Of a stretch of 60,486 bases of DNA, positions 1 to 60,486 are shown piece after piece; the first letter of the stretch is position 1; every line of letters starts with the position of its first letter. The notes below the pieces were generated by a model. That model had not been told where the DNA came from, ran no database searches, and saw only the letters and a program-made list of their open reading frames with translations. The translations under genes were made by a program, and so were the position numbers. This DNA comes from an uncultured virus (IMG/VR IMGVR_UViG_3300025098_000017) (taxonomy: Duplodnaviria; Heunggongvirae; Uroviricota; Caudoviricetes; Kyanoviridae), in the IMG/VR virus record IMGVR_UViG_3300025098_000017. One strand, written 5' to 3'.

Positions 1-330
1 AGCAATACCGACATAGGAGACATGTCTCTTCATAATATGTGGACTAATGTTAGTAGAGAGAATAGTTATATTTTTCCCCATAATCATCGAGATAGTTTTA
101 TTTCAGGTGTATACTATGTCGAATGTAATTCAGATGATGAGATTACATTTTTTAATAATCCCAATGATTTGATGGATAGAAAACCAACAACATTAAATAC
201 TTTCAATTCTGAGTATCATACAATTCCATGTTTACCAGGGAGACTAATCATGTTTAAGAGTAATATGCTTCATGGAACACAATCTCAGAAATCTCATAGA
301 AAAATTGCAATCTCATTCAATTTAAGATAA
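1..330 (+). CDS. 2OG-Fe(II) oxygenase-like protein (TIGR02466-type), 5'-truncated by window edge
   Basis: Motifs MWxN, HxH..SFISGVYY, GxLIMFxSxMxH and RxxISFN; frame is open back to base 1. Confidence 0.75.
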   Translation, partial: SNTDIGDMSLHNMWTNVSRENSYIFPHNHRDSFISGVYYVECNSDDEITFFNNPNDLMDRKPTTLNTFNSEYHTIPCLPGRLIMFKSNMLHGTQSQKSHRKIAISFNLR

Positions 331-360
331 TATATAGTAAGAGTTTGTGAATGCGTCATC

Positions 361-780
361 ATGAAAATTAAAGATACTGATTTGATTCCTGATATTCCCG
401 ATTATGAGTTACTTAATAATGTAGACCAAGAAGATCTCATTGAAGGCGGAAACGCATTAAATGATTATCAAAAACAAGGAGTAAATATAGCAGCAGAATG
501 GTTGCGTAATAAAGGACTGTTTGATGAATCTGAGGAGTTACTTTTATCATACAACTTAAAAACTGTTCCTGTATTTCCACTCCAAGATAGCGAGTGTGTT
601 AGGAGGATGGAAGATGGTGGAATTCGTTGTGTTAATCAGGGATATTTGACTATGGGAGAAGGTCAACAAGCAATTCGATATCCTATTATTGGAATAACAA
701 CAGATGTTATGAGACTTGAGATATTTTTCCAGACATTAAAGCACGAATTAAAAAATGAACTTCAATCTGAAAGTAATTGA
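361..780 (+). CDS. hypothetical protein
   Basis: 139-aa ORF packed within the plus-strand cluster; no recognisable motif. Confidence 0.6.
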   Translation: MKIKDTDLIPDIPDYELLNNVDQEDLIEGGNALNDYQKQGVNIAAEWLRNKGLFDESEELLLSYNLKTVPVFPLQDSECVRRMEDGGIRCVNQGYLTMGEGQQAIRYPIIGITTDVMRLEIFFQTLKHELKNELQSESN

Positions 781-1348
781 TAACGTTATATCTGACGCAT
801 ATCAAGAATATATTAAGAATGAAGTATTGAACACCAATTGGTTCTACAAAAACTTATCTGAGGATACACCAAAACAAGAAGAAGAATACTTTGTTAATGT
901 ACCTGGATTTTCTAATTTGATGTATAGTGTAGATGATGAAAACGTTTTCAATAGACACCTATACAATATTGTTATGCCTCTAGCACATATGGCATGTGAA
1001 AATATAAACTATACCATCAAGGATACTTACTTTGTTAGGACATTCCTTCAGCAACCTGTTATAGGTGCTTCGGGATTATCAAATCCACATGTTGATATGA
1101 TAAATGAGGACCATTTAGTTTGTTTGTATTATGTACTTACTTCTGATGGTGATACTGTATTTTTTGATGAGAAAAGTGAATCCAATGACAGACCATCATT
1201 CAAAGAATATAATATAATTGAATCAGTAACGCCAAAACAAGGACGTGTCGTGTTATTTAATGGTAGAAATTATCATGCTAATATACTACCACAACAAGGA
1301 ATAAGGTCTGTGATTAACTTCTGTCTCGGAGGACATTTTAATGAATGA
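755..1348 (+). CDS. 2OG-Fe(II) oxygenase superfamily protein
   Basis: PHVD...YHAN facial triad, LYYV..SDGDTVFF, PKQGRVVLFNG, distal R. Confidence 0.8.
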   Translation: MNFNLKVIDNVISDAYQEYIKNEVLNTNWFYKNLSEDTPKQEEEYFVNVPGFSNLMYSVDDENVFNRHLYNIVMPLAHMACENINYTIKDTYFVRTFLQQPVIGASGLSNPHVDMINEDHLVCLYYVLTSDGDTVFFDEKSESNDRPSFKEYNIIESVTPKQGRVVLFNGRNYHANILPQQGIRSVINFCLGGHFNE

Positions 1349-1943
1349 ATTATATATTGAAGTAGAAGATTTTCTAAATCCTGATGAAATTACGATTGTG
1401 GAAAATAATATACTATCTAATGACTTCAGTTGGTTTTACCAACAAAACTCTGTAGGTGGATTATTTCCATTTTACTCACATGTAATTTTTGGAAGAGATA
1501 CATTAAATGATGATAGTTATACACCAATATCAAATTCAACATTAAGTAGTTGGATATTACCTATAGTTGAAAGATTTTCTACACTCCATCTAAACAAATC
1601 TGTTGATAAGATATATCGCAGTTGTCTAAATTCTACTCACGGTTGGAATTTACCCTATCCTTATATCGAACCTCATGTAGATCATAAATTCAATCACTAC
1701 AACTTACTGATATATCTAACTGATGAATTTGAGGGTGGTGATACCGTATTGTTTGATAAAATGTTAGTTGGAGATAATCAAAAACTAAATTATGATGTAG
1801 ATGAATACAATCAACTAAATGTTCTATGTAATATAAAACCAAAGAAGTATAAAGTAATATGTTTCCCTGGGTCAATATTTCACAGTGTTAGTAACTTCCA
1901 TTCCAATAACAGAAGAGTAGTTTCAGTGACCACATTCTCATGA
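1341..1943 (+). CDS. 2OG-Fe(II) oxygenase (prolyl-4-hydroxylase-like)
   Basis: PHVD...LLIYL.DEFEGGDT...FHSV...RRVV. Confidence 0.8.
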   Translation: MNELYIEVEDFLNPDEITIVENNILSNDFSWFYQQNSVGGLFPFYSHVIFGRDTLNDDSYTPISNSTLSSWILPIVERFSTLHLNKSVDKIYRSCLNSTHGWNLPYPYIEPHVDHKFNHYNLLIYLTDEFEGGDTVLFDKMLVGDNQKLNYDVDEYNQLNVLCNIKPKKYKVICFPGSIFHSVSNFHSNNRRVVSVTTFS

Positions 1944-2362
1944 AAAGTACCAATGAATGTATAGATTACATTTACTCTATTTCATCCAATATACCTCATA
2001 GTAATATAACTTTAGCATCACATTTGTTTGGTACATATTCCATATTAAAGAGAATGGATGCACCAGAATATGTCTGTTTAGCAGGATTATTTCATTCGAT
2101 TTATAGTACAGAAATATTCAAATGTGGATTAACAATAGAACGGGAAACTGTAAAATATTACATAGGAGAAATGGCAGAAGAGTTGGTGTTTCTCTTCTGC
2201 CATTTTCGTAATAAAGACTATACTATTCTCAAAAGCGAGAATAGAGATTTAATGTTTATCAATCTTGCTAATATGATTGAACATTATAGTGAATTGAAAT
2301 CAGATGATTTGAAAGAAATGATTGAATTGTATCAATGTAAACTTCAATCGTCAGATGTTTGA
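1940..2362 (+). CDS. HD-like metal-binding domain protein (DUF6817-like)
   Basis: PHS..TL.SHL.GTY.IL...VCLAGLFHSIYST...IGEMAEELVFLFC pattern; ATGA overlap with upstream gene. Confidence 0.6.
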   Translation: MKSTNECIDYIYSISSNIPHSNITLASHLFGTYSILKRMDAPEYVCLAGLFHSIYSTEIFKCGLTIERETVKYYIGEMAEELVFLFCHFRNKDYTILKSENRDLMFINLANMIEHYSELKSDDLKEMIELYQCKLQSSDV

Positions 2363-2643
2363 CGATGTACGTCTTTCTCTTCATCACTAAGTGCTTCCCA
2401 CTCAGCAACTGATTCTTCATCCCATTGTTGAGCACAAATTGCACGAACTGCATCAGTCATATACCATTCATCACCACTCAAATCATCTCCAGGTTCAAGT
2501 GGTTCATTCATAGTATCTGAAATTAATAGTTCAGTACCATCTGCTGCTTCATAGTAATGTTTTTTATAAACATATACCATGAAGTCTCCATCTATAGAAA
2601 TCTTAGAAACGACTTCTTTTTCTTCTCCGAATGTATGTGCCAT
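2344..2643 (-). CDS. hypothetical acidic protein, possibly tail-fibre associated
   Basis: 99-aa ORF directly downstream of a fibre-like gene; ends with the VRAICAQQW pattern. Confidence 0.55.
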   Translation of the reverse strand: MAHTFGEEKEVVSKISIDGDFMVYVYKKHYYEAADGTELLISDTMNEPLEPGDDLSGDEWYMTDAVRAICAQQWDEESVAEWEALSDEEKDVHRQTSDD

Positions 2644-2652
2644 GATTGCAAA

Positions 2653-3741
2653 TTAGTTTAGATACGAAACAACAATAATACCAGAACCACCAGCGCCAGA
2701 ACGACCGCTGCCGTAGTCCCATCCAGCTCCACCGCCGCCGCCAGTACGAGCAGTTCCTGCTGCACCACGAGCGCCATTACTACCACCACCACCGCCTGGG
2801 CGTTGTCCTGGCGACGGTGAGGGGTTCCTTGACTGACCTTTACCACCACCCGCTACAGTATACTGGCTTTCTCCAATGGTAAAAGTTCTACCACCACCGC
2901 CAGTATTGCCTGAACCAGCACCGCCAGCGCCACCACCGCCTCCACGGTCGCCTGGAGCACCAGGATTTCCATATCCACTAGCACCAGCAACAGGAGTGCC
3001 AGGTTGAGTGGAGTTACCTAAATTATATCTACCTGATGGATATTGTGCTCCACCACCACCACTTCCTCCTGGTCTTCCATTAGAACGAGCAGGTGGATAA
3101 GTAGTTCCTCCACCACCACCACCGTTAGCAGTAATTGTACCAAATGTACTGTTACCACCACTATTGCCCCTTCCTTGGTATCCACCAGGACCACCATTTC
3201 CCACTGAGATAGAAAGAGCAGCACCAGGAGTTACAGGAAATCCTGATGCAAACACAGCACCGCCTGCACCACCAGCACCGCCAGTTCCAGAACCCCCAGA
3301 ACCTCCACCAGCAACAACTAAAACGTCAACGGCAGAAACACCAGAGGGAACTGTCCAAGAACTTCCTGACAGTTCTTCGGTAAATCTTTGGATAGTGAAG
3401 TTTTTCCAGGTAGTACCATTATAAAACTCGGGTTTACCAGTATCACTATTATATCTAATTGTTCCTACTGAGGGAGACCCAGGTCTTTCTGCTGTTGTTC
3501 CAGTAGGAACTAACATTTGGTCAGCATTACGCATATCTAATGTATTAGTAACATTTAGAGTTGTTGCGTTTTCTGTCGCTACATTATTAGTTGTAATGTT
3601 CGCTGTAGTTACAGTTGCCTGATTGATATTAGTTACGTTGGAGTTGTTTAGACTAATATCTCCAGTATTGCCGATGTCAATCTGCGGACCAGATGCAGGA
3701 ACATTTAATCCTTTAATAGAATTTACTTTAAGTTGTGACAT
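2653..3741 (-). CDS. glycine-rich tail fibre/adhesin-like virion protein
   Basis: PTGTTAERP..GTIRYNSD linker followed by WTVPSGV..VDVLVVAGGGSGG Gly-rich domain ending GGSGIIVVSY; late promoter upstream. Confidence 0.7.
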   Translation of the reverse strand: MSQLKVNSIKGLNVPASGPQIDIGNTGDISLNNSNVTNINQATVTTANITTNNVATENATTLNVTNTLDMRNADQMLVPTGTTAERPGSPSVGTIRYNSDTGKPEFYNGTTWKNFTIQRFTEELSGSSWTVPSGVSAVDVLVVAGGGSGGSGTGGAGGAGGAVFASGFPVTPGAALSISVGNGGPGGYQGRGNSGGNSTFGTITANGGGGGGTTYPPARSNGRPGGSGGGGAQYPSGRYNLGNSTQPGTPVAGASGYGNPGAPGDRGGGGGAGGAGSGNTGGGGRTFTIGESQYTVAGGGKGQSRNPSPSPGQRPGGGGGSNGARGAAGTARTGGGGGAGWDYGSGRSGAGGSGIIVVSYLN

Positions 3742-3923
3742 AGTAATTATTTCTGAAAAAGTCCGTCCTTTTTTGTATTTATAATATATTTATCCTAATT
3801 TTTCCCAACCATCACCCAAACCACCTTGATTGGTATACATTTCAACTTGCCCTAATTCACTATTTACTCGGAGACTTCCAAGAAGAGGTGACCCAGGTCT
3901 TTCTGCTGTTGTTCCAGTAGGAA
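3476..3923. repeat. 34-bp perfect direct repeat (3476-3509 and 3890-3923) in adjacent fibre paralogs
   Basis: gacccaggtctttctgctgttgttccagtaggaa occurs identically twice and encodes PTGTTAERPGS in both genes. Confidence 0.9.
3776..3783 (-). promoter_or_regulatory. T4-type late promoter TATAAATA
   Basis: Exact consensus in the intergenic gap upstream of the 2653-3741 gene. Confidence 0.75.
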
Positions 3924-4161
3924 TTAGCAATTCATCACCATTAAGATTTACAGAACCACCACTAACAACCATATTTGTAGCATTTATTGTAGTAGTCGTT
4001 GCAGTGGTAATGTTTACTCTTGTAATTGTCAATACTCCAGTGGTAATATTAGAACTACCCATATCAAGTGGTTGACCATGACTGAATTTATTCAGATCAA
4101 TAAAAGGTCCACCATCTGCTACCCCAAGTCCCTTAATAGAAGATGCTCTTACTTTAGACAT
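3790..4161 (-). CDS. short fibre-like virion protein, paralog of the N-terminus of 2653-3741
   Basis: MSKVRASSIKGL vs MSQLKVNSIKGL; shared PTGTTAERPGSP motif. Confidence 0.65.
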   Translation of the reverse strand: MSKVRASSIKGLGVADGGPFIDLNKFSHGQPLDMGSSNITTGVLTITRVNITTATTTTINATNMVVSGGSVNLNGDELLIPTGTTAERPGSPLLGSLRVNSELGQVEMYTNQGGLGDGWEKLG

Positions 4162-4187
4162 AATAGTTAATTATTCCCCCTCTTTAT

Positions 4188-5120
4188 TTATGAACCCATG
4201 ATTTCAGTGACAGTCATAGAAGAAATACTTCTCATGTCATTAGAATCTCTATCATTGATATAAAGATCACGAGGCGATCCACTCCAAGATGCAGTGCCAC
4301 AAATTTCATATGTATAGGTATCTCCAGCAGAAACCGAAGTATCCTCAAAACTAAATGTAGTTACTCTCATGTGACTTGCCACGTCTTCTCCATGATAACC
4401 AGTTACTATCGCACCACCACTATTACTATTATTAGAATTTGCTGCTCCAGTCGTTAGTAACACACCGTCACGTTTTACTCCAAATGAATAAACGTGTCTA
4501 CCATTATTTGCTATAGAAGCAGTAATAATAATCTTAGAAGTCGTTCTTGTAGGTGTGAATGATACTGCTAAATTGGGAATAGTGGCACCAGCATCACTCA
4601 AATTATTAGTATTCAACCTATATCTTGTTGCTGGTGTCTGAGCATATCCCATCCCCAATACTGCACCAGGAAAAGGATCTTCTGGTTCTCCACCCCAAAT
4701 TTGCCAATCAGCAGTATCTGCAATAGTAACTGTAAAATTGTCTCTAATTTCTAATGGACCTCTAGTAAATGCATTCTTAAATTTATCATCAAGAGAGGGG
4801 TCTACAGTAATATTCTCATCAATAAAGTCAGGATTACTTCTAATAACACCACCTTTACCTAAAGATGCGCCACCAGAACCTACAGCAACCCAACCAGGAT
4901 TTCCAGTACCATTATTCGCAACATATACTTCAGCAGCACCAGCATTATTGTTCAACTCAGAGTTATATCTAAGCGTTCCCTGAGTTGGAGAATCTGGACG
5001 TTGAGCAGTTGTTCCGTTAGGTAACTTTAAGATGCTCTCACCATCTAAAAATGAGAGAGAATCCATAGTTGCAATTGTTGCAGTAGAAATTTGATTTCCA
5101 CTGATTTTAGTAAGTGCCAT
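4188..5120 (-). CDS. tail fibre-like virion protein
   Basis: LPNGTTAQRP..GTLRYNSE motif; C-terminal domain SFTP..TSKIII...ISSMTVTEI typical of cyanophage fibre tips. Confidence 0.65.
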   Translation of the reverse strand: MALTKISGNQISTATIATMDSLSFLDGESILKLPNGTTAQRPDSPTQGTLRYNSELNNNAGAAEVYVANNGTGNPGWVAVGSGGASLGKGGVIRSNPDFIDENITVDPSLDDKFKNAFTRGPLEIRDNFTVTIADTADWQIWGGEPEDPFPGAVLGMGYAQTPATRYRLNTNNLSDAGATIPNLAVSFTPTRTTSKIIITASIANNGRHVYSFGVKRDGVLLTTGAANSNNSNSGGAIVTGYHGEDVASHMRVTTFSFEDTSVSAGDTYTYEICGTASWSGSPRDLYINDRDSNDMRSISSMTVTEIMGS

Positions 5121-5146
5121 TTTTGACTAAGTTGCTCCGATACTAT

Positions 5147-8100
5147 TTAGATAGGCATTTCAACAATATGAAGAACATCAGTTGCCTGAGGAGGAGTACC
5201 CGAAGCAAATACAATGTTTTGTGCATTACTATCAACAGAATAGTTAGCATCTCCATCGTTAACTTCAGTAGTAGTTCCTCCAATTTGAACTACGCCATTC
5301 AACATAACTAAGAGAGAAGTTGCAGTGTGCTGAACACCGCCAGTAAAAGTAGTAATTGGGAATGTCAAAATACTACCATCAGGTCCATTACTTTCACCAT
5401 TGCGATATATACGACTGACGTACTTATCAGCAGAAATACCACCCGTACCTGTAGTAACTAAGTTACCATCAATTCTAACATTACCTTTTAGATTAGCACG
5501 GTATGAAGTATTTGCAGCAACACCAAAACCTAAGTGTTGTTGCTCATCACCATTATTGTCAGTAAATGTTTGAATATCAATCTGTTCAATATCAGTCAAT
5601 CCAAACTCTTTCCAAACTTGACCATAATAAATCCACCCCAAAGATTTACCAGGAGACCAAGTTGAATTATAAACTAAATCGCCATCAGAAGGTGTATCAT
5701 AGTTAGTGATATTAGTAAAGTTTGGTAGACCATTTGAATCTTCTGGTGCTAACAGGGTAGATTTAATAACCGTACCATCTTGGTTATTATAAGTAATCTT
5801 TCTAGCAATAATATTACTAGTAGAAGATACCTGACCTTGGAATGTGACAGGACCAGCAAATACAGATTCTAACTGGTTAGATGCACCACCAATAACAGTG
5901 AGTTTATCAGTCAGCACCAACTCAGAGAATGTCTCAATCGTTGTATTCTCTTCACCAATAACATTCAGTTGTGCAATATCTTCGTTTGTAATCTGACCTG
6001 TAACAGGGTTAATAACCTGGTTACCAATGAATAGGTCACCATTAGAGTTAAGACCTGAGTAGAAAGCAACACCTGCTTCTTCTTTAATAGACTGCGAGAA
6101 CTTAATCTGGTCAGCAGATAGCGTCTCTACTTGAGTCTGAGGGAATGCAGTTGAATAGTTACCAGGACCGAAACCAAGATATTCAAACGTATGGTTACCA
6201 GAACGCATAATAGAATGCCTTCTAAGTTCTATTGGAATAGGTGCAACTGAATTATCAGCAATATTTTCTCTGATGTTAATCTTTCTAGTTTCTTCATCAC
6301 CAAAACGAGCAGTAAGTTGAACACTAGAAAGTGTTTTGTTAACTGAATTATATGCAGGTTCAGTAGAAGGATCTGCCCAACCAGTATCAGTTAAAAGATT
6401 AACAATTGCCTCTTTCGTAATAGACCTCTTAGGATCTTTATTTGGAGTTGGACTTGCATTATCCGTTGCATTTACGAGACCGATAGTTTCGTTGTCAGCG
6501 ATGGAATAAGCACGATCAGGGTCAGCAAGAGGGTTGTCTCTGTCAAACGAAGGGTAGACTTCGTTGACATTTTGACTGAATTTTCTGTCGTTAAAATTAG
6601 CAGCTGAAGGTGCAACAGATGCATATAAAAGGGTGAGGTAGTATATTCCATCATCGACGCCTCTAACAAATTCTTGTACTTTTTCAATATCATAGATGTA
6701 GAATGTACCATCCAATTTGAATGCAGATGTATTACTATTAAGTGGTTGCATTACATAACCACTCAAGGGATCTCTAGGAAGAGGATTACTCTTGTCCTTG
6801 TCAATAACCATACGAACACGGTAAGTTCTATCAGCAAGGTCTCTAGAGTCAGGAATTCTCTTAATGAATGTTGTTGGTGTAAAGTTTACATTACCATATG
6901 TTTGTGTATTTGTAGTGAGAACTGTATAAATTGAATTTCCAGTTGAATTTACAGACAGATACCATCCACCAACAGCAGATACTCCACCGATAGTGTATGT
7001 ATTTTCATCAAATTGGATTGGAGATCCTGTTTCTCCTGCTGCTTTACCAGATACATCAGGACCATATGGAGAGATGTCTGCGGTTTTAATTTCAGCATCA
7101 GAACCGACAGAAGGGATTAACTTAACGTTAAGTTTATCTGCAACTGCACTAGCACCAGTACCATCTTGACGAGCACCAACACTATAACCTTGTACTCTGG
7201 TTGTTGGTGGTGAACCTTGAGCAGTATATCCATAGAGGTAAAGTCTTGAACCAGCAACTCCTCCACCAGCAGCAAGTGCTTGGTTAATAGTAACTGTTCT
7301 CTGAATATCAATATTCACCCAGTTGACTGAAGTCTCTTCTCCAAAAATAATATTACCATTGACAGTATCAGTGTTAACTACAGATAGTGTAACTATTCTA
7401 GTGTTAGTATTAACAGAAACAACTGTTGCACCGACACCAACATTAGTGCCAGTAACATTCATACCCTCAATAACACCATTAACAGAACCATCGTTTGCTA
7501 ATGTAATATTCACTTCACCACTTGCACCTGTTGCAGTTGTAGAAATAACACTAAGTGCTTTAGGAGGAATGATATGTGTAATTTCTCCTGCTTTATCTTT
7601 AGAGAATGCCTTTGCTTTGAAACCAGCAGAACGAAGTGCTGTCGATCCAAAGTTAGAGTTTGAGTTCGTAATCGACATGTCAGCACCACTTTCAGCAGTA
7701 AAGTGTGTGCCATATCCAACAGCGAACACAGAAACTGCCTGAATGAAAGAATCATTAGTACAGACAATATGTCTATGTGCCCAACCCTTACGATACTCAG
7801 CAAAACCATCTAAGTGAGCACCATCACCTGCTGCTGCATTATCATAATTACCAGTAGATTCGTTAAATCTTACAAACGCTCTATCATCTTTCTGAAGACT
7901 CAACCCAGTGAACTGTGCAACAACCATTGATTTGAAACCAGTTGCTTTAGCACCATTCGCCAACATTCCATTCATACCCCAGACACTTCTCAGTGATAGG
8001 TTAAACGCATAAGGAGATGCAGAGTCAACAGTATCAATTTCAGTCTTAACTGTAACATTACTACCAACAGCATTACCAGAAGGTTCGGATAGCATCTGAT

Positions 8101-9193
8101 AGGTAAAGATATTACCTGATGCAGAAGTTACAGTAAAGGAACCATTATACAAACTTGCATCGACTAACGATTGTGGTCCAGATGAACCAGTAACTCCTGA
8201 GATATTAATGTTAACACCAACAGAGAAACCATGGTCCCTGGGATTATCAAACTCATCAACAGTAACTGCCGTAGCAGTATTACCATTACGAGTAACTTGA
8301 AGGACTCGGTATTCATCAGAAATAGGACCAACGATTCTATTTTCTTCTACTCTTGCCTGGATTTGGTCATTAGCAGGGTCGCCAGATGTATCGGGAATAG
8401 TAGCAAATGCTTTCGATACTTTCTGATAGTAAATTTCTAGGTCAGTTCTTTCTAAGATATTAGGAACAGCAGAATAATCTGCATTAGGAACTGTTTGCTC
8501 TAAACCTCTAGTAGGATCACCAGAGATTAAAGTTTGTAAGGAATTGAATCCATCAGCGAATTCAAAACAAGTAAGTCTATGGTGTGAGAATTTAGGTGCT
8601 AGTGTCTCTACACTATCAGGTTTGTAATATACACCCTCTTCAGCACCATCGAAGAATGAGAATTGCCAGAAATAAGTACCACCAGTTACCTTAAAGATAG
8701 CAGTACGAGGAGGAACTTGTGATTCTGTATTAATACCCTTTGCAGCAAATACTGTAGGGTAAGGAACATACTTAGGAATAATTTTTGTACGACGAAGGTC
8801 AGTACCAACGAGGGAACAACCTCTAGGAACGATAATACCACCTTCTACCGAATTAAACTTATATAAAACATTGTTTGGAGAAGTCAAATCTAAGTTTGAG
8901 TTCTCATCAATGGGAGCAACGTTTGTATATAAAACTTCGCCAGGTCTGTTGTCAACGATATATTCTGCTGGATACAGCATAATCGAGAAGGCATCAAATT
9001 CGTCATTTGATAAACCAACTCGATACGAGAATCTTGCTACCTCAAGAAACGCTCTTTGAATAGACTTAAAGGGTCGTAACGCCGAGTTTCCCCTATTATC
9101 GATAGCATCGGATGCATCGAAATCATCAGGGTTAACGTAGATAATACGTCCAGTTCTGGACGTAATAATATTCTTAAGTCTAGTAAGAGCCAT
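5147..9193 (-). CDS. large virion structural protein (tail fibre/baseplate-associated, beta-rich)
   Basis: 1348 aa; N-terminus IIYVNPDDFDASD...RPFKSIQRAFLE resembles a conserved cyanomyovirus structural family; C-terminal LLVMLNGVVQ motif. Confidence 0.7.
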   Translation of the reverse strand: MALTRLKNIITSRTGRIIYVNPDDFDASDAIDNRGNSALRPFKSIQRAFLEVARFSYRVGLSNDEFDAFSIMLYPAEYIVDNRPGEVLYTNVAPIDENSNLDLTSPNNVLYKFNSVEGGIIVPRGCSLVGTDLRRTKIIPKYVPYPTVFAAKGINTESQVPPRTAIFKVTGGTYFWQFSFFDGAEEGVYYKPDSVETLAPKFSHHRLTCFEFADGFNSLQTLISGDPTRGLEQTVPNADYSAVPNILERTDLEIYYQKVSKAFATIPDTSGDPANDQIQARVEENRIVGPISDEYRVLQVTRNGNTATAVTVDEFDNPRDHGFSVGVNINISGVTGSSGPQSLVDASLYNGSFTVTSASGNIFTYQMLSEPSGNAVGSNVTVKTEIDTVDSASPYAFNLSLRSVWGMNGMLANGAKATGFKSMVVAQFTGLSLQKDDRAFVRFNESTGNYDNAAAGDGAHLDGFAEYRKGWAHRHIVCTNDSFIQAVSVFAVGYGTHFTAESGADMSITNSNSNFGSTALRSAGFKAKAFSKDKAGEITHIIPPKALSVISTTATGASGEVNITLANDGSVNGVIEGMNVTGTNVGVGATVVSVNTNTRIVTLSVVNTDTVNGNIIFGEETSVNWVNIDIQRTVTINQALAAGGGVAGSRLYLYGYTAQGSPPTTRVQGYSVGARQDGTGASAVADKLNVKLIPSVGSDAEIKTADISPYGPDVSGKAAGETGSPIQFDENTYTIGGVSAVGGWYLSVNSTGNSIYTVLTTNTQTYGNVNFTPTTFIKRIPDSRDLADRTYRVRMVIDKDKSNPLPRDPLSGYVMQPLNSNTSAFKLDGTFYIYDIEKVQEFVRGVDDGIYYLTLLYASVAPSAANFNDRKFSQNVNEVYPSFDRDNPLADPDRAYSIADNETIGLVNATDNASPTPNKDPKRSITKEAIVNLLTDTGWADPSTEPAYNSVNKTLSSVQLTARFGDEETRKINIRENIADNSVAPIPIELRRHSIMRSGNHTFEYLGFGPGNYSTAFPQTQVETLSADQIKFSQSIKEEAGVAFYSGLNSNGDLFIGNQVINPVTGQITNEDIAQLNVIGEENTTIETFSELVLTDKLTVIGGASNQLESVFAGPVTFQGQVSSTSNIIARKITYNNQDGTVIKSTLLAPEDSNGLPNFTNITNYDTPSDGDLVYNSTWSPGKSLGWIYYGQVWKEFGLTDIEQIDIQTFTDNNGDEQQHLGFGVAANTSYRANLKGNVRIDGNLVTTGTGGISADKYVSRIYRNGESNGPDGSILTFPITTFTGGVQHTATSLLVMLNGVVQIGGTTTEVNDGDANYSVDSNAQNIVFASGTPPQATDVLHIVEMPI

Positions 9194-9224
9194 TTCTGCT
9201 TAGAGGTCTTTCTTATACAGTTAT

Positions 9225-10664
9225 TTAGTAGATGCCGTGGACGCGAGTTGTAAACTCACTACTTCCATCCTCAAAACCAATTAAGGAGAATACATTATTT
9301 TGAGTTGCTGAGTAAACATGAACTCTTTGACCAGGACCAATGACTAATGATGTAATATTATCTACTGTATTAGCAGACAACGCTGTATCAACTGCAAGGT
9401 ATGTATTAGTATCAATCGCTGCTTTTGCGGTTGTTACTGAACTTACTGTTACATCAGATCTATTAATAGAAGCGACTTTAGGTACGTCTCTAAAGATGTC
9501 AGTGCCAGCAAATTCAGTAGAACCAACACCAAGAATAATTTTTAATGCTGTTCCTGTATAATCTCTGATAATACCATATGACCCTGATGTTTGACTTTCA
9601 ATAGTATATGTAATACTATCTGCTTCAAAAGTGTCCGTATTATCTACAAGAGTACCTACAATATCATATGCGTAGAATTCATCGTAAGATACATCACTTG
9701 TTGTAGCGAAGGTATCATCAGCACCACCATAAGAAGAATTACCAGCAGTTCCAGTTCCACCATCATACCAAAAGATTTCTACAGGGAGTGAGGAATTTGC
9801 AGAGAAATCGTACTGAACGTATGCACCACCACTACCAGCAGTACCATTAGAAGTTTTTCCTGTTGTATACTCAACACCATTATCAGCGGTTGCCGTAAAG
9901 TCCCCATCAGGACCAAATTCTCCATTTTCAGTAATCGATAGTTTGAAATCTCTACCTGACATTGTGCTGTCAGAAACATCAAAACGATACGTTCTATCAG
10001 AGAATAGAGCAGATACTTGTCTATCGTAGTTAGCACCAATAGTAGTCTCTGAGAAGACATACTTACTAGTAGCAGTGCCAATACCACCAACAGAAACAGT
10101 ACCCGTACCACCAGAACTACTAGTTAGAGTATCACCATCTGCAAACTCGGTTCCTGAACCATTGATAGTAGAAGGACCAACAGAAATAAATCCACCAGAT
10201 GATGCAAATACTGTTGCAACAGTCGTATCACCACCAGTACCCTTTGTAACCGTATCTCCCAAATCAAAATTGCCTGTAATTGATTCTAGAGATAAGTCAC
10301 GAATTGCAAATGCTTTAACAAAAATTGTTGTTAGAGTTGGGATGAAGAAAGATTCAAACTTAAAACTTTTTTCTCCATCACCAGTTGTAAATGCCTGTCC
10401 TGGAGTGAATGTTGAAGCAGCAATTGCAGTATCAATATTAATACGATAGTTTGTAACTACATCACCTTTGTGTAATTTATAAGTTGATGCGTCAAGCACT
10501 AACGCTTGATCGTAATCCCTAAGTGCAACACGATATGCTGCCCCAGTACCATCATTAGCAATTTTAAGTAATGCTGATGTTGACTCAGTAACTGAGGAAG
10601 AGTACAACAATGTATCAGTTGTTGCCGCTGGTTTAGCTTGTGCTAGAAGTCCTTGTCTTGCCAT
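9225..10664 (-). CDS. virion structural protein
   Basis: 479 aa, Thr/Ser/Gly-rich, lies in the structural operon. Confidence 0.6.
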   Translation of the reverse strand: MARQGLLAQAKPAATTDTLLYSSSVTESTSALLKIANDGTGAAYRVALRDYDQALVLDASTYKLHKGDVVTNYRINIDTAIAASTFTPGQAFTTGDGEKSFKFESFFIPTLTTIFVKAFAIRDLSLESITGNFDLGDTVTKGTGGDTTVATVFASSGGFISVGPSTINGSGTEFADGDTLTSSSGGTGTVSVGGIGTATSKYVFSETTIGANYDRQVSALFSDRTYRFDVSDSTMSGRDFKLSITENGEFGPDGDFTATADNGVEYTTGKTSNGTAGSGGAYVQYDFSANSSLPVEIFWYDGGTGTAGNSSYGGADDTFATTSDVSYDEFYAYDIVGTLVDNTDTFEADSITYTIESQTSGSYGIIRDYTGTALKIILGVGSTEFAGTDIFRDVPKVASINRSDVTVSSVTTAKAAIDTNTYLAVDTALSANTVDNITSLVIGPGQRVHVYSATQNNVFSLIGFEDGSSEFTTRVHGIY

Positions 10665-10673
10665 TGTTAAAAA

Positions 10674-11996
10674 TTAGAATCCTGCGTAGAAAAATTGTTG
10701 TTGTCTGGTTCTACCAGTCAGGGTTTGACCACCAATACCAGCACCGAAGTTTACGTCTTCAGCAGTAACGTTTTCTGTAGAAAGAAGTGTAGCATCCGAA
10801 TCAGGGAATCGAATAACTCTATCTGCAGTAATATTATCAGCACGAATAGTAACACTAAAAGAAGAATCAGCAGCATCAGAAATGCCTGGTTGTACCAATT
10901 CTTTATCAGATAACTTCTGTGTTGCTAATGTAGTGACTAACGTATTGTTATCACTAATAGTTGTATTTAGGTCATCAGTCTCAGGGAATTCAAATACTCT
11001 ATTAGTAGTAGTGTTTTGATTCGCTGTACTGAAGGTTGCTCTCTTTGTAACATCCCCACTATCATTAAGAATTAGGTTCTCAATCGTTTTGTTAGTTAAC
11101 GACTGAGTAGTATCAAGACCAACTAAAGTTAAACTTAAATCGGGAACTGTAATTGTTCTATTGTCAGTTAATGAATCAGTGTTAATGATTACATATGGAG
11201 TACCTGCCTCAGAGTCAGTAGCAATCCTAGGGTCAACAAGTGTTTTGTTGAGAATCGTCTGAATAGATTTAGTATCCAGTAATGTAGAAGCAGTTGCAGT
11301 TGGTTCAGCAGTAGTTGTTACTGTTCCTGCATCAGGGAGAAAATACGATCTTCTAATTCCTGATGATATTGCCCAATTAATTTGAAAACTTGCTTCTTCC
11401 GAACCATCAACAATAACTAAATTGTCTTCATCAATGAGTAGGGTTTTATTCGTTAATGTTTGCTGAGTATCTGCACCAACTAACGTAGTTCCACTACCAG
11501 CAGATATAGAAGGGAATGTCATTGTTCGTAAGGAAGTTCCACTTCCTACAAGTCCAACCTCAAACTTTACTCGTGGACCCTGAGCATCTTCTAATTCAAA
11601 ATCACCATCAGCAATACGAAATCCACCAGCAACCTGAACAACACCTGTTCCCTTAGGAGACAATCTAATGTTGGAATTAGTTGCTGTCTCATCAACTGCA
11701 TTGATTGTTAATGTAGAAGTAACATCAATTACACTTCTACTAAACTCAATACCACCATCACCAAAACCAAGACCAATTTCATCATACTGAGTTTGATACA
11801 AACCCGTATCACGATCTAAGTCAAAGCACAAACCAGGTGCATTTTTTACTCCTTGTGCAACTCCTTTATGAAGTTGATTGACCTTTACCTTGCGGTTAGG
11901 AATCAATGGGTCCGATACAACTACAGGAAGAATCGCTTCTCCAGATAGATTCGCATCATCAATAGTTTCTAACTGAGAAATTTTTCTAGTTCCCAC
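10674..11996 (-). CDS. virion structural protein (fibre-like, TQTLTNKT repeats)
   Basis: GTG start; RKISQL N-terminus; APGLCFDLDRDTGLY; repeated QTLTNKT / R.ITVPD motifs. Confidence 0.65.
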   Translation of the reverse strand: MGTRKISQLETIDDANLSGEAILPVVVSDPLIPNRKVKVNQLHKGVAQGVKNAPGLCFDLDRDTGLYQTQYDEIGLGFGDGGIEFSRSVIDVTSTLTINAVDETATNSNIRLSPKGTGVVQVAGGFRIADGDFELEDAQGPRVKFEVGLVGSGTSLRTMTFPSISAGSGTTLVGADTQQTLTNKTLLIDEDNLVIVDGSEEASFQINWAISSGIRRSYFLPDAGTVTTTAEPTATASTLLDTKSIQTILNKTLVDPRIATDSEAGTPYVIINTDSLTDNRTITVPDLSLTLVGLDTTQSLTNKTIENLILNDSGDVTKRATFSTANQNTTTNRVFEFPETDDLNTTISDNNTLVTTLATQKLSDKELVQPGISDAADSSFSVTIRADNITADRVIRFPDSDATLLSTENVTAEDVNFGAGIGGQTLTGRTRQQQFFYAGF

Positions 11997-12023
11997 GGAA
12001 TAATCACACGATTTGCTACAAGT

Positions 12024-12164
12024 TTATTTATACGGGAACAATTCGTTGTATCTTAAGAATCTGCGTTTGCTAGGTTCTATACCAAAAGATTCGCAAACAG
12101 CAAGATAAGATTCCCATTCATCGTATAGATGTTCGGGTATAGTTTGTTCTTTTTCTTCCTTCAT
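12024..12164 (-). CDS. small hypothetical protein (46 aa, MKEEKEQTIPEHLYDEWESYLAVCESFGIEPSKRRFLRYNELFPYK)
   Basis: Translated by hand; TAATG coupling to the upstream gene; fills the gap. Confidence 0.6.
   Translation of the reverse strand: MKEEKEQTIPEHLYDEWESYLAVCESFGIEPSKRRFLRYNELFPYK
12025..12032 (-). promoter_or_regulatory. T4-type late promoter TATAAATA
   Basis: Exact consensus about 30 nt upstream of the structural operon start at 11996. Confidence 0.75.
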
Positions 12165-12814
12165 TATTCAAAAAATAAGACTACATTTACTCGATAAAAA
12201 TCACTAAAGAAATCATAATTATCTATGTGCATAGCATGAGGAAATAATTTTCCATCAAACATTACACACCTATTATATTTTGCTTTCAAATGTTTTACAA
12301 TAGTATATTCACTTTTAGATACCCATGGATTTGTACTCTCTGGTGCTTTGGGTTGTTCTCCTGTAGGGTGATATAAAACCGTACCCGAGAATTCATCATA
12401 AAATTCATTATTCAGAGATACGATTGCATTATATCCTCTATCTCTATGTGGCCACCAATAGTTATCGTTGATATTATTAAAAGAAGTTTTTAAAAATCTC
12501 GTAACATTACTGATAACAGATTTATCAATACTATGCAATCCTGCCTTCTGATTAATAAATTGACCTAGGTAATCATAATGCTTAGAAAATTGCTCATCAT
12601 ACTTACCAGTTAATTTTAATAGTGACCGTCTGTCTATGTAATGAACACCATTCATACTACCTTCTAAATTTGCTCTCCACAAATCAGGTAATGGTTCTAG
12701 GGCAAGATTGCGAATTAAATCTGGATACTTAAAATAATTTTCAATAGTAATAATCTTACTACCCATAAACTCTTCGGTAGTCAGATTCCATTCCCCGAAC
12801 TCAAACAGATTCAT
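12164..12814 (-). CDS. 2OG-Fe(II) oxygenase-like protein (DUF6445-like)
   Basis: IENYFKYPD.IR, WPHRD...YNRCVMFDG..FPHAM...R. Confidence 0.65.
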   Translation of the reverse strand: MNLFEFGEWNLTTEEFMGSKIITIENYFKYPDLIRNLALEPLPDLWRANLEGSMNGVHYIDRRSLLKLTGKYDEQFSKHYDYLGQFINQKAGLHSIDKSVISNVTRFLKTSFNNINDNYWWPHRDRGYNAIVSLNNEFYDEFSGTVLYHPTGEQPKAPESTNPWVSKSEYTIVKHLKAKYNRCVMFDGKLFPHAMHIDNYDFFSDFYRVNVVLFFE

Positions 12815-13286
12815 TTTCTAACCAGTACGCCATAGTATATCTATTTCCATTCAAAATTTCTGAGACGCTATGCGGCATAGTATATCCATTAAACAAAACT
12901 AATGTTCCTTGTTTTGGTGTAATCTTTAACTCTTGGTCAGTAAATTCTGTTTTGCCGCCATAGTAATTGTCATTGAGATATACAATAGCACTCCACTCAT
13001 CAACAGAAAAATCTTTATGCGATTTCATTTTTGATTTAGGACCCCACTTCACAATCTCAAAATTATGAACTTCAAACTTGGTCTTAGATAGCACTTCAGC
13101 ATAATCAACTACTCGTGAATGAATATAATCAAATTCATTAAATCCCTGAAAATGATGCAATTGAAGAGGGTATGATTGATTGTATTCATGCAGAAATGTT
13201 TTATCTTTATTTGCCTCATAAAAAGACATTACAGCAAAGCATTCTGCTGAAGACAAAAAATCGTATTGTAAATAGATGCCTTTCAT
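12801..13286 (-). CDS. 2OG-Fe(II) oxygenase (prolyl-4-hydroxylase-like)
   Basis: HKD...SAIVYLNDNYYGG.TEF...PKQGTLVLF...HSVSEI..G.RYT. Confidence 0.85.
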   Translation of the reverse strand: MKGIYLQYDFLSSAECFAVMSFYEANKDKTFLHEYNQSYPLQLHHFQGFNEFDYIHSRVVDYAEVLSKTKFEVHNFEIVKWGPKSKMKSHKDFSVDEWSAIVYLNDNYYGGKTEFTDQELKITPKQGTLVLFNGYTMPHSVSEILNGNRYTMAYWLENESV

Positions 13287-13906
13287 TGATAATAATACTG
13301 GTGGGTGTAATCTGTTACATTTGAAACTGGCATGATGTTACAACTAAGAGATATTCTTCGTTCATTGCTAGGAAAATCTCCATTCTGCACACCATGTTCT
13401 AACCAAGAAGGGAAGAAAATTAATAATCCTTCTTCTGGTAAAATATCTATAGTTCTTTTAGAAAATGCATTTTCTTTTTCATATTCAAAAAATGTTGGTA
13501 GTAATCCAGGACGAGGGTCTCTAACTCCAAAATTTCCTGGCGATGGTTGAGGACAATTAAGATATAGTACAACACTATAGTAAGAGTTTGCATGTAAATG
13601 CATTTGATGCTTATTTTCTGCACGAGATATATTTGACCACATACAAACAACCTTTTCAGATTCTCTCACCAATCCAAGGTCGTCAAATACTTCTTTGGAT
13701 TTAGACAGAATAAGTTTAGACAAACCCATAAAAGGTTCTTGTATATGCAAATTATCGTCTGTAGTCACTGAAAGGTCGTTAGGTCTTGCTTTGCAATCCC
13801 ATTCAGCAGCAATATTTTCTAATGCTTTTTTACATTCTAAAAATTCTTTGGTAGTACCAATATTAAAGAAATGTAATGGTGTTGGAAATACTTCTAGTTT
13901 TTTCAT
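13283..13906 (-). CDS. 2OG-Fe(II) oxygenase-like protein (TIGR02466-type)
   Basis: FPTP, MWSN, HLHANS, DPRP, GLLIFFPSWLEHGV, RISLSCN; start reassigned to ATG 13906 because the longer ORF call runs through tRNA-Asn. Confidence 0.8.
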   Translation of the reverse strand: MKKLEVFPTPLHFFNIGTTKEFLECKKALENIAAEWDCKARPNDLSVTTDDNLHIQEPFMGLSKLILSKSKEVFDDLGLVRESEKVVCMWSNISRAENKHQMHLHANSYYSVVLYLNCPQPSPGNFGVRDPRPGLLPTFFEYEKENAFSKRTIDILPEEGLLIFFPSWLEHGVQNGDFPSNERRISLSCNIMPVSNVTDYTHQYYYQ

Positions 13907-13908
13907 AA

Positions 13909-13980
13909 CTCCCCCTCCTGGGATCGAACCAGGGACAAATTGATTAACAGTCAACCGCTCTACCGCTGAGCTAAGGAGGA
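13909..13980 (-). tRNA. trnN: tRNA-Asn(GTT), no encoded CCA
   Basis: Cloverleaf TCCTCCT TAGCTCAGCGGTAGAGC G GTTGA CTGTTAA TCAAT ... CCTGG TTCGATC CCAGG AGGGGGA G. Confidence 0.95.
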
Positions 13981-13985
13981 TTGAG

Positions 13986-14057
13986 AGCCTCTGACAAGAT
14001 TTGAACTTGCGACCTGAGCTTTACAAAAGCCCTGCTCTACCACTGAGCTACGGAGGC
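13986..14057 (-). tRNA. trnT: tRNA-Thr(TGT), no encoded CCA
   Basis: GCCTCCG TAGCTCAGTGGTAGAGC A GGGCT TTTGTAA AGCTC ... GCAAG TTCAAAT CTTGT CAGAGGC T; one C-A mismatch in the acceptor stem. Confidence 0.9.
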
Positions 14058-14245
14058 ATTTTATCATACTCTTTCTTCGTTTTGAAGTAGAGTTTATAGT
14101 AGGGTTTTTTCATTTCATCGAGGATTTTCATATCCTCTTCAAAACCCATCCACTTACAAAGTTGATAGGATCCCTCTAACTCACTAATTAACCTTAGTAT
14201 GTTAGCAGGATGCCTTTCAAGACCACCAAAGTCATATTTACCCAT
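14048..14245 (-). CDS. hypothetical protein
   Basis: 65-aa ORF; stop codon lies inside the 5' end of tRNA-Thr. Confidence 0.6.
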   Translation of the reverse strand: MGKYDFGGLERHPANILRLISELEGSYQLCKWMGFEEDMKILDEMKKPYYKLYFKTKKEYDKMPP

Positions 14246-14251
14246 GTGCTG

Positions 14252-14509
14252 TTAAAGTCCATCCGTGACTATAGGAGTAGAGAGACTTGAACTCTCACGA
14301 GCATATTGCTCAACAGATTTTAAGTCTGGTGCGTCTACCGATTCCGCCACACTCCCATCGGGGTTGTAGATTGGAGGATGAAATGCACAATACTCATTGA
14401 ATGTGATTTTCATTTCCTTCTCAGTAAGGTTAGCATTTTTTGCTGCCTTTGGCAAGTTCCATTTTGCTGACCAAAGATTTTCCATTGATTCGCGGGTTTC
14501 AGGTCTCAT
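14252..14509 (-). CDS. hypothetical protein whose frame reads through tRNA-Leu
   Basis: ATGA coupling with the upstream gene; protein-like N-terminus WSAKWNLPKAA. Confidence 0.6.
   Translation of the reverse strand: MRPETRESMENLWSAKWNLPKAAKNANLTEKEMKITFNEYCAFHPPIYNPDGSVAESVDAPDLKSVEQYARESSSLSTPIVTDGL
14272..14356 (-). tRNA. trnL: tRNA-Leu(TAA), long variable arm, no encoded CCA
   Basis: GGGAGTG TGGCGGAATCGGTAGACGC A CCAGA CTTAAAA TCTGT ... GAGAG TTCAAGT CTCTC TACTCCT A. Confidence 0.93.
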
Positions 14510-14919
14510 AGGTACTTAGGATAAACTTGATAAACGTAATCTTTGGGTTGTAGATTGTATCTAGTGATTTCTTTTAAGGCATGTTCATGACAAACAAACC
14601 AGCATAATCGTTTTTGTTTTTTTATTTCCAGACGATAGGGAAATGTCTTATGAGGAAATAGTTCTTGCTTACGACTATTTTTGGGTTCAATAACTTTCTT
14701 TCGTGATGTCGTCTTCTTGGATGAGTTCGTTGTACCAGAAGTCTTCGATGTCTTCTTGGGTTGCTTCGGAGATGCCAGTTTCTCCAGATTCTTTTTCAAA
14801 TTCTGCTGAGTCTTGACGGAGGCACTCGTCGAAGAAGTTTTTGAAGTCTTCTTCCGTCCAGTTGTTGAGGATGCTTTCAATCGGGTCGTTTTCGTCCCAT
14901 TCGATTTCGAGTTTGCCAT
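14506..14919 (-). CDS. hypothetical protein with basic low-complexity N-terminus
   Basis: TGATG coupling to the 14919-15275 stop; globular-looking C-terminus FPYRLE...CWF.C.EH; overlaps 14687-14941. Confidence 0.55.
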   Translation of the reverse strand: MANSKSNGTKTTRLKASSTTGRKKTSKTSSTSASVKTQQNLKKNLEKLASPKQPKKTSKTSGTTNSSKKTTSRKKVIEPKNSRKQELFPHKTFPYRLEIKKQKRLCWFVCHEHALKEITRYNLQPKDYVYQVYPKYL

Positions 14920-14941
14920 CAGGCAGTTCTTTCACGTTCAT
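14687..14941 (-). CDS. acidic hypothetical protein
   Basis: SD GAGGT 5 nt before ATG; DG.LEIEWDENDP...N.WTEEDF pattern. Confidence 0.65.
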   Translation of the reverse strand: MNVKELPDGKLEIEWDENDPIESILNNWTEEDFKNFFDECLRQDSAEFEKESGETGISEATQEDIEDFWYNELIQEDDITKESY

Positions 14942-15275
14942 GTGTTACCTCAGTAATTATACCACGAGTAAAGGTTAAAAAGCAAGATGGAAATGGTGCG
15001 TAGTAACAATCCCATTTGGCAGGAAATACTTCTACTACACCATTCCAGTAAATTGGTTTGACTTTACCATGATTGCCATTGGCAACATATGAAGTAAAAT
15101 CTTGATTGAAATCTTGTGTATGTGAGTAATCAACTTCATACAGTTTACCTGTAGGGTCAATCCAATAATCATACATCATACACTCCAAATCTTTTGTTTG
15201 GAGGTCTTTTCTGTTGTAACCTGGTCCTAAATCAAAAGAAGACCGAACAGTGTCGTACAATCCCATTAAAGTCAT
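14919..15275 (-). CDS. hypothetical protein
   Basis: MGLYDTVRSSFDLG...QTKDLEC..YWIDP.G.LY; ATGA coupling. Confidence 0.65.
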   Translation of the reverse strand: MTLMGLYDTVRSSFDLGPGYNRKDLQTKDLECMMYDYWIDPTGKLYEVDYSHTQDFNQDFTSYVANGNHGKVKPIYWNGVVEVFPAKWDCYYAPFPSCFLTFTRGIITEVTHERERTA

Positions 15276-15448
15276 CCCTCCTTCTTGAATAGTTTACGAC
15301 ACTTTTTGACTTCTTTGAGTTCATCCTTAATCATCTGATAGGCATCTTCAGGTGATATTTTTCTTGCCATTTCCATAGCAGTGAGAATTTCAACTCTAGT
15401 ACCAAAATGTTTGAGTGCTTCCTCAAAACAATTTAGTTCTTCATACAT
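15272..15448 (-). CDS. small hypothetical protein (58 aa, MYEELNCFEEALKHFGTRVEIL...KKEG)
   Basis: Translated by hand; fills the gap; stop overlaps the next ATG (ATGA). Confidence 0.65.
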   Translation of the reverse strand: MYEELNCFEEALKHFGTRVEILTAMEMARKISPEDAYQMIKDELKEVKKCRKLFKKEG

Positions 15449-15490
15449 GTTTTATTTCACGGGTTCTCTATATAGTTGCCTTTATAGAAC

Positions 15491-16159
15491 CTAGTTTTTA
15501 ATGTATCCTGAATCTATCAGATACTTACGTGTTAGTGGGGTAGGAGGATAGACTTCCCACATACTACCACCAGCACAGGCAGCAAGAGCATTCATTGTCA
15601 TGTTCTCAGTTCTACCTGCCCAACCTGCTTCTGCTTCCCATGGCACAGCAGACTTAGGGTATGTACGTTCTGCTAACACACGCCAAATCATAGGAACTTC
15701 ATCCTCTGGTTTGATGATAGCAATCAGACTGTTATCAATCGTGCCTGCCATACAATCTTGTGCAGCGTGCCATCCTTCATGACGCATAACCATCATCAGA
15801 GTACTAGGTTGTCCCATAAAATTCTTATTGAGAAAGAAGTTGTTAGAGACAGTATGATATACTCCACGATGTCCTGCGGGGAAATACTTCTCATCAGCAA
15901 GGAATACATTCACACCAATCTGATTGAGTGAGTGTAACATATTATGAAACTCACCAGTCACACCAGTGAATTCTTCCATGTTATCGTATTCTGATGAGAT
16001 ATCAAGCATAGAATATACTTTCTTGACACCATCAGTACATTCACCCAACAACATACATCCCAAGGAATGATTAGTCCTGTATTCACTCTCCATAATAGGT
16101 TCTGCCATTACAGGAGCAGCAAGACATGCTGCCATCAAAGTTAGAATAATCTTTTTCAT
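15491..16159 (-). CDS. secreted zincin-like metallopeptidase-domain protein
   Basis: Signal peptide; HEGWH (HExxH) motif and downstream EAEA. Confidence 0.6.
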   Translation of the reverse strand: MKKIILTLMAACLAAPVMAEPIMESEYRTNHSLGCMLLGECTDGVKKVYSMLDISSEYDNMEEFTGVTGEFHNMLHSLNQIGVNVFLADEKYFPAGHRGVYHTVSNNFFLNKNFMGQPSTLMMVMRHEGWHAAQDCMAGTIDNSLIAIIKPEDEVPMIWRVLAERTYPKSAVPWEAEAGWAGRTENMTMNALAACAGGSMWEVYPPTPLTRKYLIDSGYIKN

Positions 16160-16160
16160 T

Positions 16161-16379
16161 TTAATTAGGTTGGTCTAAAAACTGTTTGCGAAATTCTTCT
16201 ACCTGGTCAATTACTTCCTCCGATAAGGGAGGTCCTGACTGAACAACTGGCGCAAGAATTACAGCAGCACCATCAGGTCTTTCGATACGCCAAACGCAAC
16301 GATTGCGCTCACACATATCAACCAGAAACTCAAAGTACTTTTCTGCTTCTTCCAGTGTTACAGAGATGGGTTCGTTCAT
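16161..16379 (-). CDS. hypothetical protein, Phd/YefM-antitoxin-like pattern
   Basis: VTLEEAEKYFEFLVDMCE...WRIERPDGAAVILAPV resembles the Phd beta-alpha-alpha-beta-beta pattern. Confidence 0.45.
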   Translation of the reverse strand: MNEPISVTLEEAEKYFEFLVDMCERNRCVWRIERPDGAAVILAPVVQSGPPLSEEVIDQVEEFRKQFLDQPN

Positions 16380-16570
16380 TTTACAGCAAAGCAATAGGTA
16401 ATCATATCATTATCAACAATCTCTTGTATTTGAGAGATTGTTTCAGAGAAACCTTCAGCACCTATAGAATTAAAGTTCCATCGAACATCCTTCTCATAAC
16501 CTTCATCATCTACGAGAGTCACCTTTCGTTTTGAGAAGTCTACAAAGATGTGTGCGAGGGCGTCGGTCAT
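16376..16570 (-). CDS. hypothetical protein
   Basis: First gene after a sigma70-type promoter; start set at ATG 16570. Confidence 0.6.
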   Translation of the reverse strand: MTDALAHIFVDFSKRKVTLVDDEGYEKDVRWNFNSIGAEGFSETISQIQEIVDNDMITYCFAVK

Positions 16571-16591
16571 AGTTCTTTGAGTTGCTCCCAT

Positions 16592-16620
16592 ATCATAGCA
16601 CAGGAAGCAACGGTTGTCAA
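16592..16620 (-). promoter_or_regulatory. sigma70-type early promoter TTGACA-N17-TATGAT
   Basis: Near consensus with 17-bp spacer; -35 overlaps the gp5 stop. Confidence 0.75.
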
Positions 16621-19148
16621 TTCAAGAAGATAGACTTACCTGAAACGCGAACGATACCCTCTGAACTGAGGTTGAGTGCTCCTAATGCGTCAATGGTGCC
16701 AACGGTACTTGAAGAGATCCTAAACAGACCTGCAACAACATCAACGTTGAATGCTCCAGTGGTAACACTACAGTTATATCCAGTTGCACCGCAGGTAAAA
16801 TTAACAGGACCAGAGGGGTTAATGACATTAAATCTAGGAACTGCATCAGCAGCAGAACCTCCAGGAGTAATAATATAGTCTACAGAACCTCTAACAGAGT
16901 TAAAGATACCAGACTTAGCAGAAATTGGATTTGTAGTTGGAAAGTTAATAAAGTGATATTCCGATACAGTATTGAATTCAATGGAGTTATTGGCATTAAT
17001 CATAATCTCACCGCCAGAATAACTTTGATTCATACAAGAAACTTCTAAAGATGAACCTGCAATTTTATTAGCCTGTGAAGCAAGTTCAATTTCGGATGCT
17101 TGTAATCCTAATTTACCTCCAGCAACATTAAAATCAAGGTCAGAACCAAGTCTGATAGTATGCTTTTGAATTTTTTCATTTTGTGAAGCACCATTTTTAG
17201 GTGCCACTGTTGGTGCTCCTTCAGCAGACATAAAGAATCCACCACCAACTTCAAGATGGCAATCCCCAGTAATTTTTAGATGATAACTCCCATCAATAGT
17301 ACGAACATAATCACCATCAACAAGTTTGCAATCATCACCATGAACTTCTTGTGTATAGTTACCAGCATAAGAAGAGTGGTCAGCAACTAAATTACCAGTA
17401 TCACCTTTACTACCTGCATTTTTCTTAACATAACTGTTATATTTTTTATCTAGTTCTTCCTGGGTGATATCAGGATTACTCTTTCTAAGTTGTCTTAAAA
17501 ATTGATACTCAGAGAAAGAGGAGTTATTATAATTTACTGACGTATGAGTAGTACCATTTTCAGATTTTTTAACAGTTGCTTGACGCCCTGGAGTACCAAC
17601 ATGCAATTCATATGCACCATTGATAAAAGTTTTTGCCGCAGTTAAATATGGGTCTGCTTCTTTATAAAGACTATCCCAAAGACTGGCACCAGCATCATTA
17701 CTTCCACAATCTCCTCTTTGTCTTCCCCTAATTCTATTAATTTCATCTAACTCAGCATCAGTACAGTGAGTGACACCAAACATAGGGAACCAACCTACAG
17801 TATCCTTTCCGCCATGTGCTTCACGATTACAACCTGACGAAAAGAAATTTAGGAAGAATGAAATCAAACCTGTGATGTTGCTGATTCCTTGTTGGATTAA
17901 GTCTGTACCTTCTTCAAAAATCTTACTTCCTTCCTTCCAGGTTTCAATGATAGCTTGTACCTGCTCGAAACCTTGTACAAGGTCAACAACAGTTGATACA
18001 ACATCCTGCATGGTGTTGATAATGCTCTGGACCTGACAGATTACAGAATCGATAACATCCTGAACTCCTTGCAATACCATTTCTGCTTTACTAATAGCAG
18101 CATCCAAAAATCCTTCTACAAGACTAACAACAGAACCAATAGGGTCTGAGATATATCCCATCAACTTACTATCTTCAAGGCACAGAGCAGAAAGAATTTG
18201 TTGAATTGCTTGCTGAATAATAGTATAGATGATATATGGTGCTCCCGTAGCACCACCCAATAAACTAGCAATTGATAATTGTTCTGTAAGTTGGGAAAAT
18301 TGCTGTCGTATAGCAGAAATGACTTGAGTAAATACACTACTTAAAAAGTTTTGCAACTTTGATGTAAGCATTTCTGCAGTAACTAACTTACCACTAACAA
18401 CATCTAGAAAATTACCACTCTCATTCTTAACAAGACTGCCTGCAGTGTTAGCAATATCCTCAACCAGATAACTTAACTTATATTCTAAAGTTTTCCAAGG
18501 TCCACCAACACCATTACCAGCAGGAATTGGTTTTTCAGGATTTCTAGGTTTTTGTGAATTGCTAGAACTACCAGCAATTCCAGGTTGAGTACCAATATTT
18601 GCTGGTTGACCAATTCCACCAGGAGCAACAGTTTTAGAATTAGGAAGTGCTACTGAGTTATTCTGATTACCTGCTCTATGAGTAGACTTTAGAATATTTG
18701 TTTCACCAGGAGGAAGTTGACCTGCTCCAGGAGCAAGTCCTGGTTGCATTTTTTCTCCTGTAAATGCAAACTCCTTAGTATCTTGACTATCTCCGTTTTT
18801 ATTTACGCGAAGAACTCCCATTACAAGAGGCATTTGTGCGCTTTCGCCATCGAGGAAAAACCCCATAACAATTGCACCAGGTTGCAACTGACCAGAACTT
18901 TCACCCTGAGAATCATTACCTGCTTGTGAAGTATGCTGCATCACTGTTGCCCAAGGTAATGCTTCTGTAGGCAAGTCTGTTGTCGTTCCTCCTCTTACAT
19001 TTGTATAGTATCCAAGAACTCGAACCTTTACTCGACCCAACTCCATAGGATCTTCAACATCTTCTACTTCACCAACCCACCAGAAAAATCCATCCTTACC
19101 GACGAAATTTACTGTAGGTTCATTAATGATACCGTCAATGGTTTGCAT
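16617..19148 (-). CDS. gp5: baseplate hub/central spike protein gp5 (OB fold plus beta-helix; no evident lysozyme domain)
   Basis: FFWWVGEVEDVEDPMELGRVKVRVLGYY...LPWA...GFFLDG..Q.P.VMG; C-terminal VxGD repeats. Confidence 0.85.
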   Translation of the reverse strand: MQTIDGIINEPTVNFVGKDGFFWWVGEVEDVEDPMELGRVKVRVLGYYTNVRGGTTTDLPTEALPWATVMQHTSQAGNDSQGESSGQLQPGAIVMGFFLDGESAQMPLVMGVLRVNKNGDSQDTKEFAFTGEKMQPGLAPGAGQLPPGETNILKSTHRAGNQNNSVALPNSKTVAPGGIGQPANIGTQPGIAGSSSNSQKPRNPEKPIPAGNGVGGPWKTLEYKLSYLVEDIANTAGSLVKNESGNFLDVVSGKLVTAEMLTSKLQNFLSSVFTQVISAIRQQFSQLTEQLSIASLLGGATGAPYIIYTIIQQAIQQILSALCLEDSKLMGYISDPIGSVVSLVEGFLDAAISKAEMVLQGVQDVIDSVICQVQSIINTMQDVVSTVVDLVQGFEQVQAIIETWKEGSKIFEEGTDLIQQGISNITGLISFFLNFFSSGCNREAHGGKDTVGWFPMFGVTHCTDAELDEINRIRGRQRGDCGSNDAGASLWDSLYKEADPYLTAAKTFINGAYELHVGTPGRQATVKKSENGTTHTSVNYNNSSFSEYQFLRQLRKSNPDITQEELDKKYNSYVKKNAGSKGDTGNLVADHSSYAGNYTQEVHGDDCKLVDGDYVRTIDGSYHLKITGDCHLEVGGGFFMSAEGAPTVAPKNGASQNEKIQKHTIRLGSDLDFNVAGGKLGLQASEIELASQANKIAGSSLEVSCMNQSYSGGEIMINANNSIEFNTVSEYHFINFPTTNPISAKSGIFNSVRGSVDYIITPGGSAADAVPRFNVINPSGPVNFTCGATGYNCSVTTGAFNVDVVAGLFRISSSTVGTIDALGALNLSSEGIVRVSGKSIFLN

Positions 19149-19172
19149 CGATTCAATAATCTATAACATTTT

Positions 19173-19180
19173 TATTTATG
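19173..19180 (-). promoter_or_regulatory. late promoter CATAAATA for gp5, overlapping the tRNA-Val 3' end
   Basis: NATAAATA motif 25 nt upstream of the gp5 ATG. Confidence 0.6.
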
Positions 19181-19250
19181 GGCGAAGAGGGGATCGAACC
19201 CCCGACAACCTCCGTGTAAAGGAGACACTCTACCGCTGAGTTATTCGCCC
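19179..19250 (-). tRNA. trnV: tRNA-Val(TAC), no encoded CCA
   Basis: GGGCGAA TAACTCAGCGGTAGAGT G TCTCC TTTACAC GGAGG ... GGGGG TTCGATC CCCTC TTCGCCC A. Confidence 0.95.
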
Positions 19251-19693
19251 ATTCGGGTAAATTTGTAGAGTAATTCACTACCCCACATCATCTCTCCCTC
19301 AGAATTGTAACCTTGATCCATACTATGAAGTTTATCTCCATACAAATGAATTTCTGCTACAACTCTATAACCCCGAACACCAGTACATTCACTACCGCCA
19401 AGTTGACCGTGCCATGCATTGCCGTCGTATGTGAATATCATATCACATTTTCCTGCTCTTGTCCAGTTCAAATCATAGTTTTGAAAGTGAACTTCAGTCT
19501 CTGAAATTTTAATCGCTTTATGATATCTTTCCCTATACGGGTTATCTGGTCCATCAGATCTATAATAATTTTTGGAGTGATATCCATCGCCCATTTTTTC
19601 CCAAAGTATCTCGACTGTAGAATACTTAGTGGGTTGACTTTGTGCTTGATGCCTATTAGACCAATGACCTAGGATAAAGTCATCAATCTTCAT
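19241..19693 (-). CDS. cpeT: CpeT/CpcT-like phycobiliprotein lyase
   Basis: [13 protein letters not shown]...PYRER...CDMIF...SMDQGY...WGS. Confidence 0.85.
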
Positions 19694-19910
19694 AGACTTT
19701 ACACTCAGGTTCGGATGGATTGGAATCGCAAAATAGTTCTAATGGGGAAGGGTCGTGATGATCACCTGCTTCAATCTCTGCCTTGTGATGCTGCACATAG
19801 TCTTCCAACTCATGCAATTCACCTTCAATGTGACGACGTTGATTAGGTGATGTTAGTGGGTTGTCAAGAATTTCCTTGTCAACTTTGATGTGCTTTTCGA
19901 TACTTTCCAT
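19683..19910 (-). CDS. cp12: CP12 Calvin-cycle inhibitor
   Basis: C-terminal [22 protein letters not shown]12 signature. Confidence 0.9.
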   Translation of the reverse strand: MESIEKHIKVDKEILDNPLTSPNQRRHIEGELHELEDYVQHHKAEIEAGDHHDPSPLELFCDSNPSEPECKVYED

Positions 19911-19938
19911 AATTGGTTATTAATCTTCATAATTTTAT

Positions 19939-21318
19939 TTATTGACGAATAGAATCCTTTAGTAGCATAAGTTCTGTTGTCATGTTATTTCCCAGAATTT
20001 TATGCGTCAACCCAGCTATTATATATCGTCCACTGTATTTTTTATCAATCTTTGTTTTATTTCCAGATTTGGCAGTGCTTGGTAATGTGATTTCAATACC
20101 ATGACCTGCATACAAGTCTAAATTGCCAGGAATACTAATTTGAAGTTTCAATGTTTTTAATGCTTCAATCCTCATCCATTGATATGCTTGAAGTTCAACT
20201 AATTGCTCATAGGTAGCACCTTTAGTATCAGTATCTTTTTGGTCAAATATCTGATTGGGCATGATACTATAGCGGACTCTTTTTGGATATTTTATCATTT
20301 CTTGAATGCCTGTATCCATTGCTTCAAGAGGATTTGCATTCTGACCTCCTTTGAGGTGAGACATCTTTGACCACATTTCAAAAATAGAATATCTATACGC
20401 ATCTCCTGATAAATCTGTACTTGCGCCCATTTTAGAAGTAGATACTGTAACAGGATCTAATCCAATGCTAAATCCTGACCATGCACCATGTCGCAATCCC
20501 ATCAAAAAGTTTCTCTCTTCAGGAAAAACAACAGTATCAATTTTGAATTGGTCGGCAGATTGATTAGAACTGGTTCTCTTGGGGATATATTCGTACCGAT
20601 ATAATCTTGGTTCTGCAGAATTATAGTTTGTTTTCTTTGATGGTGATTGAGAGTTTACATCATCAATCATTTTATCAATAGACTTATAATGAAATCCAAA
20701 TGCATTCTCAAAGAATACATATCCACTTTGTAATGAGTTTGCTGAATTACCCGCACGAATAGAACGATTACACATCCAATAAATGCAATCAAATGGTCTC
20801 CAGTTAGGAATTATATAATCATGTGCATTCAAAGTATCTTCAATAAAAATTTTCTTGTTTGTACCTAAGAATCTAGCACTTCTTAGTAATAACTTTAAAA
20901 CATTTGCTGCTTTAGTGTCTTTGTTAAAAAGTACCGTTGTATTACCAAATACATTAGTGATTTCATTTTTAATATACTCCTCAGATGCCATACTCACAAT
21001 ATAGACATCTGTGCTTTGACTCACTCTAGAACGAGATTCAATGTTATATGAGCGAAGATAATATGTGAAATTTGAAATTGATCCTTGAATCTGCAACTTA
21101 AAAATTTCAGAACCTGTCAAGGAACCAATCAATCCTGCAGAGTCATTAATAACTACTCTTGCTTCTAGAGTTGCAGATGTGATACTTTCAAATATCTCTA
21201 TAGCAGTAACAAATTCATTCAGGTCTTTACCACCATCAGCATTGGTGATATCTGCACCATCTCTGTTGATAACTAATTTATATTGTACTGATCCAGATTC
21301 AGACCTTGGTAATGCCAT
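19939..21318 (-). CDS. baseplate hub/tail protein (gp27-like)
   Basis: IEIFESI, IPNWRPFDCIYWM, YVFFEN..GFHYKSI, IPGNLDL.AG, SGRYII; position next to gp5. Confidence 0.55.
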   Translation of the reverse strand: MALPRSESGSVQYKLVINRDGADITNADGGKDLNEFVTAIEIFESITSATLEARVVINDSAGLIGSLTGSEIFKLQIQGSISNFTYYLRSYNIESRSRVSQSTDVYIVSMASEEYIKNEITNVFGNTTVLFNKDTKAANVLKLLLRSARFLGTNKKIFIEDTLNAHDYIIPNWRPFDCIYWMCNRSIRAGNSANSLQSGYVFFENAFGFHYKSIDKMIDDVNSQSPSKKTNYNSAEPRLYRYEYIPKRTSSNQSADQFKIDTVVFPEERNFLMGLRHGAWSGFSIGLDPVTVSTSKMGASTDLSGDAYRYSIFEMWSKMSHLKGGQNANPLEAMDTGIQEMIKYPKRVRYSIMPNQIFDQKDTDTKGATYEQLVELQAYQWMRIEALKTLKLQISIPGNLDLYAGHGIEITLPSTAKSGNKTKIDKKYSGRYIIAGLTHKILGNNMTTELMLLKDSIRQ

Positions 21319-24173
21319 TAGAGAATGCCCTTAAGTGGGTTGTTAAAAGAATTTAGTACTGCTGCAGTTGTTTTAAGAATTGCACCACCACCTCCACCTA
21401 CAAGAGCAGGGGAAGAATTTGTTGACTGTGCCTTTTGAATACTAGACTGGGTTGCCATCTGTGCTTGCTGAACTTGCTGCATTACAACTTGATTTTGACC
21501 AGTAGCAGCACCCATTATAGAAGATGCTAGTTGCCTAGAACTATTTAATACAGTTTGTTTTGCTGCGTTTCGCTCTTGAGTTGCTTTTTGTAAAGCAGAA
21601 GAATCTCTATAAGTTTCTCCACTAGTGCCATATACACCACTATATGGAGCATAGGATTCAGACTCTCTATTAAAAGGATTTGCGCCCCTACCTGTTAAAT
21701 CATCAAACAAGTTTCTTTTTGCTGCGCCTCCAGTCGCTGCAGCATCTCTAGTATCATGACCACTTGGAGTTGTTCCAGTACCAGTTTCAGATATTTTTCC
21801 AGATTGTGATCCAGTGAAACCAGGAATACCAGCAGCAGATTTACTTTTACTTCTTTGTTGTGCTCCACCACCAACAAACCAACCAAAGAAGTTATTTGGC
21901 ATGTTGCCTTTTCTTCTTACATCACCTTTATTGAAGTCAGGAACTTCATTGCCGCCCATAAAGTCAGTTCTACCACCAACAAACGACGCTGCTTTCTTTT
22001 GCAACCCTTTATTCTGCAATGCCTTAGCAACTCTTTTTACATAAGAGACTGGTTTCCCCATTGCTCTAGCAGCAGAATCAGCGTCTTTAATTGCGTGCCA
22101 TTCTGCATTTGGTTTTCCAGTAACACCTGCTTTAGGATATTTCCAGGTGGGTTCATATTGCATTCTTCCGAGAAGATATCCCGAAATACTTCCGTTGATT
22201 TGATTGAAATTGACTCCTGATGCTTTTCTATTGTAGACAGATTGAGCAACGTCTGCCCAACCTTGAGCATCATTATCTTCAGTACCAGCAACAGCAGCCA
22301 GGGTCCAGAAATCTTTACCCTTACCCATACCGCCACCACCACCGCCAGTATTTGCTGAAGACTCGCTAGGCGTCGTAGCAGCAGGGGGTGCTTGTGTTCC
22401 ACTACCCAAACCATCAAAGTCTGTCCTTCCGCCCGTCATGGCATCAACAGCACCCTGCAATTTACTAAAGAACCCTCTTTGAGGTCCTGGTCCCATTGCC
22501 CCATCATCATGATGATTCTTTGGTTTCGATCCAGATGGTCTATTACCACCAAGGATTCCCATTTGCTGCTTAATCATAGCGCGAATCTTAGGACCACCCG
22601 AAAGATGGGGTTCGCCAGCATAAAGTCTGGATAAATCCCAACGATAATGACTGCCGTTATTGCGGTTATACCAATTTGGATAATCTCTATATTCTTCAGC
22701 GTGTGTTCTTACTTTCTTATCCGTGATGTCTGACGGTTTCCATCCCCAATTCAAAGCAATGGAAGCAGATTCCTTTGCCATACCTTTGTACTGGTTTGGA
22801 GTAATTGCTTGAGAACCAAAACTAGAACCGTTTTCATTATTAGCAGTTGACATACCAGCAACACCAATTGCTGCAGACTGACTTTTATTTCTTCCGTAAG
22901 TATGGTGGGGTACACCAGTTGCACCATACTTTGCTCTACGAACAGGTTTTCCACTAGAAGGAATATAAGTGTGATATCCATATCCATTATTAAAGTTTGT
23001 ACCATCCCTATGTCCAGCACTCCAATGTAAGAAGATTTTCTTATTGGCATTATCTCCCTGAGTATTATCTTGTCTCTTCGTTGCGTCTAAGTATCCACCT
23101 TGAGAGAATCCAGGAAGTTTGTATCCACCTCTTTTTGCCTCACCAATTCTCTTGGATGTGAGACCAGACATTCTTTGTGTTGCTGGTGTATTGAAAGGAA
23201 CTACAAATGCTCCACCATCAGCTTTACGTGCAACATATTCCTTACCATGACCAATAAATGAAGTGCTTCTACCTCCATCTAATGATACTTTATATCCAGA
23301 CTGGGGACCATTAATCCACCCTCCTGCATGTGCTTTTTTTAATTTACCACCATTTGCTTTTTCTTCTGGTTTATCTTCATTTAAAGATTGATATCCCTGA
23401 TAAGCACCATATGCTAAACCCGCACCCGCTGCTAGTCTTAAACCAGCACCAAGTCGTCCGCCACGTCTTCTTCCCCCTCCTTTTCCTCCCCTACCTGTAG
23501 CAAATCTAATCAAAGTAGAGATTGCTCTACCAATATCAGTAACAATTTTTAATGGATTAGCAAGATAACGTGCTCCTAGTAAGAGTGATCCAACACCAAC
23601 TAATAACTTACCTACCGATAAAGTTTTTTCCCACCAACTAGTATCATCTGATAATAATGTGTATAGAGAATCAATGGTAGTTGTTATACCAAATTTTGCC
23701 CAATCAAATATAAACTGCCCAATCTTAGCAATAACACCGATAACATTCTTAACTGTCTCTCTATTCTTAGGATTAGATAACCATTTTAATGCCTTAGTAC
23801 CAACATAAAATTTAAATAATCCGCCAAGCATCCCTAAGATACTTTCAAAAAATCCTTTTGCTTTACCAGCAATAATAGAACCAAAGAAACTCTTTTTCCT
23901 CTTTGTTCCTTTTTCGTCAGCAAAGTTTGACTTGAAGCTAGATCTGTTCTCCTTCTGTTCCCTCTCAAGGTCAATTATAGCAACTTTTTTGAGGTCTGTC
24001 AAGACCTTCCCAAGACTGTTAAGGGTTCCCCCTAGATTATTAATTGCTTTTGTGTTAGAATTAAGTACTGACGCTACTTCAACACTTTCCGCCGAGGCAG
24101 AAGAAGAGACTTCTTTTACCTGGACAAACTTATAAAAATTTATTTTACTGCTTTTGTTTACTGCCGTTGCCAT
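21318..24173 (-). CDS. tail/baseplate-associated peptidoglycan hydrolase (amidase-like plus SleB-like domains)
   Basis: KIFLHWSAG...YHTYI...HHTYGRN...THAE (amidase-2-like); LAAVAGTE...ADVAQSVYNR...QYEP (cell-wall-hydrolase-like). Confidence 0.6.
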   Translation of the reverse strand: MATAVNKSSKINFYKFVQVKEVSSSASAESVEVASVLNSNTKAINNLGGTLNSLGKVLTDLKKVAIIDLEREQKENRSSFKSNFADEKGTKRKKSFFGSIIAGKAKGFFESILGMLGGLFKFYVGTKALKWLSNPKNRETVKNVIGVIAKIGQFIFDWAKFGITTTIDSLYTLLSDDTSWWEKTLSVGKLLVGVGSLLLGARYLANPLKIVTDIGRAISTLIRFATGRGGKGGGRRRGGRLGAGLRLAAGAGLAYGAYQGYQSLNEDKPEEKANGGKLKKAHAGGWINGPQSGYKVSLDGGRSTSFIGHGKEYVARKADGGAFVVPFNTPATQRMSGLTSKRIGEAKRGGYKLPGFSQGGYLDATKRQDNTQGDNANKKIFLHWSAGHRDGTNFNNGYGYHTYIPSSGKPVRRAKYGATGVPHHTYGRNKSQSAAIGVAGMSTANNENGSSFGSQAITPNQYKGMAKESASIALNWGWKPSDITDKKVRTHAEEYRDYPNWYNRNNGSHYRWDLSRLYAGEPHLSGGPKIRAMIKQQMGILGGNRPSGSKPKNHHDDGAMGPGPQRGFFSKLQGAVDAMTGGRTDFDGLGSGTQAPPAATTPSESSANTGGGGGGMGKGKDFWTLAAVAGTEDNDAQGWADVAQSVYNRKASGVNFNQINGSISGYLLGRMQYEPTWKYPKAGVTGKPNAEWHAIKDADSAARAMGKPVSYVKRVAKALQNKGLQKKAASFVGGRTDFMGGNEVPDFNKGDVRRKGNMPNNFFGWFVGGGAQQRSKSKSAAGIPGFTGSQSGKISETGTGTTPSGHDTRDAAATGGAAKRNLFDDLTGRGANPFNRESESYAPYSGVYGTSGETYRDSSALQKATQERNAAKQTVLNSSRQLASSIMGAATGQNQVVMQQVQQAQMATQSSIQKAQSTNSSPALVGGGGGAILKTTAAVLNSFNNPLKGIL

Positions 24174-26752
24174 TATTGCATCCTGGTTGTCAGACTAGAA
24201 GGTCCACCACTTACGGCACCACCACCTGTATTTATGGGCACAGCTTGCAGAATAGGTTGTAACTTTTCAACAATGACGGGAAGTGGTATGAATTCTACTA
24301 CTTCTTCAAGTATTAGTTTTTCTGATAACCCACCAGGAGAAAATGTTGATTTAGCTGCACTCTTAGAAGCACCAATAACTTTAGGATCAATTCCTAATGC
24401 TCCTGCAGTTTCTGATAGTCCGCCGATATAATCTCCGCTCATAAACGAGTTCATGAGTCCATCTAATCCAAATTGCATCGCAGCAGAATCTAATATACTC
24501 ATGGGATTCATTCCACCCTTGAGTAACGACCCCGCAAGTTGCCCAATGGCAGGGTTAATCATTGATAACCCTGTACTTAATGCCTGGTCATAACTACCAG
24601 ACATCACATTAGTCAACATACTGCCTATAGCACTATTGCCCATGAAGTTACCAACAGCATTGCTAAAACCAGGTAAGAAGGACGTTGCAGCGCCCATGAG
24701 ACCTTGAATTGGATTTCCTGAAGCAAGTCCTGTAATTGCATTTACGCCTGCCATGATGGGTGCTGCACCAGGAATAAACGATGCAGCAGTCTTTACAACA
24801 TTACCAATAGGGGAGTTCACAACTCCACTTACTGCCTTGCCGACACTGCCAATTGCATTACCAACGCTCTTGACAACACCACCTAAGAACAGTTCTTGTT
24901 CTGGTTCAGTAGCTTTAACATTTTCAGTATTATTATTACCTGTAATCATGTTGATAATTTCGCCAATATTAGGCAATTTACTCAACACACTATCAATTTG
25001 GGTTTTAAATCCAGATAGTCCCAATCCTTCTACTACCTTGTTTTCACCCTCTTGTAGTTGAGGAACAAAGTCACGGATAAACATATATCCGTCAAGAACC
25101 ATTGACGCTACATTACCAGCACCTGCTGAAGCAAGACCAGCAATATCTAAGATACCAGAAGTACCTTCAATCAATGCACCAATAGAGTCTCCGTTTGCTG
25201 CTCTATCATAAGCAAACCCAAGGTTTACAAGTCCACCAATAACAGGAAGAACTGCAGCTGCTCTTTTCCCTAACTTACCTCCTGCCGTTGCAACATCAGC
25301 AAAACTACCGATACCCTTCTTCTTAAGAATCTCGGCACCCTTCTTCATGCCAGGGATCTTCATTAAATTTGTAATTAATGAATCACCTACTAGTTTTGCT
25401 TTTGCTGCAATCGGGTCTAAGATAGGTCTTAATGGATTCAGTACCTTTTCAAAAAATAAGTTTTTGGCACCTTGTGCCATATTGCTTAAAAATTTCTTTC
25501 CTCCATCAGCAACCCAATCTCCTGCTGCCTTAAACTTATCTCCTGCTGCACGAGCATATTGTTTTCCCTTTGCACCTATTACTTCGCCTGCTTTGACTGT
25601 AGTTTCCCATGCTTTACGCCCTGCTGCAGAAAGATTCTTATATTGATTTTTTGCCCACTCTGGAGCATTCATCAATCCAGTTTTAAGCCAATCAAAAGAT
25701 CTTACTGCTTGAGTTTTAATTTTAGTACCAAGATTGCCAAAAAAGTTTCCAGCTCTTTGTAATCTAGTTGGTTTTGGTGGTTCAATAGGTTTAAAGAAAC
25801 CCTTCCCTAATAACCTATTAAATGCTTTTGTTGCCTCAGTGATATTACCACCACTGTTATTTAAAGCATTAGCAAATGCTTTTGCAGCCTCATCTCCACG
25901 CTCTGCAAGAATCTTTTTATATTGTTTTTGTGCAAGGTCACCATACCGATCAGCAATAGTAGATGCCCTTACTCTACCATTAGGACCATCTATATCAGGG
26001 TCTGCGCCACTAGGGTTCGTTGCTGTAGGTTTTGGCGGTTTTCTTGGTTTATCTGGTCTAGGTCTGTCGGGTCTTACATCTGCAAGGTCTTCACCCGCCT
26101 GAAATAAATCTCTCGCTGCAAATGCAGCACCTAAGATGCCTGTTATCCCTGTAATCGCAGCAATAATCTTGCCGAAAGCGTTTAGTCTCTCTCCAATAGT
26201 GCTCTCTTTACCGAAGATGGCATCCATTCCATCTGATAAAGTTTGAGTTATATTACCAGCAAATTCTGATAATTTATTGAAAACAAATCCAACCTTATCT
26301 AAAAATACTGCTACCTTTTCTCTATTTTCTGTATCGCCTAGGTATTCTAATAATTTACTGGTAAGAGCAAATGTACCAAAATCTAGAAGAATTTTACCTA
26401 AAGGTCCAATAAATTCTTCTAACCAACTAATACTGCCTTTCCCAACCTTTAATTTCTTTTTGTCTGCATTACGATCTTTCTTTTGCAGTAACTTATTAGT
26501 TTCTTCGTTTTCTTCTGCTTCCCTATCTTTCTTTAATCTTTCTTGTCTGCGCTCTAACTGAGAAGATTTTAATCTTGTTTTCTCACGAAGAGTAGCAATA
26601 GAAGAAAGACCAGCAACGGTATTTGCCAAACTTTCAACAGTCACACCAATCCTATTGATAGCAAGAGTTGAATTTCTTGCTGCAATTGTAGATGGATTTT
26701 TACTAGATGTAAATCCAGGATTTACAAACTTATATGGTGTTATGTTAGCCAC
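24173..26752 (-). CDS. tape-measure/baseplate-hub (gp29-like) protein
   Basis: 859 aa, amphipathic helical Ala/Gly-rich composition; follows gp26/gp51; GTG start. Confidence 0.5.
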   Translation of the reverse strand: MANITPYKFVNPGFTSSKNPSTIAARNSTLAINRIGVTVESLANTVAGLSSIATLREKTRLKSSQLERRQERLKKDREAEENEETNKLLQKKDRNADKKKLKVGKGSISWLEEFIGPLGKILLDFGTFALTSKLLEYLGDTENREKVAVFLDKVGFVFNKLSEFAGNITQTLSDGMDAIFGKESTIGERLNAFGKIIAAITGITGILGAAFAARDLFQAGEDLADVRPDRPRPDKPRKPPKPTATNPSGADPDIDGPNGRVRASTIADRYGDLAQKQYKKILAERGDEAAKAFANALNNSGGNITEATKAFNRLLGKGFFKPIEPPKPTRLQRAGNFFGNLGTKIKTQAVRSFDWLKTGLMNAPEWAKNQYKNLSAAGRKAWETTVKAGEVIGAKGKQYARAAGDKFKAAGDWVADGGKKFLSNMAQGAKNLFFEKVLNPLRPILDPIAAKAKLVGDSLITNLMKIPGMKKGAEILKKKGIGSFADVATAGGKLGKRAAAVLPVIGGLVNLGFAYDRAANGDSIGALIEGTSGILDIAGLASAGAGNVASMVLDGYMFIRDFVPQLQEGENKVVEGLGLSGFKTQIDSVLSKLPNIGEIINMITGNNNTENVKATEPEQELFLGGVVKSVGNAIGSVGKAVSGVVNSPIGNVVKTAASFIPGAAPIMAGVNAITGLASGNPIQGLMGAATSFLPGFSNAVGNFMGNSAIGSMLTNVMSGSYDQALSTGLSMINPAIGQLAGSLLKGGMNPMSILDSAAMQFGLDGLMNSFMSGDYIGGLSETAGALGIDPKVIGASKSAAKSTFSPGGLSEKLILEEVVEFIPLPVIVEKLQPILQAVPINTGGGAVSGGPSSLTTRMQ

Positions 26753-26939
26753 TTGCTGCTTGCTGCTCCTTCATACGTTTTTCTTCTTCTTTTAGGAATT
26801 GGATTAGCATATTGACGTAGATTTCCTTTTCCCAAGGCATTAGGTTGTCAATGTGTTCTATATTCCATTTATGATGATGCATTAATGAAAAATTGCCTTC
26901 ATAATAAGAGCGAAGATTTGTATGGAGGAGTGCTATCCG
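26745..26939 (-). CDS. gp51: baseplate hub assembly protein gp51 frame (first in-frame ATG at 26882; possibly expressed by -1 frameshift from gp26)
   Basis: RIALLHTNLRSYYEGNFSLMHHHKWNIEHIDNLMPWEKEIYVNMLIQFLKEEE matches the gp51 pattern (YY..NF.LM.HH.W....I..M.PWE.EIY). Confidence 0.8.
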   Translation of the reverse strand, partial: RIALLHTNLRSYYEGNFSLMHHHKWNIEHIDNLMPWEKEIYVNMLIQFLKEEEKRMKEQQAASG

Positions 26940-27646
26940 AAAAAAGATGCCAGACCTTCTAGAACAATTTCGTTTTCTACCCCAGTATTGGGATTAGTCA
27001 CTTTAAGTGTATGTGACAACTTGGGCATGGTTTCAAAAAATTCTTGAATCATACCGAATTGCTTACTGTTCAATTCTTCAAACCATTCTATAAGTTCTTT
27101 TTTAGAGACATCTGCACAGTCATAGACTTGAGCAGGATCCGAAATTGTTTTTACACAACTCGCTGCCATTTCAAAGACTTGTTCAATTTGATTAGTATCA
27201 TCATCAGAAAAATTCATCTTAACGAACATTTCTAGGGAAGGATATCCCATACTGACGATAATTTCATCACTAAGTTTCAACTCATTTTTATGAGTTTTAT
27301 CTGTTTTGACGGTGATTTCGTCTAAAGGAATTTCAACATCAACTTCAGTCTCATTATCATCTGGCATTGTAAGACTAATATTCACAGTCTCGCCAACAGA
27401 TTTTGTGCGAATTTGCAAAAACAGATATTCAATATCAAATGTTGAGAGATTTTTTACATCCTTAACATCAGTACAATCAGAAACAATTTTTGTAATCGCA
27501 TCTACCAGTTGTTCGGTTTCACCTGTCTGAGTAGCAAGAAGAAGTAATTTTTCTTCTCTAACTAGAAATGGTCTAAAATTCACTACTTTGCCCGTTGAAG
27601 GCAATTTCAATTTGTACTTAGGTACATTAATCTTAGGTAATGCCAT
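26933..27646 (-). CDS. gp26: baseplate hub subunit/chaperone gp26
   Basis: MALPKI..P.Y.L.LPSTGK.V.FRPFLVREEK.LL; FDIEYLFLQIR.KSVGE; LEGLASFF. Confidence 0.9.
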   Translation of the reverse strand: MALPKINVPKYKLKLPSTGKVVNFRPFLVREEKLLLLATQTGETEQLVDAITKIVSDCTDVKDVKNLSTFDIEYLFLQIRTKSVGETVNISLTMPDDNETEVDVEIPLDEITVKTDKTHKNELKLSDEIIVSMGYPSLEMFVKMNFSDDDTNQIEQVFEMAASCVKTISDPAQVYDCADVSKKELIEWFEELNSKQFGMIQEFFETMPKLSHTLKVTNPNTGVENEIVLEGLASFFG

Positions 27647-27678
27647 AAAAATTCAATTCAGTAATTTTATTTATCAAA

Positions 27679-28521
27679 CTATCCAACATTGCCAGTTGAT
27701 GAGATTAGATCCTGGTAGCTATTGAATAATTTACTAAATTGAAAATTGACTAATGGATCAGTACCAGGTTGTGTTAAGTTATCGAGTCGGATTCGGGAGG
27801 GGTCAATAGTCTCAGGAAATACAAGGTCATCAGATTGATAGAATCTATACCTTTCATAATAAAACTGAACTGTCATACTTACAGTTTTTGCTGTAGCATT
27901 GTCTAACTGTATAGAACCGATGTTATATGGAAATACATTACGCAGTTCATATGCTGTAGACAACGAATTCAACCGAGGAGCTGATATTTGCGATGCGTCC
28001 AGTCCACTGTCTCTTACTGCCTTTCTAAATTGAGGTTTACTAACAGCGACATCACCACCACCTCTTTCCCACTTGTAAATTCTTAATGTATTACAAACGT
28101 AATTATTATAATAATCAGTATATTGACTGGCATCATTTGCCATCATAGAAATCCATTTTTCAAAAAATGCTCTCGTCTCTCCAGAACGTGGAACTTTGAA
28201 CGTAATACTAATTTGACTAAATGTAGAACCAGTCGCATATCTAATTGCAGAACCTAACTGATTATATGTTCCCGTTGTAACTTGCTTGCTAGGTAGATTT
28301 ACACTTTCTGCGTAATAATTTAATAATGTCCTTAAAACTTCTCGTTGGGGTTCGTACTTAGTCGTATTCATTCCATAAGCACCATTCTGCAACATTGGAG
28401 GAGTGCTAAAATGTACCGAAAAAAGATTGGAGTATGAAGGGGCGTTTGGTTCCGCCTTAAAAAATCCAATAAATTCTTGTAATGAATTATATTGTGCTTG
28501 CTCTTTATTTGGAATTGCCAT
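27679..28521 (-). CDS. tail-tube initiator-like protein (gp54/gp19 family)
   Basis: AESVNLP, ITF.V, R.FFEKW, Y.L.NVFP.NIGSIQL, VQF.Y tail-tube-fold pattern. Confidence 0.6.
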   Translation of the reverse strand: MAIPNKEQAQYNSLQEFIGFFKAEPNAPSYSNLFSVHFSTPPMLQNGAYGMNTTKYEPQREVLRTLLNYYAESVNLPSKQVTTGTYNQLGSAIRYATGSTFSQISITFKVPRSGETRAFFEKWISMMANDASQYTDYYNNYVCNTLRIYKWERGGGDVAVSKPQFRKAVRDSGLDASQISAPRLNSLSTAYELRNVFPYNIGSIQLDNATAKTVSMTVQFYYERYRFYQSDDLVFPETIDPSRIRLDNLTQPGTDPLVNFQFSKLFNSYQDLISSTGNVG

Positions 28522-28940
28522 TACACTTTAAGTTCTTTTTCAGTAATTAACATAAACTCCCAACCTTGGTCCATACAAAATTCGGTTGCTGCTTTCCATT
28601 TTGCCTGATTAACAGCATACGTCACTACTTCATTTATATATCGTTTTGTGTGTCTTTTTTGATTTTTGGGTTCTTTAGTTTGTTTGTAGGGTTTTACTTC
28701 AACCAGATATTTTTTGTTATTGATTTTAACATAAAAATCTGGAAAATATCTATGCCGTCTACCATCAACTGGTGAAACGTAAGGAATAATAATTTCTTCA
28801 CTTCCCCACTCTTGAACAGATGTGGTAATATCACACCATTTCATAAATTTATACTCCCAAGAGGAGCGATAAATCACATTAGAGAAATCGCCCTTATACT
28901 TCCCAGGAAAAGAAGGTCTGTACTTTCCTTGATATCGCAT
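28521..28940 (-). CDS. gp4: head completion protein gp4 (TnsA-like endonuclease fold)
   Basis: KYKGD..N.IYRSSWE.KFM.WCD...WGSEE..IPY.SP.D...HRYFPDF. Confidence 0.9.
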   Translation of the reverse strand: MRYQGKYRPSFPGKYKGDFSNVIYRSSWEYKFMKWCDITTSVQEWGSEEIIIPYVSPVDGRRHRYFPDFYVKINNKKYLVEVKPYKQTKEPKNQKRHTKRYINEVVTYAVNQAKWKAATEFCMDQGWEFMLITEKELKV

Positions 28941-28969
28941 AAATACATAGAGGTCACATAATATTTAGG
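28938..28969. promoter_or_regulatory. pair of opposed late promoters (+ CATAAATA 28938-28945; - CCTAAATA 28962-28969)
   Basis: Both motifs lie at the short divergent gap between gp4 and gp48. Confidence 0.6.
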
Positions 28970-28978
28970 TAGTATCTT

Positions 28979-29992
28979 TTGTCCAACTCAATCTATAGAT
29001 ATCCTTTAAATCCTCCTGTGTCCGACCAAGGCAATGCTGGTGACCTGGAGTCTCCAACAGAGTTTATTGACTATCTTGCTATGAGAAGATATGCTATCAA
29101 TTATAATGATAGCGATTCAAACTATTATGGATTAAATCTTCCTGGCAATAAAGTTAGTAAAATTCACAGAAATGAGAGGGTTTACTTAGCAATCCCAAAT
29201 CAGATTCAAACTCAATACCAACCAAACTACAGACAAGTAGATATTGGTGTTGCTGGAGTTGCAGCAGCAGGATTGATGAATAGTGGCGGTAATATGGATC
29301 AAATAGTTGAAACTATTCAAGGTGCAGCAGCTGCTGCTTTACCTGAGTTTGCTTCTGCAGCAATTGCAAGTTCAGCATCAAATATAAATCAGATGTTGGG
29401 TCTTGCAGGTAATATTGATGCTAATGCTTTACAGGCATTGACAAAAGGAAAGGTATTTAACCCATTTACTGAGCAATTGTTCAGTAATATGTCCTTCCGA
29501 ACTCATAACTTCTCATTCAAGTTTTTTGCCCGTAGTGGAAGAGAGGCGCAAGAAATTTTTAAAATTATAAACTATATCAAATTTGGTTCTGTTCCCATCA
29601 TTGGTGGAGCGGATGCTGACGAATTTAACACCGATGATAGTGGTGGAGATAGTAGTGAAAATAATCAAAACTTTGAACAGCTCTTCGCGACTGATGGTGC
29701 CCGAAGAGCTCGTTCTGCACGGTATTTTGAAGTTCCTGACAAGTTTGAACTTTCTTATAGACGACTTAATGCAAAAGGTGACTTCGCAACGGGTGGATAC
29801 CCATTACACCATAGAATCAAGGATTCTGTATGTGCAGGAATTCAAGTAAATTATACCCCTGATGGTTCATATAACGCTTTCCGTCATTTATTGAGTGGGC
29901 AACCTCAAATCATGGTTCCCTCAGTTGCCGTCAATTTGACATTCATCGAAACTTCAATTATCACTCAAAAAGATATTACAGCAGGATACTAA
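28979..29992 (+). CDS. gp48: baseplate tail-tube cap gp48
   Basis: YRYP, VYLAIP, NPFTEQLF..M.FR.HNFSFKF, P.KF.L.Y, VNYTPDG, LTF.ET; TTG start. Confidence 0.8.
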   Translation: MSNSIYRYPLNPPVSDQGNAGDLESPTEFIDYLAMRRYAINYNDSDSNYYGLNLPGNKVSKIHRNERVYLAIPNQIQTQYQPNYRQVDIGVAGVAAAGLMNSGGNMDQIVETIQGAAAAALPEFASAAIASSASNINQMLGLAGNIDANALQALTKGKVFNPFTEQLFSNMSFRTHNFSFKFFARSGREAQEIFKIINYIKFGSVPIIGGADADEFNTDDSGGDSSENNQNFEQLFATDGARRARSARYFEVPDKFELSYRRLNAKGDFATGGYPLHHRIKDSVCAGIQVNYTPDGSYNAFRHLLSGQPQIMVPSVAVNLTFIETSIITQKDITAGY

Positions 29993-30942
29993 TGGGTTAC
30001 TTTAATCGCTTACCAGATACTTATATCGCTGAGGGCACATCAACGGATGAGGATTATAAGTATCGCTTAGTTAAAAATATATTCCGAAGAGCAGTTACCA
30101 TTCCAAATTTGAATGAGTATATTACTCTTTTTGAAAGTTACTCACTACGTGATGGTGAAACGCCTCCAACAGTAGCATATAGACTATTGGGTGATGCAGA
30201 ATTAGATTGGGTTGTGTTGTTAGTAAATAATATTATTGATGTATATGAAGAGTGGCCAAGAAGTCAAGCAGAATTACTAACTACAGTTCAACAGAAATAT
30301 GGTGATTCTGACGCGATACATCATTGGGAAACTAATGAAGTATTATTCAACAACATTGTTTTTGTTAAAGAAGGAACAGAAGTAAATGAATCCTTTAGAG
30401 TGGTCTTTCCTGATGGAACGACAAAATCAAAAGAAGAGTCGATATATCCAGTAACTAATTATGAACATGAAGATTATTTGAATGAAGTTAAACGTCAGAT
30501 TCTAATACCAAATGCAGAGATTGCTGACTTGATTGTTGAAGAATTTGAGGACATAGTTCAGTATCAACCACACTCAGAGTTGAATGATAATAATGTAAAG
30601 CAGACAAAACTGAGTATTGCTCAAAAATTCATCAATAGAAAGAGTTCTGCTACTGGTAGTGCATCTAGAACTACGGGTGTTGCACCAGTAGTCGATACTT
30701 TTGACTTTGGTTCTACATTTGGTGCTTCAGTTATCAGCACTGGGTCAACAGGTGCTGTTGTAACAACAACAACATCAACTACTACAATTGCAGGTGTTCA
30801 GGTTGTGAATCCTTCACCAAGTCCTACACCAAGTCCAACTCCATCACCTACACCAAGTCCTACACCTTCCCCAACACCATCACCTACACCTAGTCCAACA
30901 CCATCTCCAAGTCCTTCACCTTCTCCTTACGGTGGATACTAA
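29992..30942 (+). CDS. gp53: baseplate wedge subunit gp53 with C-terminal Pro/Ser/Thr extension
   Basis: YF..LP, VKNIFRR, LysM-like GETP..VA...GDAELDWVVLLVNNI, HHWET, VTNYEHE..LNE.KR.I. Confidence 0.85.
   Translation: MGYFNRLPDTYIAEGTSTDEDYKYRLVKNIFRRAVTIPNLNEYITLFESYSLRDGETPPTVAYRLLGDAELDWVVLLVNNIIDVYEEWPRSQAELLTTVQQKYGDSDAIHHWETNEVLFNNIVFVKEGTEVNESFRVVFPDGTTKSKEESIYPVTNYEHEDYLNEVKRQILIPNAEIADLIVEEFEDIVQYQPHSELNDNNVKQTKLSIAQKFINRKSSATGSASRTTGVAPVVDTFDFGSTFGASVISTGSTGAVVTTTTSTTTIAGVQVVNPSPSPTPSPTPSPTPSPTPSPTPSPTPSPTPSPSPSPSPYGGY
30811..30927 (+). repeat. coding tandem repeat (PSPT/PS)n, 39 aa
   Basis: PSPSPTPSPTPSPT...PSPSP with degenerate synonymous codons. Confidence 0.9.
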
Positions 30943-31123
30943 TCCTAACGAAGATTACATAACTATAGACATAACAAAAGACGGACTTGCACTTATGTAC
31001 AGGTCCGTCTGTTTTCATTTGGATAAATGGCCTGGCGGCGATGCTTATGAGCAACAAGACCTCATGTTACTGAAAGACAACTTATTTCGTCTTATGTTAG
31101 AGAGTCAATTTAGAAAACCCTAG
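30932..31123 (+). CDS. hypothetical protein
   Basis: 63-aa ORF; SVCFHLDKWPGGD..EQ pattern; exact start uncertain. Confidence 0.6.
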   Translation: MDTNPNEDYITIDITKDGLALMYRSVCFHLDKWPGGDAYEQQDLMLLKDNLFRLMLESQFRKP

Positions 31124-31129
31124 AGACCG

Positions 31130-31160
31130 AAAAATTGGCGGGGATTTTTTCCGCCGTTTC
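31130..31160. terminator. hairpin at the convergent gene junction
   Basis: GGCGGG-GATTTT-TTCCGCC hairpin between converging + and - genes, with an A-tract on the left. Confidence 0.45.
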
Positions 31161-31189
31161 AGGGAATCAAAAGTCGAATTTCGTTTTGG

Positions 31190-31474
31190 TCAATGTATTT
31201 CAATGTTTAGGAAGGGAACTCTTGGGTGTCGGTGATACCTATACTCATGATGTCCCCTGTGATGATTGCCATGCTTTCTATGAGGATGGTAATGATATGA
31301 ACCATCTCCATGCCAATGATAGTGACGATGCCTCGGAGGGTGATGGTAATGTTTTTCAATATACACATCACGATACGCTCTTCGATTTGACCTATCGCCA
31401 ATGCTTTCATGATGCGCTAGTGCGGGTGAAGCACTAGCGATGAGCATTAGGGTAGAAAGTATAGCAACTCTCAT
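31190..31474 (-). CDS. secreted histidine-rich small protein
   Basis: Signal peptide ending PALA; about 20 His in the mature region; TGATG-coupled to gp32. Confidence 0.65.
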   Translation of the reverse strand: MRVAILSTLMLIASASPALAHHESIGDRSNRRAYRDVYIEKHYHHPPRHRHYHWHGDGSYHYHPHRKHGNHHRGHHEYRYHRHPRVPFLNIEIH

Positions 31475-32406
31475 CAGTCTTCCTCATCAACAAGTCGTTG
31501 GAACATTGATAGAGTATCATCATCACCCTCTACAGGAGATGCTGCGACTGCTTTTTGACGGAAGTCAGAAACTTCTGCACCCCAGTTTTCTACTGGTTCG
31601 GGTTTAACAAACACTTCCTCTTCATCCTCACGAATGGTAGGAGCAGATGCATTAGAAGTCTTACCGAGAACCAAATTCAAACGTGCTGTAAGTTGCTCAT
31701 AAGACTTGAAGTTCTTAGCATCTTCAAACTCTGCAAGAGAGTATCCTTGACCCCAGATTTCTTCCAGTTTATCATCATCGAAGTTCTCAAGAGTGCTAGG
31801 TGCAGCAAACTCAGACTTGTCATAGTTCCAGTAACCTTCGACCTTACGAATCTTCAGTTTGAAGTCAGCACCTTTCCAGAAGTTGAAAGGATCGAGAGGA
31901 GACTCGTCTGCAAATGCAGGTTGCATTGCTTCAGTCAGTTTGTCAAAGATCTTCTTACCAAAACGATAAAGGAAGACACGACCTTCATTCTCAGGATGAG
32001 CAGGATCACTCACAACATAGATGTTGGAGTAGTAAGAGAGTTTACGTTTCTGAGCACGAGCGATCTCCTTATCGCTATCACGACCACTGTTCCACAGTTG
32101 GCGATTCATTTCACCGACAGGATCATCCTTACCAAGAGTGGTGAGTGAGTTCTCGATGTACCATTGTCCACCAGGACCTTTGAATGCGTGACTCCAGACC
32201 TTTGCCCAAGGCATCTCCTCTCCATCAGGAGCAGGCAGGAATCGGATAACAGCATAACCATTGCCAGACTTATCCATCTCTGGTTTCCAGAAACGTTCGT
32301 CAGCAGAAGAACCAGCAGCAGGCTGATTCAGTTTGTCAATCTCTCGCGTCAGTTTAGCGAAGGTATCACCCTTGCTTGACGCTTTCTTGAGACTTGCAAA
32401 AGACAT
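31474..32406 (-). CDS. gp32: single-stranded DNA-binding protein gp32
   Basis: DERFWKP..DKSGNGYAVIRFLPA...HAFKGPGG.WYIENSLTT; acidic C-terminus. Confidence 0.97.
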   Translation of the reverse strand: MSFASLKKASSKGDTFAKLTREIDKLNQPAAGSSADERFWKPEMDKSGNGYAVIRFLPAPDGEEMPWAKVWSHAFKGPGGQWYIENSLTTLGKDDPVGEMNRQLWNSGRDSDKEIARAQKRKLSYYSNIYVVSDPAHPENEGRVFLYRFGKKIFDKLTEAMQPAFADESPLDPFNFWKGADFKLKIRKVEGYWNYDKSEFAAPSTLENFDDDKLEEIWGQGYSLAEFEDAKNFKSYEQLTARLNLVLGKTSNASAPTIREDEEEVFVKPEPVENWGAEVSDFRQKAVAASPVEGDDDTLSMFQRLVDEED

Positions 32407-32457
32407 TTAGTATTCTCCGTATTGAGTGTGTGTAGTTGTATTGTTTGCTACCCTGTA

Positions 32458-32486
32458 AGGATAGCATAGTATTTAGTCGGCGTCAA
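32458..32486 (-). promoter_or_regulatory. sigma70-type promoter TTGACG-N17-TATCCT with late motif CTAAATA nested in the spacer
   Basis: Read directly upstream of the gp32 leader. Confidence 0.6.
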
Positions 32487-32805
32487 CCTCCCTCTGTGCC
32501 GCTTCTTCAAGTGTCTGAATCATTGCGTCCATACACTCCAAGAGGTTTGCGTATCCGAAAGCATTTGCCAAGGCATTGATTCTAGTTTTCATGTCAGATG
32601 CCTCAGCATCTTCAGTAGAAGACAAAGACAATCGACCATAGAATGTTTTTTGCTTATCGATTAGATTTTTACATTGCTCGATATGATCGAGTCGTTCTTC
32701 CTTGTTCATTGCATTCAGTCTACTAGTGACTCCTGCAATCTCTTGATAGGTTTTGAAAATATCCTGTAAGTTATCTTGTACCTGTTCTGATTTAAAAAAA
32801 CTCAT
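32473..32805 (-). CDS. DUF1825-like cyanobacterial/cyanophage protein
   Basis: MSFFKSEQVQ...LIDKQKTFY.RLSLS..D..A. Confidence 0.65.
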   Translation of the reverse strand: MSFFKSEQVQDNLQDIFKTYQEIAGVTSRLNAMNKEERLDHIEQCKNLIDKQKTFYGRLSLSSTEDAEASDMKTRINALANAFGYANLLECMDAMIQTLEEAAQREVDAD

Positions 32806-33401
32806 AGTTTTGTCCTTATGACTGTTAATATTTCCCTTTTATACTTGACACAATCAACTTTTAAAAATGGTTGGTACTTAAGTACTCTCTTTCGTATGTC
32901 TTTCCAGATGGGGTCTTTTAAGTGCTTATCAAATTGATTGATATACCCCAAACAAGTTTCAAATATAACTAGGGTTTCTAAGTTTATCTCTCCTGAAAGA
33001 TAGTACTTCAAGAGAGATGGATGTTCTCCTTCTCGAACTTTAAAAATTTTATCAAACTTATCTTGATAAGGAGATTCATATTCTTCTAACAAAAGATGCA
33101 CATCCTGTCTAAATTTATAACAGAATGACTCTTGATTTACTTTCCACCTCTCATAATTATCGATGGAGAATGATTGAATGTATCCTTTAGGGTCATGCAT
33201 AAAATTTGCGACAAAGTAATCTTGGATAACATGATCCTCATACTTTGCCGCTAGTTTCTTGAAGAAATATCGGTCGCGACGTTCTTCAAATGATTTTTCA
33301 GAGGCAGATACTTTGCCTCTGTATTTTACATAATCATAAGAGTCTTTAGTGAAGTGCATCTTTAATGCAAGATACATTTTATACACTTCAAATCCTGTCA
33401 C
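32802..33401 (-). CDS. gp59: loader of DNA helicase gp59
   Basis: YKMYLALKMHFT...YDYVKY.GK...F..R.D.YFF.KL; synteny gp33-gp59-gp32. Confidence 0.85.
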   Translation of the reverse strand: MTGFEVYKMYLALKMHFTKDSYDYVKYRGKVSASEKSFEERRDRYFFKKLAAKYEDHVIQDYFVANFMHDPKGYIQSFSIDNYERWKVNQESFCYKFRQDVHLLLEEYESPYQDKFDKIFKVREGEHPSLLKYYLSGEINLETLVIFETCLGYINQFDKHLKDPIWKDIRKRVLKYQPFLKVDCVKYKREILTVIRTKL

Positions 33402-33649
33402 AGTGGCAATACTCCTTTAGATGTTTTCTTCATGTAGTTTAACGTTTCTGCTTCATGCCGCAGACGTTCTTTAAGTGGTTTTGAAATTAACTTTGAGATA
33501 GTTTCCAATTCAATCTCATTCTCTTGACAGTATGTTAATACTGCTTCGATGTATGAAATCAAACCTCCACTTGTTTTCACTAGAGTTTCAATCTCTTGTG
33601 AAAACTTTGTAGGAGTTAGAAACTTTTCCTCTGGTTTTTGTTCAGGCAT
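33398..33649 (-). CDS. gp33: late transcription coactivator gp33
   Basis: FSQEIE.LV....SYIEAVL.YC.EN.IE.E...KLIS.PLKE.L..EA..LN; start reassigned to ATG 33649. Confidence 0.85.
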   Translation of the reverse strand: MPEQKPEEKFLTPTKFSQEIETLVKTSGGLISYIEAVLTYCQENEIELETISKLISKPLKERLRHEAETLNYMKKTSKGVLPL

Positions 33650-34325
33650 TTGTGTGTCCCCTAACAAATTCTTCAATATAGGATTTGAGTAAGTGTAGAT
33701 AGTCATCAAGATTGTACTTCTGAAATACTTGAATAGTTCCCTCTTCAGTGGCGATAAGTGTGACAATTTTTTTTACCTCAATACCTGAACGTTCGAGGAA
33801 CATTGCTGCGTATGCAGTCTCTTGAACAAAATAGTTCTCGATGTATTCCTCTTTTTTTTCTTTAGTTGAAGTTTTGAAATCGATTACTGCTAATTCACCG
33901 TCGAACTCAGCAATGCAGTCAACACGACCAGCAAGACCAAGATAATGTGAATACAAAAAGGTTTCTAGACAATGGATGTTGTTGATACGGTTCAGCTCCG
34001 ACTTTGCTGACTGAAACATTCTAACAGATAATGGGTTATTTTCCAAGTACCTATTAAGATCTAGTTGTCCTTTGATATAATCTTCGGTTATTGCATGGAA
34101 AGCAGTACCTCTTTGAGTTGCTCTAGCAGTAATTCGATTCGCCTCGTTTTCACCAATTTTATTACGCCACTTTTTAAAGAAGGCTGCACTCTTGAAGGAT
34201 GTGATTGAGGTTACACTCGGATAGTATTTATCTGCTCCAGGGATTGGATAAAATCTAGTACCATCTCTTGTCACAGGTTCAACCTCAACATGTTCGCTGA
34301 GGTTTACATCAATAAAATTAAACAT
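33642..34325 (-). CDS. PD-(D/E)XK exonuclease
   Basis: YPSVTSIT, RGTAFH, AGRVDCIAE..G.L.VIDFKTS, Y..Q..AY. Confidence 0.85.
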   Translation of the reverse strand: MFNFIDVNLSEHVEVEPVTRDGTRFYPIPGADKYYPSVTSITSFKSAAFFKKWRNKIGENEANRITARATQRGTAFHAITEDYIKGQLDLNRYLENNPLSVRMFQSAKSELNRINNIHCLETFLYSHYLGLAGRVDCIAEFDGELAVIDFKTSTKEKKEEYIENYFVQETAYAAMFLERSGIEVKKIVTLIATEEGTIQVFQKYNLDDYLHLLKSYIEEFVRGHTNA

Positions 34326-35086
34326 TAAAAACCAAGATTGTGTTTAGTGAGAAGGTACGCTTTAACTAATCCAGAACGAACGATGTCATCAATACCAAAC
34401 TCAACGCAAGTAAACTCACGCATCTGCTGAAGGATTTGAATAAAATCAGACACTCCATTCTTTTCATTACTCTTAACTAAATCCGATTGTGTAATGTCAC
34501 CACAGAACATAATCTTAGAGTCCTCACCGATGCGAGTAATCATAGAATCTAGTTCATGAAAGTTGAGATTCGAGAACTCATCGACAATAACAATGGCATT
34601 GTCAAGAGTAACTCCACGGATAAAAGAAGTAGACCAAAATGAAATAGTCTCTTGCGCTCGGAGGTTGTCATAAAGCATGTCGAATGAATTGTCATCAGGC
34701 ATACTAAACATATACCTTACCATATTTTTGTATGGAATTTGGTACAGTGCTGACTTATCTTCATGGTCTCCAGGAAGGAAACCAATCTCTCTTGTAGGTA
34801 CAAGAGACCTCACAATGTATATCTTATCATAAGGTGTGTGTTCGTCAAGCACTTCTTGTAGAGCAAGGTAGAGAGTGATGAAAGTTTTACCAGTACCTGC
34901 AGCACCATGAAGTAAAATATTCTGCCCTTGCTCATAACTATCAAATACTGTCTCCTGATTAGGAGTCAATGGTCTGATAGGAACCATGTAACTCTTATCA
35001 AGAGGTTTCTTTCTTTTAATCTGCTTCGCACTCATGTTAGAAGGAACAGGATTGCTAGTAGTGTTTCTCTTTCTTGCTCTTGCCAT
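34325..35086 (-). CDS. phoH: PhoH-family ATPase
   Basis: GAAGTGKT Walker A, IGFLPGD, FIRGVTLD, DE, GD..QSDL, DIVRSGLV. Confidence 0.95.
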   Translation of the reverse strand: MARARKRNTTSNPVPSNMSAKQIKRKKPLDKSYMVPIRPLTPNQETVFDSYEQGQNILLHGAAGTGKTFITLYLALQEVLDEHTPYDKIYIVRSLVPTREIGFLPGDHEDKSALYQIPYKNMVRYMFSMPDDNSFDMLYDNLRAQETISFWSTSFIRGVTLDNAIVIVDEFSNLNFHELDSMITRIGEDSKIMFCGDITQSDLVKSNEKNGVSDFIQILQQMREFTCVEFGIDDIVRSGLVKAYLLTKHNLGF

Positions 35087-35087
35087 A

Positions 35088-35318
35088 TCAAGTGAATCTA
35101 CTAAGGTTTGCTCTGGGATGTGCTTTCTGGACCTTGGACATTACTTCCTTGAATCCATCAGACTGTTTAGGATTGCCGTAGGTAGTACCCGCGACACCTG
35201 CGTGCCAATCTTTATCCCAATCAGGATTGTCAGTTTTCCATTGCTCGTATTCGGCAACAGTCTTGCGAAACTCTTGTTTTTCGCCAGTGACCTTATTTAT
35301 TACGTTATATAAAGGCAT
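35088..35318 (-). CDS. conserved hypothetical phage protein
   Basis: MPLY...N..TGE..E...Y.QW..DNPDW; tight packing upstream of phoH. Confidence 0.65.
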   Translation of the reverse strand: MPLYNVINKVTGEKQEFRKTVAEYEQWKTDNPDWDKDWHAGVAGTTYGNPKQSDGFKEVMSKVQKAHPRANLSRFT

Positions 35319-36028
35319 TAATCAATCCTCAATGCTGGTTGAATACAGTTACAATCGTCTAGATGTTCTGGACATCCACAATCACCCTCAGGACACCACT
35401 CAAGCGCCTCAGAGATGATTGGGAACTGACAGATGAAATGCTGCTTGGCAGCAATTGCAATGTCTTGGTGCTCCTTCTGGGTGCCGTTGGAGGAACGCAG
35501 TTGGATGTAATGGATCCAATTCCTGAGATTGCCAGTCATGTACATTTTTGTCCCTACGCATAAAGGAAGCACATTTCTTGCACATTCCTTTGCAATACCA
35601 GAGTCAAGCATATCTTGATATAGTTGCATTCCTTCTTTGAAGTGATGCTGCATCAAGATTTCATACTTCTGCCTGGTAAATGGGTCAACATCGTTAATAG
35701 AGTTCTGACGATTCTTGGTGTCTTGTCGCCTGAGTTCTGGGAGAGCGATCGTCTCCGCGAGTAGGGAAGAATCAGCATACCGTTGTGAAAACTCTTGAAA
35801 TGTAAATGACCTATGACGCAACACCTGAGCTGCGATTGCTCTTGTAGTATGAATTTCAAGAGTCATAGTCGCTTGCTCAAACACAGACCAATGACCATGC
35901 TTAATACAATACTTTAATAGTCCAGAAATTTTAGGGTTCTCCTGATTTGCTGGATTGCTAACGCGAGCAATGTATCCAATTGTTTTCTCTGCCTCAGGAG
36001 TAACAGAGATCAAACATACTTTAGTCAT
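35318..36028 (-). CDS. thyX: flavin-dependent thymidylate synthase
   Basis: HWSVFE, QVLRHRSFTFQEFSQRY signature, ECARNVLP, NLRNW; start at MTKVCL. Confidence 0.95.
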   Translation of the reverse strand: MTKVCLISVTPEAEKTIGYIARVSNPANQENPKISGLLKYCIKHGHWSVFEQATMTLEIHTTRAIAAQVLRHRSFTFQEFSQRYADSSLLAETIALPELRRQDTKNRQNSINDVDPFTRQKYEILMQHHFKEGMQLYQDMLDSGIAKECARNVLPLCVGTKMYMTGNLRNWIHYIQLRSSNGTQKEHQDIAIAAKQHFICQFPIISEALEWCPEGDCGCPEHLDDCNCIQPALRID

Positions 36029-36266
36029 TCTTATCAATAATAATACGGGCAAATAGGTATAAACCAAGTGACTTTAAGTAACCAATACTAGAAAGTCCAA
36101 AGATACCTGGCATTAACATGTTCCATAATAGCATAAGAACCAGAGGTTTGGTAAAGAAAAAGATGGTCGCAACAATAACTGCTGCCCCATCTTCTTTATT
36201 CTTTTGTAGAATTTGTTCTGCAGTAGCCTCTTCAGTTTCTTCTTTACTGAAACGGTATACTGTCAT
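36021..36266 (-). CDS. hypothetical membrane protein
   Basis: Hydrophobic segments, LLWNMLMP.IFGL..I.Y. Confidence 0.6.
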   Translation of the reverse strand: MTVYRFSKEETEEATAEQILQKNKEDGAAVIVATIFFFTKPLVLMLLWNMLMPGIFGLSSIGYLKSLGLYLFARIIIDKND

Positions 36267-36724
36267 GAACGTCCTCCCCAATTAATCTGAGGAAATGCTT
36301 CTTGAACAACTGCTTTTGTAATACGCTTGTATTCTTTATTAAGTTGTCCATCCTTGACAAGAACTAAAAGTTCTGCTTCTTCATGAGCAAGTCCTTCTAA
36401 AAGTTGGACGAACATCGACTCTCTTTTTAGAGTAGGTAGTTTAGCACCACCTTTAAAGAAACGATATAAACCACGATACTGTTGCTCTAATCTTGTATGG
36501 TCAGTTCCAGCGGGTGCATCATTAGGTGTAAATGGAACATCACCCTCAGGTAGTAATGAAATTACACTCTCGTCAAAGTTGATAATCAACAACTGTCTGA
36601 GAGCGGGGGTATTGTATTTACGAAGCAGAGAAATTTTCTCTGCTTTTGTTTTTGCGTTGGAGACCTTTCTCAAAATCTCACTTAACAGCAACCTTGCGTT
36701 ACTGTTTTCCATAGTCCGTGGCAT
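36263..36724 (-). CDS. conserved hypothetical T4-like phage protein
   Basis: LLLSEIL.KV...LLPEG.VPF.PN...KRESMFVQLLEGL...EAELL. Confidence 0.7.
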   Translation of the reverse strand: MPRTMENSNARLLLSEILRKVSNAKTKAEKISLLRKYNTPALRQLLIINFDESVISLLPEGDVPFTPNDAPAGTDHTRLEQQYRGLYRFFKGGAKLPTLKRESMFVQLLEGLAHEEAELLVLVKDGQLNKEYKRITKAVVQEAFPQINWGGRS

Positions 36725-36740
36725 AATTAACTCCTTTTAA

Positions 36741-36983
36741 TCATTCTTCAAGTTCATCATCAAAATCCCAGTAACGATTTGCTGGTCTAATAAAAATCAA
36801 CTCATCTTGTATAATGTTACCATTTTCATCCAACATTTCTGGATGGGTAACAGATTTTGCGTATGCTGCATTTTCTATGTAGTCTTCGACGTAACCCTTT
36901 GCTAACCAGGAAACTGTAATTCCTAAAATAAATGCTCCGATTACTCCTAGTACGACTAATGCAATTAACATGGTTTCCTCCAT
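36741..36983 (-). CDS. hypothetical membrane protein
   Basis: N-terminal TM helix, HPEM.DENG motif. Confidence 0.6.
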   Translation of the reverse strand: MEETMLIALVVLGVIGAFILGITVSWLAKGYVEDYIENAAYAKSVTHPEMLDENGNIIQDELIFIRPANRYWDFDDELEE

Positions 36984-37051
36984 TTATTATTGGCGTAAAA
37001 AAGTGTTGTCTGGAAACCAACCTCCCGTTTATGAACTGAAATTATTTAGTA

Positions 37052-37288
37052 TCAAATCAAGTTGTTTTCTCGGAGATACCGTACAGTTTCTGTACATCCT
37101 CCCAACTTAGCACTTCCCCTTAACACTTGAGGGAATGTACTTCCAGCACCAAACTTTTGATAGAACTCTTCACGAGTAAAGTGAGTATTCAATTTCATCT
37201 CACTGAAAGAAAGATTCTTTCCTTGTAAAACTTGTTTTACTTTTGTGCAGTAAGGACAACCACTGCGAGTATAGATTTGAAAATTCAT
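37052..37288 (-). CDS. nrdC: glutaredoxin
   Basis: CPYC active site, TFPQV, LGGC. Confidence 0.92.
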   Translation of the reverse strand: MNFQIYTRSGCPYCTKVKQVLQGKNLSFSEMKLNTHFTREEFYQKFGAGSTFPQVLRGSAKLGGCTETVRYLRENNLI

Positions 37289-37302
37289 AATACCTCTAGA
37301 AT

Positions 37303-37326
37303 AAAAAAGGGACTCCTAAGAGTCCC
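37303..37326 (-). terminator. rho-independent terminator
   Basis: GGGACTC-TTAG-GAGTCCC followed by T6. Confidence 0.8.
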
Positions 37327-37383
37327 ATGGGTGTTCCGACTTTTGTAGAGACCGCACGAAAGGTCTCCACATTATTTAGTCAA

Positions 37384-37755
37384 TCAGAAGGAATACTTCA
37401 GACCCAACTTCGTTCCGTAACCGCGATCGACATTGCTGTCGCCGCTACCAACGAAGGAGACTTCGCCATATGCGCCCAGAGCATCGGTCAAACCGATACC
37501 AAGACCTGCCTTACCAGAAGGAACAGTGTCGCTCTCGCCACCGTCAGGGGAGACTACAGTAGCGCCGCCTTGGACGTAGTACGAAGCGGACTCACCCAGA
37601 GCGCCTTCGTAACCTACGTGAAGGTCTGTGGCGGTTCCGTTGTACGAAGAACCAGTGAATCCTGAGTTTGCTTCCACGTTGACGTAGGGTCCTGCGAAAG
37701 CGGCACCAGCGGATGCGAACAGAGCAGCAGTTGCTGCGAATACAGTTTTGATCAT
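37384..37755 (-). CDS. small outer-membrane beta-barrel-like protein
   Basis: Signal peptide (AAFA|GPYV), alternating beta strands, C-terminal GLKYSF (terminal Phe typical of OMPs); start at ATG 37755. Confidence 0.7.
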   Translation of the reverse strand: MIKTVFAATAALFASAGAAFAGPYVNVEANSGFTGSSYNGTATDLHVGYEGALGESASYYVQGGATVVSPDGGESDTVPSGKAGLGIGLTDALGAYGEVSFVGSGDSNVDRGYGTKLGLKYSF

Positions 37756-37831
37756 TGAAAAATTACCTTTAAGTATATCTCGTGGAGTATCCCACGGATG
37801 AAAGAGAGCTCGACTTGCTCTCGTTGGATTA

Positions 37832-37860
37832 AGTATAGCACCTTTGGGCGGTGCTGTCAA
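37832..37860 (-). promoter_or_regulatory. sigma70-type promoter TTGACA-N17-TATACT with palindromic spacer
   Basis: Spacer GCACC-GCCCAAA-GGTGC. Confidence 0.75.
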
Positions 37861-37927
37861 CAAAGAGATGCGATTAATTGAGGCACCTTCAATTTGTTGT
37901 AAACCGTAACAATGTACGGTTAGGTAT

Positions 37928-38179
37928 TTATGCACGTTTTCTTTTCCTTTCTTTGATTCGCATTTCTTCTATCTCCTTTCTAATTTTTATCAACTCTTCT
38001 GCCGTTTTTGCCCTTCCTTCATTATAGGATTCCAAATCTAAGGGAACATCAATAATATCATATGCATGTAATAGGGATTCAAACTCATAATCTCCATCAC
38101 CAACTAGGTCTTGAACCTCTTTAGGTAAGTCTTCCCTGTGTATTTTAGGTAACTTCATAGTATTCGTATCCTGTTGCAT
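37928..38179 (-). CDS. hypothetical protein
   Basis: ORF after the large structural gene; start probably at MKLPK. Confidence 0.55.
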   Translation of the reverse strand: MQQDTNTMKLPKIHREDLPKEVQDLVGDGDYEFESLLHAYDIIDVPLDLESYNEGRAKTAEELIKIRKEIEEMRIKERKRKRA

Positions 38180-41156
38180 CTCTGGTAGTCCATATTATAT
38201 TACCATTTCCTGAAGATGTGTCAAGTGAGCTAGCAATAATCACATTCTGCTGACTTGAACCAACTATTCTAAGTTTTGCATTGGCATCATCACCATCGCG
38301 GTCTCGGAAATTAATCCTTTTACCACTGTTCACAACCTCAAATCCTCCAGAATTATCATTAATGTTTGCATTATATGTTCCTGCCTTTGCCGTAGCACTA
38401 GCACTATCATTCCCCGAAGAACTTCCTCCTTGAGTGAACGACAATCCAATACCAGGAATACTATATGTTCCCAGTGCCGTCCCAGCGGTATTTGGGTTAT
38501 CATCCCATTCAAATGTAAATTCTATTACACCACTACCATCTCCTGTAACAACTAAACCACCTTGGTTATTGAATGTTGCATCAACATTACCATTAGTTCC
38601 CTCAATCGTCCATGCAACACCTGCTGGATTCTGTTCCCAATTAATATTTGTTCCATTGGAATTCGTAACATTTAAAGCATTTACTGTCAATGTGTGAGGA
38701 CCAGAACTAAAATTGTTTAACGGGTATTCTATTACAGGTCCTTGGAATCCTGTAGTAGTACCAATAGTTACATCATCTACGACGAATGTTGCAGTATTAT
38801 CTGCATTTGTTCTTAGCACATAATTTCCAGTTGAAGGCACATTAAATGTCCATGATGCACTTTGACTTACTCCTGGACTGGGGTCTGTTGCCGATGACCA
38901 TACAGCATAGGTATTCATAAAATTATTCCATGTATGCCAAGGGAATGAAGGAACCCATGGAGCAGTATTGTCACCACCAATACATTGACCACCCCTACAA
39001 ATTCTTATATACCATCCACCAGGATTCAAAGCCCAGTCATATGCTCCACCAAAGGGGTCTCCATCACCATCAATATATCCAGCAGCACTGTTTGTGCATC
39101 TTACTGTGAATTCTATTATTCCAGCAGATAAATTTCTTTGATGATTGTATGGTGTATTAAGTGCTCCACCTCTAAAAATACCACCCTGGATATCCAATGC
39201 AGGCACAGTTTCTTCTTCAAAGAAAAGTTGTGCAACATCATCACATGCAAACTCAAAATTATATTGATCTGCTTGTGCAATATTAACTCGGTAAGTAACC
39301 TGCTGAACCAAATTTGGCAATGTGCATACTTCTGGATTAACCCAAGCGGCAAGAGCATTGCCACGGTCACTCCAATACGAATCATTTTCTATAGTGTTCT
39401 GTGCTTCTACAGAAACTTCTAAAGAAGCGTTGGTATCTTTCCCGTCCCTATCAAAAAATTTAATTTTTTTGCCATTATTTGTAACTTCATACCCACCACT
39501 ATTATCTTGAATTGTAACTGGGAATGTTGCTCCTGCGGTTACCTCTAAAGATTCTTGTTGAGAACCTTCCTCTTGCCCTGGAGTCTGAATGAATATGAGA
39601 CCATCACTATTTGAAAATGAAATACTTTCAATGGCAAGTCCTGCGTTATCGGGGTCGTCATCCCATTCAAAATTAAATTCCACATTACCAACACCAGAAC
39701 CTGTTATTCTTAAATCCCCATCACGAGTAAACTTTGCCTTAATACCACCTGTAGTATTTGTAATTCTTAAGTCAGCATTACAATCGTCCCCATCACCATC
39801 CTTAAAGCACAGTCTTTGATTGCTATTTTTTACTTCAAATCCACCTTTATTCCCACGAATACTGGCTCGGTAAAGTCCTGAACTCACACCAAACATAGTC
39901 TTATTTTCATCACCATCTTCATCATCTGTATCTCTAGAGAAAACAATACTACCACCAACATCTCCAATAATTACCTGCCCTAAAGCAGTGTCAGCGTCAT
40001 TTGGGTTATCATCCCATTTAAAATTAAATCTTAAGTTTGCTGTACCAGTTCCAGAAGTTTGTAATGAAGTTCCTTGCACACCAATTTTAGAAATACCAAA
40101 AGCATCATATCCATTTGGATGTTGATTTACAGGAACACCATTTTCATCAGCAACATCTTGTAAAGTCTGTTTAATAATAACGTCTACATTATCTTTTCTA
40201 TACTGACTTGGAATATTGGTAGTTATATTTTTCCACCCACCATACTTGTTATCATAGCTATTACCAACCTCATCTCTTGATGGTATAATCTTGTCCTCAT
40301 TACCGTTAGGCCAGACTATATAAAGACCTTCCCCATCAAGGTTTGGTCTCTCTCCACCATTATTATCACTACCAGCAATCGCTTCCAAAACCAGAGTGTC
40401 AAATCCCTTCATGTTAAGAGTGACTGTTGCTAGACGATTGACTTGTGCATTTGAAAATGGAGTCGTACCTGGATTACCAAAAGCAAGATACTTATTACCA
40501 CCACCATTAGGGAAAACAAAACCACCAAATGCACCAGAACCATTGCCCCAGTTTCTTGTAGAAGTTCCATTGACTCGTAAATTGATACTGGGATCTGTTA
40601 TAAGGTAACTCAAAGTTCCTGTAAATGATGCCTGTACATTATTATTACTAATTAAAAATCTTGCCCTTGATGATACAGGAAAGGTGACTGGTGAAGACCG
40701 TTCCCTTGCTGCCATCAATACTCTTTCACCATTAGCAGAAAAGAATGCATTGTTTCTGATATTAATATCAGGGTCAAAAGGAAAACATGCATCGGGTCCT
40801 ATATCAGGAATAAAGAAGTCTTCCTCTAGTCTTAAATCTCTTGTAGACCTATCTCCCCAATCATAACATTCTGCTTGAGGAGCAATACATCTTTCCCAAT
40901 CATCAAAGATTGTATCATTTAACCATTCGTATTTACAATCATAATATGTTCCATCACTACGCCTCTTACATTTAATTCTCTTAATGACAATAGGATTAGT
41001 AGGACCATAATCATCATCACCACCATCAAGTTCGAGCACGACTTCACGGTCATCTGGTTCTACTAATGCCCCTCTTCCGTCAAGGGCAATATCTGCCTCT
41101 GGTCTGATGACATCACAAACAGGACCAAATATTCCTTCAGGATAATAAAATGCCAT
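38145..41156 (-). CDS. large virion-associated protein with repeated beta-sandwich (PA14-like) modules
   Basis: Three copies of F.F.WDD.P..A..A...; YNFEFACDD / Y.L...ADN.A.F.VD PA14-like motifs; late promoter upstream. Confidence 0.6.
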   Translation of the reverse strand: MAFYYPEGIFGPVCDVIRPEADIALDGRGALVEPDDREVVLELDGGDDDYGPTNPIVIKRIKCKRRSDGTYYDCKYEWLNDTIFDDWERCIAPQAECYDWGDRSTRDLRLEEDFFIPDIGPDACFPFDPDINIRNNAFFSANGERVLMAARERSSPVTFPVSSRARFLISNNNVQASFTGTLSYLITDPSINLRVNGTSTRNWGNGSGAFGGFVFPNGGGNKYLAFGNPGTTPFSNAQVNRLATVTLNMKGFDTLVLEAIAGSDNNGGERPNLDGEGLYIVWPNGNEDKIIPSRDEVGNSYDNKYGGWKNITTNIPSQYRKDNVDVIIKQTLQDVADENGVPVNQHPNGYDAFGISKIGVQGTSLQTSGTGTANLRFNFKWDDNPNDADTALGQVIIGDVGGSIVFSRDTDDEDGDENKTMFGVSSGLYRASIRGNKGGFEVKNSNQRLCFKDGDGDDCNADLRITNTTGGIKAKFTRDGDLRITGSGVGNVEFNFEWDDDPDNAGLAIESISFSNSDGLIFIQTPGQEEGSQQESLEVTAGATFPVTIQDNSGGYEVTNNGKKIKFFDRDGKDTNASLEVSVEAQNTIENDSYWSDRGNALAAWVNPEVCTLPNLVQQVTYRVNIAQADQYNFEFACDDVAQLFFEEETVPALDIQGGIFRGGALNTPYNHQRNLSAGIIEFTVRCTNSAAGYIDGDGDPFGGAYDWALNPGGWYIRICRGGQCIGGDNTAPWVPSFPWHTWNNFMNTYAVWSSATDPSPGVSQSASWTFNVPSTGNYVLRTNADNTATFVVDDVTIGTTTGFQGPVIEYPLNNFSSGPHTLTVNALNVTNSNGTNINWEQNPAGVAWTIEGTNGNVDATFNNQGGLVVTGDGSGVIEFTFEWDDNPNTAGTALGTYSIPGIGLSFTQGGSSSGNDSASATAKAGTYNANINDNSGGFEVVNSGKRINFRDRDGDDANAKLRIVGSSQQNVIIASSLDTSSGNGNIIWTTRDATGYEYYEVT

Positions 41157-41157
41157 T

Positions 41158-41189
41158 AAAAAAGAGGAGTCTTATCTCCTCTATTTATT
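41158..41189 (-). terminator. terminator after purM, preceded by late motif AATAAATA
   Basis: AATAAATA-GAGGAG-ATAAGA-CTCCTC-TTTTTT-A-ATG. Confidence 0.65.
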
Positions 41190-41193
41190 TTAA

Positions 41194-42117
41194 TTACCGA
41201 ACCTCTCCAATCACCCATGATCCCAGACCTGTGGCAGCAATCAAAGTTTGAGTGTGCTCTACCACGTCTGGTGGCACAACTAAACAGAATCCAATACCTA
41301 GATTAAATACATTACGCATCTCCTCCTCAACAATCTCTCCTGCCTGTTGGATCTTGTTGAAGAGTTCTGGTCTCTCCCAAGCAGAGTAATCAACATCAAC
41401 AGTCAGACCCTTTGGAAGGCACCTAGGAAGGTTCTCGGGGATACCACCACCAGTGATATGTGCCATGCCTAGGATAGGAACTTCATCCAACAGGTGCTGA
41501 ATGAGACGGGCATAGATGGTGGTAGGTCTAAGCAACTCAGGCATCTCTTTGTAGAAGATTTTATTTCTCCACAGCATATCATTGATAAGAGTGTATCCAT
41601 TACTATGAATACCACTACTCTCAAGACCAATGACTACATCACCTGCTCTGATATTACTACCATCAACAATATCATTCTTTTCTACAATACCAGTGCAGAA
41701 ACCAGCAAGGTCATAGTCAGTTGCTCTGTAATGTTCTGCTGTTTCTCCACCTAGGAGTTCCATTCCTGCCATGGCACAACCAGTAGCAATTCCATGTACA
41801 ATGTCACTGACATTAGCATCAAGTGATTTGGCAGAGACATAATCTAGAAAATATAATGGTTTAGCGCCAGAACATATAACGTCATTGACGCACATAGCAA
41901 CGAGATCCTGACCAATAGTGGAGTAATCACGGGCAATCCTACAGATATTAATTTTAGTTCCAACACCATCAGCACCAGATATAAGTACAGGTTTTTCGTA
42001 TCCTGATGGGACCTCCATCATTCCACTGAACCCACCAATCTTAGGTGCCAATACTCTTAGATACTCTACAAAGGAACGTCCCTTGATAATGTCAACGCCA
42101 GAAGTTTTGTAATCCAT
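41194..42117 (-). CDS. purM: phosphoribosylformylglycinamidine cyclo-ligase (AIR synthase)
   Basis: Y..SGVDI, DGVGTK, DLVAMCVND, PLYFLDY, GGETAE, SSGIHSNGY, HITGGG. Confidence 0.95.
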   Translation of the reverse strand: MDYKTSGVDIIKGRSFVEYLRVLAPKIGGFSGMMEVPSGYEKPVLISGADGVGTKINICRIARDYSTIGQDLVAMCVNDVICSGAKPLYFLDYVSAKSLDANVSDIVHGIATGCAMAGMELLGGETAEHYRATDYDLAGFCTGIVEKNDIVDGSNIRAGDVVIGLESSGIHSNGYTLINDMLWRNKIFYKEMPELLRPTTIYARLIQHLLDEVPILGMAHITGGGIPENLPRCLPKGLTVDVDYSAWERPELFNKIQQAGEIVEEEMRNVFNLGIGFCLVVPPDVVEHTQTLIAATGLGSWVIGEVR

Positions 42118-42314
42118 TAGTCTCTACCTAAGCGAATGTATAATGTAATGAGTGATTGTGAGATTAAATCACAAGAATATGTGAATCCAATTTGGTCTTC
42201 TTTGTCCCAGTGTTCTCTTTGACTTCTAAGGAGTGCAGAAAACTCTTTGATCTTAGACCGCATTTCTTCTTTTGATAACTTATCCAATGATTTCTCCTTT
42301 GATAATACCGTCAA
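42117..42314 (-). CDS. hypothetical protein
   Basis: TAATG coupling to purM; start uncertain. Confidence 0.5.
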   Translation of the reverse strand: MTVLSKEKSLDKLSKEEMRSKIKEFSALLRSQREHWDKEDQIGFTYSCDLISQSLITLYIRLGRD

Positions 42315-42552
42315 GGCGCTTTAGTTTCCATACAATGTAGTCCATGGTAGGGACACACTGGGGATTCCACCCAGCAAAAGTAGTGTGTTCTCCACTTGGA
42401 ATCTGCCAACAGGGAGCATCATCACTCTCAAGATTTAATGACTCACGATATGCTTCGTCACCAAGTAGAACACATGCTCTCTCTGCTTGATTCAAACTAC
42501 CGAAGCAAGCAAATCCATTCTTCTTAATCTCCTCAGGGATTTCGTGTTTCAT
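42280..42552 (-). CDS. hypothetical protein
   Basis: ATGA coupling to the purC stop. Confidence 0.6.
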   Translation of the reverse strand: MKHEIPEEIKKNGFACFGSLNQAERACVLLGDEAYRESLNLESDDAPCWQIPSGEHTTFAGWNPQCVPTMDYIVWKLKRLDGIIKGEIIG

Positions 42553-43247
42553 TGAATAGCAAGTGGTTGTAGTCTATCTAGAATCTCACGATAGGCAGGT
42601 ACAATATCACCCTCATCCTTCCTGAACAAATCCTTATCGAATCTTTCGTTACTACCAATCTTCCATAGTCTCATACTGTCAGGACTAATCTCATCGGCAA
42701 GATACAAATCACCATGAGCATCATATCCATACTCAACTTTAAAATCTACAAGGTCAATGCCAATGATATAAAACATTTGACGGAGATAATCATTAACTCG
42801 TAATGTCATCTCAATAAAAGGTTCTGGGTTATATCCCATCAGACGCACACGGTCTGGTGTCAGGAGAGGGTCATGCTTACTATCATCCTTTAGAAAGAAC
42901 TCAACAATCGGTTGTGGAAGTGGAGCACCTTCTTGAAGAGTTGTCTCACGAACAATAGATCCAGCAGCACGGTTCCTACAAATAACTTCTAGTGGAACAA
43001 TATCTACCTTCTTACAAATCATTTTATTCGCACCAACCATATTAATATAATGAGTTGGGATAAGTTCTTTGGAAAGTTTCTCAAAGATGATAGATGAAAT
43101 GCTGCAACAGAGAGATCCCTTTCCTAAGGGATGGTCAATCATCTCACCGTTACCAGCAGTTACCTTATCATGGTACTCAATGATGACACGATCAGCGTCG
43201 TCACCTTGATACACTGTCTTTACCTTTCCTTCTAAAATTACTTCCAT
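42549..43247 (-). CDS. purC: SAICAR synthetase
   Basis: EGKVK.VY, D.VTAGNG, PLEVICRN.AAGS, LVDFKVEYG, LADEISPDSMRLW, DKD.FR. Confidence 0.96.
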   Translation of the reverse strand: MEVILEGKVKTVYQGDDADRVIIEYHDKVTAGNGEMIDHPLGKGSLCCSISSIIFEKLSKELIPTHYINMVGANKMICKKVDIVPLEVICRNRAAGSIVRETTLQEGAPLPQPIVEFFLKDDSKHDPLLTPDRVRLMGYNPEPFIEMTLRVNDYLRQMFYIIGIDLVDFKVEYGYDAHGDLYLADEISPDSMRLWKIGSNERFDKDLFRKDEGDIVPAYREILDRLQPLAIQ

Positions 43248-43301
43248 AAAAAAGAGGGTGTTTAACCCTCGTAGTATATCATCATTCAGTTTGTTTGTAA
43301 A
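43248..43301 (-). promoter_or_regulatory. promoter TTTACA-N17-TATACT directly followed by hairpin GAGGG/CCCTC plus T6 and the purC ATG
   Basis: Read directly; extended -10 (TGn). Confidence 0.6.
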
Positions 43302-43497
43302 GACTCTCTAGTTTCTCTCTAGACAAATCTACATACATCAACTCGTCACCAGGAGCAGGTGCTTCAGGATGCTTTGGTTTAGGTGGAGTTCTCATCTCTA
43401 TGTTAATAGATTGAATGTTACTCCACATCATTGCAAAGGCAGCACCACCAATGGCAGCGAAGCATACAAAGTATAGCAGGAGCTCAAAGTTATTCAT
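43282..43497 (-). CDS. DUF2973-like small membrane protein
   Basis: TM helix, AF.MMW.N, HPE...G.ELMYV. Confidence 0.6.
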   Translation of the reverse strand: MNNFELLLYFVCFAAIGGAAFAMMWSNIQSINIEMRTPPKPKHPEAPAPGDELMYVDLSREKLESLYKQTE

Positions 43498-43711
43498 GAT
43501 TACTAAAGTAATTTTCAATAACATCAATACGCTCTTGTTCATGAGCGATGATATCTAGTTGTTCCTGAATAGCAGCAAGCACATCAGGGTGCTCACCAAT
43601 ACCAACAGGGTTGTGTAGATAAACTTCTACGTTTGCTTTTGCTTTGGCGATGTTACCACTAGCATCAGCAAGTAAAGCATCCAACATTTTGACGCGAAGA
43701 TTGCAAGACAT
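43490..43711 (-). CDS. conserved hypothetical phage protein
   Basis: NVEVYL.NPVGIGEHPD...AI..QLD. Confidence 0.7.
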   Translation of the reverse strand: MSCNLRVKMLDALLADASGNIAKAKANVEVYLHNPVGIGEHPDVLAAIQEQLDIIAHEQERIDVIENYFSNHE

Positions 43712-43791
43712 AGTAATTTAAGATTTGTTTTATGAAGTGAAGCGTTAACCTTTAATTAATCGCTTCACTATTTAAGTTTAGAGTCTAAGTT

Positions 43792-43911
43792 TTAATTAGA
43801 ATACGATGGGACCATCATACCACCATCTTGATCATCATCATCGTCAGGATTCTGAGCGACAAAGAATAAGATGAGTAGTGCAATCCACATTAAAACATAT
43901 TCAAAGTGCAT
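43792..43911 (-). CDS. small membrane peptide (39 aa, ...NPDDDDDQDGGMMVPSYSN)
   Basis: Translated by hand; TM helix plus DDDD-x-xGGMM-x-P tail. Confidence 0.6.
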   Translation of the reverse strand: MHFEYVLMWIALLILFFVAQNPDDDDDQDGGMMVPSYSN

Positions 43912-43913
43912 AG

Positions 43914-44159
43914 TTATGCCTCTTGAAGAGATTGAACTGTGTTGTGAAGTTCTCCAATGTCAAGGAGACCTTCTGCACTGAACCATGGGGCATTCGCCCA
44001 ACTAAATCCTTCACCAAAGGTGTTATCGGGTGCTGTGATGTACCAATGACATGCTGTGTCAGGTACATCTACGGCACACTTAGACCAATCATCCTGCCAC
44101 TGTGGGACTTGCACCCACATCAATGCAGCAAACATAAAAGTGAAGAGTGATTTAATCAC
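43914..44159 (-). CDS. conserved hypothetical cyanophage protein
   Basis: WVQVPQW.DDWS.CAVDVPD..CHWY..APDN; GTGA overlap with the psbD stop. Confidence 0.65.
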
Positions 44160-45211
44160 AGTGCATTACCTCGTGGCAATACTTCTTCAGGGAAGATAAA
44201 GTTCTCATGCGGTTGGTCAGCAGGTGCCAACCATGCACGTAGTCCTTCGTTCAATAAGATGTTCTTAGTGTAGAACGTCTCGAACTCAGGATCTTCTGCT
44301 GCACGAATCTCTTGACTCACGAAATCGTAAGCACGAAGATTAAGAGCAAGGCCAATAATGCCAATAGAGGATGTCCAAAGACCCATAACAGGCACAAACA
44401 ACATAAAGAAATGAAGCCACCGCTTGTTAGAAAACGCAATGCCGAAGATCTGCGACCAGAAGCGGTTTGCAGTGACCATAGAGTAAGTCTCCTCCTCTTG
44501 AGTTGAATCAAACGCCTTAAAGGTATTTGCTTGTTCTCCGTCTTCATACAGTGTGTTCTCCACAGTAACGCCATGAATGGCACTGAGTAGTGCTCCTCCC
44601 AGTATACCAGCAACTCCCATCATATGGAAGGGGTTCAGGGTCCAGTTATGAAATCCTTGAAGGAACAACAAGAATCTGAAGATTGCTGCCACCCCAAAGG
44701 ACGGAGCGAAAAACCAACTGGACTGACCCAATGGGTAGATAAGGAAGACGCTGACAAAAACAGCAATAGGACCAGAGAACGCAATAGCATTGTAGGGACG
44801 GATACCGATGAGACGTGCCAGTTCAAACTGACGGAGCATGAATCCAATTAGGGCGAAGGCACCATGGAGTGCCACAAAATTCCAGAGTCCCCCAAGTTGG
44901 ACCCACCTGACGAAATCCCCTTGAGCCTCAGGACCCCAGAGAAGAAGAAGAGAATGACCCATAGCGTCAGCTGGAGTGCTAACTGACGCTGTAAGAAAGT
45001 TTGCACCCTCAAGATAGGAACTAGCGAGACCATGGGTATACCAGCTCGTAGCGAAAGTTGTGCCAGTAAGCCAACCGCCAATAGCAAGATAAGCAGTGGG
45101 AAGAAGAAGTAATCCAGACCAGCCAACAAAAACGAAACGATCCCGTTTAAGCCAGTCGTCGAGTATGTCAAACCATCCTCTCTTCGGAGGACTCAGTGTT
45201 GTTGTCGTCAT
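44156..45211 (-). CDS. psbD: photosystem II D2 protein
   Basis: [20 protein letters not shown]...[10 protein letters not shown]. Confidence 0.99.
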
Positions 45212-45282
45212 TTTTTGTTTCCTTGTTTACTTTTTTAAAATCTTTTAACCAATAGAGTTGAGGCCAAGTGTCCATGACTATC

Positions 45283-45510
45283 TCAGCCAATTTCCAAGAA
45301 GAATTTTGATTGATCAACGGGTTTCTTAGGCGATGGGTCGTAGATAGATGAATCACCATAAGTTTTATGATCTTTATAACCTACCATACGACCTTTCGTA
45401 TTCTGAATGGCACCCATCATAGCAATGATGAGAAAGATGGCAGGAGGACCGATGATGAGAGCACCACCGATAACGTAGTAAGTAAGCAGTTCGGCAATAG
45501 AAGTTTCCAT
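45283..45510 (-). CDS. hypothetical single-pass membrane protein
   Basis: TGATG-coupled to petF; hydrophobic N-terminal helix. Confidence 0.6.
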   Translation of the reverse strand: METSIAELLTYYVIGGALIIGPPAIFLIIAMMGAIQNTKGRMVGYKDHKTYGDSSIYDPSPKKPVDQSKFFLEIG

Positions 45511-45800
45511 CAGTACAGATTCTCCTCTTGCTCAGTTTGAATCACACAATCGCTAGTAGGATAAGAGACGCATGTCAAAAGGAATCCAGATTCAATCTGG
45601 TCATCATCCAAGAAGGACTGGTCAGACTGGTCTACTGTACCTGAAATGATTTTACCTGCACAGGAAGAACAAGCACCAGCACGACAAGAATAGTTAATAT
45701 CAACTCCTGCCTCTTCTGCTGCGTCTAAAATGTACTGGTCTGATTCACATTGAACAACTTGGTTACCTTCACTTGTTTGTAGAGTAATACTAAAAGACAT
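45510..45800 (-). CDS. petF: plant-type [2Fe-2S] ferredoxin
   Basis: [35 protein letters not shown]. Confidence 0.97.
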
Positions 45801-45820
45801 AAAACTTAATAATAATGTTG

Positions 45821-45847
45821 AAAAGAAAAGGACCCCGAAGGGTCCTT
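45821..45847 (-). terminator. rho-independent terminator after psbA
   Basis: AAGGACCC-TTCG-GGGTCCTT followed by TTCTTTT. Confidence 0.85.
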
Positions 45848-45850
45848 CAT

Positions 45851-45879
45851 ATTATACCATGTTTGGTATCAACCGACAA
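45851..45879 (-). promoter_or_regulatory. sigma70-type promoter TTGTCG-N17-TATAAT (extended -10) for petF
   Basis: Overlaps the psbA stop; predicted start falls in the terminator 5' arm. Confidence 0.6.
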
Positions 45880-46945
45880 CTGGTGCGGTGAGAGCAACAG
45901 GAGTTGACTCAGCAGCAGCGAGGTCGAGAGGGAAGTTATGAGCGTTGCGCTCATGCATTACTTCCATACCAAGACCAGCACGATTCAGTACGTCTGCCCA
46001 GGTGTTCAGTACACGTCCTTGACCATCGAGGATGGACTGGTTGAAGTTGAAACCGTTGAGGTTGAATGCCATGGTGCTAACACCAAGAGCAGTGAACCAG
46101 ATTCCGACTACAGGCCATGCTGCCAGGAAGAAGTGAAGTGAACGGGAGTTGTTGAATGATGCATATTGGAAGATCAAACGACCGAAGTAACCATGGGCTG
46201 CGACGATGTTGTATGTCTCTTCTTCTTGACCGAACTTATAACCATAGTTCTGTGACTCTGTTTCAGTCGTTTCACGAACGAGTGAGGAAGTAACGAGACT
46301 TCCGTGCATAGCAGAGAACAAAGATCCACCGAATACCCCAGCAACGCCGAGCATGTGGAACGGATGCATAAGGATATTGTGTTCTGCTTGGAATACAAGC
46401 ATGTAGTTAAAAGTACCAGAGATACCAAGAGGCATAGCATCGGAGAAAGAACCTTGACCGAAAGGATATACGAGGAATACAGCAGATGCTGCAGCGACTG
46501 GAGCAGAATATGCTACACAGATCCAGGGGCGCATACCTAAGCGGTATGAAAGTTCCCACTCACGTCCCATATAGGCATAGATGCCGATGAGGAAGTGGAA
46601 TACTACGAGTTGGAAAGGACCACCGTTATACAGCCACTCATCAAGTGATGCGGCTTCCCAGATGGGATAGAAGTGAAGACCAATTGCGTTGGAAGATGGT
46701 ACAACTGCACCAGAGATGATGTTGTTACCATACATGAGTGAACCAGCGACGGGTTCACGGATGCCGTCGATGTCCACAGGGGGAGCAGCGACGAAGGCGA
46801 CGATGAAACAGATGGTTGCTGCCAACAGAGTTGGAATCATCAGTACGCCGAACCAACCGACATAGAGGCGGTTATTGGTAGAAGTTACCCACTCGCAGAA
46901 TGATTCCCACGAAGAGGTTGATTGTTGCCTTGAAAGTGTTGCCAT
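45869..46945 (-). CDS. psbA: photosystem II D1 protein
   Basis: [15 protein letters not shown]...[13 protein letters not shown]; uninterrupted, no intron. Confidence 0.99.
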
Positions 46946-46960
46946 TGTATTGAAAAAAAA

Positions 46961-47053
46961 GTAAGACCATCAGGGAATGGTGGAGTTACTATTCCTCTAC
47001 GCCCTAGGTAGAGGTATGAAAGACGTGTTTAGACACCCTATAGGTCTTGGTTT
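46961..47053 (-). ncRNA. PhotoRC-II-like structured RNA in the psbA 5' UTR
   Basis: AAGACC...GGTCTT closing stem, CCTCTAC/GTAGAGG and ACCAT/ATGGT arms; position upstream of phage psbA matches the described motif (recalled, not searched). Confidence 0.7.
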
Positions 47054-47110
47054 GAGGAGTGTTACAACGTGTTAAGAAATGTGTTGGTCTCTTAACTTGC
47101 TGATGTATTT

Positions 47111-47139
47111 AGTATAGCAGAGAGTTTGGTTTCCGTCAA
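47111..47139 (-). promoter_or_regulatory. psbA promoter TTGACG-N17-TATACT with overlapping late motif CTAAATA
   Basis: Read directly. Confidence 0.75.
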
Positions 47140-47157
47140 CCCTCAAAAGATGAGCAT

Positions 47158-47739
47158 TTATGCCCAAGTGAGTTTGCTCTCGTAATCCCAGGCATAAACC
47201 TCGCGATTACCTTTGATGCCCCATCCCAACCAGTAGTAGGCAGGAACCATGTACTGTGAGATGGACTGACCACGACCCTCAAACTCAGGAAGGTGGCGTT
47301 GGAAGATTGGTTCATTAATCATCCAACGAACCTGACCTTCAAGTGAAGATGGGTCGCACGAGAACTTGTTACAGAACGTTCCAAGACCGTTGTAGCGACC
47401 GATAGAAGTCCATTGAATCAAACCATACCCACCACTAAGGCAATTCTCATAAGAGACACGAGCACCACCCTCACAGATGTTAGGGATAAACTTACTCTCC
47501 TGCTTGATGTTTCCCATCAGCGTAGCGAGAGCATTCTTATCAGTAATCTTAGTATTCTCCTGAAGTGCTTTCAGGACATACTGCTCTTCAACAGAGCAAG
47601 TAGGACACTGCCATGATGGGTCTGGTTCTACTACTTCAGCAACTCCCTCAGGAAGGGGTGGTGCCTCTGGAAGAGTCATTAGAAATGGTGCTGCCACTGC
47701 GACTACTGCAGCTGCGATAGGATACGACATGGATTTCAT
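47158..47739 (-). CDS. phage tail-type lysozyme-like protein with N-terminal signal/anchor
   Basis: ALATLMGNIKQES, GYGLIQWT, L.GQ..WM. Confidence 0.7.
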   Translation of the reverse strand: MKSMSYPIAAAVVAVAAPFLMTLPEAPPLPEGVAEVVEPDPSWQCPTCSVEEQYVLKALQENTKITDKNALATLMGNIKQESKFIPNICEGGARVSYENCLSGGYGLIQWTSIGRYNGLGTFCNKFSCDPSSLEGQVRWMINEPIFQRHLPEFEGRGQSISQYMVPAYYWLGWGIKGNREVYAWDYESKLTWA

Positions 47740-47751
47740 CAGAACCTCACT

Positions 47752-47780
47752 ACTATATCACATAAAAAAAGGGGTGTCAA
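47752..47780 (-). promoter_or_regulatory. sigma70-type promoter TTGACA-N17-TATAGT embedded in the terminator 3' arm
   Basis: Read directly. Confidence 0.65.
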
Positions 47781-47804
47781 CTGGATTGTGCCAGTTACCC
47801 CTTT
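47764..47804 (-). terminator. rho-independent terminator
   Basis: AAAGGGGTAACTGG-CACAAT-CCAGTTGACACCCCTTTTTTT. Confidence 0.75.
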
Positions 47805-47827
47805 GTCTAAGCGACGACGATATGCTT

Positions 47828-47974
47828 TTATTTAGTCTTTTTTATTTGTATGATAATACGATCGTTCTCATAGTCTGCTTTAAATTCGAGTTCTGCATCG
47901 TGTGACCAACATAGTTCTTCATAAAGCATGTTCAGAGTTTCCATATCTTCGTAGAGGGCATTTGGGTTAGTCAA
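47828..47974 (-). CDS. small hypothetical protein (48 aa, MTNPNALYEDMETLNMLYEELCW...)
   Basis: Translated by hand; TTG start with GGGAG SD. Confidence 0.6.
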   Translation of the reverse strand: MTNPNALYEDMETLNMLYEELCWSHDAELEFKADYENDRIIIQIKKTK

Positions 47975-47999
47975 CAATCTCTCCCGAAAAATGTATTTA

Positions 48000-48107
48000 T
48001 CACCAAATACCAGGAATGATTTGTCCTGTCAAGGCATATGCCCCGAGTGCTGCAACGACTCCGATCATTGCTGCCCAACCGTTGATGCGTTCTGCGTTTT
48101 CGTTCAT
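48000..48107 (-). CDS. hli: high-light inducible protein (35 aa)
   Basis: MNENAERINGWAAMIGVVAALGAYALTGQIIPGIW: AExxNGxxAMxG and TGQIIPGIW motifs. Confidence 0.95.
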   Translation of the reverse strand: MNENAERINGWAAMIGVVAALGAYALTGQIIPGIW

Positions 48108-48136
48108 TGTTTTGTCCTTAGATAGAGTTGAATTGA

Positions 48137-48355
48137 TTAGATGCCGAAGGCACCAAAGAAAAATACACTGCCAGTAGTCGCATAAGAAATCACTGCTGCA
48201 GCAAATCCAATCATAGCGGTACGACCATTGAGTTTTTCTGCTCTTTCAGCATAGGTCTCAATGCCATATCTGTCAAGGGATTCCTTTGACATATACATGG
48301 TGGGTTCTTTAGCGAACAAGTTTTGTTGTCCTTGCTCGTTGGTTGTTACAGTCAT
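48137..48355 (-). CDS. hli: high-light inducible protein
   Basis: N.FAKEP.M; AEKLNGRTAMIGF. Confidence 0.92.
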   Translation of the reverse strand: MTVTTNEQGQQNLFAKEPTMYMSKESLDRYGIETYAERAEKLNGRTAMIGFAAAVISYATTGSVFFFGAFGI

Positions 48356-48381
48356 TTCCTTTTGTAAAGATTTATGTCCTA

Positions 48382-48410
48382 ATTATATAGGAAAGATTAA
48401 GAGTTGTCAA
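48382..48410 (-). promoter_or_regulatory. perfect sigma70 consensus promoter TTGACA-N17-TATAAT for the hli genes
   Basis: Exact consensus. Confidence 0.85.
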
Positions 48411-48442
48411 GTGTTTTCAAATATTAAGATTTGAAATGACAT

Positions 48443-48468
48443 AAAAAAGGACTCGTGATGAGTCCTTT
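48443..48468 (-). terminator. rho-independent terminator
   Basis: AAAGGACTC-ATCAC-GAGTCCTTT TTT. Confidence 0.8.
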
Positions 48469-48580
48469 AGGTCTTGTCATGCACGCCACTTGTTCTTTAG
48501 GAAAAACAAGAAACCTTTTCTATATGCGACTGTCATCCAGTCAAAAAACCATCTAGTTTAGAGTCTATTGGCAAAGACTA
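48469..48580 (-). ncRNA. candidate structured, pseudoknotted RNA (3' module resembles the cyanophage wcaG-type motif)
   Basis: Four hairpins, a closing GGTTTT/AAGACC stem and loop-distal pairings TGCCA/TGGCG and AGG/CCT. Confidence 0.5.
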
Positions 48581-48862
48581 GGAGAATGTAATCACATCAG
48601 TTCCCTGACTAAAACCCCCAAGTCCAATATCAACAGGTTGTGCTGCTTGAGTAGGATACTCAGAGTCATACATTTCCATCACACGATCGATACCATCCAA
48701 CTTAAAAGAAAGATTACTCTCTTTTGGTAGTTGGCGTTGAATTGCTTTCACACCTTGATAGTGACGCCAGATTTCCATCTGAAGACCAGGGTCAACATCA
48801 TTTTCCATAGCGTCTTTGACGCATTCTTCGAGGGCTTTAATTGCTTTCTGATAGGGATTCAT
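48578..48862 (-). CDS. hypothetical protein
   Basis: ATGA coupling at 48859-48862; E.WRHYQG; ends DVITFS. Confidence 0.6.
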   Translation of the reverse strand: MNPYQKAIKALEECVKDAMENDVDPGLQMEIWRHYQGVKAIQRQLPKESNLSFKLDGIDRVMEMYDSEYPTQAAQPVDIGLGGFSQGTDVITFS

Positions 48863-49113
48863 GGTTTTACTGAGTCGCGAATGTAACATGGAACACCTGC
48901 AGGGTCTAACCATTTGGTGTATTCAAAGTCTTCCATAGCAAGAGTGATTTGCATACCATTGTCACAGAGATACATGTCTTTGTAACGCTTGGTCCACTCA
49001 TCAAACTTTTGGATTCGGTAGTCGGGGAACCCGTTGTCGAGTTCCCCAACAGAGACATACCGATAAGGTGAGCGTTCAAGAAGAACTTTAGGAAGATTTT
49101 TCACTGGAGTCAT
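48859..49113 (-). CDS. conserved hypothetical cyanophage protein
   Basis: PYRYV.VG.L.NG.PDYRIQK...DMYLCDN.MQ...AMEDFEY.KWLDP. Confidence 0.7.
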   Translation of the reverse strand: MTPVKNLPKVLLERSPYRYVSVGELDNGFPDYRIQKFDEWTKRYKDMYLCDNGMQITLAMEDFEYTKWLDPAGVPCYIRDSVKP

Positions 49114-49315
49114 AATAAAATAAGTCTTGTTCAAGTTTAGTTAGGAGGATATCATAATCCTCATCTACATCACCATAGAAATCGACACCTTTCTCCTCAT
49201 AGTATTTCAGTACCTGATTATAAATGGTAGGGTACTCGGTGTCGAGTGTCACTTGTCTGTCAACGGATTCGTAAAGAATTTCGAGACAGGAAGAAAACTT
49301 CTGTGCTGTAGTCAT
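49088..49315 (-). CDS. hypothetical protein
   Basis: Acidic 75-aa ORF with GAGG SD. Confidence 0.6.
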   Translation of the reverse strand: MTTAQKFSSCLEILYESVDRQVTLDTEYPTIYNQVLKYYEEKGVDFYGDVDEDYDILLTKLEQDLFYYDSSEKSS

Positions 49316-49353
49316 GTACTTTCCTCAAGTAGACCGTATGCCCCGAAGGGCAA

Positions 49354-49427
49354 CGGGTCAGGCAGGACTCGAACCTGCGACCGACTGCTTAGAAGGCAGT
49401 TGCTCTATCCATCTGAGCTACTGACCC
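49354..49427 (-). tRNA. trnR: tRNA-Arg(TCT), no encoded CCA
   Basis: GGGTCAG TAGCTCAGATGGATAGAGC A ACTGC CTTCTAA GCAGT ... GCAGG TTCGAGT CCTGC CTGACCC G. Confidence 0.95.
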
Positions 49428-49541
49428 AGTGATAGTCTTAGGTTCTTCCAATTCCAATTCAGCAAAATGATGCAACTGGTCAACAAATAAGTCGAACAGT
49501 GCGTCTTCGTTACTCAATCCTTCGTAGAACTCTGTGTTCAT
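49389..49541 (-). CDS. small acidic hypothetical protein (50 aa) ending in the tRNA-Arg anticodon loop
   Basis: AAGGAG SD; MNTEFYEGLSNEDALFDLFVDQLHHFAELELEEPKTITGSVAQMDRATAF. Confidence 0.6.
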   Translation of the reverse strand: MNTEFYEGLSNEDALFDLFVDQLHHFAELELEEPKTITGSVAQMDRATAF

Positions 49542-49565
49542 GTGGAACTCCTTGACTACCCTGTA

Positions 49566-49594
49566 ATTATAGCAGACGACTCAGCGAGCGTCAA
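49566..49594 (-). promoter_or_regulatory. sigma70-type promoter TTGACG-N17-TATAAT
   Basis: Read directly. Confidence 0.8.
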
Positions 49595-50064
49595 GCGTCA
49601 GGTGTGCCAGTTTTGAAATAGTCTTTACGCATGTACCGACCAAGGATGTTTGAGTTGTAAAATGCTGGTGTGCCATCTTCAAATGCCTCCGTAAGTACAT
49701 TATTGAGAAATAATTGTCGGGTCTCTTCAAAGTTTGTGAGTCCCTTGGTGTTATGTAGGCTGATTATATCCCGCTTATAGGCAAGATTCCCGAACCGCTT
49801 GCGTTCTTCAGTAAGTTCAGCAGAACTTCCGTAGTATCTTTTCCAGTCGCTTTCACTCTTAACTCGCCTGCCTCCAGTTCTAGGCTTTCGTAATTGGTGG
49901 AAGTATTTTCTACCGATGTATCTTTTCCCAGTGAGACTATTTGTAATACAATAGACAAACCCATAATGATTGTCAATGTCCTTAGATAGAAAAGGTTGTC
50001 CATCATAAATCCAGGGGTTTTCATACTCAGTTTCATTTTCATTAGTCGGTTTCTCCGTCGTCAT
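49591..50064 (-). CDS. GIY-YIG family endonuclease-like protein
   Basis: YGFVYCITN..TGKRYIGRK...YYGSS...E...FYN.NI. Confidence 0.75.
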   Translation of the reverse strand: MTTEKPTNENETEYENPWIYDGQPFLSKDIDNHYGFVYCITNSLTGKRYIGRKYFHQLRKPRTGGRRVKSESDWKRYYGSSAELTEERKRFGNLAYKRDIISLHNTKGLTNFEETRQLFLNNVLTEAFEDGTPAFYNSNILGRYMRKDYFKTGTPDA

Positions 50065-50194
50065 CGTATGTGTGTACTCGTCTCACATTCTCACTATCTA
50101 GGTAAGATTCTGCATCGGAGTAAACTTCTGCCTTGAGGTAAGTAAGAGCAACTTCAAGGTCATGTATCAAGACTTTTAAATTATTTCTATTCAT
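50042..50194 (-). CDS. small hypothetical protein (50 aa, MNRNNLKVLIHDLEVALTYLKAEVYSD...)
   Basis: Translated by hand; ATGA coupling. Confidence 0.6.
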   Translation of the reverse strand: MNRNNLKVLIHDLEVALTYLKAEVYSDAESYLDSENVRRVHTYDDDGETD

Positions 50195-50358
50195 ACTCGA
50201 TATTCTTGTAGGACTTTTAGAACTTCATTATAAGCATGGTGGGCACCATCATACCATTGCCCAGTTTTACCTGTATGATCCTCCATTTCATATAACTCTG
50301 ACTTTAGTTTATAAAGACGAGCTTCCATATCAATCTTAAGCATTTGTGACCTAGGCAT
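50191..50358 (-). CDS. hypothetical protein
   Basis: TAATG coupling to talC; start at MPRSQ. Confidence 0.6.
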   Translation of the reverse strand: MPRSQMLKIDMEARLYKLKSELYEMEDHTGKTGQWYDGAHHAYNEVLKVLQEYRV

Positions 50359-51014
50359 TAGATTTTCTCTTGTAGTGATGTCCAATCTTTATCAAACTGT
50401 TCTAAACCTTTGTCGGTAAGAATATGCTTGTAGAGTTGATAGAACATAGGTAGTGGGATTGTACAAATATCAGCACCTACTCTAAAGGCATCTGATACTT
50501 GAATAGGGTCTCTGATAGATGCTGCAAGGATTTCAGTTTTGACCTGATGAGTTGCAAATACATCTGCAATCTGTTCAATTAAATAAATTCCATTCCAATG
50601 CTGGTCAAATACTCTACCAACGAATGGCGAAACATATTTGGCACCTGCTTTTGCAGCAAGGATTGCTTGTGCTGTACTGAAGATAAGTGTAACGTTTACA
50701 TGTACATCTTCGTTTGCAAGTTCCCTGCACACTTTCAGTCCTTCGACTGTGCATGGTACTTTGATTGTAATATTAGGTCCGATATCCAAATACTCTGCTG
50801 CCATATCAAGCATCTCTTCTGCAGTATCTCCAACTACTTCAGCAGATACTGAAGAATTCCATGGAAAGATTGCCGAGATCTCTTTGATAATGTGCTTAGG
50901 ATTTTCACCTGCTTTCAACATGAGACTGGGGTTTGTTGTAACTCCGTCGATTAGTCCAGTCTCGAATGCAGCAGAAATAAGTTCTGGGTCGGAACAGTCC
51001 AGAAAAAGTTTCAT
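50358..51014 (-). CDS. talC: transaldolase (TalC/FSA family)
   Basis: MKLFLD, DGVTTNPSL, IKVP, NVTLIFS, YVSPFVGR, ILAASIR. Confidence 0.95.
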   Translation of the reverse strand: MKLFLDCSDPELISAAFETGLIDGVTTNPSLMLKAGENPKHIIKEISAIFPWNSSVSAEVVGDTAEEMLDMAAEYLDIGPNITIKVPCTVEGLKVCRELANEDVHVNVTLIFSTAQAILAAKAGAKYVSPFVGRVFDQHWNGIYLIEQIADVFATHQVKTEILAASIRDPIQVSDAFRVGADICTIPLPMFYQLYKHILTDKGLEQFDKDWTSLQEKI

Positions 51015-51049
51015 GACTCTCCTTATAGGTTGTCAGTATTTATTATACT

Positions 51050-51074
51050 AAAAAAGCACCCGTATGGGTGCTTT
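51050..51074 (-). terminator. rho-independent terminator
   Basis: AAAGCACCC-ATAC-GGGTGCTTT TTT. Confidence 0.85.
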
Positions 51075-51097
51075 GTGTTCATTTTACAATAATGAAA

Positions 51098-51241
51098 TCA
51101 ACTTTGTGAAGCAAACTTCTTCTCAACTTTGATACCACGATACATTAGATTGTGATTACGTTGAGCAGTTTGCTCTGAAAGAACCTTTGCTTTGTAGCTT
51201 TCTGCGTCATACTTGACGCCACGATAAGTGATCTGTGTCAT
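51098..51241 (-). CDS. DUF4278-like small protein (47 aa)
   Basis: MTQITYRGVKYDAESYKAKVLSEQTAQRNHNLMYRGIKVEKKFASQS: doubled YRG motif; AGGAG SD. Confidence 0.8.
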   Translation of the reverse strand: MTQITYRGVKYDAESYKAKVLSEQTAQRNHNLMYRGIKVEKKFASQS

Positions 51242-51275
51242 GTTGTTACTCCTGAAGATAGGGTGGTTTATTCCC

Positions 51276-51499
51276 CCGTTCCTTCAGTCGTGTGCGTCCC
51301 ATGGGTAGCAATCAGGGGTTGATTCCTTCATGACCTCAATTAATTCCACCTTATATTCGGTAGGAATATTCTCATTTGTTCTCATCCGAAGCATAATTGC
51401 ATCAGCTTGAGCACATGTGAGTGATGAATAGAATAATAATTCAATCATGGGATGAACGCTCCGTTCCGCGACTTACTTGCGTCCCCGAAGGGATGAACG
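51276..51499 (-). ncRNA. doubled glutamine-riboswitch-like element (glnA/Downstream-peptide type)
   Basis: Two CGTTCA-TCCC...GGGA-CGCA units and two GGAACG; E-loop AGTA/GAA; AGTCG/CGACT stem; upstream of a YRG peptide gene. Confidence 0.75.
51284..51448 (-). CDS. small protein (54 aa) encoded within the riboswitch-like element
   Basis: MIELLFYSSLTCAQADAIMLRMRTNENIPTEYKVELIEVMKESTPDCYPWDAHD; GGAG about 10 nt upstream. Confidence 0.6.
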   Translation of the reverse strand: MIELLFYSSLTCAQADAIMLRMRTNENIPTEYKVELIEVMKESTPDCYPWDAHD

Positions 51500-51526
51500 T
51501 AAGATGTGATGAATTCATCACAATAC

Positions 51527-51534
51527 TATTTATA
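51527..51534 (-). promoter_or_regulatory. T4-type late promoter TATAAATA
   Basis: Exact consensus about 28 nt upstream of the riboswitch-like element. Confidence 0.75.
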
Positions 51535-51558
51535 GCATAAAACATTTTATTTGGTAGT

Positions 51559-51858
51559 TCAGTCTGATACACTTTGTCTTTTATTTAGATATCTTTCAGA
51601 TTCCACGTCAGTGATAAGAGTCATACCACTATCAATGAAGTCTTGACTTTGGTCAACACCATGCCTAGTGTTACGCTCCATTTGCTGACGCTGTTTCCTC
51701 TTTTCGTTATCCCACATAACTTCGGCAAGAGGATTACCCTCTTGTCCTGCCTCAGTTAACATCTCATCATAGAGAGAATCCAGCGAAGGAGTCTGATTTG
51801 ACATCTTGTTTGATTCCGCCGATGACATAGCTTTCAATCTCCGTTTCTTGGGGTGCAT
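51559..51858 (-). CDS. hypothetical protein (true start probably near the nrdB stop)
   Basis: QDFIDSGMTLITD..S.RYL; start uncertain. Confidence 0.5.
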   Translation of the reverse strand: MHPKKRRLKAMSSAESNKMSNQTPSLDSLYDEMLTEAGQEGNPLAEVMWDNEKRKQRQQMERNTRHGVDQSQDFIDSGMTLITDVESERYLNKRQSVSD

Positions 51859-52933
51859 TTTGTTGTCCCTTACTATTTAACCAAAACTCTGTCCAGGGTA
51901 ATGGGTTATTCTTAGCAGGAATATCGAACATTGGTTTGATACCAATCGCTTTCATACGACGATTGGCAATCCACTCAACGTAATTGTGTAGTAGGCGTTC
52001 GTTAAGACCGATCATAGAACCGTTCTTAAACAAATAATCTGCCCACAGTTTTTCTTCGTCTACAGCACGTTGGAACATGCTCTTAACATAACCTAACTCT
52101 TCATTTGCAATCTTTTGCATCTCGGGGTCATCGCCTTCTTCCCACTTACGAAGAATATTTTGAGTGAGATTCAAGTGCTGAGATTCATCACGAGCAATTA
52201 ATGAAAGAATCTTTGCGCTGCCTTCCATGAGTTTGTTCTCACCGAAAGCAAATGAACATGCGAAACTAACATAGAAACGAATACCCTCAAGGATATTCAC
52301 GTTAGCAACTGCACGATACAATTTACGCTTCAGTTCTATTCTATCATACTGCCCTGTATAATGTCCATCTTTTGCCAGTTCCCACATAGTTCCATTGTCA
52401 TACTGATGAGCATGATTAATAAACTCATCATAAGATTCGGTAACCGATGATGCACGAGAGAGAATCTTCTCATCATCTAAGATAGTATCAAAGACCTCTG
52501 TAGGGTCAGAGTATACGTTCTTAATGATGTAAGTATAGGAGCGACTATGAATCATCTCCATGAACTGCCACACATTCATACATGCTTCTAACTCAGGTAG
52601 TGAACAGTAAGGGCTAAAAGCCATCCCAGGACCACGCCCTTGTACGCTATCCAACATGATTTGGTATTTAAGGTTACTAGTGAAGATGTGCTTCTGCTCT
52701 GGCGATAGAGTTTGGTAATCTGCACGGTCTTTCTGTAGTGATACTTCTTCTGGTCTCCAAAAATAACCCAGTTGTTGCTGAGTTAGTTTGTCAAACACAG
52801 GATACTTATAGGAGTCATATCTCTGAACTCCTAGTGGTTGCCCAAAGAACATTGGTTGTTTCTTTGTGTCTACTTTGTTGCTGTTAAATACGGTCATTCC
52901 TTTAACTTCAGATCTTGCAGGATTCACAGTCAT
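51767..52933 (-). CDS. nrdB: ribonucleotide reductase class Ia beta subunit
   Basis: FWRPEEV, QIMLDSVQG, EMIHSRSYT, LEGIRFY.SF, RDESQH, APQETEI.SY. Confidence 0.97.
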   Translation of the reverse strand: MTVNPARSEVKGMTVFNSNKVDTKKQPMFFGQPLGVQRYDSYKYPVFDKLTQQQLGYFWRPEEVSLQKDRADYQTLSPEQKHIFTSNLKYQIMLDSVQGRGPGMAFSPYCSLPELEACMNVWQFMEMIHSRSYTYIIKNVYSDPTEVFDTILDDEKILSRASSVTESYDEFINHAHQYDNGTMWELAKDGHYTGQYDRIELKRKLYRAVANVNILEGIRFYVSFACSFAFGENKLMEGSAKILSLIARDESQHLNLTQNILRKWEEGDDPEMQKIANEELGYVKSMFQRAVDEEKLWADYLFKNGSMIGLNERLLHNYVEWIANRRMKAIGIKPMFDIPAKNNPLPWTEFWLNSKGQQNAPQETEIESYVIGGIKQDVKSDSFAGFSL

Positions 52934-55220
52934 CGTCTTCCTCGGATTCTAGAATTTGGTCAATAAGATTGTCAACGTTTTCCCTTACGGGTTCTTCATC
53001 ACCATCTTTTTTGTTGTCGTAAGTGTTCTGATAATAAGATGTCTTCCATCCATACTTGTAAGTATTAAGAAGATCGTTTGCCATCACAGATACAGGCACT
53101 TCATTGTCAGGGTAGTTCTCTGGATTATAAGACCAGTTGCCAGAAATTGCCTGGTCAAAGAACTTTTGAATTACAGCAGCAATTTTGATGTAACCATCAT
53201 TATTGGGCATGTCCCAAAGCAGAGTGTATGCATTCTTCAGTGTAGTGTACTGAGGAACAATCTGCTTAAGAGGTCCTTTCTTGGACTTCTTAACGGACAA
53301 GTATGCTCTAGGCGGCTCGATTCCATTTGTTGCGTTTGACACAACGGAACTGCTCTCCGAAGGCATCTGTGCGGACAGTGTTGAGTTCCTGAGACCATGC
53401 TGTTTGATTCGCTCGCGAAGAAATTCCCAATCACATGAAAGATCATTTGGTACAATCTCATCAACTTCGTTCTTATATGTATCAATTGGTAAAATTCCAT
53501 CTGCATACTTTGTCTTACCAAAATAACCGCATGGACCTTTCTCCATTGCAAGATGATTGGAAGCATTGAGAAGAGCATACTGGAAACGCTCAGTCAGTTT
53601 ATGAACCATGTCGTGTGCCTTGGTAGATTCATAACTTGCACCATTCTTAGCAAGATAATGTGCCAGACCAATATAACCAACCCCCAAAGAACGGCGGTTG
53701 ACAGTAGATTCTCTTGCTGCCTTAACAGGGTACTCCTGATAATCAATCAAGGCATCCAGACCCCTCACAGCGAGCTCACAGAGTTCATCCAGTTCATCCA
53801 GACTCTTCAGTTTACCGACGTTGATGGCAGACAGAATGCACAAAGCAATCTCACCCTTACCATCGATGTGTTGGAGGGGATCAGTGGGGAGTGTAATCTC
53901 TTGACAGAGGTTACTCATGTTCACCTTGTCCTTGAAGGAGGAGTGACTGTTACAGTGGTCGATGTTCATGATATACAAACGACCAGTCTCTGCTCTCTCC
54001 TTTAGGATGTTGAGAAAAAGTTCTTGCGCCCCGATAGTCTTTCTCGGAACAGCATCATTGAGTTCATGCATCCGATATAGAGTGTCAAAGTCATCAGTAC
54101 CAAAAGCATCATACAGACCTGGTACGTCATGCGGTGAGAAGAGGCTAATCTCCCCATTGTTAATGAAACGTTCGTAGAAAAGTTTTGAAATCTGGATTGA
54201 GTAGTCAAGTTTCCTCACTCGGTTGTCTTCTGTACCCTTATTGTTCTTAAGAACTAGGATGTCTTCTATTTCTTGGTGCCAGATTGGGAAGTGTACTGTT
54301 GCGCTTCCACCTCGTATGCCATTCTGAGTACAGCATCGGACAGTGCTCTCAAACTTTTTGAGAAACGGGACAACACCTGTGTGCTGCACTTCTCCGTCTC
54401 GGATTTTAGCGTTGATGCCACGGATTCTGCCTGCGTTGATACCGATTCCTGCACGTTGAGCAACATAGTAGCCAATCGCCATGTCACTAGAAAAGATACT
54501 ATCGAGGGTGTCATCAACATCAACAAGAACACAGCTAGCAAACTGTCGAAGCGGAGTTCGTACTCCTGCCATGACAGGTGTGGGGATGTTGATTCGGTGC
54601 TTCGAGATTGCGTCATAATACTTCTTGATATATTCTAATCTATAAAACTTATCGTCATCCTGAAACAACGTAGCAGCAATCATCATATACATGTACTGGG
54701 GAGTTTCAAAAACTGTCCCAGTGCTACGATCCTGCACTAGGTATTTATCTACAACCTGACGAATGCCAGCATATGTGAACAAGAAATCACGTCCATGGTC
54801 AATGTAATCAGTAAGAATATCCCATTCTTCATCAGTAAACTTTTTCAGAATACTTGAATCATAGATTTTTTTCTCAATACACTTCTCTACATGCTCCTTT
54901 AAAGGAGGATGTCCATCAGGGTGACCATTATATACTGCTTTCCTTAGAGAAAATAGAAGTAATCGTGCTGCAACAAATTGATAGTTTGGTGCGTCTAAAC
55001 TAATAAGGTCATTAGCAGAACGAATAAGAATCTCCTGAATATCAGAAGTCTTGATGCCATCAAAGAACTGCAGGTTTGCATTCATCTCAACCTGACTCTC
55101 AGATACGCCTGCAAGACCATTACAAGCGTGTTCAACCATCACATGAATTTTATCAAGATTGAGAGGTTCACTCACCCCATCTCTTTTGACTACATGAACT
55201 TCCTTCATACCTTTTTCCAT
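52908..55220 (-). CDS. nrdA: ribonucleotide reductase class Ia alpha subunit
   Basis: ATP cone VVKRDG, PTPVMAG, SCVL, SNLCQEI, C-terminal CESC. Confidence 0.98.
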   Translation of the reverse strand: MEKGMKEVHVVKRDGVSEPLNLDKIHVMVEHACNGLAGVSESQVEMNANLQFFDGIKTSDIQEILIRSANDLISLDAPNYQFVAARLLLFSLRKAVYNGHPDGHPPLKEHVEKCIEKKIYDSSILKKFTDEEWDILTDYIDHGRDFLFTYAGIRQVVDKYLVQDRSTGTVFETPQYMYMMIAATLFQDDDKFYRLEYIKKYYDAISKHRINIPTPVMAGVRTPLRQFASCVLVDVDDTLDSIFSSDMAIGYYVAQRAGIGINAGRIRGINAKIRDGEVQHTGVVPFLKKFESTVRCCTQNGIRGGSATVHFPIWHQEIEDILVLKNNKGTEDNRVRKLDYSIQISKLFYERFINNGEISLFSPHDVPGLYDAFGTDDFDTLYRMHELNDAVPRKTIGAQELFLNILKERAETGRLYIMNIDHCNSHSSFKDKVNMSNLCQEITLPTDPLQHIDGKGEIALCILSAINVGKLKSLDELDELCELAVRGLDALIDYQEYPVKAARESTVNRRSLGVGYIGLAHYLAKNGASYESTKAHDMVHKLTERFQYALLNASNHLAMEKGPCGYFGKTKYADGILPIDTYKNEVDEIVPNDLSCDWEFLRERIKQHGLRNSTLSAQMPSESSSVVSNATNGIEPPRAYLSVKKSKKGPLKQIVPQYTTLKNAYTLLWDMPNNDGYIKIAAVIQKFFDQAISGNWSYNPENYPDNEVPVSVMANDLLNTYKYGWKTSYYQNTYDNKKDGDEEPVRENVDNLIDQILESEEDDDCESCKI

Positions 55221-56203
55221 TCGCTTAGTTTAATCTGTGCTTGTAGACCGCTGTAAGTGTTGAATTCTACCAGAGATTGTACGTCATGTCCAGCGATAAA
55301 CATGTCATTTAAATCTTTGTCTTCTAGGTTTGATGGCCAGATGACAATCTCATAACCTCTGTCAATTACTTTAGACATCCTGTCAATAATTTCTTTGTTG
55401 CGACATTCATTATCATACACAAAGACAACATCTTTGTCACGTAAGATATTCCAATCAACATCTGCTCCTGCCATTGCAATTGCATTGTCAATATAGAAAC
55501 TATCAAGGGGACCTTCTGTAATGTAAATCGTCTTGTTAAAATCCAGACGATTAAGACCAAAGACTTTAGTTCTAGACTCGTCCAACATGATAGTTATATA
55601 CCGCAACTTATCAGTTAAATCTAGTGACCTTCCCTGGAATCCAAACCATTCGCCGTTGGTGTCAATGAAAGGGATAATGATTCTTGGTTGATCCTTTTTG
55701 ACATCTTTGAACGTTGGTTTTTGAGTGTTGACCCAAGTAAAAAACTTATCAGTATAGAACAAATCTCCAAAATTTCTTTCAGGTATTTGACGACCGAGAA
55801 GATATCCGACTGCGGGGTGTCCTCTATTTAGTTCTTCGATACTTTGAAGTTCTCCCTTTTTCTTGAACTTCGGTTTATCAAAGATTGCAGGTTTTGGTTT
55901 AGGAACATACGAACCTTTACCCGTCGTACTATTCTTATACCTCTCCATGATATATTGGTCATAAAGGTCTGGAGCATTGTCCTTTAGAAAATTTGGTAGC
56001 GTCCTTCCTACGCCACAGTTATGACACTTGAAGACCATATCAGTCTTAATACGAAAGAAGTATCCTCTTGCCTTATTACGATGCTTCTGAGAGTCACCAC
56101 AATAGGGACACCGAAAGTTGTAAAGGTGCTCTTTCTTTTTAGCAAATTTATCCAGTCTTGCCGACAGGAGATTCACATATTGAACATCAACAAAATTAGA
56201 CAA
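55205..56203 (-). CDS. gp61: DNA primase gp61
   Basis: FRCPYCGDS...CHNC zinc finger, FQGR, TEGP.DS, YDNE, KD.ND Toprim. Confidence 0.95.
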   Translation of the reverse strand: MSNFVDVQYVNLLSARLDKFAKKKEHLYNFRCPYCGDSQKHRNKARGYFFRIKTDMVFKCHNCGVGRTLPNFLKDNAPDLYDQYIMERYKNSTTGKGSYVPKPKPAIFDKPKFKKKGELQSIEELNRGHPAVGYLLGRQIPERNFGDLFYTDKFFTWVNTQKPTFKDVKKDQPRIIIPFIDTNGEWFGFQGRSLDLTDKLRYITIMLDESRTKVFGLNRLDFNKTIYITEGPLDSFYIDNAIAMAGADVDWNILRDKDVVFVYDNECRNKEIIDRMSKVIDRGYEIVIWPSNLEDKDLNDMFIAGHDVQSLVEFNTYSGLQAQIKLSEWKKV

Positions 56204-56222
56204 TACGTTGGACTGCTAGTCC

Positions 56223-56594
56223 CTACATTCTACTCTCTACTGATGGTGGTGTCAATACCCCTTGCACAAGTCTTTGACCGATTGGGGAAATCATGATACT
56301 AATCATTGCCAATGCCCCTGCAATACTCCACATCTTCTTTTCTAAGAGTCTAAGTCTATCATCGATAAGACGGATGTCTCTTTCACACCCCTTCTTAATC
56401 GCATTAGTTTCTCTGTTAAGATCTGAAGACAATCTGTCTAACTTTTCAAACAGAATTGCATCAACTTTATCTTGCTTATCTAATTTTTCATTATGGACTG
56501 CAAGAAGTTTGCCCATTTGTATAGAGTTGTCTTGTAGGATGTTTACAACTCTTTCTAACCTTTCATATAGTGCTGTGTTAAGTTCAGAATCCAT
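56223..56594 (-). CDS. coiled-coil membrane-anchored hypothetical protein
   Basis: LLAVH.EKL...RL..LEK..W..AG plus C-terminal TM. Confidence 0.6.
   Translation of the reverse strand: MDSELNTALYERLERVVNILQDNSIQMGKLLAVHNEKLDKQDKVDAILFEKLDRLSSDLNRETNAIKKGCERDIRLIDDRLRLLEKKMWSIAGALAMISIMISPIGQRLVQGVLTPPSVESRM
56227..56255 (-). promoter_or_regulatory. sigma70-type promoter TTGACA-N17-TAGAAT for the primase-nrdAB genes
   Basis: Read directly. Confidence 0.7.
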
Positions 56595-56596
56595 AG

Positions 56597-57151
56597 CTAC
56601 CTATCTACAGTTGCTTGTGCGCCGCCAACTCGTGACTTGAGTTTTAATGCAGCAGTTTTCTTTTGTAATTCTTTTTTGATTTGAGCAATCTTTTGAGCAG
56701 ATTTCTTTTGTTCAAGACCAACTTGCTGTTGAGTCATCTGCATCTGCATTTGCTTATCTGCTTGCTCTTTAACATTACGCAGGTGATTCATACGCTTGTT
56801 CATAAAGAACTTAGCTGCCTCACCAGGCATAATCCTTTCAATCTTAACATCGCCCCTATAACGAGGATTGATAAGGAGACGCATCTTCTGTGTCAACTCA
56901 GCAGGAGATGAAGCATAGATAACAGTCTCTCCAACCTCAGGAATGGTTACCTTATATTGAAGTAATCTAGATGGCATCGTAGGATTCTCCTTGGATTCGC
57001 CTAACTTATTACCAGGCATCACAAGTTTCTTATCATCCTTACTCTTTTTTAATTTACCACGAAATTTTAAGACAGGATCGTAACCTGCATTAGGACCTTT
57101 CGCAGCAGCGTCTCCACTAAATCCACCAGTACCAGCAGTCATTACAGTCAT
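56597..57151 (-). CDS. hypothetical protein
   Basis: G.GGFSG.A...GP.AGYDP N-terminus; ATGA coupling. Confidence 0.6.
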   Translation of the reverse strand: MTVMTAGTGGFSGDAAAKGPNAGYDPVLKFRGKLKKSKDDKKLVMPGNKLGESKENPTMPSRLLQYKVTIPEVGETVIYASSPAELTQKMRLLINPRYRGDVKIERIMPGEAAKFFMNKRMNHLRNVKEQADKQMQMQMTQQQVGLEQKKSAQKIAQIKKELQKKTAALKLKSRVGGAQATVDR

Positions 57152-57510
57152 AGTTTATCCAGTTCTTTTTTTACGTCGTCGTCCAAATCTAAATCGGGTA
57201 ACATTCCTACAGGATATTTATTCAAAAATATAAGTAGGGTTTTTGTCAAACTCCAACATTCCCTTTCTAGTTTAAAAAATAAAAGAGGAGTAGCAGCTTC
57301 ACCAAAAACATTATACAAAATAATTAAATGATTGATTATCAAATGCGTCCTTAACACATTTGTCCTCAAGTATCTTTTAAGGAGGCGCTTCAAGTATTTG
57401 AAGCGTTTCATATCCTCATCAAAATCCTCTTTCGTTACCGATTGAGGATTCTCATAATGTTTTATGGCGAACAGAATATAGTTAGACTCATTCAGTTCGT
57501 CAAATTTCAT
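57148..57510 (-). CDS. conserved hypothetical T4-like phage protein
   Basis: LNE.NY.LFA.K.Y.NP...EDF.ED.KRFKY.KRL...L..NH.I.L.NVFG. Confidence 0.75.
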   Translation of the reverse strand: MKFDELNESNYILFAIKHYENPQSVTKEDFDEDMKRFKYLKRLLKRYLRTNVLRTHLIINHLIILYNVFGEAATPLLFFKLERECWSLTKTLLIFLNKYPVGMLPDLDLDDDVKKELDKL

Positions 57511-57513
57511 TTA

Positions 57514-58134
57514 TCAACTGCCGAAGGTTAATGTTGCTGCGCCATCAGAGATGACTTCCTCAGTACCACCTGCAGATGTAATCTTGACACGATACTTATA
57601 ACCGTCAAGTGAATCATCACCGAGACTGCTGTATGCCAGAGTCGCAGTAGTGAAGTCTGCATAGGTTACACCAGTGTCAGTATCTGCTGCAATGTTAACC
57701 CAACGGGTTGTTGCTGCTGCGGTCTGACGTTGCCAGACATAAGCAAGAGCACCAGGTGTTCCTGTAGTAGAAGTGCTAAGAGTGAACGTACCAGCACCAG
57801 AAGAACTAGTAGATGCTGCAGGTTGAGCAGAGATAGTTACTGCCGATGCAACGTCTGCTGCAATCGTGTCATCTGCTTGTGACTCAGTACCATCAGGGTT
57901 GCTGATGAAAGCAAGACATTCTGCCTTGTGACGAGTATTACCAGAGCTATCGGTGTAGGTCTTATATGCCCACCAACCAGGACCAGTGATACCACGAGAA
58001 GCATTCTCGTTCAATACTGCTTCAGCAGCGTCAACAAAAATAACAGTTTCAGAAACAGAGCCACTGCCGTTACCACGGGCGAGTCCTGCTTGAGTCTTAT
58101 TTGCGTTGCTATCAGTTCTCCCGTAAAGAGACAT
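57514..58134 (-). CDS. virion structural protein with Ig-like C-terminal domain
   Basis: TISAQPA...YVWQ...DGYKYRV...S..ATLT Ig-like pattern; late promoter upstream. Confidence 0.6.
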   Translation of the reverse strand: MSLYGRTDSNANKTQAGLARGNGSGSVSETVIFVDAAEAVLNENASRGITGPGWWAYKTYTDSSGNTRHKAECLAFISNPDGTESQADDTIAADVASAVTISAQPAASTSSSGAGTFTLSTSTTGTPGALAYVWQRQTAAATTRWVNIAADTDTGVTYADFTTATLAYSSLGDDSLDGYKYRVKITSAGGTEEVISDGAATLTFGS

Positions 58135-58164
58135 GGGTTACTCCGTATTAATTCCTAATATATT

Positions 58165-58195
58165 TATTTATAAAAAAAGGGGACTCAAGTCCCCT
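58165..58195 (-). terminator. terminator with late promoter TATAAATA overlapping its T-tract
   Basis: AGGGGAC-TTGA-GTCCCCT TTTTT followed by TATAAATA (58165-58172). Confidence 0.75.
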
Positions 58196-58203
58196 GATGG
58201 TTC

Positions 58204-58404
58204 TCATGCTTCGCGATTGTTAATTGCTTGTTCAACAACTGCAAGAAGTTTGTCATCCATATCAGTCTTAGTCAAAGTGACTGCTTTCTTAAGGATGACA
58301 ATACAAATCTCGACTAGTTTCTCACCAAGTTCCTCGTCATCGGGAAGCTTAGAAACAGCATCATTAATAATTTTTGATGCTAATGGTAATAGAAAAGATA
58401 ACAT
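58204..58404 (-). CDS. hypothetical protein
   Basis: LLP.A.K.I..AV...P.D.ELGEKL...KAV.LTKTD.DD.L. Confidence 0.65.
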   Translation of the reverse strand: MLSFLLPLASKIINDAVSKLPDDEELGEKLVEICIVILKKAVTLTKTDMDDKLLAVVEQAINNREA

Positions 58405-58438
58405 GATTAGTACTTAGTGGGTGCTAATCTATATATGC

Positions 58439-59395
58439 TTACTTCTTCTTTTTGGTGTCCATGATGGCACCTTTACCATACTGCTTCTCGATACTTGCCT
58501 TCACTTTTTCGACGGCAGACATACCATCATACTTTGGTTTTTTCTTTCCAAATGTATTGGGTGTGTTACTGACTGGTTTGTTGTAACGTTGGTTACCACC
58601 AACACCACCACGCTCCATGCGACGATCCTTCAGTGAATCTGCACCTTCTTCATTAACAACTTCTTCATTCTTCGCTGCTGCTTTCTTCTTGAGTGCTGCT
58701 TTACGGAAGACTAAATCAGTGCGACTGCCACTGTCCATCTTACCCTGACTTGCAGGTTTCTTAGACCCACCAGCAGGTTGAGGACCAGCATCACTACCAG
58801 TTCTCCTACCCTGAGCATACTTGGATCCACTCATCTTAGAGTCGCCAGAGACCATCTTGCCTGCATCAGAACGGGAATCCTGATACTGCTTCTCGGTCTG
58901 ACCGTGCTTACCCTTATAGAGTTCGTCAAATTGTCCGAATGTCAAGAATTTATTTTCAGTTTCTGCGACTTCTTCTGTGCTTTCTTCTGAAACTTCTTCT
59001 TGACTGCCATACGCTTGGTCTCCTGTAGATTCAAAGTGGGGATTTTTCTGGGATGGAACTTTGTCCATCTCTTTACGAGCTTTCTCATTATTTTTTTGAC
59101 GCTTCTTGGGGTCCACCTCCAGATAAGAATCGTCTTTCTTTTTCGCTTCGCTCATGTCGGCACCTTCGGATTCACTATCCATGTAACCTTTGCCGCCGCA
59201 ATGCTTACATCCTTCGCCATCACACTTAGGACATGCTTTACCTTTACCTTTACCTGCAACTGATTTTTGTGCAGGTGTTTTCTCACATTTACATTCTTTC
59301 TCTCCTGTCTTTTCGCAGCACTCAGTGACTTCCGATTGTTTAGGATTAATCTTAACCTTAGTTTTCTTTTCAGATAGTGCTCTAAAACTTAACAT
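58439..59395 (-). CDS. charged low-complexity protein with DnaJ-type CxxCxGxG zinc-finger motifs
   Basis: CPKCDGEGCKHCGGKG; alternating K-rich and E-rich blocks. Confidence 0.6.
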   Translation of the reverse strand: MLSFRALSEKKTKVKINPKQSEVTECCEKTGEKECKCEKTPAQKSVAGKGKGKACPKCDGEGCKHCGGKGYMDSESEGADMSEAKKKDDSYLEVDPKKRQKNNEKARKEMDKVPSQKNPHFESTGDQAYGSQEEVSEESTEEVAETENKFLTFGQFDELYKGKHGQTEKQYQDSRSDAGKMVSGDSKMSGSKYAQGRRTGSDAGPQPAGGSKKPASQGKMDSGSRTDLVFRKAALKKKAAAKNEEVVNEEGADSLKDRRMERGGVGGNQRYNKPVSNTPNTFGKKKPKYDGMSAVEKVKASIEKQYGKGAIMDTKKKK

Positions 59396-60486
59396 TACTT
59401 CTCACCCCTTTCTTGCTTTTCAGTTTCCTTGTTCATAACCTTGACGATTTTCTTAGAACGATCATATGACTTCTGACGCTTTGCATCAGTAGTAGAAGGA
59501 CTTACAACCTCACGACCTAAGTTACCTGCCTTACGGAACATTTTGTTCTTGGGTAGTGCCTTGTAACCTTCTTCGATTACATTCTCAATCTCTTCGATAG
59601 AGAAGAGTCCAGACTCATACAAGTGTGCAATCTGGTCATAATCTTCACCAAGACGTGAAGCAAGTTTGCCGCTGCCACTTGATACTGCACGAGCAGTCTT
59701 ACCAACTGCCTTCTTCAGACCTCTACCAACAGCACCTGCTGCTCTTCTCAGAAGACCAGGACCTTTCTTCTTGGAAGTGAGACGCTGACGTGCCTCAGAA
59801 CCTGCATCTCTTTCCCCGCCACCACTAGAAGAAGAACCGCTGTCGGAACTGCTGCTAGAACTTGTACCTTTAGACTTTCTGATGCTGTCTAAAACACCAT
59901 CCAACTTACCACCAGTACCATCATCGCTAGATGACTTGGACTTGGCAGGAGTTTTCTCCATCGATGCACGTTTTGCTTTGATACGTGCTGCTTCTCTAGA
60001 ACCTTGGAATGTTCCTACTGCCTTGCCAGCATTATCAGCAGCAGACTTGCCTACTTTCTTGGCAACATTACCTACTTTCTTAGCAGCAGCACCAACCTTT
60101 TCACCTGCTTTCTTAGCAGCACCCTTCAGACGATCCATACGGGAAGGTTGTAACTTGAGTTCAAGTTGCTTAGTCTTCTCTTCAGACAGAACCTCAACAC
60201 TCTCAAGATGCTCACAGATTTCAATCAAGTCTTGGTCATCTTGTGCCATCTCAAGAATGATTTCTTCCATGACATCAATGAGTTGCTCATCGGTCAGTGA
60301 ATCAATCTCTTCTCCAAGAGTTTCTAACTCAGCAAAGTCTGCTTCTGAGAATGCAAATGCTTGTTTTTCACCAAGAACCTCAGCGTTCTTAGCGTAGTTG
60401 GCGAAGTGCTCGTGATGACCTTCCTCTAGAATCTCAAGATCTCCGACAGGGACGTTCTCGTAGATATACTCATCATCTTCAATATC
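59395..60486 (-). CDS. charged low-complexity protein, 5'-truncated by window edge
   Basis: Frame stays open from 60270 to 60486; acidic and basic blocks. Confidence 0.65.
   Translation of the reverse strand, partial: DIEDDEYIYENVPVGDLEILEEGHHEHFANYAKNAEVLGEKQAFAFSEADFAELETLGEEIDSLTDEQLIDVMEEIILEMAQDDQDLIEICEHLESVEVLSEEKTKQLELKLQPSRMDRLKGAAKKAGEKVGAAAKKVGNVAKKVGKSAADNAGKAVGTFQGSREAARIKAKRASMEKTPAKSKSSSDDGTGGKLDGVLDSIRKSKGTSSSSSSDSGSSSSGGGERDAGSEARQRLTSKKKGPGLLRRAAGAVGRGLKKAVGKTARAVSSGSGKLASRLGEDYDQIAHLYESGLFSIEEIENVIEEGYKALPKNKMFRKAGNLGREVVSPSTTDAKRQKSYDRSKKIVKVMNKETEKQERGEK

Follow-up and report, generated by a model that had tools for sequence, protein, structure and literature searches.

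Organisation of the locus

The window, i.e. the whole 60,486-nt stretch of DNA that was analysed, stems from an uncultured virus (IMG/VR IMGVR_UViG_3300025098_000017). It includes a small transcription unit of a T4-like cyanophage, with leader, ORF54 and downstream gene all on the minus strand. In this order, the unit comprises a promoter, a glutamine-type leader that represents a putative sensor, the 54-aa gene ORF54, a 47-aa DUF4278 gene (IF17-like), and a terminator (Table 1). The leader contains two 5' halves (CGUUCA-hairpin-ACGCA) and two 3' halves (GGAACGG), which are referred to as unit 1 and the inner unit, or unit 2. The 3' half of the putative sensor is GGGACGCACACGACUGAAGGAACG. The preliminary description of this DNA had proposed that the last codons of ORF54 and its stop are at the same time sensor bases, which is confirmed: this segment contains both the tail UGG GAC GCA CAC GAC (51301-51287, encoding W D A H D) and the UGA stop (51286-51284).

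Table 1. Position of the features of the transcription unit in the window.
Feature	Position	Strand	Remarks
T4-late-promoter-like box TATAAATA	51527..51534	-	27 nt 5' of first CGUUCA
Palindromic hairpin UGUGAUGAAUUCAUCACA, 7-pair stem	51505..51522	-	presumed RNA 5' end
Unit 1	51499-51461	-	
CGUUC(1), 5' strand of outer helix P1	51495..51499	-	partner GAACG(2) 51281-51277 in nested fold
Outer P2 hairpin UCCC-UUCG-GGGA	51482..51493	-	from Rfam-model alignment
CGCAAGUA, linking strand and 5' half of E-loop	51474..51481	-	no variation in 105 leaders
AGUCG, outer P3 5' strand	51469..51473	-	partner CGACU 51290-51286
GGAACG(1), 3'-half repeat of unit 1 and 5' strand of inner hairpin	51462..51467	-	
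Perfect hairpin GAACG / GAG / CGUUC	51466-51462 / loop / 51458-51454	-	
GGAG, SD-like box	51459..51462	-	10 nt 5' of ORF54 AUG
CGUUCA(2), 5'-half repeat of inner unit and 3' strand of inner hairpin	51453..51458	-	
UCCCAUG, inner P2 stem 5' arm	51446..51452	-	contains start codon AUG 51448-51446
ORF54, 54-aa protein gene	51284..51448	-	phrog_504; Cys12, Cys47
CAUGGGA, inner P2 stem 3' arm	51297..51303	-	codes part of P-W-D
CGCACA, linking strand of inner unit	51291..51296	-	Ala-His codons
CGACU, outer P3 3' strand	51286..51290	-	U is first base of UGA stop
CUGAAG, 5' strand of platform (SD-masking) helix	51282..51287	-	includes ORF54 stop UGA; partner CUUCAG 51257-51252
GAAGGAACG, 3' half of E-loop and 3' strand of outer P1 / inner pseudoknot helix	51277..51285	-	
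CUUCAG-GAG, 3' strand of platform helix	51249..51257	-	overlaps downstream Shine-Dalgarno AGGAG 51253-51249
47-aa DUF4278 gene (IF17-like, two YRG motifs)	51098..51241	-	PF14105, phrog_5049
Intrinsic-terminator-like hairpin and U run	51053..51074	-	9 pairs, 5 G-C, then TTTAGT; ends transcription unit

The box TATAAATA, which we take to resemble the T4 late consensus, has counterparts in 12 of 108 relatives, while 58 carry a sigma-70-like TTGAC-N16-19-TATAAT promoter instead, whose 3' end is located 7-9 nt ahead of CGUUCA(1). The hairpin UGUGAUGAAUUCAUCACA may act as a 5' stabiliser of the RNA. Among public RNA data, each of the 24 listed runs contains at most 0.15 of the window. Two culture transcriptomes from one study (X11, X12) include very deep 60-nt contigs of a relative with about 95% similarity, covering 51274-51471 only, and two further runs (X1, X2) give sparse cover. 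Such contigs are blind to starts, ends and strand, and the bare flanks may merely differ in sequence; they provide at most a hint that the region 51274-51471 is transcribed.

ORF54 and its predicted protein

That the P2 loop of the inner unit houses a whole gene had been proposed and was borne out; the pattern of sequence evolution identifies ORF54 as a real protein gene. Residues 1-54 match positions 1-53 of the 53-position profile phrog_504 (E 3e-30), a family without assigned function, and tblastn yields homologues in 310 phage records, each with at least 80% coverage and with identities down to 38%. Codon-position entropy over 91 ORFs amounts to 0.97/0.46/1.28, with the third position being the most variable, and even codons for invariant residues still vary there. 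The median dN/dS is 0.30 (317 usable pairs out of 600). Loop lengths differ by multiples of three, and the reading frame is open in 116/116 long loops. In addition, one homologue (L264) stands free, with no aptamer around it. An in-frame UAA nine codons 5' of the AUG prevents extension of ORF54; database gene calls disagree, giving either 53-56 aa or 79-82 aa.

Cys12, Glu35 and Cys47 are invariant. The two cysteines are 35 residues apart, and the description of the product as a Cys-x-Cys peptide was therefore wrong. A Pfam search of ORF54 returned no family, and only unnamed clusters of that resource were returned from the Atlas. The AlphaFold model is a two-helix hairpin with a mean pLDDT of 75.4, for which Foldseek found no match in the PDB at E ≤ 0.001 (top match E 5.9). 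The small two-Cys protein has a conserved two-helix core. With 54 aa, a single Gln codon, this conserved core and the dN/dS given above, ORF54 does not resemble a leader peptide or attenuation uORF.

Distribution of the layout

Relatives' loci were collected by RNA motifs, used as DNA patterns, or separately by the ORF54 protein alone. The ORF-in-aptamer layout is present in 116 of the 122 parsed loci from the motif search, in 64/65 from the protein-only search, and in all 19 loci taken from different cyanophage genera. It has been retained across hundreds of phages from at least 15 genera, and the overlap of the start arm and the 3' end with the sensor is more than chance. P2 loops range from 4 to about 230 nt and contain several unrelated-looking ORF families. 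In 18 relatives, the outer P2 loop carries an ORF of 65-68 aa as well.

A search of cellular genomes (185,579 species, one genome each) for the 3'-half pattern retrieved five contigs, all with the phage layout. As the assemblies that contain them carry the names of unrelated taxa, these are taken as phage contigs; a cellular version of the layout was not found in this set. No description of it was found in the literature consulted. The element escapes standard RNA scans, and gene callers extend the ORF wrongly, so that cyanophage annotations under-report the layout.

Covariance models and the fold of the leader

At gathering thresholds, Rfam calls no glutamine riboswitch in the window. Unit 1 scores 25.8 bits against RF01739 (Glutamine-I, gathering score 35) and 26.4 bits against RF01704 (Glutamine-II, gathering score 33), and the inner unit of the window has no RF01704 match. 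An RF01739 alignment spanning both units is not scorable in the window across the insert of about 200 nt. Among six ORF-less relatives, RF01739 spans both units in four, with 43.6, 42.9, 40.3 and 38.4 bits; the inner unit then appears as an insertion of 38-48 nt within P3. The inner units of these compact relatives reach 24.2-34.0 bits against RF01704, with one of six above threshold (34.0). Single units thus remain below threshold in 5/6, each being devoid of half of the E-loop.

The elements of RF01739, namely a P1 formed by CGUUC:GAACG, both E-loop halves and an intervening P3, are present in the leader. The E-loop halves are divided between the units, with AAGUA in unit 1 only and GAAGG in unit 2 only. 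CGCAAGUA differs from the Rfam Glutamine consensus CGGAAGUA by one base, while GAAGGAACG is identical to its consensus and is fixed in 105 aligned leaders except for the G/A of the stop codon. The preliminary description had spoken of two aptamers; compared with two independent ones, a nested fold is better supported by the spanning Rfam hits, by the P3 pairing, by a crossed swap and by covariation of the ORF54 stop with the SD-masking helix, the last three set out below. On this best-supported reading of the sequences, the leader is not a plain tandem, as unit 1 would contribute its 5' half and unit 2 its 3' half to one complete type-I glutamine aptamer. Within P3 of this outer aptamer would lie the GAACG-GAG-CGUUC hairpin and the ORF-bearing hairpin, whose stem, the second P2-like one (UCCCA:UGGGA), closes around ORF54.

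In the nested register of outer P1 (51499-51495 : 51281-51277), 98.4% of cells are paired among the 105 leaders; these pairs never vary, which makes them neither proof nor disproof of the nested fold. The outer P2 stem covaries, with both-side changes at three pairs among relatives. Outer P3 (AGUCG:CGACU) is paired in 105/105 leaders, in which the three variants are G-U wobbles; the AAGUAGGUCGC variant retains a wobble pair, and in the S-SSM7-type leader, read by eye, the proposed P3 includes a C-A mismatch. The inner hairpin GAACG(1):CGUU(C/G)(2) contains a G-C pair in 98 leaders and a C-G pair in seven, and is unpaired in none. The seven leaders with this crossed swap have one pair broken in each of the side-by-side helices. 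Across 133 junctions, GCAACG co-occurs with CGUUGA in 12, without any mixed case; the swap may represent a single evolutionary event. Since the inner hairpin also occurs in the ligand-free minimum-energy fold, its covariation does not establish the nested fold as the ligand-bound form. The nested fold has the better energy in 105/105 leaders (median 2.4 kcal/mol), a comparison not used as evidence because ViennaRNA leaves the pseudoknot helix out of the side-by-side energy.

Both 5' halves retain the full ACGCA ligand-side motif, synonymous sites included, and two loci (L329, L330) lack unit 1 and consist of a single unit whose loop carries the ORF. From both observations, the inner unit can probably act as an aptamer alone. 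Compact unit-2 aptamers without unit 1 were considered and dropped, as unit 1 or its one-base variant precedes all of them; unit 1 or the AAGUAGGUCGC form is present in at least 70/73 unit-2 loci with enough upstream DNA.

Start region of ORF54

The start codon had been described as part of a 5' arm that pairs with CAUGGGA, and a check of this complementarity in homologues had been suggested. In the window, UCCCAUG and CAUGGGA do match over seven bases, and 142 nt separate the two arms. Stem-pair conservation was scored over 105 aligned leaders. The first four pairs of the inner P2 stem are formed in 105/105, and the fourth covaries (CG 84, UA 13, AU 3, UG 3, GC 2). Of the AUG, the A is paired in 91/105, whereas the U (50/103) and the G (50/102) are paired in about half. 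The conserved inner stem comprises only 4-5 pairs, and AUG:CAU pairing is not kept past the A.

The WDAxD ending, for which a check in homologues had likewise been suggested, is dictated by the RNA rather than being a protein motif. Unrelated loop-ORF families have the ending DAND, and the free-standing homologue L264 has no WDAxD tail. In seven loci, a compensatory U-A to C-G swap at the first inner-stem pair changes Asp to Gly, giving the tail WGAND. Furthermore, ACGCA of the inner unit is invariant, synonymous sites included.

The SD-like GGAG is located partly within the loop of the GAACG-GAG-CGUUC hairpin and partly next to this loop, in agreement with the preliminary description. Of the 116 leaders with an ORF, 109 have GGAG or a GAG-type linker, compared with none of the six ORF-less leaders (Fisher p = 4e-7, kinship ignored); GGAG is absent from the remaining 7/116. 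As a rough baseline that includes spurious ORFs, GGAG is found 4-12 nt ahead of the start in 7 of 86 naive window ORFs, versus a 2% background. The start codon is offset by 9-11 from CGUU(C/G)A in 115/116 leaders and is within the stem in all. As the start region is structured in every modelled fold, an effect of glutamine on ORF54 is not evident from the sequence.

Platform helix and downstream gene

The middle base of the ORF54 stop covaries with a partner 96 columns away (GC 48, AU 34, GU 22, other 1; 105 leaders). The platform helix to which both belong occurs in the unconstrained minimum-energy fold of the window, and ORF-less relatives retain the same masking helix. As a P2 of RF01704, CU(G/A)AAG:CUU(C/U)AG shows strong covariation but closes a loop far longer than the family consensus. 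An interpretation of this helix as an SD-masking structure that competes with the type-I fold fits just as well. The ORF stop is positioned inside the platform or P3 strand in 111/116 leaders. Early-stop variants have a UAG in the stem or a stop 13 nt upstream, and S-CAM1-type ORFs end ahead of the sensor half. In most leaders, the downstream AUG is 37-45 nt past the ORF stop, and the downstream SD begins right after the platform helix.

The downstream peptide with YRG motifs, already pointed out in the preliminary description, is indeed a DUF4278 protein with two such motifs (PF14105, 28.6 bits, cut-off 25.3; also phrog_5049). Other phages have a different downstream gene of 55 aa, whose score against PF14105 (19-21.6 bits) stays below the cut-off. 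The DUF4278 gene is presumably the gene regulated by the leader.

Proposed mechanism and alternative explanations

Glutamine riboswitches ahead of DUF4278/gifB are described, in passages of PMC6212724 and PMC6698751, as switches that turn translation on by releasing a ribosome-binding site from masking. The explanation that we consider slightly better than an even bet builds on the observed anatomy, coding status and covariation, and proposes a nested type-I aptamer with ORF54 inside, an SD-masking helix, and sensing and translation that exclude each other. From the sequence we infer ligand binding by the leader, the direction of both outputs, and their mutual exclusion. Without glutamine, the ORF54 stop strand CU(G/A)AAG would pair with CUU(C/U)AG and mask the DUF4278 SD. 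Binding of glutamine would lock this strand in the aptamer, freeing the SD and turning DUF4278 on. The SD-like GGAG and the AUG of ORF54 would be buried in the inner hairpin and stem, which, when glutamine is bound, would be clamped over the start and turn ORF54 down. The last five codons and the stop of ORF54 would double as P3, E-loop and P1 bases. A ribosome on ORF54 would open the inner stem and, on terminating, cover the entire 3' sensor half, and for this reason ORF54 translation and glutamine sensing are expected to exclude each other. As the start and last codons are parts of the sensor, reading of the gene and nitrogen sensing should compete on one RNA.

A more far-reaching, speculative version, which we hold to be possible at best, is a two-input, two-output device. 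Its four interchangeable half-sites would form either one nested or two side-by-side aptamers, with the fold being set by the ribosome on ORF54. It would read glutamine and translation capacity, and pick between the two-Cys protein and the IF17-like glutamine-synthetase regulator. The module would be the unit of evolution, which duplicates (ORFs in both hairpins), collapses by repeat recombination (L329, L330), and swaps its cargo.

Alternatively, two tandem pseudoknot-type (glutamine-II-like) riboswitches could lie side by side, with unit 1 controlling ORF54 and unit 2 controlling DUF4278. Unit 2 would be composed of CGUUCA(2), the stem around ORF54, the 3' half, and the platform helix as P2, and the GAACG-GAG-CGUUC hairpin would merely be a ligand-free alternative. 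Passages of Weinberg et al. 2010 (PMC2864571) list unit-like sequences as separate glnA RNAs and note tandems. The sub-threshold matches of unit 1 to both Rfam models, the 34.0-bit inner unit of one compact relative, the P2-like covariation of the platform helix, the ACGCA kept in both 5' halves, and the single-unit leaders L329 and L330 point in the same direction. We nevertheless judge this arrangement unlikely. The spanning type-I alignment passes in four of the six compact relatives, in contrast to the single units with their half E-loops, and the crossed swap breaks one pair per side-by-side helix in 7/105 leaders. In addition, the 3' half of unit 2 is almost always accompanied by unit 1 or its AAGUAGGUCGC form, and P3 complementarity is retained throughout.

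ORF54 could also be a passenger in a P2 loop that takes any insert, expressed constitutively from the shared promoter and without a link to glutamine, with the overlap being a by-product of packing. Passages of PMC6698751 describe the P2/P1 loop of the solved glutamine-II structure as having no tertiary contact, with a UUCG tetraloop in this place. The wide range of loop lengths, the several unrelated-looking ORF families, the free-standing homologue L264, and the S-CAM1-type ORFs that stop before the sensor half likewise fit a passenger. What makes this improbable to us is the near-constant start offset, every time in the stem, the placement of the stop in the platform or P3 strand, the GGAG found only where an ORF is present, and the retention of the layout across genera; moreover, reading the ORF requires opening of the stem, so that some cross-talk would be physically unavoidable. 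Coupling through the leader ORF, a doubtful but conceivable addition that is compatible with the preferred nested aptamer, would make ORF54 chiefly an upstream ORF and let a ribosome ending at UGA/UAA in CU(G/A)AAG melt the SD-masking helix and turn DUF4278 on, with glutamine and ORF54 translation as alternative keys to one lock. Unmasking of an SD by a terminating upstream ribosome is a classical coupling mechanism. The position of the stop within the 5' strand of the masking helix (111/116) and its covariation with the 3' strand are consistent with it, as are the adjacent downstream SD and the distance of 37-45 nt to the next AUG in most leaders. Purifying selection on a protein with a two-helix, two-Cys core, however, argues for more than a ribosome spacer, early stops leave the masking helix out of reach of the ribosome, and the helix also exists in ORF-less relatives. 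That the insert is a non-coding structured hairpin extension and the ORF a gene-caller artefact might be read from the missing Pfam family and PDB match and from the inconsistent gene calls. It is already contradicted by the evolutionary signature (third-position variation, indels in threes, dN/dS of 0.30, a frame open in every long loop), by full-length protein similarity down to 38% identity, and by a homologue outside any aptamer, and appears extremely improbable.

Comparison with known systems

Riboswitch aptamers are usually viewed as compact non-coding sensors ahead of genes. Here, a protein gene is found inside the putative sensor in hundreds of cyanophages, and about 25 bases are both codons and ligand-side core. 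If sensing and translation compete, this would be a natural RNA device linking a metabolite signal to ribosome traffic, as well as a design principle for synthetic switches. The layout ties phage control of host nitrogen metabolism, through an IF17-like factor, to a family of small two-Cys proteins.

The closest parallels are the glutamine riboswitches themselves. According to passages of PMC6212724, the Glutamine-I leader (RF01739) of Synechocystis gifB/IF17 shares the core CGUUCA...ACG(C/G)AAGUA...GAAGGAACG, the three-way P1/P2/P3 layout, the location before a DUF4278 gene, and, close to the aptamer's 3' end, a short strand able to mask the ribosome-binding site. Unlike Glutamine-I, the phage P3 accommodates about 200 nt, comprising a second 5' half, a GGAACG repeat and an entire gene; the start, the last codons and the stop of the ORF consist of sensor bases, and there is no Rfam call in the window. 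Marine picocyanobacteria, which serve as hosts, place the Glutamine-II class before DUF4278 genes, as stated in passages of PMC6212724 and PMC6698751. The inner unit resembles Glutamine-II (RF01704), as described in part of PMC6698751, in the pseudoknot-type pairing CGUUC:GAACG, the P1 stem-loop and the CGCA strand, and likewise has a covarying helix around the GAACGG strand. It differs in that the P2-equivalent helix closes a loop at least 17 nt longer and in that the P1 loop, with 138-190 nt, is protein-coding. The alignment of tandem glnA RNAs in Weinberg et al. 2010 (PMC2864571) includes unit-1-like and unit-2-like sequences, and its passages note tandems and treat the units as separate side-by-side aptamers, mentioning neither nesting nor an ORF. 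An exact-string search of the published glnA alignment found no ORF-bearing 5' arm and no unit-1 junction.

Homing-endonuclease genes sit in the loops of group I introns and thus are likewise genes in a peripheral, insert-tolerant loop of a functional RNA. Unlike these, ORF54 encodes no endonuclease; it is housed in an mRNA leader that is a putative metabolite sensor, and at both ends it shares bases with the catalytically or ligand-relevant core. In uORF coupling and leader-peptide attenuation, the position of an upstream ribosome sets which downstream helix forms, a trait that the proposed mechanism has in common with them. In contrast to attenuation peptides, ORF54 is a conserved 54-aa protein with one Gln codon, and the competing structure is a putative ligand-binding aptamer.

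The ORF-bearing, putatively glutamine-sensing leader

The leader is a widespread and apparently undescribed variant of a known riboswitch class, carrying a gene of 54 codons (ORF54) in the loop of its inner stem. It consists of an outer first sensor unit (unit 1) and an inner second one (unit 2). On the minus strand, the first part reads CGUUCA-UCCC-UUCG-GGGA-CGCAAGUAAGUCGC-GGAACG-GAG, the second CGUUCA-UCCC-AUG, the ORF and CAU-GGGA-CGCACACGACUGAAGGAACGG, and the third GGGAAUAAACCACCCUAU-CUUCAG-GAG-UAACAAC-AUG. The ORF54 start is fixed by an in-frame UAA nine codons upstream. As the preliminary description had it, the start codon lies in the 5' arm and is complementary to the distal strand, the Shine-Dalgarno (SD)-like GGAG lies in a hairpin, and the last codons with the stop form the aptamer's 3' strand. 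Rfam calls no glutamine element in the window at gathering thresholds; at relaxed thresholds it reports unit 1 only, scoring 26.4 bits for Glutamine-II and 25.8 bits for Glutamine against gathering scores of 33 and 35, respectively.

Features of the leader and its surroundings in the window
Feature	Position	Strand	Remark
TATAAATA	51534-51527	-	upstream of palindromic hairpin
Palindromic hairpin	51522-51505	-	after TATAAATA
GGAG	51462-51459	-	within hairpin GAACG-GAG-CGUUC
ORF54 AUG	51448-51446	-	within 5' arm UCCCAUG, complementary to CAUGGGA (51303-51297)
CU(G/A)AAG	51287-51282	-	holds ORF54 stop codon
ORF54 stop UGA	51286-51284	-	with codons W-D-A-H-D, 3' half of sensor
CUU(C/U)AG	51257-51252	-	partner of CU(G/A)AAG; continues into AGGAG of downstream gene
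Terminator-like hairpin	51074-51053	-	downstream of DUF4278 gene

In the accessible text of two cyanophage papers, the glutamine riboswitch is named among phage non-coding RNAs without detail (PMC9964418, PMC9602691). The accessible parts of Weinberg 2010 (PMC2864571) note tandem glnA RNAs, and the alignment lists unit-1-like and unit-2-like sequences as separate rows. No description of an ORF inside an aptamer or of a nested fold was found in string searches of this alignment or in full-text literature searches, with Ames and Breaker 2011 outside the scope of the latter.

ORF54 and its protein

Judged by its sequence, ORF54 is a real gene, in line with the earlier proposal of a whole gene within the P2 loop. 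Its match to phrog_504 is full-length (E 3e-30), and tblastn finds homologues in 310 phage records, all with coverage of at least 80% and with identity down to 38%. It is annotated at the same place in 18 loci of different genera, 3' of a small hypothetical gene or nrdB/speD, with a gene of 47-55 aa beginning about 40 nt after it. Among 91 main-family ORFs, mean entropy is 0.97, 0.46, and 1.28 at the three codon positions, and the codons of invariant Glu, Cys, and Pro residues differ in their third base. Successive loop lengths are 151, 154, 157, 160, etc. Of 600 random pairs, 283 were saturated at synonymous sites; the 317 usable ones give a median dN/dS of 0.30.

Third-position variation is absent from the last five codons of these 91 ORFs, which points to a further constraint acting on the RNA. 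DAND also ends unrelated-looking loop ORFs, and a change in the stem yields WGAND; the tail is thus dictated by the RNA. On the alignments, the conserved protein core stops at the second Cys. M1, C12, E35, C47, and W50 are invariant among 17 sequences, and the 35 residues between the cysteines contradict the Cys-x-Cys peptide proposed initially. AlphaFold models two helices (12-24 and 30-43) that fold into a hairpin (mean pLDDT 75.4), for which no PDB match was found. Databases also hold versions of 79-82 aa (P0003, P0005, P0014, and about 25 other entries). A 4-nt linker (GAGC or GAGU) leaves the frame open through unit 1 (DASKSRNG), so that gene callers pick a start further upstream; such entries are probably mis-calls.

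Distribution of the layout

Leaders were collected from 18 annotated phages found via the protein, from IMG/VR contigs matching the 3'-half or the unit-1 pattern, and from 71 IMG/VR loci found through peptide words of a divergent homologue, with no RNA motif used. Unit 1 is present in 135 distinct leaders, 122 of them parseable; the 13 left out are truncated or have variant 3' halves, and some of these variants were later explained by the protein-first loci. An inner stem-loop with an ORF of 49-66 aa occurs in 116/122 leaders, and a plain hairpin of 10-25 nt in six. The AUG follows CGUU(C/G)A by 9-11 nt in 115 of the 116, and 111 use the U(G/A)A of CGACU(G/A)AAGG as their stop; the other stops are UAG in the 3' arm (three), 13 nt upstream (one), or elsewhere (one).

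Among the 65 parseable protein-first loci, the 5' half lies at the AUG in 64. The 3' half is canonical in 54; in seven, CCCC...GGGG replaces UCCC...GGGA, so that a U-A pair is exchanged for C-G in a compensatory manner and the expected WDAxD ending becomes WGAND; in three, the stop is lost (CGACCCAAGG) and the ORF is five codons longer; one, L264, is a free-standing homologue without sensor parts.

The L264 homologue, at the end of an IMG/VR contig, has 60 aa, no CGUUCA on its 5' side, and no GGAACG on its 3' side. It is matched by database cluster P0086, which is present on 29 contigs. In a species-genome collection, the 3'-half pattern matched only five loci (L259-L263), all with the full phage layout, in assemblies labelled Synechococcus MAG (194-kb contig), Nonlabens (188-kb contig), Verrucomicrobiales, uncultured bacterium, and Euryarchaeota. 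Most likely, these are cyanophage contigs in wrong bins or cultures.

Inner stem and start of ORF54

Pairs 1-4 of the inner stem are formed in all 105 aligned leaders and covary (pair 4: CG 84, UA 13, AU 3, UG 3, GC 2). The A of the AUG is paired in 91/105, its U and G in only about half. The helix around the gene is thus real, while full AUG:CAU pairing is clade-specific; the predicted complementarity of start and end holds in homologues for pairs 1-4 and mostly for the A, and beyond that only in the clade of this phage. The linker 3' of the unit-1 GGAACG begins with GAG, giving GGAG, in 109/116 ORF-bearing leaders, and with GAU, GAA, or GGUA in all six ORF-less ones (p = 4e-7, ignoring kinship). 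This association supports GGAG as the SD sequence of ORF54.

Both GGAG and AUG lie in helices in all modelled folds, and initiation would require these helices to open. A ribosome terminating on ORF54 would in turn cover the entire 3' sensor half, which would make translation and sensing mutually exclusive by geometry. This exclusion may have a regulatory use. The original observation is confirmed, and its interpretation is partly supported.

Possible nested and side-by-side folds

With two CGUUCA-hairpin-ACGCA halves and two GGAACGG halves, the leader has two possible registers. The 5' half of unit 1 and the 3' half of unit 2 may form one type-I aptamer (RF01739) with the ORF hairpin nested in its P3, or two aptamers may stand side by side. 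The nested fold is the best-supported candidate for the ligand-binding state. The E-loop halves are split, with AAGUA in unit 1 only and GAAGG in unit 2 only, and AGUCG (51473-51469) can pair with CGACU (51290-51286). In six ORF-less relatives, the Rfam Glutamine model spans both units, with the inner unit as an insert of 38-48 nt in P3; four of these alignments exceed the gathering score (43.6, 42.9, 40.3, and 38.4 bits), whereas single units mostly fall below it. P3 is paired in 105/105 aligned leaders. In the hairpin, the G(1):C(2) position is always paired, as G-C in 98 leaders and as C-G in seven, and each of the seven has one pair broken in each side-by-side helix. GCAACG always occurs with CGUUGA (12 junctions, no mixed case among all junctions), and the unit-2 3' half is almost never found without unit 1.

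The side-by-side arrangement nevertheless remains a live alternative. The GAACG-GAG-CGUUC hairpin is also part of the ligand-free minimum-energy fold, and the crossed G-C/C-G swap possibly reflects one event, both of which count against regarding the nested register as settled. Furthermore, ACGCA is kept at synonymous sites in both 5' halves, and L329 and L330 possess only one unit, whose loop holds the ORF. The RNA may use both folds.

L329 and L330 are nearly identical to L328 from the ORF on; they have neither its promoter nor unit 1, and the one 5' half that they carry is CGUUCA, compared with CGUUGA in L328. Both appear to descend from an L328-like leader whose two CGUU(C/G)A repeats recombined, with loss of sequence. 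In all three, the ORF stop is lost and reading continues through GGAACG. Two glnA rows in the accessible part of supplement 5 of PMC2864571 (JCVI_SCAF_1101667555549, JCVI_SCAF_1096627294440) have a long P3 insert with AAGUA...GGGAACG-like pieces, so sensor parts may be nested in P3 outside this phage group.

Proposed expression platform and transcription unit

The middle base of the ORF54 stop codon and its partner in the CU(G/A)AAG:CUU(C/U)AG helix show the strongest covariation in the leader (GC 48, AU 34, GU 22, other 1; 105 leaders). This masking helix is part of the minimum-energy fold of the window (-77.8 kcal/mol); enforced nested and side-by-side folds reach -68.3 and -64.0 kcal/mol. 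Since the helix overlaps the type-I P3 and E-loop, bound glutamine would be expected to disrupt it and free the downstream SD. Such release agrees with the ON behaviour and masking model described for gifB and a Prochlorococcus DUF4278 leader in the accessible text of PMC6212724. Translational coupling between ORF54 and the downstream gene, which is compatible with glutamine sensing, fits equally well, as the ORF54 stop lies within the masking helix.

The downstream gene belongs to DUF4278 (28.6 bits); an alternative 55-aa gene in other phages is weakly DUF4278-like. Several relatives (L004, L006, L009, L011, L012, and others) carry an extra small hairpin with the consensus CGGAUCC-N-GAAA-N-GAGAAGGUU; it follows the 3' sensor half and precedes the strand that would mask the SD. 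A short stem GG(G/A)...(C/U)CC directly after GAACGG shows apparent covariation.

Among 108 relatives, a sigma-70-like promoter ends 7-9 nt 5' of the unit-1 CGUUCA in 58, and TATAAATA occurs in 12. Public RNA runs give only a weak hint of transcription here. One study contributes two small transcriptome runs from cultures (X11, X12) with very deep 60-nt contigs at window 51274-51471. These derive from a relative of about 95% similarity and cover the ORF and inner unit only, with a loose end running into the platform insert of a relative.

Source phage

The window belongs to a T4-like cyanomyovirus. For a stretch of 531 bases, identity to Synechococcus phage ACG-2014b is 94.5-94.7%, and a total of 423 phage records match. 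Around the leader, the minus strand carries nrdA, nrdB, and talC. Rfam identifies a PhotoRC-II RNA and five tRNAs; the former lies at 46981-47074 (-) and scores 70.5 bits (gathering score 39), the latter lie at 13909-14356 (-, three clustered), 19179-19250 (-), and 49354-49427 (-).

Other ORFs in the leader loops

The outer loop of the window is UUCG only. In 18 relatives (including L009, L010, L017, L026, L031, L034, L037, L040, L050, L066, L073, L074, L077, L085, L092, and L255), the outer hairpin holds its own ORF of 65-68 aa, annotated as gp196 in some phages. This ORF starts with an AUG 10-13 nt past the unit-1 CGUUCA, ends within the stem's 3' arm, and encodes two Cys about 35 residues apart. 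In a profile comparison it matches the ORF54 family at 74% probability and E 2.8e-5, and the cysteines of the two line up. The inner loop holds other ORF families in L051, L126, L129, L110, L120, L020, L070, and others. All of these have two Cys 33-37 residues apart, and several have signal-peptide-like N-termini, e.g., Lys, a Leu-rich run, and an Ala-rich end. These sequence features hint that the loop ORFs encode small exported disulfide proteins.
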